A stretch of 54,250 nt of DNA from a virus (Duplodnaviria > Caudoviricetes), in the IMG/VR virus record IMGVR_UViG_3300027589_000005, positions 1 through 54,250 of that record; one strand, given 5' to 3'. The position numbers and the translations under genes are program-made. Under the pieces are notes generated by a model. That model had not been told where the DNA came from. It did no database searches and worked only from the letters and a program-made list of their open reading frames with translations. Positions 1 through 54,250 of this stretch are shown here, piece by piece; positions within the stretch are counted from its first letter, which is position 1, and every line of letters begins with the position of its first letter.

Positions 1-2238
1 CAGGTTCCCAGCCACACGATCAACAGCGGTGTAGCTGATTCTGCAAGCAGAACCCCTGCTGTAGCCGCGGTTTGTCATCTCCCTGCAGAACTGGTCAAGC
101 TGAGCCTGGAAAGACATCAGCACTGCGTTAGTGAAGGACTGGCCCTGGTAAGGACGTCCAATCTCACGGATACCCTGCATGTGGAAGTTGACACAACGAA
201 TGGTGGAAAGACGAGTATAATCGGAAGAAGGATGCGCGGCGGTCTTGCAAACACCGAAGGTTCTACGGCCAGGAGTTCCTTCCTGGGGCTTCACAAAGAC
301 GATACGAGCATCAGCAAGCTCGGCCTGAATAGCTACCGGGATTAGGATGTTTCTAAAGTCCACAGTCTCAGGAAGCATACCATTCTCGCCGATGGCCTCC
401 ACGTTGGGAGCAAGGGAGAAAACCTTCGCCATGAAGTAACGCGAAGCAGGAGCCTTGTAACCGGTGCCGCCATTCCAACCACTGACGGTCGTACCCCAAG
501 AGCAGTTAACAAAGATGTGCTTGCCAATATCAACTGGCTTCCTACGGGCATCGAGAGCTTCGTCAGCATCAGAGATACCATAAACGTACTTGCCGGCGTT
601 AGGAAGACTTAGGCCCTTGGTAAGGATGAGGCCGCCATAAGCTAGACCATCGTTCGAACCAGGATCCGTCAGCAAGTGGTTACGGTAACCACGACCGGAG
701 ATAGCCTTACCGGAGATCAGCTTGTGACCCAGGACACCAGTGCCGTTGTCGCTTAGAGCGTCAACGAACTTCTCTACACCAGAGATGGTGTACTCGGGAG
801 CACTGCCAAGGTACCTGCGGATAGCCGAAGCGCTGTAGTTGGTGGGCTCCTTGAAGTCGATGATGCCAAGGCAATCCTGCCAACGAACAGACGCTAGGTA
901 GGCAGCAGAAGCAAGCTGGTGAGCAAAGTTAACCTCGCGCAGCTGGACATCGGTAGCAGCATCGAACTTGTCGGACACCACTTCGGGAACAGCATCGCCA
1001 GTCAGATCCTCATGCGTGAGGACATGGCCACCAGCTCCACCAGTCAGGTGAGTGCGGCTGAGCGCAGTCACGACAGTCGTACCGCTACCAGAAACAGAAG
1101 ACTCTAGAAGGGTGTCTGCCGCGACACCATTAGCTAGCGTGAATGCAGCTAGAGCATCATTGATTGCGGCCACTACATCAGTAGCAGTCGAAGTACCAAC
1201 CACACACTCTACGTAGACAAGAAGACCAAAATCAGTCTCGCTAACAGTAACGTCGATCGCAGCACCGTTCACTACTTGAAGCTCACAAGCGTTGCCGCCG
1301 ATACCGTCCTTAAGGGCAGAAACAACAACTGCACCATGAGTGATAGAAGCATTATCAGGCTCAGCCAAAGTCGTAAAGTAATCGTTGGTGTCTGTAAAGT
1401 AAGTGTAGCACTCACCCTGATACACGTACTGCCATACATACCCAAGCTTGTCATTAGCTTCGCCAGCAACGGGCAAACCCTTCCAGAACGCGCCGTAGTC
1501 CAACTCGGTGTCAGCGACGTTAGCGTCATCGATATGTACACCAACGGGGATTAGACCAGCAGCGTCACGATAGGAAAGATTTAGGTAGGCAGTATTGAGC
1601 GCGGCATACTTCTCTACAAGAGAAGCAGAAGAGCCGTCATCACCAGCTACACCAGCAAGGACAGTGACACCATCAGCAAATGGATCCCCATCAGTAATCA
1701 TATCTGCGACATTCACAGCAGTAGAGGGGGAATCAAAATCGTTAGCAGTAAGAGCCACGGAGAACTCTTCCAGGCCAACTACATCGAAACCACTATTGTC
1801 GGTAGTTAGTAGCTCGGAGCTATCGAACACCCACTCTTCCTCGACAGTGTCGTAAATAGCGAGGCGGTTCAAACCACCCGAGTTCTCTACGAACAGAGCG
1901 TAGCGAGAAAGAATGTCACCATCACGAAGAGAAGGAGTGATCGAGATCACTTCATCGCCGTTAGTGATAGTAATGAGACCAGCACGCCCGCCAGTACGCA
2001 TGAGAGCAATGTTGTCTGCTCCACCGGCAACCAATTCATAGGCCGCCTGCATGAGCGTAGAGGTAACACCGAACTTGTTCTCAGCAAGAGACAAGTTGCT
2101 TACCTGGTAGATAGAGCCGGTCGGTCCCTCGGAAGCCGGTCCAAGAACCAGAATGCGGCTCTGAGTAGCAGTACGGGTAGCACCAAAGCTTTCCGTGTAA
2201 GCTGCCACAACTCCGCCGAGTGAATCAAAAGTTGACAT
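1..2238 (-). CDS. Contractile tail sheath protein (3' end runs off the window)
   Basis: Absent from the ORF track, consistent with running off the window edge. ATG at 2238 with an AGGAG RBS. Manual translation of the N-terminus gives ILVLGPASEGP...AENKFG...AAYELVAGGADNIALMRTGG, and near the edge DYTRLSTIRCVN...IREIGRPYQG. Both are typical of sheath proteins, and the gene follows the neck genes. Confidence 0.85.
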   Translation of the reverse strand, partial: MSTFDSLGGVVAAYTESFGATRTATQSRILVLGPASEGPTGSIYQVSNLSLAENKFGVTSTLMQAAYELVAGGADNIALMRTGGRAGLITITNGDEVISITPSLRDGDILSRYALFVENSGGLNRLAIYDTVEEEWVFDSSELLTTDNSGFDVVGLEEFSVALTANDFDSPSTAVNVADMITDGDPFADGVTVLAGVAGDDGSSASLVEKYAALNTAYLNLSYRDAAGLIPVGVHIDDANVADTELDYGAFWKGLPVAGEANDKLGYVWQYVYQGECYTYFTDTNDYFTTLAEPDNASITHGAVVVSALKDGIGGNACELQVVNGAAIDVTVSETDFGLLVYVECVVGTSTATDVVAAINDALAAFTLANGVAADTLLESSVSGSGTTVVTALSRTHLTGGAGGHVLTHEDLTGDAVPEVVSDKFDAATDVQLREVNFAHQLASAAYLASVRWQDCLGIIDFKEPTNYSASAIRRYLGSAPEYTISGVEKFVDALSDNGTGVLGHKLISGKAISGRGYRNHLLTDPGSNDGLAYGGLILTKGLSLPNAGKYVYGISDADEALDARRKPVDIGKHIFVNCSWGTTVSGWNGGTGYKAPASRYFMAKVFSLAPNVEAIGENGMLPETVDFRNILIPVAIQAELADARIVFVKPQEGTPGRRTFGVCKTAAHPSSDYTRLSTIRCVNFHMQGIREIGRPYQGQSFTNAVLMSFQAQLDQFCREMTNRGYSRGSACRISYTAVDRVAGNL

Positions 2239-2249
2239 ATTAAGACTCC

Positions 2250-2999
2250 TTATTCGTTAACATTATTGTAGATTCCGCCAGTAGCGAAGATGTTCTTAAT
2301 CTCAGGTTCGATATCAATCTGAACTTCTGTCAAACGAACAAAGAACCTCAAGCATCGTTCATATACTGGCTGCCCTGCTGTAGTACGATAATTATCTGCA
2401 CTTCTATACTCAAAGTAGAAACGCTCTACACCCGCTACCTTGAAGACCCAAGCGTAGTTGACGAACAACCGCTCAAGCCATAAGGCTCTCTCACTTGCCA
2501 CACTGGCAATTCTAGAATAGCAAGTGAATTCCACTACATGGTCAATGGGACGGGTTTTAATTGAAAGAACTTTGTTCGGGAACTGTGGTGATCTGACTTC
2601 TCTGTGGAACATGCTTTCTCTTTGAGGTCTGCCTGTTCCGTTAGAGTCCATTTTCCCTGGTTCGCGTCTTACTAGCTTATGTGTGATCACTTCACCATCG
2701 AAATGAGCGAAGTCAGTATCTACGTAATCGCCAACCATCTTTACGTATTTACTTGAGTCGTTTGAGCTTAGGCTTTGTCCGAACTCAATCAACTCTTCTG
2801 CTACTTCAAAGAACTTCTCTAGACTACATACCCCCTGTGGAGCGTAGTCTTTAGGATCAAATCCTTTTGGGCCGTTAAGGAAGACAGCGTTCTCGAGAGA
2901 GTTGACGCTCTTCCCTCCATCTACCAATGTTCCAATTACTACATCTCCTGCTAGGAGTGCAGCTTTTAGATTGGTTAGGGTTTTGGCTACTTCACTCAT
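2250..2999 (-). CDS. Virion structural protein, probable tail completion/terminator
   Basis: 249-aa ORF directly upstream of the sheath gene and overlapping its other neighbour. Function inferred from position only. Confidence 0.5.
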   Translation of the reverse strand: MSEVAKTLTNLKAALLAGDVVIGTLVDGGKSVNSLENAVFLNGPKGFDPKDYAPQGVCSLEKFFEVAEELIEFGQSLSSNDSSKYVKMVGDYVDTDFAHFDGEVITHKLVRREPGKMDSNGTGRPQRESMFHREVRSPQFPNKVLSIKTRPIDHVVEFTCYSRIASVASERALWLERLFVNYAWVFKVAGVERFYFEYRSADNYRTTAGQPVYERCLRFFVRLTEVQIDIEPEIKNIFATGGIYNNVNE

Positions 3000-3597
3000 T
3001 TGGGTTTGTATTCCTTATTGCATCTTCGGCTCTACAGTAGACAGCGTAGTATTCTAGTCTGCCATTGTCTGAGCGCATCTCAGCAATCGTTTGAGGCTTA
3101 TGTACCTCTTTTCTAATGAAAGAATTCTTGGTGGATGATAACTGAACTTTTCCTTCTTCATCAAGACGAACCTCTACAATTTTGTCCCCATACTTGATTC
3201 CAACATCATATCTGAGGAAGAAGAGCTTGTAGTTTCCTTTGATGTTACCAGATGGCATCCGGACATATGTGTCAGACTTCCCACCCTCGGATGAAGTGTA
3301 CATTGCGTAGCCAATGTGCCATTCTTCATCCCAAAGAAATCCTTCTCCCTGACAATATACACAATCTCTTTTCCCTTGTCTGTGCGGATCGTTAACTGAG
3401 CACGTACAAAATACAGGTTCTCCGTTTTCTTGTCGGCGCATCCTACGAAGAATCATTGGATGCCCGTGACGAATCTTTTCTCCAATACCAAGAATGAGTT
3501 TATCAAACTCTTCTCTTAGATCGATTTCTCCAGTGAATGTTTTGGGATCGATTGTTTTAGCGCCAGCCTTCTTAGGTAGGAGCGAAGGATGCTTCAT
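2992..3597 (-). CDS. Probable neck/head-closure protein with Zn-binding motif
   Basis: 201 aa with CTC...CVYCQG; lies between the capsid and sheath genes; ATGA coupling to the upstream gene. Confidence 0.55.
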   Translation of the reverse strand: MKHPSLLPKKAGAKTIDPKTFTGEIDLREEFDKLILGIGEKIRHGHPMILRRMRRQENGEPVFCTCSVNDPHRQGKRDCVYCQGEGFLWDEEWHIGYAMYTSSEGGKSDTYVRMPSGNIKGNYKLFFLRYDVGIKYGDKIVEVRLDEEGKVQLSSTKNSFIRKEVHKPQTIAEMRSDNGRLEYYAVYCRAEDAIRNTNPNE

Positions 3598-4682
3598 CTC
3601 CTTCTCCTAGGGGCAAACGGATACTCGTAAAGCCCATTATAGTTTAGGCGCTCTCTCATTCGTTCTCGTCCGTACTGATCGTAGGATGTGCCTCTCCCAT
3701 TGACTGTTGGTAGCCCGTAGGGATCAAATGCTGGGTTCTCCCACAACCGTCCAATCGCAATCCTGTCTGGAGATTCTTCGCCGGGCTTTGCTGTAACAGG
3801 CCCCAACCCTTCACCAGGTACGATATTGCCACCTGCGTTAACCACTCTCCACCACTCGCGCCTCTGGCTTCTGAGCCATTCCAAAGTATCCTTATCGACA
3901 GCAGCAGTATTAAGCCCCCGCTTATCAATAACCAAATCCCCCAAAGCTTTCTTCCCAAGGCCGACAGTTTCAAGAGCATTGAGTAGGCCTCCTCCTGGCA
4001 TTACAGCCAAGCGCAGGGCTGTATCGTAGATACAGAATTTGGTTCTTGCCATTGAGAAATGGGCGTCTTTATAAGCATTACCTTTGCTGATGAAGTCACA
4101 TTCTTTAGATGACCAGTGAAGCATTAGAGCGATTGTGTCGTCGGGAAAAGATTCAATCCATCGCCCAAGCTCCAACCTAACTAGGTTAGGAGAACAATAG
4201 AGCGGGGAGTAGTTCGTAGTGAAGTACAGCTGCACGTCTTCTTGTAGTACGTGCTCTGTAACAAGAGCCGTGATCTCTTTAGCCAGTTCAACAACGATCA
4301 TCGTATTGTTGCCAATGTTTTGATTGTCAGCGTCTAGCCCAGCATTCACTTTGAACTGCAAAAGCTCGAATGTATGTACTGAGTCAACCGTACACACCCA
4401 AACATCAAACCAAGTACCTTCAGCTGTTCCAGAGGGTACTTCATATTCAAGTTTATAGTAGCCGGTAGAGATACGAGTGGCAGCGAATGAAGAAGCCGCG
4501 CCCGAATAATCTTCCTCGCTAACGGCCAACTCAACTTCTTCATACAGAGCTTCTGGATCATACAAGTAAACATCTGGAAGACCATCAGGATCTTTCAGAG
4601 CCCCAGCATCATCCGTAAAAACAGCATAAAGAGTAATGGTGTCTCCAGCAGAACCTCCGGTTTGTCTATTGTAGAACATCAC
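3594..4682 (-). CDS. Probable head-tail connector/neck protein with beta-rich N-terminal domain
   Basis: 362 aa; the N-terminus (GDTITLYAVF...STGYYKLEY...GTWFDVW) looks Ig-like; GGAGG RBS; operon position. Confidence 0.5.
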   Translation of the reverse strand: MMFYNRQTGGSAGDTITLYAVFTDDAGALKDPDGLPDVYLYDPEALYEEVELAVSEEDYSGAASSFAATRISTGYYKLEYEVPSGTAEGTWFDVWVCTVDSVHTFELLQFKVNAGLDADNQNIGNNTMIVVELAKEITALVTEHVLQEDVQLYFTTNYSPLYCSPNLVRLELGRWIESFPDDTIALMLHWSSKECDFISKGNAYKDAHFSMARTKFCIYDTALRLAVMPGGGLLNALETVGLGKKALGDLVIDKRGLNTAAVDKDTLEWLRSQRREWWRVVNAGGNIVPGEGLGPVTAKPGEESPDRIAIGRLWENPAFDPYGLPTVNGRGTSYDQYGRERMRERLNYNGLYEYPFAPRRRR

Positions 4683-4688
4683 ACCTCC

Positions 4689-5795
4689 TTAGAATTTGAG
4701 GATGAGCATATTACCATCCACTTCATATTCGTACCTTAACTGTTTAGGTTCGTATGTATTTTGGTAGTGCCCGTCTACGTGAGCCTTCCAGAGCTTCACT
4801 GTTTCTTCAGTGATTGTTTCTGGATCGATGTCTTCAGAGAAGTAAATCTTGATAATCCTTAGCCCGTTACGCACGTTGTAAGACGTATGCTCGGGATCCA
4901 TTTCTAATACCTCCAGGTAGGTTGCCTCTGTCTCTAGGATCGTTTCTGGGACCGTAGAAGCGGGCACAGAGGGTTCCGTGGGTGCGGTGGTCCAACTCCC
5001 ATCGTTAGTTGTGAAGCCGATAGAGAAGGAACCGGCCATTCTCTCCTTCTCATGGACGAAGAAAGTATACTCGTCATCTTCTACAAAGGAGGAGCCGCCA
5101 AACCTAACTTGGATCCCATCTACTAAATTCCTATATCTACGGGCAGTCATATTACCTGTACGAGCAGTACCAACTCCCCTAGACTCATACCACCACTTGT
5201 AAGTAGCTGTGCCTGGGTTACCATCTGTAGTCATCTTGATATGTAGAGTATCACTCCCTGTACCACTCCAAGTACCAGCTACATGGACTCTGCCATCTGT
5301 AGAGGCATTACTTGGATTTGGAACCACATCGTAAAGTGTGCGCGCCGACACACCAACTAGCCCAGTAGACTCAGTATCCCCATTAATATACAGGGTATAA
5401 ACCATCTCCGGAGCCAAGGCACCACCTTCAGGTACGATACTGACCAACGAACCAAGCCGAGCAATATCTTCCCCAGCTCTATCAACTACAGAAGTATCTA
5501 CAGGAGTGCGAGTCGCATCTTCAGTATCGTACATCTGGAATGTAAACTTCAGTGGCACAGTGCCACTGAATCCAGGAGACTTCATAAAGTACTTGCCATC
5601 GCCCAACACAGGAGCCGTTAGAGTAGATATGGCGGCGCCAACTACTCGATCGCGCACCTTACCAACCAAGATAACTGAAGATTTAAGACGCTCGGGATCT
5701 ACCAAGTTAGAGAACGCAAGAACGATAGCTTCTCCTACCGGCACGTTGCTGTCTCCGTCTGATGGAAAATTGTAAAGTAGTTCAGGTACAGCCAT
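4689..5795 (-). CDS. Virion protein with Ig-like (Big_5/SbsA-type) domains
   Basis: FPSDGDSNVPVGEAIVLAFS and MDPEHTSYNV...IKIYFSEDIDPETI resemble Big_5 domain starts. Confidence 0.65.
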   Translation of the reverse strand: MAVPELLYNFPSDGDSNVPVGEAIVLAFSNLVDPERLKSSVILVGKVRDRVVGAAISTLTAPVLGDGKYFMKSPGFSGTVPLKFTFQMYDTEDATRTPVDTSVVDRAGEDIARLGSLVSIVPEGGALAPEMVYTLYINGDTESTGLVGVSARTLYDVVPNPSNASTDGRVHVAGTWSGTGSDTLHIKMTTDGNPGTATYKWWYESRGVGTARTGNMTARRYRNLVDGIQVRFGGSSFVEDDEYTFFVHEKERMAGSFSIGFTTNDGSWTTAPTEPSVPASTVPETILETEATYLEVLEMDPEHTSYNVRNGLRIIKIYFSEDIDPETITEETVKLWKAHVDGHYQNTYEPKQLRYEYEVDGNMLILKF

Positions 5796-5980
5796 TAGAT
5801 CTTACCCCTCAAGTCAATACGAAGAACCTCGGTCTCTTCATCAATGACTTCTGAAATGCTAATTCCTTTAGCAATAGCCTTCTCTTGACGTTCAATCTGT
5901 TTCCCTTTTTCCACCAAGCGCATAATATAAGCAACCATCTCTTGATCGATTTTATCTTTGTCTTTGGCGTCAGAACTCAT
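5795..5980 (-). CDS. Small hypothetical protein
   Basis: ATG at 5980 after a GGAG RBS; stop codon overlaps the next start. Confidence 0.55.
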   Translation of the reverse strand: MSSDAKDKDKIDQEMVAYIMRLVEKGKQIERQEKAIAKGISISEVIDEETEVLRIDLRGKI

Positions 5981-5999
5981 TGATATCTCCTGCAAATAG

Positions 6000-6022
6000 A
6001 AAAAGGGGGACGAATCCCCCTT
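6000..6022 (-). terminator. Intrinsic terminator after the major capsid gene
   Basis: Minus strand reads GGGGGA-TTCG-TCCCCC followed by TTTTT. Confidence 0.8.
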
Positions 6023-6053
6023 AGTCTACAGTCTAGTTAGACTATCGTCTAGC

Positions 6054-7346
6054 TTAGACTACAGGAGTGGTGCTGGAGATCTCGCTAACCGAGACAGCCT
6101 CAGTGTGCACCGCACCATCCCAGTAGTTACGTACCGTGACAGCGTTCTTGATGACACCAACACCCAGACCCTCAACAGCCAGAGCAAAGCCGTAGCGCTC
6201 GCGCAGGCGGACGTTGATGATGTCGCGCTCGTAGTCGAACCACTCAGCCTTGGTCTCGCCCTCGTCCTCTAGCAGGAAGCCAACGTTGCCGCTGGAGACC
6301 AGGTAGATGTCAGAGAGACCAGTGGTGGAGTCGTAAGGAACCTCGGGGCAAGGAACAATCCTCAAGCCCTTGGGACCATAACCGGGGAGCACGGGAGCAG
6401 AGTTAGCCGCCCAAGCGATCGAGTTGAAGTCGCCACTCGGATCAGCGCCGCTCGCAGCACCAATAGGAGTAACAAGACGACCACGAGCAGGACCCATAGC
6501 GCCCCAACCCCAGGGATCAAGAGGACCCGGGTTACCAGTCTTCTGACCGAAGTAAGAGCCACCAGTCCCGTTCAGGAACAGGTTGCGCATGACGGGATCA
6601 TGCTCCCACATCATGTAGGTCATGGGGTGAACAAGAGCTACGTCATAGATATAGCCCTGCTCAGCGGAGTGACCGAGAGCCTTGAAGAGGTCGTCCATGA
6701 CACAAGCGCCGTTCGCGGCCATATCCAACCCACGACCGCTTAGGACACCAAACAGCGAGGAGGTAGGATCAGCGTTGTCGAACAGAGGAACACCCAGGCT
6801 ACGAAGGAACGCAATAGCCTTACGCTCCTTGTGGCGCTTGAGGGCCTGGCTCATCATGCGCAGGTTGATACCCATCAGGTCCCAAGTAGAGTAGCGAAGA
6901 GCTTCCTCGGTGAAGGAGGCCTCAATACCGGACTTGCCGATAACGGCAGTCTGCATACCGCCACCCAGAGTGAACATCGCCTTGGGGTAGGTACCGCGCT
7001 CACCGACATCCGCAGCGTGGAATGCACCACCCAGCGCACCAGCGAGAACCTGAGTCGTCATGCCCTTAGCAGCGACGCGGTTGAACATACCAGCAACCAT
7101 CATCATCGGCTCTACGGGCTCACGCATCATGATCTCAATAGAAGAAGAGAGCAGAGGACGAATGTTAGAGCTGGAAACGGTGTCACGAAGGGTAGTGACT
7201 AGAGAGCCCCAATCAAGAGGAGTCTCCTCACCAGCCACGCGACCAGAGTTAGTAAAAGCATCGTATAGCTTCTTCGCATCTTCCTGGCTGTCCTCGTTAA
7301 AGGGCATGTCGCCAGCGTTGTCTCGAAGCTTAAGGTTGAAAGCCAT
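6054..7346 (-). CDS. Major capsid protein (HK97 fold)
   Basis: 430 aa; ADVGERGTYP, KSGIEASFTEEAL, ALVHPMTY and INVRLRERYGFA fit the usual HK97 layout; strong codon bias; followed by a terminator. Confidence 0.85.
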   Translation of the reverse strand: MAFNLKLRDNAGDMPFNEDSQEDAKKLYDAFTNSGRVAGEETPLDWGSLVTTLRDTVSSSNIRPLLSSSIEIMMREPVEPMMMVAGMFNRVAAKGMTTQVLAGALGGAFHAADVGERGTYPKAMFTLGGGMQTAVIGKSGIEASFTEEALRYSTWDLMGINLRMMSQALKRHKERKAIAFLRSLGVPLFDNADPTSSLFGVLSGRGLDMAANGACVMDDLFKALGHSAEQGYIYDVALVHPMTYMMWEHDPVMRNLFLNGTGGSYFGQKTGNPGPLDPWGWGAMGPARGRLVTPIGAASGADPSGDFNSIAWAANSAPVLPGYGPKGLRIVPCPEVPYDSTTGLSDIYLVSSGNVGFLLEDEGETKAEWFDYERDIINVRLRERYGFALAVEGLGVGVIKNAVTVRNYWDGAVHTEAVSVSEISSTTPVV

Positions 7347-7376
7347 GGTTAATCTCCTAAACTTTATTGATATTGA

Positions 7377-8714
7377 TTAGAGGAAACGCAGGGTCAGGAT
7401 GGCGTGGCGATCAGCAACGGTCGACTCAGCCTTCATGATACCATCGGAGAAGCCCTTGGTAGCGGTTCCTGGCATACGGGCGGTGGCGGGAATGGACTGG
7501 GTGCGGGGCTCAGTAGCACTCTTCACCTTGTCCATCAACGCGTAGGGCTCGTACTCAGCAAAGTTCAGGAAGCCGAAGTTCGCAACACCACTGAAGATAT
7601 CGCTAGCAGAACCGGACTTAACGAAGTTGCCCTTCTTGTCGATACCGATACGTGCGCCGGGCTGGGCGACACCCTCGAAGTAAACGTAACGCTGGGAACT
7701 AGCAGCAGTACCCAAGGCGTAAACGTAGAAGCTCACGTTGAACACAGTGCTGTCGGCCACAAGAGTGTCCCAGACATCGGAGTGAATGAAGAGCACGCCC
7801 TGCTCAAAGTCGATGTAGTAGTCGCCCTCAGAGCGGATAGCTGCAGGAGAGGTCTTTGCCTTCACAAGCACAGAGGCGTCATCACAAGAGAACGTGGTCC
7901 GCTCCGTAACGTGAGCCACTTCACCTTGAGATAGCTTCAGACCAACAACGGGTTTGGAAGCAGTGACGCCCATAAGGGAGTAACGGGTTAGCGAGGCGAG
8001 AGCCGTAGCATTCCAGACCTCGCCAGCAGCCATTACAACACCGGCAGCGGCAGCAGAGCTGGTGACGGTGGTAGCGCCAGAGTCAGCATCGAACTCATCA
8101 GTGACAAGCGAGGCACCAATCCGGTGAGGAAGGTCGAGCATCATCTCAGTGATGAACTGAACGTTGGACTGCTTCAGGTAGTTGGTGAAAGCCTGATCGC
8201 CGTTTTCAGCCTTGCCGCCATACTTGAAGTAATCATAGGGGGCCAGACCGACAGGCAAAGACACGAAAGCAGCGAAGACAGCCTTGCAAGTAGCGAGGTT
8301 GCTAACTGCAGCCAAGCTAGAGGGGACCAAACCACGCTCTCTCAGAGCCTTCGCAACCACTTCGGCGGTGTAGCTTACTGCCGCAGCAACAGGAAGACCG
8401 GTAACTAGATCCTGTACCTTCCAGGTCACGTCAGTGGCCGTGTAGGTAAGGCAAGTCTCGCTCGTGGCAGCAACAGTGCTGACGAAGTAGTAGAACGAGG
8501 AAGGAATCAGGTCACCCTGGCTGTCAAAGGAAACAGGCTTGCCCTTGGAGATAACAAAGGCGTCCGAACCCGCATCACGATTGGTGTCAACCCACACAAC
8601 GGGCAGCCACTTGGCAGGAATGTAAGTACCCTGGGGCAGGATAACGTTCTCATTCCGGAAGTTCTCAGGGGTGATATCTCCAAAGAAGTCATCCCTACGT
8701 AGAAAGTCACTCAT
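7377..8714 (-). CDS. Abundant head structural/decoration protein
   Basis: 445 aa between the protease and capsid genes, with similar codon bias and an AAGGAG RBS. Confidence 0.6.
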   Translation of the reverse strand: MSDFLRRDDFFGDITPENFRNENVILPQGTYIPAKWLPVVWVDTNRDAGSDAFVISKGKPVSFDSQGDLIPSSFYYFVSTVAATSETCLTYTATDVTWKVQDLVTGLPVAAAVSYTAEVVAKALRERGLVPSSLAAVSNLATCKAVFAAFVSLPVGLAPYDYFKYGGKAENGDQAFTNYLKQSNVQFITEMMLDLPHRIGASLVTDEFDADSGATTVTSSAAAAGVVMAAGEVWNATALASLTRYSLMGVTASKPVVGLKLSQGEVAHVTERTTFSCDDASVLVKAKTSPAAIRSEGDYYIDFEQGVLFIHSDVWDTLVADSTVFNVSFYVYALGTAASSQRYVYFEGVAQPGARIGIDKKGNFVKSGSASDIFSGVANFGFLNFAEYEPYALMDKVKSATEPRTQSIPATARMPGTATKGFSDGIMKAESTVADRHAILTLRFL

Positions 8715-8733
8715 TTTGTTTACTCCTTAAATC

Positions 8734-10275
8734 TTAGATGTAAAGACTGGGGTCAAAGTTTGTCGGCACATATCCAGCAGCCTTGATGCTTAGAAGGTAA
8801 GAGCCTGCAGCTCGACCTCCTTTAGTCTTCAAGATATTCTGGTACTTCCCAACATAGTATTCAAAGCGCGAATCCTTGAGGGTCGTTTTACCAGCATCGC
8901 TTGTGTTCAAGCCAGGGGTACCGCTCTCACTAGGATTTTCAACAGTTTCTTGTTCTTTAACATTCTCGGTAGAAGTGTCTTTTGCGTCAAGTCCTTCCGC
9001 ATCAGAAACCGAGTTTTTTTCCTCTTTTGTATCTTCCACTTCTTTCTTGGAGTCAGAAAGCAAACGCGCATAATCTTGCTTGATTGCTTCTAGCTGATCC
9101 TTCAAAGACTGGATCTCTGCCTTAAGGGCCTCATCCGATACAACCTTGGTAAAATACTCTTCGGCCTTGGCTAGAGAATCACTCAGAGCCTCACGTTCAA
9201 CCTTACAGTCAAACAGATCAAGCATCTCCTTGACTCCCTCAAGGTCTTCTACACAATAGACCATGAGCTCTTCAGAGTCTGCTACCAAAGCAAAGCCCGT
9301 AGAAGTAGCATCCTTGGTGGTCTTGAATCTCTTTTGATACGCCGTGTCAAGCTTGCTAAACGAAGGCTTGGCAGCCTCCTGCGCAGTCTCAACGGGCTTA
9401 GCCATACGGGCAGCTACTTTCTCTACAATAGAGTTGAGCGCCTCTTCGCTAATGTCCATGATTTCATCTCCTGGTAGTTCGTTATAGGTAGCTTCGTAAG
9501 AAATATCTTCCAAGTCAAAGAAATTCACTTCTTCGACTTCTCCGTTCTCACTATCTTCAAATGAAATGTTGAAAACAACAGAGGTGTCATTCCCAGGAGT
9601 ATTTACTGTGGAGACTTCTTTTCCATAAAGATTCCCGCAGATCATTACAGGGATGTTACCTTTCTTGTCCTTCATACCATGTTTGTGTTGGCATTTCTGT
9701 CCCTGCATTCTGTCAGCGCCACACTCTCCACAAGCGTATGAGTCTGTATCTGAAGATTGCGAGAAGGTCAGGTAACGCTCATCTAGAATCTTTTCTGCAG
9801 CATTACGGTCCTTGATGTCTAGAGTGGCCACAAGGTCACCTAGCCCCGGCCAACTCCTGTCATTGAGAAGCCGATAACGGTTCATAATCTGCTGTACTTC
9901 TTTAGGAGTACCGTTGTTCACTACATGAACAAACTCTTTATACTCTTTGTCTGTAGTGAAGAACTTCTTTGCCGCTGGGTTCGCCTTCCATTCCACCGAT
10001 CGGATTCTGCCAATAGGCTCCGAGTTCTCATTGTGGTTGATTAGGATTGGCTTTTTGTAGGGTTTAGTCCAAGAATCGATACCGCCAATATGGCCGCTAG
10101 GACGATAAATGCGCTTGTTAATCATCTTGGCTGAAGTAGATAGGACGATATCTACCGACAAACCCTTCTTACTTCCGCGGGCTTCATCAAATAGGAAATC
10201 TAGGATTTCCCCGGTATCCTTATCTGCTAGCTCAGGGAACCGAGCAGATACAACATCAATAAGGTTACTCTTCAT
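8734..10275 (-). CDS. Prohead protease with C-terminal scaffold-like region
   Basis: KPILINHN...PIGRI, YLTFSQS, CxxC..C.H and EVSTVNTPG, then an acidic coiled-coil tail. Start moved to MKSNL (GGAGG RBS). Confidence 0.8.
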   Translation of the reverse strand: MKSNLIDVVSARFPELADKDTGEILDFLFDEARGSKKGLSVDIVLSTSAKMINKRIYRPSGHIGGIDSWTKPYKKPILINHNENSEPIGRIRSVEWKANPAAKKFFTTDKEYKEFVHVVNNGTPKEVQQIMNRYRLLNDRSWPGLGDLVATLDIKDRNAAEKILDERYLTFSQSSDTDSYACGECGADRMQGQKCQHKHGMKDKKGNIPVMICGNLYGKEVSTVNTPGNDTSVVFNISFEDSENGEVEEVNFFDLEDISYEATYNELPGDEIMDISEEALNSIVEKVAARMAKPVETAQEAAKPSFSKLDTAYQKRFKTTKDATSTGFALVADSEELMVYCVEDLEGVKEMLDLFDCKVEREALSDSLAKAEEYFTKVVSDEALKAEIQSLKDQLEAIKQDYARLLSDSKKEVEDTKEEKNSVSDAEGLDAKDTSTENVKEQETVENPSESGTPGLNTSDAGKTTLKDSRFEYYVGKYQNILKTKGGRAAGSYLLSIKAAGYVPTNFDPSLYI

Positions 10276-12040
10276 CTTGAATCCTCCAAAGCATGCTATC
10301 TGCGATTGCTTGCAAGTCGTCATAAGTGTCTTTCATTAACTGGTACCTATTCCAAACCATATCTTTCCAAGCTTGGAATTCTGGCTTTTGAGTTAAATCA
10401 TCACTTACGATTATACGTTGTTCGCTTGGGAATTCTACATCTCGTGTTGTTTTAGCTGCGGCTCTAGATCCATACTGGTTAGCAGGGCGAGTCTTATTGG
10501 CGTTAGTCTTGCTTTTCTTTGTGGCCGGTCTTCCTGACTTCGCTTTGGCGGCAGCAGTCTTAGCTTTGGCTGCTGTCTGAGCTGCCTGCTTCTGGATCTT
10601 TAGCTCTTCTTCACCACGCTTCTCTTCTTTCTTAACGGCCTGAGGGGTTAGATTAGACGCAGGAGCATTGGCCAAAGCCTCTCCAGCAGCAAAGGGAATC
10701 GTCGCGCTCTTAAGTAGAGCAGCTGGTTCACCAAACAGAGCATGATGCGTACGCTTCAAATCCTCTTCAGAGAATGGCCTATCGCCAAGAGCAATCTTAG
10801 CTTCTTCGACTGTCATAAGATTGGCTACCCATTTCTGGATAATCTGGTTTTCATCAGCTCGACGTTCTTCCTTATCAATGACGCCAAACTTGATGCTGAC
10901 TTTCTCTTCTTCTTCGAAGATGTCATATCCACCTTCAAGTAGGATTTCGTCGATCACGTAAGCGTTGAATTGGATAGCGTACTCGATAGCAAGCGCCTCG
11001 ATATCTAGCAGCATGCCCTTAGAAAGAGTAGAGGCCGTAGACCTATTAGCAGAGTCTCCTTCTCCCATATCAAGTGCAGACGTACCTAGAGAGGCAAATG
11101 CGCGGCTTTTAAAATGATCGATATAGTAGTCAATCCGCAGAGACCTGCCTTCACTACCAATAGCCTGGATCTTGTGCCTATGGTCTGTAACCAACACACC
11201 TCCTGGAGGCATGTGCTTTACCTTATGGGCCACCTTAGAAGTCTCTTTAATACCATCAGGAGAGACACGCTCAGGCATCTCGTCAGTACCAACAGTATAG
11301 TGGAATACAGGGAAGAGGTTTGTTTCAATCAAATCCTGGATGTTTTCTTCGACACGACGCAAGATTTGGATATCATCAATAGCTGGAATTAGCTCAGGCG
11401 TACCTAGAAAGAAGCCGGGACTCCTATTCGTACAGAAATGCACAATGTCTTTAGCTGGAAAGATCTTTTCGTTGCCCGTAGGCATAAGCTGCTTTACTTC
11501 GATCAGCTCACCATTTGGTTTGGCTCTGAACCTCAGAGTCTCAATTGGCAGAACATGATAACCAGCTACCGGTTGCATCTCTGCGCCACTAGGTAACTTT
11601 CTTGGTTTTGCTGAGCTTTTGTTCTCACTACGAGTTTTGACTACAATACAGTTGTTGTATCGCGCCAAGTCAAATAAATGAGAATAAACCATCATTGAAG
11701 TAGGGATGTTAGTGGCTCCAGCAATCTCACGCAGACGCATCTTAACGTAGTCTGCCTTTTCTGAATCCTTGGAGCTAATGGTAAAGCCGGCCACCATTAG
11801 CCTGTTTACCTTTTTGCGAATAGACCTAGAGAAATAGCCATCAGAATGTTGGGCTACTTGAATCTCTCTAAAGTCATACTCTGCACTGAAGAACTGTTCC
11901 TTTGCATACTTCTCTGTATATGAGAAAGGCTTAGGCTTAACACTACCGAGGACCTGAAAAGATTCCGCGTCAGAGAGATAGCCATCGTCTTCTCTACGGG
12001 CAGCAAAGTTTCTAATTGCTAGGGCTACAGAAGGTTTCAT
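10265..12040 (-). CDS. Portal protein
   Basis: 591 aa directly before the protease; DIVHF...GFFLGTPELIPAIDDI pattern and basic disordered C-terminal tail. Confidence 0.8.
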   Translation of the reverse strand: MKPSVALAIRNFAARREDDGYLSDAESFQVLGSVKPKPFSYTEKYAKEQFFSAEYDFREIQVAQHSDGYFSRSIRKKVNRLMVAGFTISSKDSEKADYVKMRLREIAGATNIPTSMMVYSHLFDLARYNNCIVVKTRSENKSSAKPRKLPSGAEMQPVAGYHVLPIETLRFRAKPNGELIEVKQLMPTGNEKIFPAKDIVHFCTNRSPGFFLGTPELIPAIDDIQILRRVEENIQDLIETNLFPVFHYTVGTDEMPERVSPDGIKETSKVAHKVKHMPPGGVLVTDHRHKIQAIGSEGRSLRIDYYIDHFKSRAFASLGTSALDMGEGDSANRSTASTLSKGMLLDIEALAIEYAIQFNAYVIDEILLEGGYDIFEEEEKVSIKFGVIDKEERRADENQIIQKWVANLMTVEEAKIALGDRPFSEEDLKRTHHALFGEPAALLKSATIPFAAGEALANAPASNLTPQAVKKEEKRGEEELKIQKQAAQTAAKAKTAAAKAKSGRPATKKSKTNANKTRPANQYGSRAAAKTTRDVEFPSEQRIIVSDDLTQKPEFQAWKDMVWNRYQLMKDTYDDLQAIADSMLWRIQDEE

Positions 12041-13614
12041 GTTCTATTCTCCGTTAGTTCGGAAATCCATTTGCTAAGCATAACAGACTCTTGTGGATCT
12101 CGACTACTAATGCATGCCGATAGGGGAAGTGTATGGCCGCTTACGGTCACTGTGCCTTCCTTGGCGCTGGAAGTCGGATCAACAAAACGCTTTAGAGCGT
12201 CTTCAAGCTTATCTGGGTGCTCTTCTACGAACTGACACCAATCCGTAACGTCTTTGTTCTCTTTAATCAAGTTGATAATCATAATTACCAATCTGATGAT
12301 GCTGAGGATCAAAAGCATAAAGCCGTACGCTTCTAGCTGCACACTCAGCCCACCAGCCACCAATCCTTTGATGCTTGTTAGTGAAAGCAGAATCTCATTG
12401 AAGAAGTTACTTACGTTATCTTTCGCCTCAGCGATCGCCGATACAAACTTATTGAAGAACAAATCGTCCGTAGCTGGTTTCTCAATTGCTTCTTTCATAG
12501 TTCTAGCAGTAGTGAACTCCGCTCCAGACACAAATTGAGCCCATGGATTGATGTTCTTCACTCCATCTGGGAGCCCAGTCATTTTCTTCCCGTCGATTAG
12601 CTGATCAGATCTTACAAACTTCTTCTTTACGGGGTCCCAATATAGGCCCGTAAAGACAAGAGAAGCCTCGGCGTTAGGAATGATTTCGCCACCCTTAATC
12701 TCTTTTAGGCGGTCTAAGAATTCTTCCTTAGCGGCCTTCATGGTAGCGTAAGTATCCTTGGCTTGGTATTCCACTGTAGCCAAGGTCATAAAGATTCCTT
12801 CCAAGCAGTCAAGGGGGTTTAGCACGACACCCGCGATTTGCTGGATCAAACTAGAAAGTGCATCCACAATAAAGTTGATAATTGGTCCTAATAGCACTGT
12901 CCAATCTAACTTTGCCGACAGAGCAAACGTCAGATACTTTGTGAATAGCATCTTAAGGGCCATTAGCAAAGCAATCCAATCAGCAGGGCACACTAGACTA
13001 AACCAGTTCATCCAACGACAAAAGTTACGTAGGAAGTTAACTGGGTTAGTTAGATCTTCGAGTTTCTCCAAAATATTGTTGATATCGTTTAGTAGACTAA
13101 AGATCGGACCCAACAGATCTACTAATGGAATCTGCCAGTTGAATGTAATTCGCGTATTACAGTTCCAACATTCGGCCATATAGGCTTCGAACTTAGCTGC
13201 GTCTGCTGGTGACATGCCAAGTAGTTTACCGTAATCCGTTTCGAGGCTGAGAGAGCCACCACCAATCTCTAATGAGGGGGTTGGGAGGCCGCCATTGTCG
13301 CTAAGAACTAGGCCTTCGTTCTCTCCAGGTACGTAATCGATTGTTAGTCCAGCTTCCGTCGTAACGTCTTGTGAGCCCGTAGGAGAGGGAACGCTACTCT
13401 TGGAGCTGTATCCAGGAGGCGTGCCAATCTTCTTCATACGATTGAGAGACTCGTCTGCTCCCTGCAGAATAGTTTTAAAGCCCTCAATAGGGCCTTGCAT
13501 AGACATGATGATGCCTTCCCTTGTTTCTGACTCAAGGGCCGCTGTCTCAAACGCATCAATCAACAACACAATGTTGTTGTATGTCTCTTGATCATATAGG
13601 TCTGCAGTAATCAT
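12037..13614 (-). CDS. Hypothetical virion protein with hydrophobic helices
   Basis: 525 aa with several hydrophobic segments; translationally coupled within the head operon. Confidence 0.6.
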   Translation of the reverse strand: MITADLYDQETYNNIVLLIDAFETAALESETREGIIMSMQGPIEGFKTILQGADESLNRMKKIGTPPGYSSKSSVPSPTGSQDVTTEAGLTIDYVPGENEGLVLSDNGGLPTPSLEIGGGSLSLETDYGKLLGMSPADAAKFEAYMAECWNCNTRITFNWQIPLVDLLGPIFSLLNDINNILEKLEDLTNPVNFLRNFCRWMNWFSLVCPADWIALLMALKMLFTKYLTFALSAKLDWTVLLGPIINFIVDALSSLIQQIAGVVLNPLDCLEGIFMTLATVEYQAKDTYATMKAAKEEFLDRLKEIKGGEIIPNAEASLVFTGLYWDPVKKKFVRSDQLIDGKKMTGLPDGVKNINPWAQFVSGAEFTTARTMKEAIEKPATDDLFFNKFVSAIAEAKDNVSNFFNEILLSLTSIKGLVAGGLSVQLEAYGFMLLILSIIRLVIMIINLIKENKDVTDWCQFVEEHPDKLEDALKRFVDPTSSAKEGTVTVSGHTLPLSACISSRDPQESVMLSKWISELTENRT

Positions 13615-13907
13615 TAGTCGTCGTCCATTTTGATTAGGTCTTCGCGGATCATCTTTCCGCCCTGCCCACGTTCTACAAGGTCAGCGTACGTGTGAGCCAG
13701 AGCTCTAGCTTCTCCATCATAACGAAAATCTGTAATTGGTGCAGAGACGCCCAATTCCTGAGCAAAACTTCTTAGGATTGCTTCCAAATCAGCTCGAGTA
13801 ACAAAATCCCTCCCAATCTTAGGGAACAGGATCTTGTAACCTTCTTCTCTGTACTTGTTAGCAGAAAAACCATCCTCGTTACGGGCAGCCTTACTTAGAA
13901 AGCTCAT
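13614..13907 (-). CDS. Hypothetical protein
   Basis: Coupled ORF (ATGA overlap) in the structural operon. Confidence 0.55.
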   Translation of the reverse strand: MSFLSKAARNEDGFSANKYREEGYKILFPKIGRDFVTRADLEAILRSFAQELGVSAPITDFRYDGEARALAHTYADLVERGQGGKMIREDLIKMDDD

Positions 13908-14383
13908 GTATTCCCCCAATCGCCTTTCACATACTCTTCAGTACTCTCTTTATCTAGCTTAGCTTTTAATGCTTTTAGCTCTTTGTACATCTGATACGTG
14001 ATAGCGTCTTTGGCTTCACCATATAGTTGTCTTGTCGCTGTCCTGAGGTTTCTGCGTTTAGAGATATTTAGTTTGTAGCCGATCTTGTTTTGTTCAGATA
14101 GCTGTAGGTCTAGGCCGTTAGAGAAAGAAGTGAGGCGCTCCATAGTCTGCCTTACTTGCATTTTGGCGTCGTCGATTAGCTTTGCTTGTTCGATTGATTC
14201 TTCTAAGGACAACGCTTTAATTGGCCCCGCCTTTTCAGTCGAAGCTTCCTCCAAACGCTTATTGAGCTTTGCGGCGACATCTTCTCCGCTCGCCTTGCTT
14301 CCCCTAACGGCCTCATTCAAACTACCAAAATCAGGCTGTAAATCAGGAGGATTGAACCCTTTGAAGATCTTTTCAAACGACAT
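13904..14383 (-). CDS. Hypothetical protein
   Basis: 159 aa, coupled on both sides. Confidence 0.6.
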   Translation of the reverse strand: MSFEKIFKGFNPPDLQPDFGSLNEAVRGSKASGEDVAAKLNKRLEEASTEKAGPIKALSLEESIEQAKLIDDAKMQVRQTMERLTSFSNGLDLQLSEQNKIGYKLNISKRRNLRTATRQLYGEAKDAITYQMYKELKALKAKLDKESTEEYVKGDWGNT

Positions 14384-14820
14384 CAGCTACCTACTACTTT
14401 CTCTTGTGCGGAAAGAGTAAGTACATAGTTATTCCGATACTGAGCTGGAGTGCGACCAGGCACAAAAACCCTAAGCCAAACTGAAAGCAAAGTAGTAGTG
14501 TCTCCAGCATCTGTATCTCCTAAGGACCCAAGAACAACTGGCGCCATATTGGTTGCGGCGTCCCATTCTTTTTCAGTAGGTCTACGTGAACCAGGAATCA
14601 ACTTAAACGACCAACCACTAGTCCCATACTCTCCAGTGACATCATAAGATCCTGAAGATGTAAGTTGAACTTGAATCTGCTGGTAGTAGTGGTTCGCGCT
14701 ATCATTCCTAACAAAGAATTGAACTTCAGAAGCATCTCCATAGTATCCATTATGGGCAGTCCACAAAGGATTGCTACTAGAGAGCTCATCAAAATTGGTA
14801 TCGAAGAATTTAAGACTCAT
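14383..14820 (-). CDS. Hypothetical beta-rich virion protein
   Basis: 145 aa, coupled on both sides. Confidence 0.6.
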   Translation of the reverse strand: MSLKFFDTNFDELSSSNPLWTAHNGYYGDASEVQFFVRNDSANHYYQQIQVQLTSSGSYDVTGEYGTSGWSFKLIPGSRRPTEKEWDAATNMAPVVLGSLGDTDAGDTTTLLSVWLRVFVPGRTPAQYRNNYVLTLSAQEKVVGS

Positions 14821-15926
14821 TATCCACCAAACCTATTGCCTCTAGTAGAGTTGAGGCCCTGAGCACGGTTTCTGTTTGTACCAAACATACCACCACCAAG
14901 CATAGCACCAGTAGCAAAGAGAGCAGCTCTAGCTTCGGCGCTTTCAATGCCACGAGCTGTTTGCACAGCCTTACCTGCAAACTCAGTACCAAAGTCGAAG
15001 TTCTTGCTTACAGCTTGTCCCCATTCAGCGACGCCACTAATCATTCCTCTACTAGCAACTCCGGATACCACAGCACCACCAGCGGCACCAAAAGTAGCTC
15101 CTTTAGCAAAGGTCCATACTCCACGGTTCTCTTCAGTAGAGCCAATCCAAGCGGTACCACCACCAACAAGAGCCCCACCAACTACAGCGTTAGCGGAACC
15201 AAAGCCCATAGCGGGAGTATAAGTATCTGGTACTGGATCTGACGGCCTTATCGGCATTGGAGCAGGCTTTTTTGTAGAGTATTTGCCTTTTGAACGCACC
15301 AAGTCGAAATTGCTAACTGTTCCGCTTGCCACTCTTCCTAGATAAGAGGTTTTTTGAGGTTTTGGCGCTCTCTTCCTTTTGTAATCTGTTTTAAACTCTC
15401 CAGGTGCATCCAGATAAGAATCGTCATAAGACTCTGGAGTCTCTTTAGGAGGAGTTTTACTGAGTGGGGCCGGACGATTTGCAGCTGGCTTTTTTTGAGC
15501 GTAGTTGCCTCTGAGGAGACTAACGTTTCTGTTTGCAACTTCTCCGCTTGCCACTCTTCCTAGATAAGAGGTTTTTTGAGGTTTTGGCGCTCTTTTTCTT
15601 TTGTAGTCTGTCCTAAATTCTCCAGGTGCATCTAAGTAAGAGTCGTCATACGAACCTGGCGTAGGACGATTAAGACGGCTCATTTCACTAGAATCCAAAT
15701 ATTTTGGTGTATCATAGCCAAGTTGTTTCATTGTTGGCGAGAACGGCGCATCTAAGTAGGAGTCATCGTATGGTTTTAGAACTTCTTGTGGTTCCATATC
15801 ATAACGCATTCTCGTAGAAGGCACAAAATCTGGAGCAGGCCTAGGGACTGGCACCGCATTTGGTCCGCCAAGTTTTGGTGCGGCAGCATCGAACAGACCT
15901 GCCAATCCTGTCCATTTACCTTTCAT
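14820..15926 (-). CDS. Hypothetical protein with YDDSYLDAP repeats and Gly-rich hydrophobic C-terminus
   Basis: 368 aa with a visible internal repeat; coupled to the terminase gene. Confidence 0.65.
   Translation of the reverse strand: MKGKWTGLAGLFDAAAPKLGGPNAVPVPRPAPDFVPSTRMRYDMEPQEVLKPYDDSYLDAPFSPTMKQLGYDTPKYLDSSEMSRLNRPTPGSYDDSYLDAPGEFRTDYKRKRAPKPQKTSYLGRVASGEVANRNVSLLRGNYAQKKPAANRPAPLSKTPPKETPESYDDSYLDAPGEFKTDYKRKRAPKPQKTSYLGRVASGTVSNFDLVRSKGKYSTKKPAPMPIRPSDPVPDTYTPAMGFGSANAVVGGALVGGGTAWIGSTEENRGVWTFAKGATFGAAGGAVVSGVASRGMISGVAEWGQAVSKNFDFGTEFAGKAVQTARGIESAEARAALFATGAMLGGGMFGTNRNRAQGLNSTRGNRFGG
15321..15650. repeat. Intragenic direct repeat, about 108 bp, 222-bp period
   Basis: 15321-15428 and 15543-15650 are near-identical (TCCGCTTGCCACTCTTCCTAGATAAGAGG...). 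Confidence 0.9.
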
Positions 15927-18115
15927 TATCTCCTCCCTAGAGGCTTACCGCCCCTGCGTGGTACAGCGTAAATATCGTTATCATCATTAAATGAATCACT
16001 ATCTGGATCGTAACCTTTTGGTAAATTCTTATAGTACTCAGCTACTGTTTTTGGTGCGTTGTTTCTACGAGAAATACCTTGTTTCTTACTACCTTCATAG
16101 TCCAATTCATTCAACAGTGTACCATTGCCACCATAGATATTCAGGCCCGTAATAGAGACGCCTGCCTTTGCTACATCTCTAATGAATTCTGCAGTACCGC
16201 TTAGGTCAGATTCGTTTTCCTTTCCTCTTTTCTCCAGTGTCTTGTCATCCACTACAGAGACGTTGCCATCTCCATACATGTTTGGTGAGTACTCCGATAG
16301 CTCAATGAACAACCCTCCAAGGGCCAACATCCAAGCATCTAGTCTATGGTCTCCGACCGTAGCGTTTTCGGGCCCGTAGATAGGACGATTGGTTTGTGGG
16401 TTACGCCTTACGATGATGTAGTTTCCAAGTTCGTTTTTTAGTTGCTCATCATCTTTAGGGAATACAAACTTTTCATCTTCAAAGATACGCATTGCGTTTT
16501 CTACAAGGAAGTCTTTCGCGGTCTTTTGGATTTCGCGGCCGTCTACTGGCGACCTCAGAGTTACCTTCGAAGAGAAGTTGAACGACTTGATGATGTCTAC
16601 GATTCGAGCTGCGGACTTTTCTCTTTCTGTTTTCTTTTCTTTTTCTCTCATAGCGAGAGAGTAAACTTGCAAGTCCTCAATAATTGTGTGGCCGTACCCG
16701 TCGTCTGCATAGATATAGTCCAGGTTCCACTTATGAGTGAGGCGAATTACTTCTTCTTTCCACTTAATAGAAGAGAATTCTGACTGGGAGATGTTGATTG
16801 CTTCGAGTCCAATCCACCTATGCCCGTCTGCATCATAGCCAGCCACATAGAACTCAGTACCCGCATTCTTGTTCCAGTCAATGCCCATACACTTGATGAG
16901 CTTCTCGGGTCGCGCCACCCCTAATTTAGTACGCAAAGTATGATTACTAATGGTTTCATAATACGTGTACTCTCTAAGGGCACTCATAATCCAAGAAGGA
17001 CGGAATACAGAAGAGCCACCATCAATAAACTCGGCCATAAACTCAGACATGATAGAGTCTTTGCTCTTGCCCTTGGTAAGAAGGTCTTTAGTTTCGTCCC
17101 ATTGAGGTAGAACTGTAGTTGGGATGTGATCTTCTTTGAATGAGGCATCTTGCATGCACCATTTATAGAAGGCGGCGCGCTTACCAATAGGAGTAGAAGT
17201 AGCAATGATTCGAGTGTTCTTACGAGTAGCCATAATAGGAATAATGGCATCATCAAGAATCTTCTCTGGAATCATATCCATTTCGTCTAGATAGATGATG
17301 TCGGCAGACTGTCCACGCATGGTACCACCAGAAGAGCCGTCTTGCTTGACGCCAACGCCTGAAACGAATCCTTTGATCACGCCACCATTCTTGAACTCCA
17401 TACGTAAAGGAGGAGTTTTAGCATACAAGGAGCCGCTGGCTCCTGTAGTGACTTGGGCAGCTAGCTCGGGACAACGAAGAAGCAAATCTTCCATTTCCTG
17501 AAAGATCGCGTTAATCTGAGCTTGGTAAGGAGTAACGATCATGATCTGAGGGCCGGCGTAAACATTCTGCCCGTTTGATTTACCCTTAGGAATCTTTACA
17601 GTCTCAACAGCATGTAGCAACTTAAGAGCAATGGCAAACGTTTTCCCTGAACGCCGTCCTTCTCTAAGGGCAATTCTTCTCGAAGTACAGCGAATCTGCT
17701 CCTTCTGATAGGGTCTAAGGTACCACTCGTTATCAGTATCCTTAGTAGAATCATCAAAACCAAACATAAGCTCACACCAAGCAACAGGATCTTGTGTGGC
17801 CCGTAGTACTAAAGTGGCGCGCTCACGAGAAATGCCATCTTTGATCATCATCTGATCTACAATTTCAGCAGATCCAGGAGGCAGAGAGTTCTTGATCCCA
17901 CTGCAAGGAATATTGTTCTCACCATACTTAATGTGTTGGCGCGCAATACAAGCAACACAGGTACGATGCCATTCAGGATTGATATCGAACTTCTTCCTAA
18001 GCCAAATGATTTCCGCTTCTGTTAGCTTAACGTAAGGGTCCTGATATTTAACCTTGTATTCATTCTCTGTGTAGAGCCTGTTTCTGATCCAATCTAACGT
18101 AATCTGCTCAGCCAT
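15926..18115 (-). CDS. terL: Terminase large subunit
   Basis: LRPYQ, Walker A GRRSGKT, Walker B IIYLDE, coupling motif TSTP, nuclease motifs GIDW and DHRLDA. Confidence 0.95.
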   Translation of the reverse strand: MAEQITLDWIRNRLYTENEYKVKYQDPYVKLTEAEIIWLRKKFDINPEWHRTCVACIARQHIKYGENNIPCSGIKNSLPPGSAEIVDQMMIKDGISRERATLVLRATQDPVAWCELMFGFDDSTKDTDNEWYLRPYQKEQIRCTSRRIALREGRRSGKTFAIALKLLHAVETVKIPKGKSNGQNVYAGPQIMIVTPYQAQINAIFQEMEDLLLRCPELAAQVTTGASGSLYAKTPPLRMEFKNGGVIKGFVSGVGVKQDGSSGGTMRGQSADIIYLDEMDMIPEKILDDAIIPIMATRKNTRIIATSTPIGKRAAFYKWCMQDASFKEDHIPTTVLPQWDETKDLLTKGKSKDSIMSEFMAEFIDGGSSVFRPSWIMSALREYTYYETISNHTLRTKLGVARPEKLIKCMGIDWNKNAGTEFYVAGYDADGHRWIGLEAINISQSEFSSIKWKEEVIRLTHKWNLDYIYADDGYGHTIIEDLQVYSLAMREKEKKTEREKSAARIVDIIKSFNFSSKVTLRSPVDGREIQKTAKDFLVENAMRIFEDEKFVFPKDDEQLKNELGNYIIVRRNPQTNRPIYGPENATVGDHRLDAWMLALGGLFIELSEYSPNMYGDGNVSVVDDKTLEKRGKENESDLSGTAEFIRDVAKAGVSITGLNIYGGNGTLLNELDYEGSKKQGISRRNNAPKTVAEYYKNLPKGYDPDSDSFNDDNDIYAVPRRGGKPLGRR

Positions 18116-18533
18116 TGATGATATTCCTGTTGATAGGCACTAGGTATTCTTTTGCCTCAAACAATTGGTGGAGTTCTGTTTCGTAAACACTCCAAACTAG
18201 AGTGTTGCTCTCAATTTCGTAGGTCATGACTTTCCCTACAATAATTGGTGACATGATATGTCTTTCCAAAACAAGATTTACGTGGTCGCTGTCGCCCAAA
18301 TCATAGATCTCAATTCTGAAGTCATCAAATGTTGCAGTCCAGGCGTTCTTGTAAGACTTAACTACTGGCTTCTTCTCCAAGAACTGCGTCGATGCCATGA
18401 TAAAAGGCGCAATTTCTTCATACAGCATTCCAGCAGTAAATAGAATTAACGTCTTTTTTTGAGACAGAGAGTTAGAGATATCATTCCAAATAGTCATCTT
18501 GCTGGAGAAAGTAAGCATCATGTGTAGGGTCAC
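18108..18533 (-). CDS. Hypothetical protein
   Basis: 141-aa ORF overlapping both neighbours. Confidence 0.5.
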   Translation of the reverse strand: MTLHMMLTFSSKMTIWNDISNSLSQKKTLILFTAGMLYEEIAPFIMASTQFLEKKPVVKSYKNAWTATFDDFRIEIYDLGDSDHVNLVLERHIMSPIIVGKVMTYEIESNTLVWSVYETELHQLFEAKEYLVPINRNIING

Positions 18534-19513
18534 ATCCTATAGCTAGAGTGGTAGTTCTTGGATGGGTAGTGCATGAAGTTAGCCTCCCTTCCAAGGGCCG
18601 ATCTGGCATTCATGTGAGATCTCTGAATAGCCTGAACAGCACGGGAGCGCATAGTAGTGGCCCCTTCAGTCATAAAGGCTGCCAAAGAACCATCTGTTTG
18701 TATAGACTTACGCATCTTCTGGTGAGAATTTGCCATTCGAATCACTTCAGAAGCCCCACGTCCAATTGTACTAATAGCGGCACCACCCATCATTGCAGTG
18801 CCTGCAGCAGCGAACATAAGAGGGTGGCGCGCAATATTTCTCAAAGGGGCACCACCAACCATACCACCCATCAAGGTACCAATGGTCTCAAACCCAGGAA
18901 TACCTGAAGCACCACCTAGAGCTGCACCAATTGAAGCACCGATACCTGCGCCAATGCCTCGCCCTGCCATTCTAAGACCACCAGTATTCACCATACGCTG
19001 AACGATACCGGATCCAGCTTCACCATGTGTTCGTAGAGCGGCGCCCCTAACACCACTCCACATACCTGCATTAAGGGCCAAGTCATAAATGGCAGCATCC
19101 TTAGCACCTTGAATACCATTCTCTGAATACCCAGAAGCAATAAAGTACATAGAAGAAGCAATACCGATGCCTGGTCCAAGAAAAGAGGCCTTCCCTTTAT
19201 GGCTAAGCTTAGTCATGGTCCTAAGATCAGGATAACCGCTCATCAACGCACCACCAAGGGCACCACCTACTCCCATAGCAGAAGCAGAGTAATCGTCCCC
19301 AGTAAGCACAGAGAGACCAATTGAAGCAGCCACGCCAGCAGCACCACCAGCTAATGCTTTGGAGATAGCTCTCTGAGGGTTAATCTTTACGCTTGTACGT
19401 AGCTTACCAAACTCGAAGAAGTCTTCGCCGTTCGCACCACGACCAGAAGCCTCGAAGCCAAAGACTCCAAACATACCCTTATTCAAAGAACCTGAGAATG
19501 AATTTAGGCTCAT
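18530..19513 (-). CDS. Gly/Ala-rich protein, possible internal/ejected virion protein
   Basis: 327 aa with glycine-zipper-like hydrophobic segments. Confidence 0.55.
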   Translation of the reverse strand: MSLNSFSGSLNKGMFGVFGFEASGRGANGEDFFEFGKLRTSVKINPQRAISKALAGGAAGVAASIGLSVLTGDDYSASAMGVGGALGGALMSGYPDLRTMTKLSHKGKASFLGPGIGIASSMYFIASGYSENGIQGAKDAAIYDLALNAGMWSGVRGAALRTHGEAGSGIVQRMVNTGGLRMAGRGIGAGIGASIGAALGGASGIPGFETIGTLMGGMVGGAPLRNIARHPLMFAAAGTAMMGGAAISTIGRGASEVIRMANSHQKMRKSIQTDGSLAAFMTEGATTMRSRAVQAIQRSHMNARSALGREANFMHYPSKNYHSSYRM

Positions 19514-19515
19514 AA

Positions 19516-22500
19516 TTACATCCTATGGTGGTTGATCGGAGAATCTCCGAATTTGGAGTTAATATGTCGCTGCATGGCGGCCATTCTTTCCTTTTGCTCA
19601 CGTTTCCGAGCTTTATCAGCACCGTAAATCTTATATGCTTCAAGAGAACGTTTTGAATAGACAGAGTTAGTTGTTCCTAACGAGTCAACGGCCAGATAAC
19701 TATTCAATTCGTTAAGGTTGCTAGCGGAGTTCTTGTTGGCATTGGTACCAGTACCTTTTGTCTGAACAAAGTTCGTGTTGTCCTGCATTAGGTTACCAAT
19801 GTAAGTCCTGTAGTTTGCAGCAGTGTTACCTTCCATTCTATAGGGCTTTACATTGTCACCGAATTTGTCCCACTTCTGTCCAATGTGTCGCGCAGTCTCT
19901 TCTGCCACACTGGCAGACATACCTCCTGACTGAGCTTGCTCCATAACAGAGATCAACTTCATAGTTTGATAGTTTTCAGCCATCTTGCTAGGCCGAGCAA
20001 ATGTGTTAAAGGTGATCTGAGTACCAGCAGATTCAGAGAAAGCTCTATAGGTCTGAGCCCAAGGCGTAGCCCAAAGACCGCGGCGAGCCTCTACTGCCTT
20101 TTGTTCTGCATGTCTAAGGGCATCCCAATCAGCATGAGCATCCATGTAACTACCGTAGGGTAGATGGGCAGCTAAACCACGCTCTACAGCTTGCTGGTTT
20201 ACGTTACGGCCGTCTGCAAACACAGTACCGACAGCACGTCCGTACGTAGCATCCTTCGGGTCATAAGCGATTTTAAGCTTCCCTGAGGACATTAGCTGTT
20301 TCATGCCTGCAATAGCTTCTGTAGCTCCAGGCTGTGGAGTGTGCCAGGACTTGTCGAACATGCCGTGGGAGATTTCTGTTGAGTCGATACCTTCAAGACG
20401 GAAGGTATGCGACCCTCCTAGTCCGAAAAACCTCTGTACCCCACCAAAAAAGCCCCTTTTCTTCAGCATTACGGTGTCGACGTCTTCAACTTCCATTTCC
20501 CAGTTGGAGTCTACGTCGATTACCCTCATATTCTCTGTATTTCTTAGATTTCCTAGTTCTCCCTCACCGGCAGCCCTACCTTGCAAGGCAGTTGACTTCT
20601 TAAAGGGGCTGCGAAATGGCCAGAACAACCCCGAGCTAGTGTCGTGATGGACTGCGTTGTACTTCATTCTGTTGTACTTTTCGCGTTCTTCAAGCAAATC
20701 TTGATGCACTAGAACATCAAAAGACGTAGCTGGACCACGGTACGGAGAACCGAAGTCGGTATTCATGCTACGTGTGGCCTTTGCCATACCTGTTTCAGCA
20801 AAACCATCGGATTGCTTTCTTAATAGTTCGTATTCTTTGTAGTCCATCGTTAGGACAGAGCGGCTGTTGTCGTAGTCTTCTACGCGACTTTCTTGGGACA
20901 TTGAGTGTCCGATTAGTCCTAGGGCACCAACAGCCACCGCGGCCATACCAGCGCGAGGCACGTTATTGATGATTGTAGTGCCTACTTTGGAAGCTCTGCC
21001 TGCGGCATTACCTACGAAGTTACCTAATCCCATAGGAGCCCATCTGGAGCTCAGCCTTCCAGCAAGTCTCCTACCATCGTAGTTCAGCATCCTACGGGCA
21101 TTTGCACTGAAGTAGCTGTCTAGAGCAGTGCCAGTTTCTTCTTCTACGTGTACGTTTGCTAACTCTTTCCTAGACTGGAAAGGTAGTCCTTCTCTATTTC
21201 TTCTTTCAGTTTCGCTTTGGATAAAATTCTGCATTTTATCCCATTCTTTTCGCTGGTCTAAGCCGTACTGTGAGAAGTCGTTTCTTTTGATTACTTCCTC
21301 GTAGTAATCCTCTTCTGTAGTACTGAATTTTTGGGCGAAGTCAGCTCTAAAAACGTCTTTTGGCTTCCCAGAAGGAGTCGCCTGTCTCATTGCAATTACT
21401 CTGTCGATGCCATCAGTATGGGTAGCATACTTTTTGGTCTCGATGTCGCCGATTCCTCTTTCGTACTGCTGTAGCAAGTGTCGTCTTCTCAAGACATGTA
21501 CGGAGTCGTTGTACATTTCAAAGTACTTCAGAACTCCAGCGAGAGGACCTTGTCCCTTTCTTGCTTCCTCAATCGCCAATCTTCCTTCTTCTTTCCCTCC
21601 TTCTAGCAGATCGAAAGCCCTTAGGCTTTCGATCTTTCTTTGTAGAACGTATGCTTCGCTCTTCGCTGCGTCTTCTGCTGCTCTGTGGGCTTCTGATCCA
21701 AGCAAGCCTTGCTCTGCTTTCTTTCCTGTTTCAAAGGCTGCCCTTAAGAGACGCTCTTGGTAGTCGATACCTACACCAGCCATCTGCTTAGTGTTTACAT
21801 CGATTAGTCCGTACGTCTTACCGTAAGAAAGAAGTGCGCGCGTTAAATCCTGAACGTCTCTGACTGCTACTTCTCCTGCTTTTGGAGTGAATTCTTTATA
21901 TGCTTTCCACACGCCAATCCAGTTGCCGGTCATTTGAGCGTTGGTTCTTGCTTTGCTTACTTCACTTCCCGTTACGTAGAATGGTTCAGGGAATGTTGAG
22001 CGTGTTTCGAACACGCTCTTCCATTGGTCCACAGAAGCTTTGTTGGATTGGGCCATTGCTCCGAGTGTCGCGCCAAATTGCTTAGCTTCGAATACTGCGT
22101 TAGCGATCCAGACAGTGCTTCCTTTTGTAGGGTCTTGGGCTCTTGTAATAGCTTGTCTTAGTGGCCCTTGCATCCCCATGATGTCTTCCATAGGGATATT
22201 CGCGCCGCCCAGCTCATATTTGATGCCAGCAGCCCTGAACTCTGCTTCTCTAAGGGCGATCTCTCCTGGTGTAGGATAGTTCCCTAGCAGATGTGGATGG
22301 GCGTTCTTTTCTTTAAGCTGCTTCCACAGGAAGGTGTTCGTTGTTTCTAGCGCTTTTAAGATTTCATCAGCGTTCGTTAGTCTAGCTGCGTCGAGCTTGT
22401 ACTCTCTGACAAGCATAGAGACCAGTGCGTCTTTCCATGTGAGGAAGTTCTTTGCGGTATATCTACTACCGCGGAAGGACCTCATATTCGCTTCGTCTTG

Positions 22501-22674
22501 GAAAGCGCCTGTTTCGATGTTTACTTCTTGGGGTCGCGGCAAAAACTCAGTAACTTTGTTTTCAGCAAAGTTATAGTACGCAATTTCAGTGAATCCCGAG
22601 CCAGCCTCTCTTGAGAGAGTCTCAGTATCGAGCACGCCTGAGTTAATCAGGTATTGCCTTGTCCAATCGTCCAT
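19516..22674 (-). CDS. DnaQ-like exonuclease domain fused to a thermonuclease (SNase) domain
   Basis: N-terminal LDTET, ANAVFE and AHRAAEDA; C-terminal EDVDTV, RLEGIDSTE, YGRAVG, VNQQAVERGLA and ARRGLW. Confidence 0.75.
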   Translation of the reverse strand: MDDWTRQYLINSGVLDTETLSREAGSGFTEIAYYNFAENKVTEFLPRPQEVNIETGAFQDEANMRSFRGSRYTAKNFLTWKDALVSMLVREYKLDAARLTNADEILKALETTNTFLWKQLKEKNAHPHLLGNYPTPGEIALREAEFRAAGIKYELGGANIPMEDIMGMQGPLRQAITRAQDPTKGSTVWIANAVFEAKQFGATLGAMAQSNKASVDQWKSVFETRSTFPEPFYVTGSEVSKARTNAQMTGNWIGVWKAYKEFTPKAGEVAVRDVQDLTRALLSYGKTYGLIDVNTKQMAGVGIDYQERLLRAAFETGKKAEQGLLGSEAHRAAEDAAKSEAYVLQRKIESLRAFDLLEGGKEEGRLAIEEARKGQGPLAGVLKYFEMYNDSVHVLRRRHLLQQYERGIGDIETKKYATHTDGIDRVIAMRQATPSGKPKDVFRADFAQKFSTTEEDYYEEVIKRNDFSQYGLDQRKEWDKMQNFIQSETERRNREGLPFQSRKELANVHVEEETGTALDSYFSANARRMLNYDGRRLAGRLSSRWAPMGLGNFVGNAAGRASKVGTTIINNVPRAGMAAVAVGALGLIGHSMSQESRVEDYDNSRSVLTMDYKEYELLRKQSDGFAETGMAKATRSMNTDFGSPYRGPATSFDVLVHQDLLEEREKYNRMKYNAVHHDTSSGLFWPFRSPFKKSTALQGRAAGEGELGNLRNTENMRVIDVDSNWEMEVEDVDTVMLKKRGFFGGVQRFFGLGGSHTFRLEGIDSTEISHGMFDKSWHTPQPGATEAIAGMKQLMSSGKLKIAYDPKDATYGRAVGTVFADGRNVNQQAVERGLAAHLPYGSYMDAHADWDALRHAEQKAVEARRGLWATPWAQTYRAFSESAGTQITFNTFARPSKMAENYQTMKLISVMEQAQSGGMSASVAEETARHIGQKWDKFGDNVKPYRMEGNTAANYRTYIGNLMQDNTNFVQTKGTGTNANKNSASNLNELNSYLAVDSLGTTNSVYSKRSLEAYKIYGADKARKREQKERMAAMQRHINSKFGDSPINHHRM

Positions 22675-22729
22675 GTAGTTACCTCAAAAATATAAGGCCC
22701 TTACGGGCCTTATACATTAAACTAGTTGG

Positions 22730-23533
22730 TTAGTCATCGTCGATTGGAATGGCTTCTCTCACTTTCTCCTTACTATCTAGCACAATTGTCTCTTTTGCTC
22801 CTTTCTCTAGCAGTTTGCGGATCATTTCTAGTTCTGTCTTCAGAGTAGAGCCGTTAGAAGTGTCACCTAGTTTGCTAGCAACATCATGTTTAGCTTTACG
22901 AGTCTCCATCAAACTCTCTAGTAGTTTAATGCGCCTCGATTCTTGAGTGTTCATAAGAGCGATTACAGGATGTAGCTGTGTGGTTTTCTTTAGAATCACA
23001 CCATGCTCTCCCTGAATCTCTTCCAAATCTTGCTTCAAGAAGTTGCGGCCATCTCCATCATTGTCCCCATTAGCAAGAACTAGCATAGCTCTTTGCTTGT
23101 ACAGGTCAATAACAGCCAATTCGTTAACAATCGCCATTTCGATAGGATTGCTTGGATCTACTTGTAGGTGAAGCAGGTAGTCTACAGTTTTCTGCTGTAA
23201 GAAAGTCATTTCGAACACGCAAGGCCGGTAGAGAGGATAATCCTCGTCGTTGCCAGGTAATGGGCGCCCACTTTCGTCACGTTCAGGGATTGGACAAGAG
23301 TTAAAAAATGGACATTTCGTAGGTCCAGCACAAGAAATTGGCGCGACCGTGTGCATACCATGCTTACGTCTAAGTAGCGAGTTCTCAATTCTTGTTCTTT
23401 TAGCTGGGTCTAAGTTATCCAAGTAATTTTCGTAGTTATCATCTCCGTAAGACAAAGCATTAATGGCGTCTTCTTGACGCCTAGCTAAATCAGTCTCTCC
23501 GGGAAGAGAGATAAGTTTACGCCTGCTCCCCAT
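22730..23533 (-). CDS. Probable terminase small subunit
   Basis: Cys cluster, C..E helix and QLHPVI...ESRRIKLLESLMETRKAK resemble P27-type TerS C-termini; near the head of the packaging operon; start codon uncertain. Confidence 0.55.
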   Translation of the reverse strand: MGSRRKLISLPGETDLARRQEDAINALSYGDDNYENYLDNLDPAKRTRIENSLLRRKHGMHTVAPISCAGPTKCPFFNSCPIPERDESGRPLPGNDEDYPLYRPCVFEMTFLQQKTVDYLLHLQVDPSNPIEMAIVNELAVIDLYKQRAMLVLANGDNDGDGRNFLKQDLEEIQGEHGVILKKTTQLHPVIALMNTQESRRIKLLESLMETRKAKHDVASKLGDTSNGSTLKTELEMIRKLLEKGAKETIVLDSKEKVREAIPIDDD

Positions 23534-23729
23534 TCGGGATCTCCTTAACGTCACGAACTACGAAATGAGAAGTCCATTCATCCCGCGGCTCCTCAATTTC
23601 CTCTGCAACAGGGACAGGTTCCTCAGAAGTCATATCAATAGCAAAGGCAGTAATCGGCGCAACCGTCAATTTCTCCTTTACGGGCACGGCTACAATCTTG
23701 TTTTCTTTGTTCCTAGTCATCAGTACCAT
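23517..23729 (-). CDS. Small hypothetical protein
   Basis: 70 aa with a GGAGG RBS. Confidence 0.6.
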   Translation of the reverse strand: MVLMTRNKENKIVAVPVKEKLTVAPITAFAIDMTSEEPVPVAEEIEEPRDEWTSHFVVRDVKEIPNGEQA

Positions 23730-23792
23730 TTGTACACCTCCATAACAACTTCACCAGTAATACCATCTACAATCTCAAAATACTCTTCCATT

Positions 23793-24038
23793 TCATACAG
23801 AACGTAGTTCTTGCTCCAATAAGTCACACTCACTCCTAATATCATTAAGTAGCTTCAACAAAGCATCCTTCTCATTCTCACTCTTAAACAATTCAAGAGA
23901 CTTCTTAGCGTACCTACACTCAATACCAAGATCAGAATTCTTAACAAAGAAGAAGTACCTATAAGCATGGAATGATTCAAGTTTGCCAACAAGCTCTTTT
24001 AGAGCTTTGAGTTTACCACTAAACTTATAGAATTGCAC
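23793..24038 (-). CDS. Small hypothetical protein, first gene of the left arm
   Basis: GGAGG RBS before the start; 81 aa. Confidence 0.55.
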   Translation of the reverse strand: MQFYKFSGKLKALKELVGKLESFHAYRYFFFVKNSDLGIECRYAKKSLELFKSENEKDALLKLLNDIRSECDLLEQELRSV

Positions 24039-24406
24039 AATTCCTCCAAACGCGGGGACTTTTGATGCTGTACTTATTGAATACCAAGTGGCCCTTAGAG
24101 ATGTAAAGATGGCCGCCCCTATAGAGCAAAAAATGTGCTGAAAATTATATGAAAAAGGGGCTTGTTCCTGATTCTGGGGAAAATCGAGGGAAAAGGCTGG
24201 GAAATTGTTTTTGAAAGAGAATTAAAATTGCTTATTGGAAATTGAAAATATGGTAAGTTAGTACCTGGTATTGATAGGAAGCTATTTACTGCCCTGTGGA
24301 CTTGCGAGCCCACCCGGGTAAAGTAAAATGCTTCTATTGAACACATCCTTGCGAAGGGGTGCGGCCAATCATTCTCTCTATGGGCAATACATGCCTTTTT
24401 TTCTAT

Positions 24407-24487
24407 GGATCTAACCCATCCAGAATCCGAAAGGATGCAGCTATACATTCGTGTATGGCGGGCATATGAGGAAGTGATGGGTAGACC
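24407..24487 (+). promoter_or_regulatory. Structured 5' leader, motif A copy 1
   Basis: Closing helix GGATCTAACCCATC/GATGGGTAGACC; conserved core GAATCCGAAAGG...ATGAG. Confidence 0.75.
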
Positions 24488-24498
24488 TTGGAGGACAC

Positions 24499-24732
24499 AT
24501 GTCCAACAACACCACCAGCCTCACCCTGATCCTGGCCACCCTCGTGGTGGCCAGCCTCATGGCGGCCCACCACCACTTCCGCGAGGAAGTGGCGGTGGCG
24601 GAGCGGATCGAGGCGGGCGCTCACGCGCGTGCCTCGGCCGTCCAGGCCCAGCATCGCGTGCTGGAGTGTGTGAAGATGCCGGCCCACTACCACTCTCGAG
24701 AGTGGTGCATCCTCTTCCGCACTCCAAACTAG
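24499..24732 (+). CDS. Small membrane-anchored protein, paralog 1
   Basis: GGAGG RBS, N-terminal hydrophobic helix, ends REWCILFRTPN. Confidence 0.8.
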   Translation: MSNNTTSLTLILATLVVASLMAAHHHFREEVAVAERIEAGAHARASAVQAQHRVLECVKMPAHYHSREWCILFRTPN

Positions 24733-24739
24733 GCCCACT

Positions 24740-24778
24740 GGCCCCCACTACCTACGGGTAGTGGGGGCCCTTCTTTTT
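24740..24778 (+). terminator. Intrinsic terminator
   Basis: GGCCCCCACTACC-TACG-GGTAGTGGGGGCC plus T-tract. Confidence 0.85.
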
Positions 24779-24842
24779 ACTATCTACTATAGTGTAGTAC
24801 ACATAGGTGTATTCAGTATGACATACGCCTTTTTTATTCTAT

Positions 24843-24920
24843 GGATCTAACCCATCCGAAACCAAAAGGGCTTAACTGTACGCGGAGTACAGTGGGAGCA
24901 TGAGGTAGATGGGTAGATTC
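24843..24920 (+). promoter_or_regulatory. Structured 5' leader, motif A copy 2
   Basis: Same architecture as copy 1 with compensatory base changes. Confidence 0.75.
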
Positions 24921-24932
24921 ACGGAGGATATC

Positions 24933-25169
24933 ATGTCTAACGTTACCAGCGCCGTTGCAGCCGCCCTGCTCGTCATCCTCACCACCGCGACCTTGGTCGC
25001 GGTGGATGTTCGTCTCCGTAAGGAGATGAAAGAGGCTACACGGGTGGAGGCCGCGGCGGATGCGCGTGCGCGGGCCGTCCAGGCCCAGCACCGCATGCTG
25101 GAGTGCGTCCGTATGCCCCTGCACAGCGATGCGCGAGAGTGGTGCATTCTCTTCCGCACTCCAAACTAG
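24933..25169 (+). CDS. Small membrane-anchored protein, paralog 2
   Basis: GGAGG RBS; clear paralog of 24499-24732. Confidence 0.8.
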   Translation: MSNVTSAVAAALLVILTTATLVAVDVRLRKEMKEATRVEAAADARARAVQAQHRMLECVRMPLHSDAREWCILFRTPN

Positions 25170-25591
25170 GCACTAGGCCCCCTACCTACGGGTAGGGGGC
25201 CTTTCTTTTAATCACTACTATGGTACTAACGCCTATGTACATGGGGTACGTATGGTGTAGTACAGGCTAGTAGCACGAGGTGACGCATGTTCATGCGTAT
25301 GGCCGTGCTCAGGCTCTCCAAGCGGGGCTTCGCAGCCCTGCTTGCCAGGCACCTGCCCAAGGGTGCCCGGGTGTCCCACTTGTGGGACACGGGTCGGCTA
25401 TCGATGTGGAGGCTAGAAATGGCCTCTGCTCAGGTAGCCGTTGTCGAGGTCTGCCTCGACACCTGAGCGTTATCTCCCCCACCTACGGGAGAAGTAAAGA
25501 TAGTAGGGATGGATCTGGGGGCTTCGGCCCCTTTTTCTTTTATGGCATCTAATGCATACATTCCGTATGTCACAGATGCTAAGGAGCTCGA

Positions 25592-25780
25592 ATGAGCAGC
25601 AAGGTGGTTGATAGCGCTGGCCGAGAAATCGGCCAGCGTGAGGTTTTCCACTTCGTCGGCCGAAAGGCCGGCGAAGTGGTGGCGGAGCGGGTTGTCACGA
25701 CTAATCGCGGCTGGGCTTTGGCCCGCCGCGACTTCAAGGCACAGCACAACCTCAAGGACGAGGAGGTGGAAACCCTCTGA
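25592..25780 (+). CDS. Small hypothetical protein
   Basis: AAGGAG RBS; followed by a terminator. Confidence 0.7.
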   Translation: MSSKVVDSAGREIGQREVFHFVGRKAGEVVAERVVTTNRGWALARRDFKAQHNLKDEEVETL

Positions 25781-25841
25781 ACTCTTAGGCCCTGCTACCG
25801 AAAGGTAGTGGGGCCTTTCTTTTTCTTCTATGGAGGTGAGC

Positions 25842-25985
25842 ATGGCTGATGAACAGCTAAAGCTCCCTCAGTTCAAGGAGCCGTTGGGGATTAAAGCCCC
25901 GGCTCCTGTGGAGTCTGGGTGGAAACCCCCGGCTCCACCAAAGCGGAAGAAGGCCAAGCAGGAGCCTCTCTTCCGCAAGGACTGA
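25842..25985 (+). CDS. 47-aa Pro/Lys-rich microprotein (not in ORF track)
   Basis: GGAGGT RBS; MADEQLKLPQF...KRKKAKQEPLFRKD. Confidence 0.65.
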   Translation: MADEQLKLPQFKEPLGIKAPAPVESGWKPPAPPKRKKAKQEPLFRKD

Positions 25986-26102
25986 GGGCACAAGGTGTTG
26001 CCCTGGTTTGACAGATGGTCTGTTGGACTAGGGCACACCCCTTTTTTAATTCTCCATTTCATGTGTGCTTATGTGGATGAGGCCCCAACCATTGGAGGTT
26101 CA

Positions 26103-26564
26103 GTGGGCAAAGAGAACCGAAAGGCCAACAAGGCCGAAAAGCGGCTTGCTAAGGCCGCCAGGGTGAAAGTCCCTGAGACCACCACGGTCGAGTTGGAGAC
26201 CCGCATCCAGCTCGACCGCCACCTGGAGGCTGATCGCCCAGGTGGCGACAAGGGAGCGGGGGAACTTACCCACCTCGAGTACCGGCTTGTTGGACGGCTC
26301 GGAGTGGCGGTCGACCGGGCCTCGGCTTTGGCCGAGGCATTGTATAGAGAGATCGTAAAGAACGCGCCGAGCCGGCTTGTGGGGCGTAAGCAGGGCGGAA
26401 CTGCCCGCCTCACCCTCAGCTGCCCCGGTTGCGGGGCAGCTGTCCTCTGGTTCGCCGGAGGAAAGGTGATCTTCCGCACCTGGTTTCCGGCCGGGTGCGA
26501 AGAGGAGACTCTCCCGCTTCCGTGGGAGGTGGACCTTGGTTCTGTACTGAAGAACTTCATTTAG
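26103..26564 (+). CDS. Hypothetical protein with CPGC motif
   Basis: GGAGG then GTG start; followed by a terminator. Confidence 0.65.
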   Translation: MGKENRKANKAEKRLAKAARVKVPETTTVELETRIQLDRHLEADRPGGDKGAGELTHLEYRLVGRLGVAVDRASALAEALYREIVKNAPSRLVGRKQGGTARLTLSCPGCGAAVLWFAGGKVIFRTWFPAGCEEETLPLPWEVDLGSVLKNFI

Positions 26565-26624
26565 TACAGGGGGGCTTGCCCCCTTTTATTTCTATGGGCA
26601 ATTAGGCCCGTAAGAGGAAGCGTC

Positions 26625-26849
26625 ATGTTGATTGATGATCTGCTTGCCACCATCAAGCCGTCCTCCCAGGTCTCCGAAGAAGAAATCGAGCAGGATTGGT
26701 TCCTTGCGTTATTGAAGGTGGAAGTTTCGCTCAAGAAACACAAGCGACTTGTGGCTAAACCAAAGTTCGGCCTCCCCCCTCTGACTATGAGGGAGGAGCA
26801 GGACCTGCTCCTCCCTGGAGCGGTGTACAAACGTCGTTCGCTTTTCTAG
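26625..26849 (+). CDS. Small hypothetical protein
   Basis: GAGGA RBS; followed by a pseudoknot and a terminator. Confidence 0.65.
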   Translation: MLIDDLLATIKPSSQVSEEEIEQDWFLALLKVEVSLKKHKRLVAKPKFGLPPLTMREEQDLLLPGAVYKRRSLF

Positions 26850-27177
26850 AGTCCACCGTCTAACCTAAAGACGCTAAACAAAGGTAGGGACTCGGCTTCG
26901 GCCGAGCCCTTTTTCTTTCTTACGGGCCCATAGATACTAAATGACTCTATGGTATTACCCATGTTCCCCCAACACGAGTTAGCTAGCTTGACTAGACTGA
27001 CTAATGAAAGTACATCCGTGTGCTGGGGGACCCGGCCCTTTTTATTTCTCTATTCTATGGAGCTAATCTTAGCTGTATGACTCAAAAGTCTGGGGTGTGA
27101 CAATGGCGTCACATGTCCAGTGAGAGCAACAGCGCCCATGCGGAAAATGGGTAGAAGACAGCTCTATGGAGGACATC

Positions 27178-27789
27178 ATGTCCAACAACACCAACAACCC
27201 CGTCGTCGCCCCCATCCCCGCCGCGCTGGCCCTCATCGCCGCCGCCAACCAGCGGCAGGCCGCGGCCAAGCGCCAGGAGGCCGAGAGCGCGCTGGCGAAG
27301 GTGACGGCCCTTTGGGGCCGGATGACCGTCAGCGAGATTCAAGAGGCCCTGAAGGTCAACCTGCGCATCATGAACAAGGAGGAGGGCGACGCGCTCAAAG
27401 CGATGGCCGATGAGGCCATCGCGACGCTTCAGATGGCTGATCAGGCCCTCAAGGAGCACCGCGACGCCATCCGGCTCTCCACGCCGGAGGGCGTGGAGGA
27501 CACGATGGCCAGCATCATCTCGCAGCAGACCCTGGACAAGGGGGCGGCCGAGATCGCCAAGATCAACAAAGCCCGGGAGGCCGCCAATGCGGCCAAGAAG
27601 GCCAAGATCAACAAGGTGATCGCCGACTACGGCGACGCCCTGACCGACAACCAGCGTCGTGCGATGACCGCGTTCCTGAGCAGTCCGGATTGCAAGTGGA
27701 CCTACCAGCCCACCAAAGAGGGGCGAGAGGCCCTGCTGCGCGCCGTCGCTCGGGCCGCCCGAGCTGTTCGGGAGCAGAGCAAGAAGTAG
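27178..27789 (+). CDS. Ala-rich helical/coiled-coil protein
   Basis: GGAGG RBS and very strong GC3 bias. Confidence 0.8.
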   Translation: MSNNTNNPVVAPIPAALALIAAANQRQAAAKRQEAESALAKVTALWGRMTVSEIQEALKVNLRIMNKEEGDALKAMADEAIATLQMADQALKEHRDAIRLSTPEGVEDTMASIISQQTLDKGAAEIAKINKAREAANAAKKAKINKVIADYGDALTDNQRRAMTAFLSSPDCKWTYQPTKEGREALLRAVARAARAVREQSKK

Positions 27790-27895
27790 CCCCCTCGGGC
27801 TACTGGAAACCCAGTCCTGGTGACTGGTAGGACACACGCATTAGCGTGTGTCCTTTTTATTTCTTCCTTTCTTATTCTTTATTCTTCTTTTCTAT

Positions 27896-28111
27896 GGGCA
27901 CTTAACCCAACGTACTCTAAAGCCTGGTATCTTCGGATACCCGCTCAGAGACGTGCAAGCCACCAAGGAGGAAACTCTTGCGGTGGCAGGTATGGAGCAC
28001 ACGAAAGTGTCCTTGGTTGCCAGTGGGCGATTGAGAAAGGCTCCATAGTATCTCACTACACCTCGCAAGGGTCCTGTGAGATGGTTCTCTACTTAACGAG
28101 AACAGTGGCCC
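27896..28111 (+). ncRNA. Candidate structured ncRNA
   Basis: Starts at TTCTAT|GGG; ends pair (GGGCACT/AGTGGCCC); several UUCG/GNRA hairpins; no RBS-led ORF. Confidence 0.55.
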
Positions 28112-28440
28112 TTAGTGTGAAGGAAAGATGGGTGGCGCCACCCATTGAGTACCGATCCTAAGGGCCACACCACCCCACCCTAGCTACAGGAGAGTAGCCA
28201 TGTTCACGGAACAGATGTCTGTATGTGTTACTGGTCAAACCACACACGGACACTAAACTCCCGACAGACCAAGTGGATAACTGAGGTTATCCCGTCAAGG
28301 TACTTAGAAGCCTTGACACCAAACTCCTACACCAATCTCTGGGAGTATAATTAAGAGGTTGGCGCCTGCCAGAGCGTGTTATGGCCCCGGGGGAGCGATT
28401 CCCCAACTATTCGGGTAGAAATACCCGCTGGGAGGTTCTC

Positions 28441-28800
28441 ATGAACCACATCCAGATGTCCTTTATTGCGGCGGAGTTCCCCGTCGCCCTGGAGGCCGCC
28501 GTTGAGGCGGCGGCCTCCCTCCCAGCCCCGAACCCGATGGAGGCGGCTTGGGTCGCGGCCTCCATCTCGCCTCTTGCCGAGGGTCGCGTCATTCGCGCCC
28601 CTCGGCGCCCCGTGGCCCGCACCGCGCGAGCGGTGCGGAAGTTCATCGCCCCCCGTATGGCCGCTGCCGCCGTCCTTGTGGCGGCGGTGTCTTTGCTGGG
28701 CCTAACGGCCCTGGTCCCTGCCACCTTCGCCGGCGTCCTGGGCCTCACCGCCCTGACGATCGGCACGCCCTCCTGGGTTGCCCTGGCCACTACCAAGTAG
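28441..28800 (+). CDS. Membrane protein with hydrophobic C-terminus
   Basis: GGAGG RBS; two hydrophobic helices. Confidence 0.75.
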   Translation: MNHIQMSFIAAEFPVALEAAVEAAASLPAPNPMEAAWVAASISPLAEGRVIRAPRRPVARTARAVRKFIAPRMAAAAVLVAAVSLLGLTALVPATFAGVLGLTALTIGTPSWVALATTK

Positions 28801-28882
28801 TGGCCCCCGGTTAGCGTTCCGGGCGTCAAAAACGCATGGTCATAGGTCGCCCCCTTAGGAGGGGCGACCTTTTTCTTTCTAT

Positions 28883-28963
28883 GGTACTCATATCTATTGA
28901 AGCCAAAAGGAGGCAGTCATACAATTTAGTATGATGGGCTTATGAGGTATTAGGTATTGTACC
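28883..28963 (+). promoter_or_regulatory. Structured 5' leader, motif A copy 3
   Basis: GGTAC/GTACC closing helix; GAAGCCAAAAGG...ATGAG core. Confidence 0.75.
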
Positions 28964-28974
28964 TTGGAGGACAC

Positions 28975-37776: not shown

Positions 37777-37814
37777 CCATCTGACCACTCGACCCCTCCG
37801 GGGGTCATTTCTTT

Positions 37815-37879
37815 GAGGCAAACCCTTGCTGGCTGTCTGAAGGGTTCAGATTAGCTGGGCGGACTTGCGGTTTGTCCTT
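37815..37879 (+). promoter_or_regulatory. Structured 5' leader, motif B copy 3
   Basis: GCAAACC/GGTTTGT closing helix; CTTGCTGGC-hairpin-GCTGGGCGGAC. Confidence 0.7.
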
Positions 37880-37890
37880 TGGAGTTTGTC

Positions 37891-38151
37891 GTGAGCAAGG
37901 CCAGCGTTGTCCCTGTGATTTTCTTCGACAGCTGGGGCTGGGCGTACGCCACTTGTGAGGGGTCTCACCCCGACGCGTCGGCCTTTGGGCCGACGGGCAT
38001 CGCTCGTCGAATGACCACCGAGGAGTTGTACGACATGGGGCTCTGGTCCGACATCCCGGACCTCCAGCAGTCCCCCTACAACTTCGCCTTCGAGGCAGAC
38101 CGCCTCGAGGAAAAAGAAGAGGAGGGCGACTGGTCCATCCTCAAATCTTAA
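37891..38151 (+). CDS. Small acidic hypothetical protein
   Basis: GGAG then GTG start. Confidence 0.7.
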   Translation: MSKASVVPVIFFDSWGWAYATCEGSHPDASAFGPTGIARRMTTEELYDMGLWSDIPDLQQSPYNFAFEADRLEEKEEEGDWSILKS

Positions 38152-38415
38152 CCAACAACCGGCTACTCGGAGCCGCAATCCGAGTCCCAAGCGGAGGACC
38201 TTGTCCGCTATAGAAATGCCAGGAACCAGCAACCTCACTACGATAAGTGGTGGGGTTGTTTCTTTCTATAAATAGTTGTGCCCTTAGGGAATATTGGTGG
38301 CGCGCCACTCGTTGCACATAACAAGGCCACGCCATTCTTCCTCCTTATCGGCACTTCTCTTGCCCTTTCAGGGACATGTTCCGCCCCTCGGGCTTAGGTG
38401 CTTTGGAGGTAAGCG

Positions 38416-38586
38416 ATGATCGAGTGTCCGTGGTGCAAGGGGACTGACCGGCTGTGTCAGTCCGATCCAGGCATCGTGATGTGCCTGAACTGTTCAGATT
38501 CTTTCGAGGGGAGCCTGTCCCCAGAACAGGCGTTCGTGGTCCATCCCCCGGAGACGGTCACCGAGGATGCTGACATTCCTTGGTAG
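38416..38586 (+). CDS. 56-aa Zn-ribbon protein with acidic DIPW tail (not in ORF track)
   Basis: GGAGGT RBS; MIECPWCKG...MCLNCS...EDADIPW. Confidence 0.75.
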   Translation: MIECPWCKGTDRLCQSDPGIVMCLNCSDSFEGSLSPEQAFVVHPPETVTEDADIPW

Positions 38587-38617
38587 TGGCACGCCCCCTT
38601 CGGGGGTTTAGTTCATT

Positions 38618-38810
38618 GAGGGGTCCGCAGCCACCTCTCTGAAGGGCCTACAAATAGTAGGTCGCGAAGCTGCGGGTTCGGGGCACGCGCACCCGAACGT
38701 CAGGATGTGGTCGTGGCGCGACCGGCCAGGTATGTTGGTACGGGGTTCATCCTCCCGCTTTACACCAACGTATCGAAGAACTCCCCCCACGGCCGTGGGG
38801 GGAGTTTAGT
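38618..38810 (+). ncRNA. Candidate structured RNA
   Basis: Promoter motif to terminator; no RBS-led ORF. Confidence 0.5.
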
Positions 38811-38878
38811 TTCCCAATAAATAGTGACATGCCAAATCCTCTCCTCACTGGCATTCGCCCTTCGGGCTTGGGTTCGTT

Positions 38879-39168
38879 GGAGATTGAACTGGCGAGTTCA
38901 GTCTTCTGCAGAGACGCATTACCGCCTCCTCCTAAAGGAGGTAATGGTCTTAGAAGGTCGTGACACCAATCACGACTGGCGCTCTGCATAAGCACCACCT
39001 GAGGGCAACTCCCAGCCGGTGCGAACGCCTCCCTCTCCTGGCCTGGTAAGCTGGGGAAGGGTGAAATGTTCCTGGCCTGAGAAGCCAGGTCTGCAAGCCG
39101 AGCCCACTGGGTGAGGACGCTTGCATTGCCGCGCGACTGGGTGATGTTCTCTCGGTTTCGCAATCTCC
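38879..39168 (+). ncRNA. Candidate structured RNA of about 290 nt
   Basis: Begins at the motif +1; GGAGATTG pairs with CAATCTCC just before the terminator. Confidence 0.65.
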
Positions 39169-39307
39169 AAGAGGCCCCCGCGAGGGGGCCTCTTGTTTCT
39201 TCAATAAATAGTTGCGCCAAACTTCCCCCTCTTCTAAGGGCCCAGGTTCAAGTTACCACGTCTATTCGTAGTAGTCCTTCATTGGCCCTTCGGGCCGTGC
39301 GTTCTAT

Positions 39308-39549
39308 GGAGGATGCTCAACACAGCTCCATGGCTACTTAGCCCGGGGTCCGATGTACAGCCCCATCCTTAGTGGAGCGGTGTTGTGGCGTCCCCCTTCT
39401 CCTGTGCCTCTGGTCGTAGGCCCCCGGTGTTTCCGCCACCGGGGGCCTCCCATTGAGGTACGTTGCACACTCCAGGCTCTTCTGGTTTGTTGTGCCTTGT
39501 TGTATCTCCAGGTTTGACTGGACGGGCTCCGCTTTAGGCGGGGCCCTTT
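39308..39549 (+). ncRNA. Candidate structured RNA
   Basis: Begins at the motif +1 with a long irregular hairpin (39308-39395). Confidence 0.5.
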
Positions 39550-39676
39550 ATAATCTATTGGTATGACTGGAGTGCCCTTAGGGGATAATGGGTGGCCGCC
39601 AAATAAATACTGAGCTCCGCCAAATCCCTTCTTATAGACAAAATGCCCTTCGGGCCTTCATTCGCTGGAGGTCAAC

Positions 39677-40018
39677 ATGCTCGTCACTGCAACGTCAGCA
39701 AGCATCGAAGGTGTGGCTTATGGCCACCCCGGTGTCTCTGGGTTCAACTGGCCCATCACAAACCCCGATCCCAGCCACACCGGGGTGCAAGTGCGGCGCC
39801 AATGGGCGCAACAAATGTATCAAGCCATCTACGAATGGTTTGTTACCTTCGGGGACTTCAACGGGGCGCAGGGGTACCCGGAGAAAATCCGAGCCATGTG
39901 CGAGAGTCAAAGAGAGATCGTAGATCATGAGCGGGACATCCAGAGCCTGCTTAACACGATGCCCTGGATCGAGAACAATGGTCGTGGGTTCGTCCCCAAT
40001 CCCGGTTATGATTGCTAA
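39677..40018 (+). CDS. Hypothetical protein
   Basis: GGAGG RBS directly after the promoter motif. Confidence 0.75.
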   Translation: MLVTATSASIEGVAYGHPGVSGFNWPITNPDPSHTGVQVRRQWAQQMYQAIYEWFVTFGDFNGAQGYPEKIRAMCESQREIVDHERDIQSLLNTMPWIENNGRGFVPNPGYDC

Positions 40019-40163
40019 GTCCACAGAGGGTCGTCACATAAGTGGCGGCCCTCTTTCTTTCCTAATAAATATCTCATCACCCGAATCCTCTCTAGGGGCC
40101 AACACGCTTCGCTTAGTTAGTTCTATGAACATTTATTGGGTCTATAGGCCCGTAGGAGCAAAT

Positions 40164-40505
40164 ATGAGCGCGACTTCTTTCAATGGCGGCCGTCACTTCA
40201 CCAGCGATTCGGCACGGGGCGTTGGCCTGGCCACCTGGGCTCTCCAGGGCTTCAAGGCCCACACCGCCATGTACCACGCCTCCAAGTCCAAGAGAGACTT
40301 TGAGGCCTACATGCGGCGAGTCCTGCCCCAGGGGGCGTTCTTGGTGGACGCCCGATGGAGTGAGGAGAACGAAACCTTGGGCTTCGAGCTTGAGTGTGTC
40401 TTCAAGGATGCTCGGATTTGGGCGGACTTTGGGATCCGCCCAGACGGTCGGGAGATCAAGATCACTGGCTGGGAGGGGGACTTCGATCCCAACGCCACCA
40501 AGTGA
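40164..40505 (+). CDS. Hypothetical protein
   Basis: AGGAG RBS; followed by a terminator. Confidence 0.7.
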   Translation: MSATSFNGGRHFTSDSARGVGLATWALQGFKAHTAMYHASKSKRDFEAYMRRVLPQGAFLVDARWSEENETLGFELECVFKDARIWADFGIRPDGREIKITGWEGDFDPNATK

Positions 40506-40562
40506 TCTACGGCCCCCGAAAGGGGGCCTTTGTTTCGGTCCCCCTTCGGGGGTCGGTTCTAT

Positions 40563-40740
40563 GAGAGGGCTCCTTTCTGGAGTTCTACTAAACGAGTGCA
40601 GGAGACGACCGTTGATATGACTTCGAGGCAAAGGTTCCACTCCCGCCTCGCCCAAAAGGGATAAGTGAGCTTGATCACCTCACGAGGAACGTCGATAGTC
40701 AAGGATGAAACAAAGGCTCCCGCAAGGGGGCCTCTTGTTT
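40563..40740 (+). ncRNA. Candidate small RNA
   Basis: Promoter motif to terminator; no RBS-led ORF. Confidence 0.45.
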
Positions 40741-40818
40741 CATAATAAATAAAGCGCCACCATATTCTTCCTTACCGGCCAATGGAGCTTCGCTCTTCTG
40801 TTCCAAGGAGGTGATTCC

Positions 40819-41127
40819 ATGAAGTTCCGGACGTCAGGTTACCCCTACCACAAGGAAGTGACTGAAGCCTTGTCCACCTTGAACGTGGATGAGCTTTGGG
40901 ACTTCTCCCAGCACGCCAAGGCGATCGTCCAAAAGATCGCCGGGGATGACTTGAACATCAAGGAGGTCTTGTTCCGCCCCTCGTTTGGCTGGGGGCGTTC
41001 CATCACCATCACGGGACATTACAAAGGTCCCGACCACCGCTTCGTCGCGCGCCTCTGGGATAACGAGGCCACCTACTTCTACGAGTACCAGCACGAAGCT
41101 GGTCTTGGTTGGCTGGGAGGAAGCTAA
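40819..41127 (+). CDS. Hypothetical protein
   Basis: AAGGAGGT RBS. Confidence 0.75.
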   Translation: MKFRTSGYPYHKEVTEALSTLNVDELWDFSQHAKAIVQKIAGDDLNIKEVLFRPSFGWGRSITITGHYKGPDHRFVARLWDNEATYFYEYQHEAGLGWLGGS

Positions 41128-41128
41128 T

Positions 41129-41398
41129 ATGTTTGAGCAGTGGAAGGTAGCTTACAGGGACTTCAGTGACGAGGAGCAAGCCACTCCCAACTGGAGTGAA
41201 GAGTCTCCCGCTGAGGAGTGTGTCTTCGCACTGGGAGGACTGGAAGCTTGCAAGCTCCTTATCCCCAGGTACGTGGGAGAGTGGGCGATCTTGCGCCGGC
41301 ACGAAGGCGGCTCCTGGCAATGCATGGAGTCTGTCGGGGGCGTGGAGGAAGAACTCTACATGCTCTTGATGGAGGACATGGAGAGCTTGGAAAGCTGA
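41129..41398 (+). CDS. Small acidic hypothetical protein
   Basis: GGAGG RBS; coupled to the upstream gene. Confidence 0.7.
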   Translation: MFEQWKVAYRDFSDEEQATPNWSEESPAEECVFALGGLEACKLLIPRYVGEWAILRRHEGGSWQCMESVGGVEEELYMLLMEDMESLES

Positions 41399-41716
41399 CT
41401 TAAGGGCTGTCACCTGTAATGGGTGGCGGCCCTTATATTCCTTCTACAGTTCATTACAATCTTATTAGAGCTTACATAGAGTAATAAATGAATGTGCCTA
41501 TAGAGGGAAAGTAGGCGCGCCCATACTCCCTTCTACGGGCCCTGGCGTGACTCCGCCAATATGACACTCCTTGGCCCTTCGGGCCTTTGTTTCTTCGGAG
41601 GATGAACTCCGCCTTCCAGACCTTCCATGAGTCGGTCCCGGGCATGTGATCCTTCCATAAGCTGAGGTCCCTTCACTCAAAAGGTGAGGGGACCTTTCAC
41701 TCTCCAGGAGCAAGCA

Positions 41717-41968
41717 ATGAACGAGAACAAGAAGCTCTCTCCAGAGGAAGAAGAGCTCCGGCAAACGATCATCGAAATGAGCGCGTTTGAAATCTTCCAT
41801 CTGATCGCTCAGGTCAGCAAGTGGACTCATCTCGGGAAGAAGGAGAGAGCGCTCGATATCATCGAAATGGCAATCCGCGAACGGGCTCACATCCTGAAGG
41901 AGCGTGCCAAGGCTTCTCCTTCCGAAGAGATCCCGAAGCTTCTCCCCTTCACCTCGGAGTGGCAGTAG
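41717..41968 (+). CDS. Small helical hypothetical protein
   Basis: AGGAG RBS after a structured leader; followed by a terminator. Confidence 0.7.
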   Translation: MNENKKLSPEEEELRQTIIEMSAFEIFHLIAQVSKWTHLGKKERALDIIEMAIRERAHILKERAKASPSEEIPKLLPFTSEWQ

Positions 41969-42566
41969 TAAGCCAGGCCCCTTAGGGGGCCTTTAGTTTC
42001 TCTCTATATATAGTGGCCGTTAGTAGTAGTAAGGGGTCGCGCCAAACATTCGTAAACTACGAATACTATATATAGAGAAGATGTCTTGTAATAAGTCGGC
42101 GGCAACCCAAATACCCCAAACAACATATAGAGATACATTACTCTATATAGCCAAAACACCAAATACCATATAGAGGAGAGGATTGGTTGGCTTGTGGAGT
42201 CATAGCTAATAGATAGAACACACCAAAAACCAGTGACCCCCCAGGGTCACGAGTGTGAACTACCCCTCTTGGAATGCACGGTTTGAATCCAACCCCGAGA
42301 AAAAAAAGAGTCGGTACCTCCGTACCTCGGGGGTCAGCAAAACGAGAATGACGTGATTTCGTTCCAATATATAGTCATGGCCCGTAAGAGTAGTGTGAGT
42401 TTGGCGGCAACCAATATTCATATAGACAATACATATAGAGAAGAGAACAAAGGAACCAATCCTATCCTAAGGGCAAGATACATATAGCAGCACAAGCCAA
42501 CTGGTGAGAAGTGCGTGTAGCACGAGAGAGAATATGTTTATGTTTATTTATTGTTGGGATGGTACC

Positions 42567-42616
42567 AGGTATCACTACACCTCCAAGAGGTATCACTACA
42601 CCTCCAAGAGGTATCA
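42567..42616. repeat. 21-bp tandem repeat, about 2.4 copies
   Basis: AGGTATCACTACACCTCCAAG twice, then AGGTATCA. Confidence 0.9.
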
Positions 42617-42811
42617 AGCCCACTCCAAGGAGTACCACTCCAGACAACTACATCCCAACTACTATACACATTCCATTGTCTCTTTGTTACTTATATGTTC
42701 TATATGGTTGGCCGTTAAGGAGAAAATATGGTGCCGCCACTTGTTACAAGAGAAGGGCATTGCTGCCCTTCGGGTTCTGTTCTTTGCTACCGTACAGCCT
42801 AAGGAGGCTAC

Positions 42812-43129
42812 GTGGAAAAGTGGGAAGCACGGCAGTTCATCACTGCCATTGTCAGGGAATCTGATGACGATCAGGTAGTCGAGGATACTTACCAGGCCTT
42901 GTTGGCTGATGGAGAACCCGAAGTCATTGGTTCTCTCATTTACGAGTTGGTGTGCGCCGCTTGTTGTGCGTGGCACCAAGTTCCTAAGTGGAGGGAGCGA
43001 CTTTCCGTTTACCTTTACGGGCCTGAATGGCTCGAGTATATCGATGCTGAACTTCAGCATCAGATTGAACTCCGTAAGAAACCTACTCCCCAAGAGGTGG
43101 AGTATGGGAAAACCTTTGACTCTCCATAA
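42812..43129 (+). CDS. Hypothetical protein
   Basis: AAGGAGG then GTG start. Confidence 0.75.
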   Translation: MEKWEARQFITAIVRESDDDQVVEDTYQALLADGEPEVIGSLIYELVCAACCAWHQVPKWRERLSVYLYGPEWLEYIDAELQHQIELRKKPTPQEVEYGKTFDSP

Positions 43130-43184
43130 ACGCAGTGCCCTTCGGGTTCTGTTCTCTGGTTCACCCCAACAAAGGAGCCACTAC

Positions 43185-43352
43185 ATGGACCAAACCCGAA
43201 TCCAAAGACTGAAGGCACAAGCAGACGATGACATCGACAGTGCGTTGTGCTGGACACTCGTCGTCGGGTTCGCGCTAATGCTTGCCGCCACTATCAACAA
43301 AGCATGTAGCGAAGAACCAAAGCGTCACGACACAGCATCTCACCACCAATGA
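43185..43352 (+). CDS. Small membrane protein
   Basis: AAGGAG RBS; one hydrophobic helix. Confidence 0.65.
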   Translation: MDQTRIQRLKAQADDDIDSALCWTLVVGFALMLAATINKACSEEPKRHDTASHHQ

Positions 43353-43441
43353 TCATGCTCTGTCGCCAGTGCTATCTCCCAGCAGTTATTAGCGTCCCTT
43401 ACATCGGCTACGTCTGTCTTTCGTGCTTCTGGAGGCAATGA
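43349..43441 (+). CDS. 30-aa CxxC...CxxC micropeptide
   Basis: MIMLCRQC...VCLSCFWRQ; ATGA overlaps at both ends. Confidence 0.5.
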   Translation: MIMLCRQCYLPAVISVPYIGYVCLSCFWRQ

Positions 43442-43707
43442 TGCGATACCTACAGTGTCCCAGGTGCGACGAGATCGATCTCGTCGTTGAGATGGATGGA
43501 GAAGGGACCTGCGCTGTTTGCCACACCACATTCGACGCACCCGACAATATCCCTGTCCCATGCTCATGCACAGAGTTCTGCATTTGCAATGAATGTATTG
43601 GCGCCAAACTCTACATGTATGAAAAAGGCGTCCCTCCAGAAGATATGGGTGCCCTTGATAAATGGGAAGCAGAAGAAGAACTGCGCCACATCAACAAGGA
43701 CATCTAA
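43438..43707 (+). CDS. Cys-rich Zn-finger protein
   Basis: CPRC, CAVC and CSC...CICNEC; GGAGG RBS. Confidence 0.7.
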   Translation: MMRYLQCPRCDEIDLVVEMDGEGTCAVCHTTFDAPDNIPVPCSCTEFCICNECIGAKLYMYEKGVPPEDMGALDKWEAEEELRHINKDI

Positions 43708-43797
43708 CGTATAGCCGCATTCCGCGGCTTCTATTACCTCCTTACGGGCACACCCCCTTCGGGGGTATGTTCTTTAGCACCTAACAAAAGGGCCTCC

Positions 43798-44250
43798 ATG
43801 GAAAACCCAGCAAAGTTCCACCCCGTAATCCTATGGGGTGACATCAAAAGGGCGGAGAACAGTCTATTGCCCTTGCTTGAGCGGTATGGCAAGACAAAGC
43901 TGGTCTTCACCAGAGACCTCATAACGCTGGGCATGTACCTGAAGGCATTGGAGAAGCAAGTCGCCTATCCAAATGTCTTGGTCGTCACAGATGTGAGGAT
44001 CGAAAAGGTCGGCGCCAACATTATTGACATCTCCTCATTCCCCGTTCTTATCGGCCCACTTGCCGGTAAGGAGTACGGCTATTACGATGGTGATTGGCAC
44101 GCCTGTACAACCATCGGAGAGTTGAAAGACAAGGTACCGCGCAACGCGACTGCGCTGTGGACCCCACAAGGCACAACCTACAACTTCCCATCAGTGCTTG
44201 GTCATCACTTGTCCTGCAACGGCGAGTGTGAAGACAAATGCTGGTGGTAG
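43798..44250 (+). CDS. Hypothetical protein
   Basis: 150 aa following a promoter motif. Confidence 0.65.
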   Translation: MENPAKFHPVILWGDIKRAENSLLPLLERYGKTKLVFTRDLITLGMYLKALEKQVAYPNVLVVTDVRIEKVGANIIDISSFPVLIGPLAGKEYGYYDGDWHACTTIGELKDKVPRNATALWTPQGTTYNFPSVLGHHLSCNGECEDKCWW

Positions 44251-44266
44251 ACGATCAGGAGCTTAA

Positions 44267-44479
44267 ATGAACTTTGACATCTTCACGCTGCTGTTCTGCG
44301 GCGCTGTGACCGTCACAACAGGAGCGAGTCTTATGCTCCACATCAATGACCAAGCGAACCACAAAAAGGGCCTTATGCTCTTCGCGGCGTTCACGATGGC
44401 TTGGTGGAACTTCAGCCTCTCTCTCGTCAACTACACCAAGGCAACAAAAGATACCATGGCTGAAGAGTCCGCGCCATGA
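44267..44479 (+). CDS. Small two-TM membrane protein
   Basis: AGGAG RBS; hydrophobic. Confidence 0.7.
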   Translation: MNFDIFTLLFCGAVTVTTGASLMLHINDQANHKKGLMLFAAFTMAWWNFSLSLVNYTKATKDTMAEESAP

Positions 44480-44550
44480 TTGATGGCGCTGCCCACTATC
44501 AGTAATCTCCAACCGGACCCCTTCGGGGGTCCTTTCTTTAGGAGGCATTC

Positions 44551-44841
44551 ATGGAAAGCTTCAAATTCCCTATCATCACGTCAGCAATCCTTTGCCCCGT
44601 CGCGTATCTCGGAGCGGAACTGTTGGGCCACAGCCCCCTCTTCTGCTTGTTGACTACCTGCCACCTCTGGATGGGCATCTGGTCAATCCGAGTAGTCCAG
44701 GAACTGCCGCAAAAGTGGCAGTTCTGGACGCTCCTTCTCACCACCACCATCATTGGCCTGCTCCAGGGAGTGTCCGTAGAGTACGGATGGGCCGATGATA
44801 TCAACAACTACATCTCCGGCGACTACCGGAACTTCAAATAG
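44551..44841 (+). CDS. Membrane protein
   Basis: AGGAGG RBS; about three hydrophobic helices. Confidence 0.75.
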   Translation: MESFKFPIITSAILCPVAYLGAELLGHSPLFCLLTTCHLWMGIWSIRVVQELPQKWQFWTLLLTTTIIGLLQGVSVEYGWADDINNYISGDYRNFK

Positions 44842-44850
44842 GAGGTTTCA

Positions 44851-45147
44851 ATGAACTACAAACTGGAAATCAACGCCTCGTCAGAGTTCATCGGCAAGGT
44901 AGCTGTCTTCATTTGCATGGTGGCAGTCCTCTTCGGAGGGGACCTGTACTTCTACGAGGGGTACGAAGAGATCCGGATGCTCAACGCGTCCATCGCCATC
45001 CTGACCATGATGCCTCTGATCAGCAGCTGGAGCTTCTGGTCGTGCATCGGCTTCTCGTTCATTTACACCAGTTTCTACACGGGACTGGTGTCGTTCACGA
45101 CTGAGTTTCTCTTCGCAGAGAAGTTGGTCGCCCTCTTCGGCCTCTGA
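44851..45147 (+). CDS. Membrane protein
   Basis: AGGAGG RBS; about three hydrophobic helices. Confidence 0.75.
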   Translation: MNYKLEINASSEFIGKVAVFICMVAVLFGGDLYFYEGYEEIRMLNASIAILTMMPLISSWSFWSCIGFSFIYTSFYTGLVSFTTEFLFAEKLVALFGL

Positions 45148-45180
45148 GCCTGCTGGGGCCCTTCGGGCCTTCTGTTCTCT

Positions 45181-45538
45181 GGAGGTAAGGCTGTCCCACC
45201 GCCGATACGACGTGGCGCCCAATGTGGTAGCCTTACGCGGATCGTAGCAGGGTTCTACAGAACCGACAGCCCTACCTCCTTCCCCACAACGCCGCAGTAT
45301 CGTGCTCCGGCGAAGCCCTTGCGCTCCACGACTAACCGCGCCGACGACACATCGCCAGTGTCTCGGGCAAAGCGCTAAGCAGCGCGCCGTCAGGAGGCGG
45401 TGACCATGATGCTGTAAACGTCATGACTTACCGTGAAGACTGATTAGGATCCGCTAAGAATCGCGGTGAAACTTCGGTCTGATAGAAAGAAAACAAACAA
45501 AAGAGCCCCGTCCAGCGAAAGCTGGGCGGGGTTTCTTT
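45181..45538 (+). ncRNA. Candidate structured RNA of about 350 nt
   Basis: Starts at the motif +1; GGAGGTA pairs with TACCTCC (45273-45279); ends in a GAAA-loop terminator. Confidence 0.55.
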
Positions 45539-45725
45539 ACCCCTGGACCTCGGAGAAACAATGGCAAAAGGTTGCTACATCCCCCTCTTGGCAATGGCTG
45601 CTTGTTGGCCTACTTGCGGGGCACAATGGCCGAGCTGGCAGACGATCCAGAAATATGGTCCTGTCGGTATGCCCCCTTCCAAAAACAAGAAGAAGAAGGG
45701 TAAGAGCGCCCGTAGAAGAAAATAA

Positions 45726-46199
45726 ATGACTCTACCCATTCCACTAGAAGATGGCACAACACACATCAACATTTACACACGAGGACAGACTACGCTGGGG
45801 CGTTGGCTATCAAACCTCGCCAACGTAAAGGTCACTATTAACAACGTGACCTTCCGAAGCCTGGAAAACTATTGGTTCTGGCTTCAAGCAAACGAAGAAG
45901 CCAAACCATTCCTCGTTAGCTGTCCTCCATTCGACGCCAAAAACTACTTCAAACATCATCCCGAACACAGGATCCCCCAAGATCCTTCTTTCGAGGAAAA
46001 CATCAAGCAGGCAATGAAGCACAAACTTCATCAGCATCCTGACATGGCCAAGGTGTTTGCGGCGTCCACCCTGCCATTCGCTCACTACTACCAATATGGC
46101 GGAAAACCTGTCCCCGCTGGCTACGATTGGATCGTAGAACATTGGGAGGAAACCAGGTCAAACCCAAAGTTCCAAGCATGGGTGAACTCCTACCAGTAG
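45726..46199 (+). CDS. NADAR-like (YbiA/DUF1768 superfamily) protein
   Basis: LGRWLSNLA...FRSLENYW...AMKHKLHQHP matches the phage NADAR pattern. Confidence 0.7.
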   Translation: MTLPIPLEDGTTHINIYTRGQTTLGRWLSNLANVKVTINNVTFRSLENYWFWLQANEEAKPFLVSCPPFDAKNYFKHHPEHRIPQDPSFEENIKQAMKHKLHQHPDMAKVFAASTLPFAHYYQYGGKPVPAGYDWIVEHWEETRSNPKFQAWVNSYQ

Positions 46200-46231
46200 G
46201 CTTCGCCTCTGGTTTCCCTGGGAGGTAGGCT

Positions 46232-46780
46232 ATGAACATGACCTACGCAGGGATCGGGAGTCGTGAAACTCCACCCGAGATCCTGGAACTAATGAAAAAG
46301 CTGGCCGAGAGGCTTGGTCAGCTTGGGTTCACCCTCAGATCGGGCGGAGCCAAAGGCGCAGATACAGCCTTCGAACGTGGAGCTCTCGGGAAGCATTCCG
46401 GCGAAATCTATTACGTCGATAGCTATGGATGCTTCGTCGGGTTCGACAAAGAGATGAACACATACAAACCGGCAGCTATCAACGCTGGTATGGAGTTGTT
46501 TCGGGAATACCACCCAGCGCCCTATAGGTGTAGTGATTACGCGGCCAAACTCCACTGCCGCAACGCCTTCATCCTCTTAGGGGCAGACCTACCTAACTCC
46601 CCTGATCCGGTAGACTTCATTATCTGCTGGACCAAAGACGGAGGAGCGACTGGTGGCACCGGCCAAGCATTGCGGATTGCCAATGCGTATCACATCCCAG
46701 TATTCAACTTGTTCTTCCCAGACGCTATCACACGCCTGGGCGAGTTCTTGAAGTCCAAGAAAATCCCTGGACTCAAGTGA
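46232..46780 (+). CDS. SLOG superfamily (DprA/Smf-like Rossmann) protein
   Basis: YAGIGSRETP, LRSGGAKGAD, RN, GGTGQALRIA and IPVFNL. Confidence 0.85.
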   Translation: MNMTYAGIGSRETPPEILELMKKLAERLGQLGFTLRSGGAKGADTAFERGALGKHSGEIYYVDSYGCFVGFDKEMNTYKPAAINAGMELFREYHPAPYRCSDYAAKLHCRNAFILLGADLPNSPDPVDFIICWTKDGGATGGTGQALRIANAYHIPVFNLFFPDAITRLGEFLKSKKIPGLK

Positions 46781-46818
46781 CTCTCAGGCCCCTTCGGGGG
46801 CCTTTAGTTCCTTAGGAG

Positions 46819-47028
46819 GTGCCTTTGCAGATTGACAGTCGCCGATGGGAGATCGAACTCCGCAAGTGGCATCCCCACGAAGCGGAGAAGGCCCCAGCGC
46901 TCTTAAAGACGGCCGCTCGTCTTCTTGCGGTCGCCACTACCAACCCGCGGCCAAAAACCGCCATAAGACCTTCCAGACTGTCAGAACGCATCAAACGAGC
47001 GCTCGCAGTGCTGGCCGGTAAGGAGTAG
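46819..47028 (+). CDS. Small hypothetical protein
   Basis: ORF between a promoter motif and the next RBS; start uncertain. Confidence 0.4.
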   Translation: MPLQIDSRRWEIELRKWHPHEAEKAPALLKTAARLLAVATTNPRPKTAIRPSRLSERIKRALAVLAGKE

Positions 47029-47030
47029 CC

Positions 47031-47330
47031 ATGATTGTGGCAAAGGGGATCCTTCGCATCCAGCACGACAATGGCTCTGGGTGCATGTTCACAAGAGTAA
47101 GCGGGGCAAAGCTACCACCAGGCGACTACCTGATCCGGCTGCTCTTACCAGAAGAAAAGGGCAACTGGTTCGGGGTGCTCGGTGACCTTCACAGCATCAA
47201 AGAATGCGTGGTAGGCACGCCCAACGACCTCCTCTGCAGCGACTGGCAGCCGACAGAGAAGAGCGAGCTCAAGCTGCTCACGAGATGGGGTGATTGGTTC
47301 GTACACCCTGTAAGCCTCAAAAAGGAGTGA
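47031..47330 (+). CDS. Hypothetical protein
   Basis: AAGGAG RBS. Confidence 0.7.
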   Translation: MIVAKGILRIQHDNGSGCMFTRVSGAKLPPGDYLIRLLLPEEKGNWFGVLGDLHSIKECVVGTPNDLLCSDWQPTEKSELKLLTRWGDWFVHPVSLKKE

Positions 47331-47332
47331 AA

Positions 47333-47596
47333 ATGCCTCGTCCACGCAATGAACAAGGTGGCTTCTTCCGCAAGAAAAACGCCATTAGCCCCGGCAAAGT
47401 CGCCGGCCATCAGTTCGGCTGGTTCGTCCGCCAGCTACGAAGAGACTGGCTGGGCTTCCAGAAGAGCAAAAAGTGGAAGAGCTTCTGCCTCTTCTCCGAG
47501 ACCAACGACATCAACTACGCTCTCGTAGAAGCCATCTACGCGGGTGGGGGTCGGCGCGCAGCCCAAGAGTTGTCCGACACCCTCCATTGGGAATAG
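47333..47596 (+). CDS. Hypothetical basic protein
   Basis: AAGGAG RBS; PRNEQGGF motif; followed by a terminator. Confidence 0.7.
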   Translation: MPRPRNEQGGFFRKKNAISPGKVAGHQFGWFVRQLRRDWLGFQKSKKWKSFCLFSETNDINYALVEAIYAGGGRRAAQELSDTLHWE

Positions 47597-47675
47597 CCAC
47601 GATTAACCACGGTCCCCCGCAAGGGGGACCTTAGTTTCCTGGCCGCTTCGCGGTTCCGTTCACAAAGGAGGTCGA

Positions 47676-47960
47676 ATGTCTGAAAAACGTGCAACCGAAG
47701 TCCGGTATTCCGCCAACGTTGAAGACGGCTATCCGGGTTTCTACCTCGTTGACGTGGTCACAGGTCAGCCAGTGACGGCTGTGGAGAACGTCAACATTGA
47801 CCGTTCGAGAGTCGTACCGGGTGGGCTGCTCACATTCAGCAGCCTCGAACGCGCCAAGGAAATCTCCGCGGTCCGAGGTAGCCAAGGCCTCGACACCCAA
47901 ACCAAGAAGCCTGATCCTCGTATCCACCCTCCGGGGTGTTACTGCCACTACTGTCTGTAG
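47676..47960 (+). CDS. Hypothetical protein with C-terminal HxxxCxCxxC
   Basis: AAGGAGG RBS. Confidence 0.75.
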   Translation: MSEKRATEVRYSANVEDGYPGFYLVDVVTGQPVTAVENVNIDRSRVVPGGLLTFSSLERAKEISAVRGSQGLDTQTKKPDPRIHPPGCYCHYCL

Positions 47961-47969
47961 GAGCCAAGA

Positions 47970-48149
47970 ATGGTGCTTCTCCTTCTTACCGGCCTCTTCT
48001 GTTGGGCCGCGTTCTTCTGGTGCAGCTTGGTCGGCTGCATCAAAAACCCCAACCTTCCCAACCTCATAGCTCTAATCGTGAGCACCATGTTCATGGTGCT
48101 CATCATGGCCGACTACTCCCCCAACGACATCTGCGAGGTGCTCAAATGA
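47970..48149 (+). CDS. 59-aa two-TM membrane protein (not in ORF track)
   Basis: AGGAG RBS; MVLLLLTGLFCWAAFFW...; ATGA overlap with the next gene. Confidence 0.65.
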   Translation: MVLLLLTGLFCWAAFFWCSLVGCIKNPNLPNLIALIVSTMFMVLIMADYSPNDICEVLK

Positions 48150-48535
48150 GACTTACCGACCTGATGCCCATTGGAAGCAACAAGGCCGGCTGCATCTGCT
48201 TCCAGGCCAAGCACCTTGAGAAAGACGGCACGGTCCGCACCGTCTGGTGGACGGATGAATATCCCGGCTACGGCGAGATTCGCCAAGTCTATATTCATTG
48301 GATCACGGAAGAGGCGTTCAATAACCCCGACCTGCCAGAAGTCTTTACTCGAGCCCTCGCAGAGGTCCTCGAAGAGATCCTGAGCAACCCTGAGACGGCC
48401 AAAAACGTCAAAAGAAACCAGTCGGCCCAGATGATCGAACGCGGTCTCACCGCGTTCGACTTGAAAACCGCCACAACCAAAAAAGACTACGTCAAAGCCC
48501 TCCGCGCCAAAAGCCGCCTGGGGAAGTGGCTGTAG
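48146..48535 (+). CDS. Hypothetical protein
   Basis: GAGGT RBS; start revised to MRLTDL. Confidence 0.7.
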   Translation: MRLTDLMPIGSNKAGCICFQAKHLEKDGTVRTVWWTDEYPGYGEIRQVYIHWITEEAFNNPDLPEVFTRALAEVLEEILSNPETAKNVKRNQSAQMIERGLTAFDLKTATTKKDYVKALRAKSRLGKWL

Positions 48536-48787
48536 ATGCCCATTCAGAACAAGCTCGCAGCGTTGTCAGACGCTGTCGAGCAGGTCAGCAATCTTATTGA
48601 TGAGAACGAGGCCCTTATCAGCGAAGTCCGCGAGCTTCGTGAACGGCTCAAAGACGCAGAAAAGCGCGCCTCTTTATACGAAACAGCCTACGACTCCCTG
48701 TCAGCACGCCTGCATCGAATGCTACTCGTGCCAGGGGTCGTAGAGGCCCTCAGAGCAGCAAATGCAGGCGACAGCAATGTGTCTTGA
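48536..48787 (+). CDS. Coiled-coil protein
   Basis: 83 aa with heptad pattern; abuts the upstream stop codon. Confidence 0.7.
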   Translation: MPIQNKLAALSDAVEQVSNLIDENEALISEVRELRERLKDAEKRASLYETAYDSLSARLHRMLLVPGVVEALRAANAGDSNVS

Positions 48788-48911
48788 CTCTCAGTTCAAG
48801 CAAACGCTGGCATTCCTCATTTCGGAGCCGATGGTCGGCTTCTACATCGTGGTGGCCCTTGGCTACGCGATGCTCCAGTACCTTGAACCTCAAAAGGTGA
48901 CACGCAAATGA
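48777..48911 (+). CDS. 44-aa single-TM peptide
   Basis: Fills the gap; ATGA overlap with the next gene. Confidence 0.45.
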   Translation: MCLDSQFKQTLAFLISEPMVGFYIVVALGYAMLQYLEPQKVTRK

Positions 48912-49462
48912 CCACAACTTCTCTTGGCACCGAGATCTCCACGAAACGCGAGTGGAGCAACTGGCTGTTCATTCCCGGCCTGGACGGCAACCCGTTCAAG
49001 GCCGAGTGCCGAAGAGCCGCACTCCCCGGGCAAATCGCCAAAGCCGACTGCGGCGCTGAGATCGAAGTGGTCGAGGAGAAATGCCTCAACTGGTTCGCCG
49101 ACGACCCCCGACTTGATCGGCCTCATACTCACGGGTTTCCGTTCATCTCGTTCATTCTGGCAGGCGAAATCAGCGAGAAGCGTTGGCGCCGCCAAAAATG
49201 CAACGGTGAGTACATCTACCGAGGGACCTTTACATGGAAGGCCGGGCAAGCCTATTACTGCGCAGAGGACATTGCGCACTCGGTATTTAGTGTCGCGCCT
49301 GGCACCAAGACCCACATGTTCCTCGGCAAGCATGTTGCGGGGCCCAAGGATTGGGGGCACCTGACCCTGTCCAGAAATGGGCTGACCGGCATCTACCAAC
49401 CCAATGAGGTAGATCCCGAGTTCTTGGCTCGGTTCAAGAACCTCAACCTACGACCAACGTGA
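48908..49462 (+). CDS. Cupin/DSBH-fold protein
   Basis: PHTHGFPFISFILAG...GQAYY...IAHSV metal-binding pattern. Confidence 0.7.
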   Translation: MTTTSLGTEISTKREWSNWLFIPGLDGNPFKAECRRAALPGQIAKADCGAEIEVVEEKCLNWFADDPRLDRPHTHGFPFISFILAGEISEKRWRRQKCNGEYIYRGTFTWKAGQAYYCAEDIAHSVFSVAPGTKTHMFLGKHVAGPKDWGHLTLSRNGLTGIYQPNEVDPEFLARFKNLNLRPT

Positions 49463-49516
49463 CCACAAGGGCGACGTCCATTAGGGCGTCGCCCTTTGTT
49501 TCCTTAGGAGGTCTCT

Positions 49517-50056
49517 ATGCCAATCGATTTCGCTCAACGTAACCGCGAGAACAAGTTTCAGAAGTCTATCATGGAGATTCACCCTAACTACCTCTTCGAA
49601 GAAGAAGCCCTGCGGCTGGAAGAAGAGGCAGAGCAAATCTCCATGGCCACGGCCCCCACTTTCCTTGGGAGGTTCGGGATGGCCTGTTACGGAGAGCACT
49701 ATGGAAGGGGACGTAAACTTCCTCCCGCCCACAAAGCCATTGCCGTTAGGATGATGGCCCTGTTCCCTGAGCAACGCTTCAACTGCGCGTTCATTCAGCG
49801 GTACTGGGACCAAGACGAAGTGAAGAGTCACCGCGACCCAATGAACAACACCGGGCGGACGCTCATACTCACCTATGGGCCGTTCGAATACTACTACTTT
49901 CACTGCCTAGGCGTACGAGACGTCAAACCCAACACTCTGCTGGTGCTTCCATGCACCATGGAGTTCGAAGGCAAACTACTCCAAGGGCCGTCCCACTCAT
50001 GCTCTGCGCCTGTCGGGCGGAGATACTCCCTAATCCTCAACACCATCGAACGGTAG
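49517..50056 (+). CDS. 2OG-Fe(II) dioxygenase, AlkB-like
   Basis: FNCAFIQRY, HRD (HxD), distal H, RYSLILN. Confidence 0.8.
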   Translation: MPIDFAQRNRENKFQKSIMEIHPNYLFEEEALRLEEEAEQISMATAPTFLGRFGMACYGEHYGRGRKLPPAHKAIAVRMMALFPEQRFNCAFIQRYWDQDEVKSHRDPMNNTGRTLILTYGPFEYYYFHCLGVRDVKPNTLLVLPCTMEFEGKLLQGPSHSCSAPVGRRYSLILNTIER

Positions 50057-50105
50057 AGATGCGTTGGTAGTGGGTCTCTGGGGCCCTTCGGGCCTTCTGT
50101 TCTTT

Positions 50106-50289
50106 GGGGGTTGTAGTCAATGTCGGCTGCGCCCTCAAACACCACCCAAGTGTGTTACTTGGGCTTCTAAGCTTGCGCTAATAACTCCAGTGCAAGTCAG
50201 AAGGGTTGCCGGTCCTAAACCGGATGGTGGAGGGCGGCGGCTCAAACCGTTGCCCCCAAGCCCGTGTGTCCGTGGCTTTGTTACGGCAC
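50106..50289 (+). ncRNA. Candidate multi-hairpin RNA upstream of tmRNA
   Basis: Starts at the motif +1; about six consecutive hairpins. Confidence 0.55.
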
Positions 50290-50297
50290 AATCTTAT

Positions 50298-50695
50298 GGG
50301 GTCGAACTGGTTTAGACGCTGCAGAGTCAGGCTATGTATTGCGTGGCCCAGAGCATGTCTGGGTTATCAACATGTAACGTGAAAGTGCCAACAACACTGA
50401 TCACTTCGCTGCCGCTGCCTAAACAGTAGCTCAGCAGAACGTCCGGGTCCCACTACTGGATCCGGTGTATGGGGGACCACTTCATAGTGGTAAGGTCACC
50501 CATGCAAGTCACCACCACTCTCGCACTACGGGCATTGTCCTACCGTAGCCGTGAGTACCAAAAGACACGAATGGTTCACGAAAGAACCAATCTGCCCCTA
50601 AGAAAGCAGAACTTCGCTGGCAAGTATAGCCAGACACCCACGTAGAGATGCACATCCGTCTGTGGCGGACCCGGGTTCGACTCCCGGCGACTCCA
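50298..50695 (+). ncRNA. ssrA: tmRNA, tag ANNTDHFAAAA at 50387-50422
   Basis: 5' GGGGTCG pairs with 3' CGACTCC-A including the G3-U alanine identity pair; T-arm CCGGG-TTCGACT-CCCGG; canonical tag reading frame. Confidence 0.95.
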
Positions 50696-50785
50696 CTCTT
50701 TCAAACGATGTTCCCAAGTGCGCATGGCAAACGCACTTTCACCGCAAGTACTTCGGGGCAAGCCAAAGCCCCTACGGAGCATAGA

Positions 50786-51610
50786 ATGACCTCGACCAAG
50801 CCCAGCACCCGTCCCTCGAAGAAGCTGGCCCTGATGGCCAACCTGACCCCGATCCTCCTCACGCTCAGCGCTCGGACGGAGCAGATCAACGGGCCCATCA
50901 AGGCGGGCAAAGCCAGCATCAACGCCGAGATCGCACACAACCGCGCCCAGATCGAGGCGGCCGAAGAGCGCCGCGCCGCGGCCAAGGAGCGCAACGACAA
51001 GGCCTTCGGCACCCTCCGGGCCGAGACCGCCTCCCTCAAGAAGAGCCTGAGCGAGGCCTCCGAGGGCCGGACCGCCGAGCAGATCGTGACGGCAAAGAGC
51101 TTCGCCGCCCAGCTCGAGGCCGTCAACAAGAAGTGGGACGATCTCGTCGCCTCCAGCCGGCAGGAGATGTTCGACATCTCCCGGAACATCCGGCACCACC
51201 ACAGCGCCATCCGGGCGCTGAACGGGCTCATGGAGGGCATCGCCTTCGGTGAGCAGTACGAAGAGGGCCCCTCCAGCGCCGCGGTCGAGATCGTCCGCAA
51301 GGCGGTGTTCGAAGCCAACGGGCGGGTGCTTCGAACCCTGACCAGCGCCTCCCACGGTGGCTGCGGCATGCCGCGGCGTGAGGACGGTACCTTCGGGGGC
51401 CTCGCGGCCTTCGTCAGCAACGGCAGCATCGTCAAGCTCGAGACCGCTGAGCGGGCCGAGCTCATGAACGTCGTCGGGACCCTCAAGGCGATCGGCTGCG
51501 TGTTCAAGGGTGAGGACCGCGCGCCCATCTGGGCCGTCCTGGAGGCTGCGTACAGCAGCGACCGGGCCACGGCGCAGGTCGAAGCCGCCGCCAACACGGT
51601 GGCCTCTTGA
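50786..51610 (+). CDS. Coiled-coil protein
   Basis: GGAG RBS; very high GC3; start revised so that it does not overlap the tmRNA. Confidence 0.8.
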   Translation: MTSTKPSTRPSKKLALMANLTPILLTLSARTEQINGPIKAGKASINAEIAHNRAQIEAAEERRAAAKERNDKAFGTLRAETASLKKSLSEASEGRTAEQIVTAKSFAAQLEAVNKKWDDLVASSRQEMFDISRNIRHHHSAIRALNGLMEGIAFGEQYEEGPSSAAVEIVRKAVFEANGRVLRTLTSASHGGCGMPRREDGTFGGLAAFVSNGSIVKLETAERAELMNVVGTLKAIGCVFKGEDRAPIWAVLEAAYSSDRATAQVEAAANTVAS

Positions 51611-51912
51611 TGAACGCCCAGAGCCTGGAGGGCGACCTTATCGCCCTCAACCCGTTCAGCTTGGCTCTGGGCAAGGTGATCGGAGGCATGGCTCTCATCG
51701 GCCTCGTCCTCTGGTTCTTCGGCGCCGAGCAGGTTGGGACGCTCTTGCTCTACATCCTCTTCCCCATCCTCATGGTGGTGGCGGGTGTCGCCCTCTTTGG
51801 GGGCGGCTCCGCTGAGATGTGGAGCATGTCGGCCCTCAGGGAAGGCTTCAAGCAAGGCGTCAAAGACGCCCGAGCAAGGCCCCAAGAGCCCAGCTACGAG
51901 TACGAGCACTGA
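51610..51912 (+). CDS. Two-TM membrane protein
   Basis: TGATG coupling; hydrophobic helices. Confidence 0.75.
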   Translation: MNAQSLEGDLIALNPFSLALGKVIGGMALIGLVLWFFGAEQVGTLLLYILFPILMVVAGVALFGGGSAEMWSMSALREGFKQGVKDARARPQEPSYEYEH

Positions 51913-52052
51913 CTCCCTGACGCCCCTCCACTCACAGTGGGGGGGCGTTGTTTCTGGGGCCCTTCGGGCCTTGTCTTCAGTGAGGGCATTCAGCTCTCTT
52001 GCAGCCGGTTTCGGCCAACCCAATGCGCCCCTGAGAGGGCAATGGAAAGAAG

Positions 52053-52829
52053 ATGGACGTCCTCAAGATCGCCAACCTCATCAAGAACTTCACCGTGTCC
52101 CTGGACGGCAAGCCCCACAAGCTGGGAGAGTTCGTGAGGGTCCAGGCCCCCAGCACGAACAACAACGGTCGCGGGGCCGCCTCGGCCCCCACCCTCGTGT
52201 TCGACCCCGAGGCGCTGGAGCGCATCCTGAGCCGGCCCGCTGCCGTCTCCATCCGGACCTACCTCGCCGGGTGCGTCAGCGAGGCCTGCATCGCGGCCTT
52301 CGGCCGTCGCACGTCGGAAGACGGCAAGCTGATCTTCTTCAACAGTGCCCTCGGGCGGTACATGGAGAAGGACGGCAAGATGGTCGAAGTCCGGGCCGAC
52401 GACCGAGTGCCCCCGGGCGGGGCGATGTACTACCAGCCGACCTCGAACAACCTGATCGGTTGGGTCAACGGGGCCGGCCGCACCCCCGAGGCCACCAAGG
52501 CCTTCGTCGAGGCCCTGGGGTACTACCAGAAGGAGCAGGCCGCCGCCCCCCAAGCGGCCGCCATCAAACCCGAGGCTCTCGACATCGAGGCCTTCGCCGC
52601 CTGGGCCCTGGAGCAGACCAACGAGCCGGCGGTCATTGATCTGCTCGACTCGCTCGAGAGCGCCAAGCTGACCGCGCGGATCGCCATCAAGCGGGAGATC
52701 AAGAATCCGACCAGCATCAAGAACCAGAGCAAGACCGAGACTCCGGCCGAGCCCGTGGTCGAGAAGAACGAGGTCTCCACTGCGAGCGAGCCCGCTCCGG
52801 TTCCGACCGTCGACGAAATCCCCTTCTAA
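52053..52829 (+). CDS. Protein with acidic tail ending DEIPF, possible SSB-like protein
   Basis: Beta-rich N-terminus, flexible linker, SSB-Ct-like end; high GC3. Confidence 0.6.
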   Translation: MDVLKIANLIKNFTVSLDGKPHKLGEFVRVQAPSTNNNGRGAASAPTLVFDPEALERILSRPAAVSIRTYLAGCVSEACIAAFGRRTSEDGKLIFFNSALGRYMEKDGKMVEVRADDRVPPGGAMYYQPTSNNLIGWVNGAGRTPEATKAFVEALGYYQKEQAAAPQAAAIKPEALDIEAFAAWALEQTNEPAVIDLLDSLESAKLTARIAIKREIKNPTSIKNQSKTETPAEPVVEKNEVSTASEPAPVPTVDEIPF

Positions 52830-52871
52830 GGGGTAGCCCCACCTACTTCACCGTAGGTGGGGCTTAGTTTC

Positions 52872-53192
52872 ATGGTCATACTCAAAGCATTCCTCGTCTT
52901 TCTCGTCTTCCTTTCAATCTTCTCCATAGTAGGAGCCGTCAAAGTCATACACTGGATCGGATACCCCCCTCCAAAGACGCAAGCCCCTAAGAAGATGGCG
53001 CCACTGTCTTTCCAACGGCCAAAACCCAAGCCACAACCAAAGCAAACTGGCATCAGGTACATACGCGTCAAACAAGAAGAGTCTCATTGGCTCAGGTTCT
53101 TCTTGCAATGCTGGGTAACAATACCAGCGTTGATAACAATCTGCCAGGTATTCTTGTACACCATATGGAGAATAGCACATGTACTGTATTGA
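52872..53192 (+). CDS. Membrane protein
   Basis: Two hydrophobic segments; start uncertain. Confidence 0.5.
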   Translation: MVILKAFLVFLVFLSIFSIVGAVKVIHWIGYPPPKTQAPKKMAPLSFQRPKPKPQPKQTGIRYIRVKQEESHWLRFFLQCWVTIPALITICQVFLYTIWRIAHVLY

Positions 53193-53412
53193 AATGACAG
53201 AGGGGGTCTACCAAGGCCCAGATGATCTCTCCCAGGCAGAGTTAGACTCGCTGGGAGACGCCCTATATTACTGCACAGACCGAAATGGTCTGCCCCATGA
53301 AATCCTGAAGGTAAGCGCTACGGCAGACGTAGCCATCTCAAACTTCATGGAAAAATGGGGAGACAACCCACTCATTACGGCTGACCTAATGAGTCAGCTA
53401 TTGGCGGTGTAA
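53179..53412 (+). CDS. Small acidic protein
   Basis: GGAG RBS; followed by a hairpin. Confidence 0.65.
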   Translation: MYCIEMTEGVYQGPDDLSQAELDSLGDALYYCTDRNGLPHEILKVSATADVAISNFMEKWGDNPLITADLMSQLLAV

Positions 53413-53522
53413 GAAAGGGGCCGCAAGGCCCCCAACACCCCACCTATTGCAAACGGGGCGCGAACAAAGCGCCAGGGAGAGAGTTTGACTAGAGGCAAAA
53501 AAGCTGCCAAAAGAGAATCATA

Positions 53523-53987
53523 TTGAGGCGCAGCTATGGCGACGACTACTATCGGTTGCCCTACCGTGAACAGCTAGCGCAAAATGGAAACAACAATCCT
53601 ATGAATTGCCTGCTCCCAGGGGCACTAATCAAACAACATACGCAAATCCCAAAATTCTATAGAGTCGTCCATAATCCAGAACCAAATAAAGTGTGGCTGG
53701 AGCTGCCTGCCAATCCATTCGTATTTCTTGCTCTTACCTCTGAAGAGCTAAGATCTTCGCAATTCTCTGTCATATCAAACAATTACCCACAAGCAGGTTG
53801 GCCTGATTCGTCAGGTGTAAACAATCGTGTGCATTACAAACGCAGATTTGAATGGGATGATGCTCATATTTGGGGCACTTCCGTAATCGTAGAAGGTACA
53901 GAGTGTCTCGTTTCATTTATGAGAGGAACAATAACTCATAAATGGCCATATAAAATGTTCCAAGAGAACTACAAACCCATTGTCTAA
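53523..53987 (+). CDS. Hypothetical protein
   Basis: AT-richer ORF; start uncertain. Confidence 0.55.
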   Translation: MRRSYGDDYYRLPYREQLAQNGNNNPMNCLLPGALIKQHTQIPKFYRVVHNPEPNKVWLELPANPFVFLALTSEELRSSQFSVISNNYPQAGWPDSSGVNNRVHYKRRFEWDDAHIWGTSVIVEGTECLVSFMRGTITHKWPYKMFQENYKPIV

Positions 53988-54250
53988 CAATTCAACAATA
54001 AAGCCGCTCCACAACGCCTTATTGCAATCAAAGACAGACCCATCAGTATTTCGCCGAGTAACTTCATGGCGAGAGGACTATGGAAACTATTATATCGAAG
54101 ATCCAACAGTACTAGATCTCAATGTCTCCGAAGGCATCTATCTTACCGAAATGCTACGCAAATACAAAATCCTATTCAATGGAATCAAAATAGGAGACTA
54201 CGATTCCAAAATCGTAAAAGGTGATGTATGGCAACGGTCATTCTCTTGGG

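What the first reader, a model, noticed from the sequence alone, without database searches (positions are those of the whole stretch)
38879..39200. ORF-free RNA of about 290 nt closed by a perfect end-to-end helix
Seen: starts at the predicted +1 with GGAGATTG, whose complement CAATCTCC (39161-39168) sits right before a strong terminator. The interior has many hairpins (TGAACT/AGTTCA, CATTACC/GGTAATG, GTCGTGA/TCACGAC, CCTGGC/GCCAGG). No RBS-led ORF and no resemblance I can see to RNase P, SRP or 6S RNA. This is the best single candidate for a novel ncRNA gene.
Basis: partly seen in the sequence, partly recalled or inferred. Interest (0 to 1): 0.72.

Follow-up and report, generated by a model that had tools for sequence, protein, structure and literature searches.

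The report
Conserved non-coding RNA in freshwater phage
This stretch of an uncultured freshwater phage most likely encodes a folded RNA that makes no protein, belongs to no catalogued RNA family, and keeps a small core in a distantly related phage; its function is unknown.

Summary
GGAGATTG (38879-38886), its complement CAATCTCC (39161-39168), the four named hairpins and a strong terminator (39168-39195) are all present. No codon signal, protein family or Rfam family fits.

New evidence supports a real RNA gene:
- A core of about 70 nt (39064-39127) is 88% identical in a phage whose polymerase is only 32% identical, at the same position downstream of that gene.
- A third variant turned up in a metagenome.
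- Every core difference lies in a loop or is compensatory: 3 double changes in one 8-bp helix. The indels of 2+2+1 nt break any reading frame.
- The invariant internal loop fits the published k-turn definition.
- In one metatranscriptome, a contig over 39008-39174 has the highest depth (45) of all contigs laid on 6 kb.

The end-to-end helix is only partly supported. Only GGAGA/UCUCC is shared by all three variants. In this RNA a 12-bp 5' hairpin outcompetes the helix (pair probability 0.02).

The 5' end is unmapped and the function is unknown. My best guess is a compact protein- or RNA-binding scaffold RNA with a swappable 5' domain. It is a new family of a known kind and is known from only two phage lineages. 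This scan has not found it on other DNA.

The parts
38815..38825 (+). CAATAAATAGT box directly after the previous terminator. It may be a sigma-70-type -10-like element or an operator. It is deleted in a natural variant that keeps the RNA.
   Evidence: 4 copies in the window with up to 1 mismatch, against 0.46 expected. It recurs after terminators (families D2 and D4). The deletion of 38698-38855 in the X3 contig removes it (table 5).
38856..38878 (+). Repeated leader or promoter-like motif: a G+C hairpin with a TTCG loop, then an 11-nt T-rich tract ending just before GGAG.
   Evidence: 7-8 copies in 35500-43500 (families D1, D3, D10). The same motif precedes the homologous RNA in L005 and L013. 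L005 and L013 stay alike up to GGAGA and then diverge.
38879..39168 (+). Body of the proposed non-coding RNA, about 290 nt if it starts at GGAG. The 5' end is inferred, not mapped.
38879..38906 (+). 5' terminal hairpin H1 (12 bp, including 2 G.U pairs). It buries the GGAG and competes with the end-to-end helix.
   Evidence: pair probabilities are 0.92-0.98. L013 has an analogous local GGAG-burying hairpin; in L005 the predicted fold pairs GGAGA with the 3' UCUCC instead.
38907..38988 (+). Variable 5' domain: a 7-bp helix (38907-38913 with 38982-38988) enclosing two hairpins (38921-38948 and 38956-38977). It is not alignable with the other two variants.
38997..39019 (+). 23-nt segment identical in L013 and 16 of 23 conserved in L005. 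In this RNA it is predicted to pair with 39130-39156.
39036..39056 (+). Window-specific inserted hairpin with a 7-nt loop. It is a diverged duplicate of hairpin 1, sharing 10 nt. Two natural substitutions keep its pairing.
   Evidence: X3 changes 39038 C>T and 39040 G>A give U.G and A-U pairs.
39064..39070 (+). Invariant single-stranded AAATGTT junction in front of hairpin 1.
39071..39089 (+). Conserved hairpin 1. It has a 6-bp invariant stem; the loop is 7 nt here and 9 nt in L005 and L013.
39092..39125 (+). Conserved hairpin 2. The outer 7-8 bp helix has 3 compensatory pair changes. The invariant internal loop has the k-turn pattern: 39098-39102 opposite 39112-39119, with bulge G39113 A39114 G39115 and tandem G39116.A39101 and A39117.G39100. 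On top sits an apical 4-bp helix with a triloop.
   Evidence: The k-turn definition comes from passages of PMC8191799.
39130..39156 (+). Window-specific 3' segment predicted to pair over about 22 bp with 38997-39023. It is absent from L005 and L013.
39161..39168 (+). CAATCTCC, the complement of the first 8 nt. Only TCTCC is shared by all three variants. It is predicted single-stranded here.
   Evidence: It is not a general feature of the other 15 terminators listed.
39168..39202 (+). Intrinsic terminator: a 12-bp stem, GCGA loop and T-rich tail.
   Evidence: Homologous terminators follow the RNA in L005 and L013.

Best explanation
38879-39200 (+ strand) is a stand-alone gene for a structured, non-translated phage RNA of a family not yet catalogued.

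Layout:
- It is transcribed rightward, like all genes of this half of the contig.
- It begins at or shortly upstream of the GGAG that ends a repeated hairpin/T-rich motif.
- It stops at the 39168-39195 terminator.

The RNA is modular.
- A 5' domain is freely swapped between relatives.
- A conserved 3' core follows: junction AAAUGUU, hairpin 1, and hairpin 2 with a k-turn-type kink.
- A short UCUCC sits in front of the terminator. It can pair with the 5' GGAGA.

Most likely mechanism (inferred, not shown): the kink folds the core into a compact shape. That shape is recognised by a protein or another RNA, so the molecule acts in trans as a stable scaffold, decoy or regulator early in infection. 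End pairing or the 5' hairpin keeps ribosomes off its GGAG.

Shown here: the conservation, the compensatory changes, the lack of coding signal, and presence at high depth in one RNA library.
Inferred: the strand, the 5' end, the kink, the partner and the role.
For: 1. Conservation. nhmmer and blastn match 39064-39127 to L005:17660-17728 at 88% over 69 nt. The polymerases of the two phages are 32% identical.

2. Synteny. The RNA lies 3.3-3.9 kb downstream of the polymerase gene in 3 of 3 contexts. There is one copy per genome: 1 hit in the window and 1 in the 99%-complete G001.

3. Structure-preserving divergence.
- 18 modelled pairs are 100% paired over 53 cells.
- 3 pairs are changed on both sides; 15 of 500 shuffles do as well.
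- Slid controls reach 17-40% paired with 0 double changes.
- The remaining core differences sit in loops.
- Indels of 2, 2 and 1 nt destroy any frame.

4. A third variant, L013 (141 nt), comes from a close relative of L005 (82-96% nt identity elsewhere). It has the same core and tail but a different 5' domain. The similarity stops right after GGAGA.

5. The same cassette grammar occurs in all three: terminator, AT-rich box, hairpin/T-rich motif, GGAG, body, UCUCC, terminator.

6. The invariant internal loop matches the published k-turn definition: a 3-nt bulge followed by tandem G:A and A:G. It has 3b:3n = C:C, a combination solved for the Actinomyces-1 k-turn, and 3b = C is reported to favour folding in metal ions (passages of PMC8191799).

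7. Metatranscriptome run X20. Of its 7 contigs laid on 36000-42000, the one at 39008-39174 has the highest depth, 45.3. Two pieces that lie inside protein-coding genes (40818-41031 and 41626-41826) have depths of 5.7 and 5.9. Most of the 6 kb has none, which argues against contaminating DNA.

8. No codon signal. No protein family for the overlapping ORFs.

9. The natural variant X3 has 6 substitutions in the RNA and none in the 75-nt core. 3 of the 5 at predicted paired sites keep the pair.
Against: - There are only two independent lineages. L005 and L013 are near-identical in the core, so the covariation rests on a single comparison.
- The two lineages exchange DNA: 97% identity over 792 nt at 28192-28981. 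The 88% could therefore reflect recent transfer rather than long purifying selection.
- Thermodynamics is weak for the core alone (z -0.59 in the window, -1.35 in L005) and for the L013 RNA (z -0.81).
- The minus strand folds about as well: z -3.51 against -3.73, and better in L013 and L005.
- All RNA evidence is one run kept as contigs. It gives no strand and no ends, and it does not cover the 5' 130 nt.
- Some strains (X12, X19) carry unlike sequence upstream of 39193, so the cassette is dispensable or replaceable (table 7).
- Pfam models found no k-turn-binding L7Ae protein and no Nop-domain protein in G000-G002.
- Pairs broken in X3: 38981 G>T and 39023 G>A.
- No target or partner was identified.
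Confidence: 0.62

Rival explanations
1. The RNA is a trans-acting antisense regulator. Its single-stranded UCUCC tail, or another exposed stretch, pairs with the GGAG-containing 5' ends or ribosome-binding sites of phage or host messages and tunes their translation or stability.
For: - UCUCC just before the terminator is kept in 3 of 3 variants. It is predicted unpaired in the window (0.97-0.98) and mostly unpaired in L013.
- It is not seen directly before any of the other 15 terminators listed.
- Many phage transcripts or leaders here carry GGAG right after the repeated motif.
- A stand-alone unit with an intrinsic terminator is typical of bacterial small RNAs.
Against: - Five bases are too few for specific trans pairing.
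- In L005 the tail is predicted to pair with the RNA's own 5' end (0.93).
- No complementarity longer than 12 nt was found between the variable domains and 150 kb of held phage sequence, which is chance level (E 0.2-4.5).
- A k-turn and multi-hairpin core is not needed for an antisense RNA.
- The host is unknown, so host targets could not be searched.
Confidence: 0.12
2. There is no function of its own. The unit is a decayed gene cassette or spacer between regulatory modules, and the shared 69 nt are a recently exchanged DNA fragment in a highly mosaic region.
For: - The region is mosaic. In other strains cassettes are deleted or replaced: joints 36489/36933, 38697/38856 and 39596/40080, and unlike sequence before 39193.
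- The window and L005 share recently exchanged segments.
- The core alone is not unusually stable.
- Three ORF-free units lie side by side from 38590 to 39640.
Against: - Decay would not leave all stem differences compensatory and all others in loops.
- Decay would not keep an exact k-turn pattern, the junction and the UCUCC tail while the flanks are unalignable.
- It has the highest RNA contig depth on the 6 kb.
- The position relative to the polymerase gene is conserved in 3 of 3 contexts.
- Between 35500 and 43500 the core is the only window-to-L005 nucleotide match that is neither coding sequence nor part of the repeated regulatory motifs.
Confidence: 0.1
3. The conserved core works at the DNA level or in cis, not as a free RNA. 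It could be an inverted-repeat binding site, an origin or recombination site, or an RNA element that acts on the transcribing polymerase, like an antitermination or pausing signal.
For: - Both strands fold equally well.
- Compensatory changes also preserve DNA inverted repeats.
- The region is packed with terminators (28 against 7.7 expected), where read-through control would make sense.
- The phage encodes its own unusual polymerase with an invariant DDDGD loop.
Against: - The internal loop is asymmetric, and its G.A pattern exists only on the + strand RNA.
- The + strand has G.U pairs (2 in H1, 3 in the inserted hairpin, 1 in hairpin 2), which would be mismatches in DNA or on the minus strand.
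- The unit ends in its own strong terminator and is followed by a new regulatory module, not by a gene that it could control.
- The RNA is abundant in a metatranscriptome.
Confidence: 0.08
4. The region encodes a small protein: a 55-aa GTG ORF at 38824-38991, a 35-codon TTG start at 38884, or the 157-aa minus-strand ORF at 38747-39220.
For: - The ORFs exist.
- There is a weak codon score of 4.0 in the frame of 38824-38991.
- GGAG precedes TTG at 38884.
Against: - The GGAG-to-TTG spacing is 1 nt.
- GC by codon position is flat.
- 0 of 4 ORFs have a Pfam hit, and the only PHROG hit has E 0.037.
- The 5' domains of the three variants are unalignable, so no peptide is conserved.
- The conserved core has frame-breaking indels.
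- The minus-strand ORF runs through two terminators and a repeated box.
Confidence: 0.03

Closest known systems
Stand-alone phage-encoded small RNAs (general kind)
   Same: An own transcription unit between regulatory signals, an intrinsic terminator, no ORF, and placement among early small genes.
   Different: It has no sequence or Rfam relation to any described one. It is longer and more elaborately folded than typical antisense RNAs. The constant part is at the 3' side with a k-turn, and no target is known.
k-turn-containing structured RNAs from comparative genomics, e.g. the Actinomyces-1 motif (PMC8191799, passages read)
   Same: [quoted passage not shown] The 3b:3n is C:C, as in Actinomyces-1, whose k-turn was shown to fold in Mg2+ and was solved by crystallography. 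It also comes from non-coding regions and has unknown function.
   Different: A different RNA: Rfam scans gave no hit. Here -1b:-1n is U:G, which that paper did not test. 4b:4n is G:C rather than C:G. Folding was not tested here.
6S RNA
   Same: An abundant, stable RNA of 150-300 nt with paired ends that acts on a polymerase. This phage has its own polymerase gene 3.3 kb upstream.
   Different: There is no long rod with a central bubble and no Rfam 6S hit at E<=10. The core is two short hairpins. No evidence links it to a polymerase.
phi29-type packaging RNA (pRNA)
   Same: A phage RNA of similar size whose 5' and 3' ends pair and whose sequence varies while the fold is kept (recalled from general knowledge).
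   Different: No Rfam pRNA hit. This phage has a T4-type large terminase and belongs to a different, large-genome group. The end helix is not the favoured fold here.
GOLLD / ROOL large ornate RNAs of phages (search listing of PMC12286853 only)
   Same: Phage-borne structured RNAs of unknown function found in lake or metagenome data.
   Different: By recall, those are several-fold larger. They are in Rfam, and they were not matched here.

Membership tests
Any Rfam 15 family | Covariance-model score at or above the family's gathering score | tested here: not met
   The window at gathering score gives only the tmRNA at 50298-50698. Scans of 35500-43500 at E<=10 and of L024 and L013 at E<=5 give only weak chance-level hits, at or below 26 bits and all below their gathering scores.
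k-turn (structural motif) | [quoted passage not shown] | tested here: met
   Sequence pattern only.
- C helix: 39102-39105 with 39109-39112.
- Bulge: G39113 A39114 G39115.
- Tandem pairs: G39116.A39101 and A39117.G39100.
- Then C39118.C39099 and G39119-C39098.
The pattern is invariant in 3 of 3 variants. The definition is from PMC8191799.
k-turn (structural motif) | Actually adopts the tightly kinked conformation, in Mg2+ or on protein binding | not testable with these tools
   The 3b = C rule predicts ion-induced folding. The -1b:-1n U:G pair was not covered by the passages read.
k-turn RNP (L7Ae / Nop-type partner) | A k-turn-binding protein encoded by the same genome | tested here: not met
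   PF01248 and PF01798 gave 0 of 3 phage records, including the 99%-complete G001. A host or a divergent partner is not excluded.
Retron msr-msd RNA | Paired ends next to a reverse transcriptase gene | tested here: not met
   PF00078 gave 0 of 3 records. Neither neighbour of the RNA is a protein gene here.
tRNA-like / tmRNA-like | Cloverleaf or tRNA-like domain detectable by ARAGORN or the Rfam tRNA/tmRNA models | tested here: not met
   ARAGORN at default gave 0 in the window and 0 of 3 units. Relaxed thresholds gave inconsistent noise. There was no Rfam tRNA hit. Hairpin 1 and its duplicate have 7-nt loops of anticodon-loop size, but the L005 loop has 9 nt.
6S RNA | Extended rod with a large central bubble; Rfam 6S models | tested here: not met
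   The fold is multi-branched, and there was no hit.
Protein-coding gene | Codon periodicity, a frame-preserving substitution pattern and a ribosome-binding site at proper spacing | tested here: not met
   Core indels are 2+2+1 nt, and the GGAG-to-TTG spacing is 1 nt.
Independent transcription unit | Mapped 5' end at the proposed +1 and 3' end at the terminator | not testable with these tools
   The only RNA run is kept as contigs without ends or strand. The terminator was confirmed by pattern only.

The most novel reading that the evidence does not exclude
The RNA is a programmable or arms-race molecule. A constant k-turn scaffold recruits a phage or host protein, possibly the phage's own two-barrel polymerase encoded 3.3 kb upstream. 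The freely exchanged 5' domain, and the anticodon-loop-sized hairpins, supply specificity. It could act as a decoy against a host defence nuclease, or as a regulator or template of that polymerase. In that case the neighbouring ORF-free units, one of which (36040-36213) is also abundant in the metatranscriptome, would be a battery of such RNAs.
Probability: 0.1. Interest if true: 0.85.

Novelty: new member of a known kind. Interest (0 to 1): 0.58.

Why it matters
Phage-encoded structured RNAs with a defined fold are few. Most known phage RNAs are tRNAs, tmRNAs or short antisense RNAs.

This one combines three features:
- a small, strictly kept core with a k-turn;
- a 5' domain that is swapped even between near-identical phages;
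- abundance in an environmental RNA sample.

It belongs to a widespread but uncultured freshwater phage. The surrounding 6-kb stretch (36000-42000) was found in DNA runs of 18 studies, of which X3 and X12 were checked to hold this RNA. That phage also carries an uncharacterised single-chain polymerase and an unusual hairpin-based regulatory grammar.

If the RNA has a protein partner, it offers a handle on how this phage group controls early infection. It also adds a new entry to RNA family catalogues. Its known range of two lineages, and the lack of any functional clue, limit its weight for now.

Tried and rejected
Homologue hunting
- blastn against GenBank phages found no match.
- Four IMG/VR pattern scans were run. 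Besides the window's own record (which the tool may leave out), they found only G001. L007, L025, L026 and L027 are chance matches: 21 bits partial for L007 and 0 of 3 for the others.
- The metagenome scan gave 16 loci, of which 4 are real. L016, L019 and L020 are identical to the window over the RNA, and L013 is the new variant. The other 12 match only the 19-nt pattern.
- The GTDB genome scan gave 0 of 6 real hits, so I found no prophage or host copy.
- Polymerase relatives P0002 (56% identical) and P0003 (46%) exist in Logan assemblies.

Paralogues
- The core model finds one copy per genome.

Partners
- L7Ae, Nop and reverse transcriptase searches were all negative.

Antisense targets
- None beyond chance.

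tRNA-likeness
- Rejected.

Strand by thermodynamics
- Uninformative.

Local hairpin for 38997-39019
- The fold seen in L013 is not well supported in the window. There the segment pairs with 39130-39156.

RNA-run coverage
- The 5' 130 nt of the RNA and most of the 6 kb have no X20 contig. Contigs show presence, not absence, so I draw no conclusion about processing or about silent neighbours beyond the argument against DNA contamination.
- The start points of the RNA contigs do not coincide with the proposed +1 sites.

Earlier notes of this scan
There were no look-alikes in other genomes.

Literature
- Four full-text searches returned no description of this RNA or phage group. I read passages of PMC8191799 and PMC12045711 only. 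The other papers were seen as listings and abstract starts.
- Supplements were not consulted.
Full report
CONTEXT

The window is an IMG/VR virus fragment of 54,250 bp, about 36% complete.
- Structural genes lie on the minus strand up to about 23.5 kb: a T4-type large terminase, a capsid protein and a nuclease-domain protein.
- From about 24 kb on there are many short rightward units.
- It carries a tmRNA (50298-50698) and no tRNA.
- It has no cultured relative. The terminase is 30% identical to that of a Moorella phage.
- The 1430-aa protein at 31259-35551 has no Pfam, PDB or GenBank-phage match. An alignment with five metagenomic relatives keeps an invariant TDLQGDDDGD loop. I did not test that further.
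- The phage is common in fresh water. 20 public runs from 19 studies hold part of 36000-42000, and one of them may be the source sample.

THE OBSERVATION

- The terminator is strong.
- The 290-nt stretch folds better than all 200 shuffles (z -3.73).
- The exact 8-nt complement of the 5' end occurs in the last 30 nt in only 12 of 20000 shuffles.
- There is no codon periodicity in any frame. The best six-frame codon score inside the candidate is 4.0, against 8-18 in real neighbours.
- The four overlapping ORFs match no Pfam family and have only a PHROG hit at E 0.037.
- No Rfam family matches.

The candidate is the middle one of three adjacent ORF-free units between 38590 and 39640.

THE CASSETTE GRAMMAR

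The region 35500-43500 is built of short cassettes. Each cassette runs:
1. terminator;
2. an ATAAATA-type box;
3. often a GGTGGCGC palindrome;
4. a G+C hairpin with a TTCG-type loop;
5. a T-rich tract of 10-12 nt;
6. a G-rich start, usually GGAG.

The GGAG at 38879 is the end of that motif.
- In two cassettes the GGAG(G) sits 6-7 nt before an ATG (38416 and 39677) and can serve as the ribosome-binding site.
- In three others the motif is followed by a leader of about 65 nt and a separate GGAG before the start codon.

So the motif is more than a ribosome-binding context, and a start site after it is plausible. Equally, the hairpin plus T-rich tract looks like a weak terminator or attenuator downstream of the AT-rich box. 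Nothing here maps a 5' end.

RELATIVES

A profile of the polymerase found one distant IMG/VR relative: G001, 147 kb, 99% complete, polymerase 32% identical.
- Candidate positions 39064-39127 match L005:17660-17728 at 88% over 69 nt (E 7e-15 by blastn, 1.3e-6 by nhmmer).
- That unit has the same grammar: hairpin motif, GGAGA at 17547, a body of about 193 nt...GTCTCC at 17739, and a terminator.

A metagenome scan with a 19-nt core pattern gave 16 loci.
- Three are identical to the window across the RNA (L016, L019, L020).
- One, L013, is a third variant of 141 nt.
- Twelve are chance matches.

L013 is a close relative of G001 (82-96% nt identity elsewhere).
- It shares G001's upstream region up to GGAGA, and its core and tail.
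- Its 5' domain is unrelated.
- It contains a 23-nt string identical to window 38997-39019.

The RNA is thus modular: a swappable 5' part and a constant 3' part. No copy was found in 185,579 species genomes (0 of 6 pattern hits real). No second copy was found in any phage record.

STRUCTURE OF THE CORE

The alignment of the three variants fits two hairpins that ViennaRNA also predicts for each sequence alone.
- Hairpin 1 (39071-39089) has an invariant 6-bp stem. Its loop is 7 nt here and 9 nt in the others.
- Hairpin 2 (39092-39125) has an outer helix of 7-8 bp. In it, 3 pairs differ on both sides and stay paired, and one extra A-U pair is present in L005 and L013.
- Hairpin 2 also has an invariant 4-bp apical helix with a triloop, in which the only other substitution lies.
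- Overall, 18 pairs are 100% paired over 53 cells. 15 of 500 shuffles reach the observed covariation, and partners slid by 1-3 columns give 17-40% pairing and no double change.
- Indels of 2, 2 and 1 nt exclude a conserved reading frame.

The invariant internal loop of hairpin 2 has exactly the published k-turn pattern:
- canonical helix;
- three-nucleotide bulge (G39113 A39114 G39115);
- tandem G.A and A.G (G39116.A39101, A39117.G39100);
- then C.C and G-C.

The passages I read in PMC8191799 define the motif that way. They state that 3b = C favours folding in metal ions. They also report a solved k-turn with 3b:3n = C:C. This is a sequence-level match. Folding was not tested, and -1b:-1n is U:G here.

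The window RNA has two additions.
- An inserted hairpin (39036-39056) is a diverged copy of hairpin 1, sharing 10 nt and a 7-nt loop.
- A 3' segment (39130-39156) pairs over about 22 bp with 38997-39023.

THE END-TO-END HELIX

- In the window the first 12 nt form a local 12-bp hairpin, with pair probabilities of 0.92-0.98.
- The 8-bp end helix has probability about 0.02. Enforcing it costs 4.5 kcal/mol (-147.3 against -151.8).
- In L005 the 5-bp GGAGA/UCUCC helix is the predicted fold (0.93). In L013 it is not (0.09), and a local GGAGAG/CUCUCU hairpin forms instead.
- UCUCC directly before the terminator occurs in 3 of 3 variants and before none of the other 15 terminators listed.

So the complementarity is real and probably selected. 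Whether it closes the molecule, alternates with the 5' hairpin, or is an exposed tail is open.

EXPRESSION AND POPULATION DATA

In the one metatranscriptome that holds part of the 6-kb stretch, 7 contigs were laid.
- The one at 39008-39174, which covers the conserved core, has depth 45.3.
- One at 36040-36213, in another ORF-free tract, has depth 27.8.
- Two wholly aligned contigs that lie inside protein-coding genes (40818-41031 and 41626-41826) have depths of 5.7 and 5.9.
- Three partial ones have 3-10.
- Most of the stretch has none, which is not what contaminating DNA would give.

These are contigs: they give no strand and no ends, and absence of cover means nothing.

A 67.9-kb DNA contig (X3) deletes 38698-38855. 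That removes the 3' part of the preceding unit, its terminator and the ATAAATAGT box. It keeps the hairpin motif and the RNA.
- The RNA there has 6 substitutions, none of them in the 75-nt core.
- 3 of the 5 at predicted paired sites keep the pair. Both changes in the inserted hairpin do.
- Two break terminal pairs.

Other strains (X12, X19) have unlike sequence upstream of 39193, so the cassette can be replaced.

STRAND

Thermodynamics does not decide. The + strand is inferred from:
- the T-tract after the terminator;
- the orientation of all neighbouring genes and motifs;
- six G.U pairs that would be mismatches on the other strand;
- the k-turn pattern, which exists only on the + strand.

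One C.A mismatch at the top of hairpin 1 would be a G.U on the minus strand. That is a point against.

WHAT IT IS AND HOW IT MAY WORK

The evidence supports a stand-alone, non-translated, structured RNA gene of a new family.

A k-turn normally serves to fold an RNA back on itself or to bind a protein. I therefore favour a compact scaffold that is recognised by a partner and acts in trans. I found no L7Ae, Nop or reverse-transcriptase gene in the three phage records, no antisense target and no tRNA-like fold. The partner and role remain inferred.

Rivals, with the evidence set out in their sections, are:
- an antisense or anti-ribosome-binding-site regulator using the UCUCC tail;
- a functionless mosaic remnant;
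- a cis- or DNA-level element;
- a small protein.

NOVELTY AND SCORE

- There is no Rfam family.
- Four full-text searches found no description in print. These cover open-access papers and preprints only.

It is a new family within a known kind, phage-encoded structured small RNAs. Interest is moderate to good. The gene looks real and has an unusual modular build in an unusual phage. But only two lineages carry it and its function is unknown.

Noticed in passing
window 36040-36213: A metatranscriptome contig of depth 27.8 lies in another ORF-free, hairpin-rich tract downstream of the polymerase gene. It is the second highest depth on the 6 kb laid. blastn found no counterpart in L005.
   Followed up: partly
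window 28192-28981 and L005:7058-7848: These segments are 97% identical over 792 nt, between phages whose polymerases are 32% identical. 29252-29547 is also 85% identical to L005:8590-8887. This points to recent DNA exchange between the two lineages.
   Followed up: no
window 24396-24510, 24828-24941, 29823-29934: Three copies of an element of about 115 nt all match L005:4093-4211, at 90%, 74% and 72%. This is a repeated, cross-lineage conserved non-coding or leader element.
   Followed up: no
window 36489-36933, 37504-37790, 37874-38156, 38697-38856, 39596-40080: Strain-level cassette polymorphism in public assemblies. Whole small-gene units are deleted or replaced by unrelated sequence, with joints next to the repeated regulatory motifs (table 5).
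   Followed up: partly
window 35500-43500; also L005:17440-17560 and L013:5490-5590: The same regulatory grammar recurs before nearly every unit and is kept in the distant relative: terminator, ATAAATA box, GC palindrome, TTCG hairpin, T-rich tract, G-rich start. Whether the hairpin motif is a promoter for the phage polymerase or an attenuator is open.
   Followed up: partly
window 31259-35551: The 1430-aa protein has an invariant TDLQGDDDGD loop across 6 sequences. It has no Pfam, PDB-sequence or GenBank-phage match. Only 5 relatives were found among 5.8 billion clustered proteins.
   Followed up: partly
window 50298-50698: Rfam finds a full-length tmRNA (82.7 bits), but ARAGORN at default settings reports none.
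   Followed up: no
window 38590-38810 and 39212-39550: The two units flanking the candidate also lack codon signal. Apart from their regulatory motifs, they have no nucleotide match in L005.
   Followed up: partly
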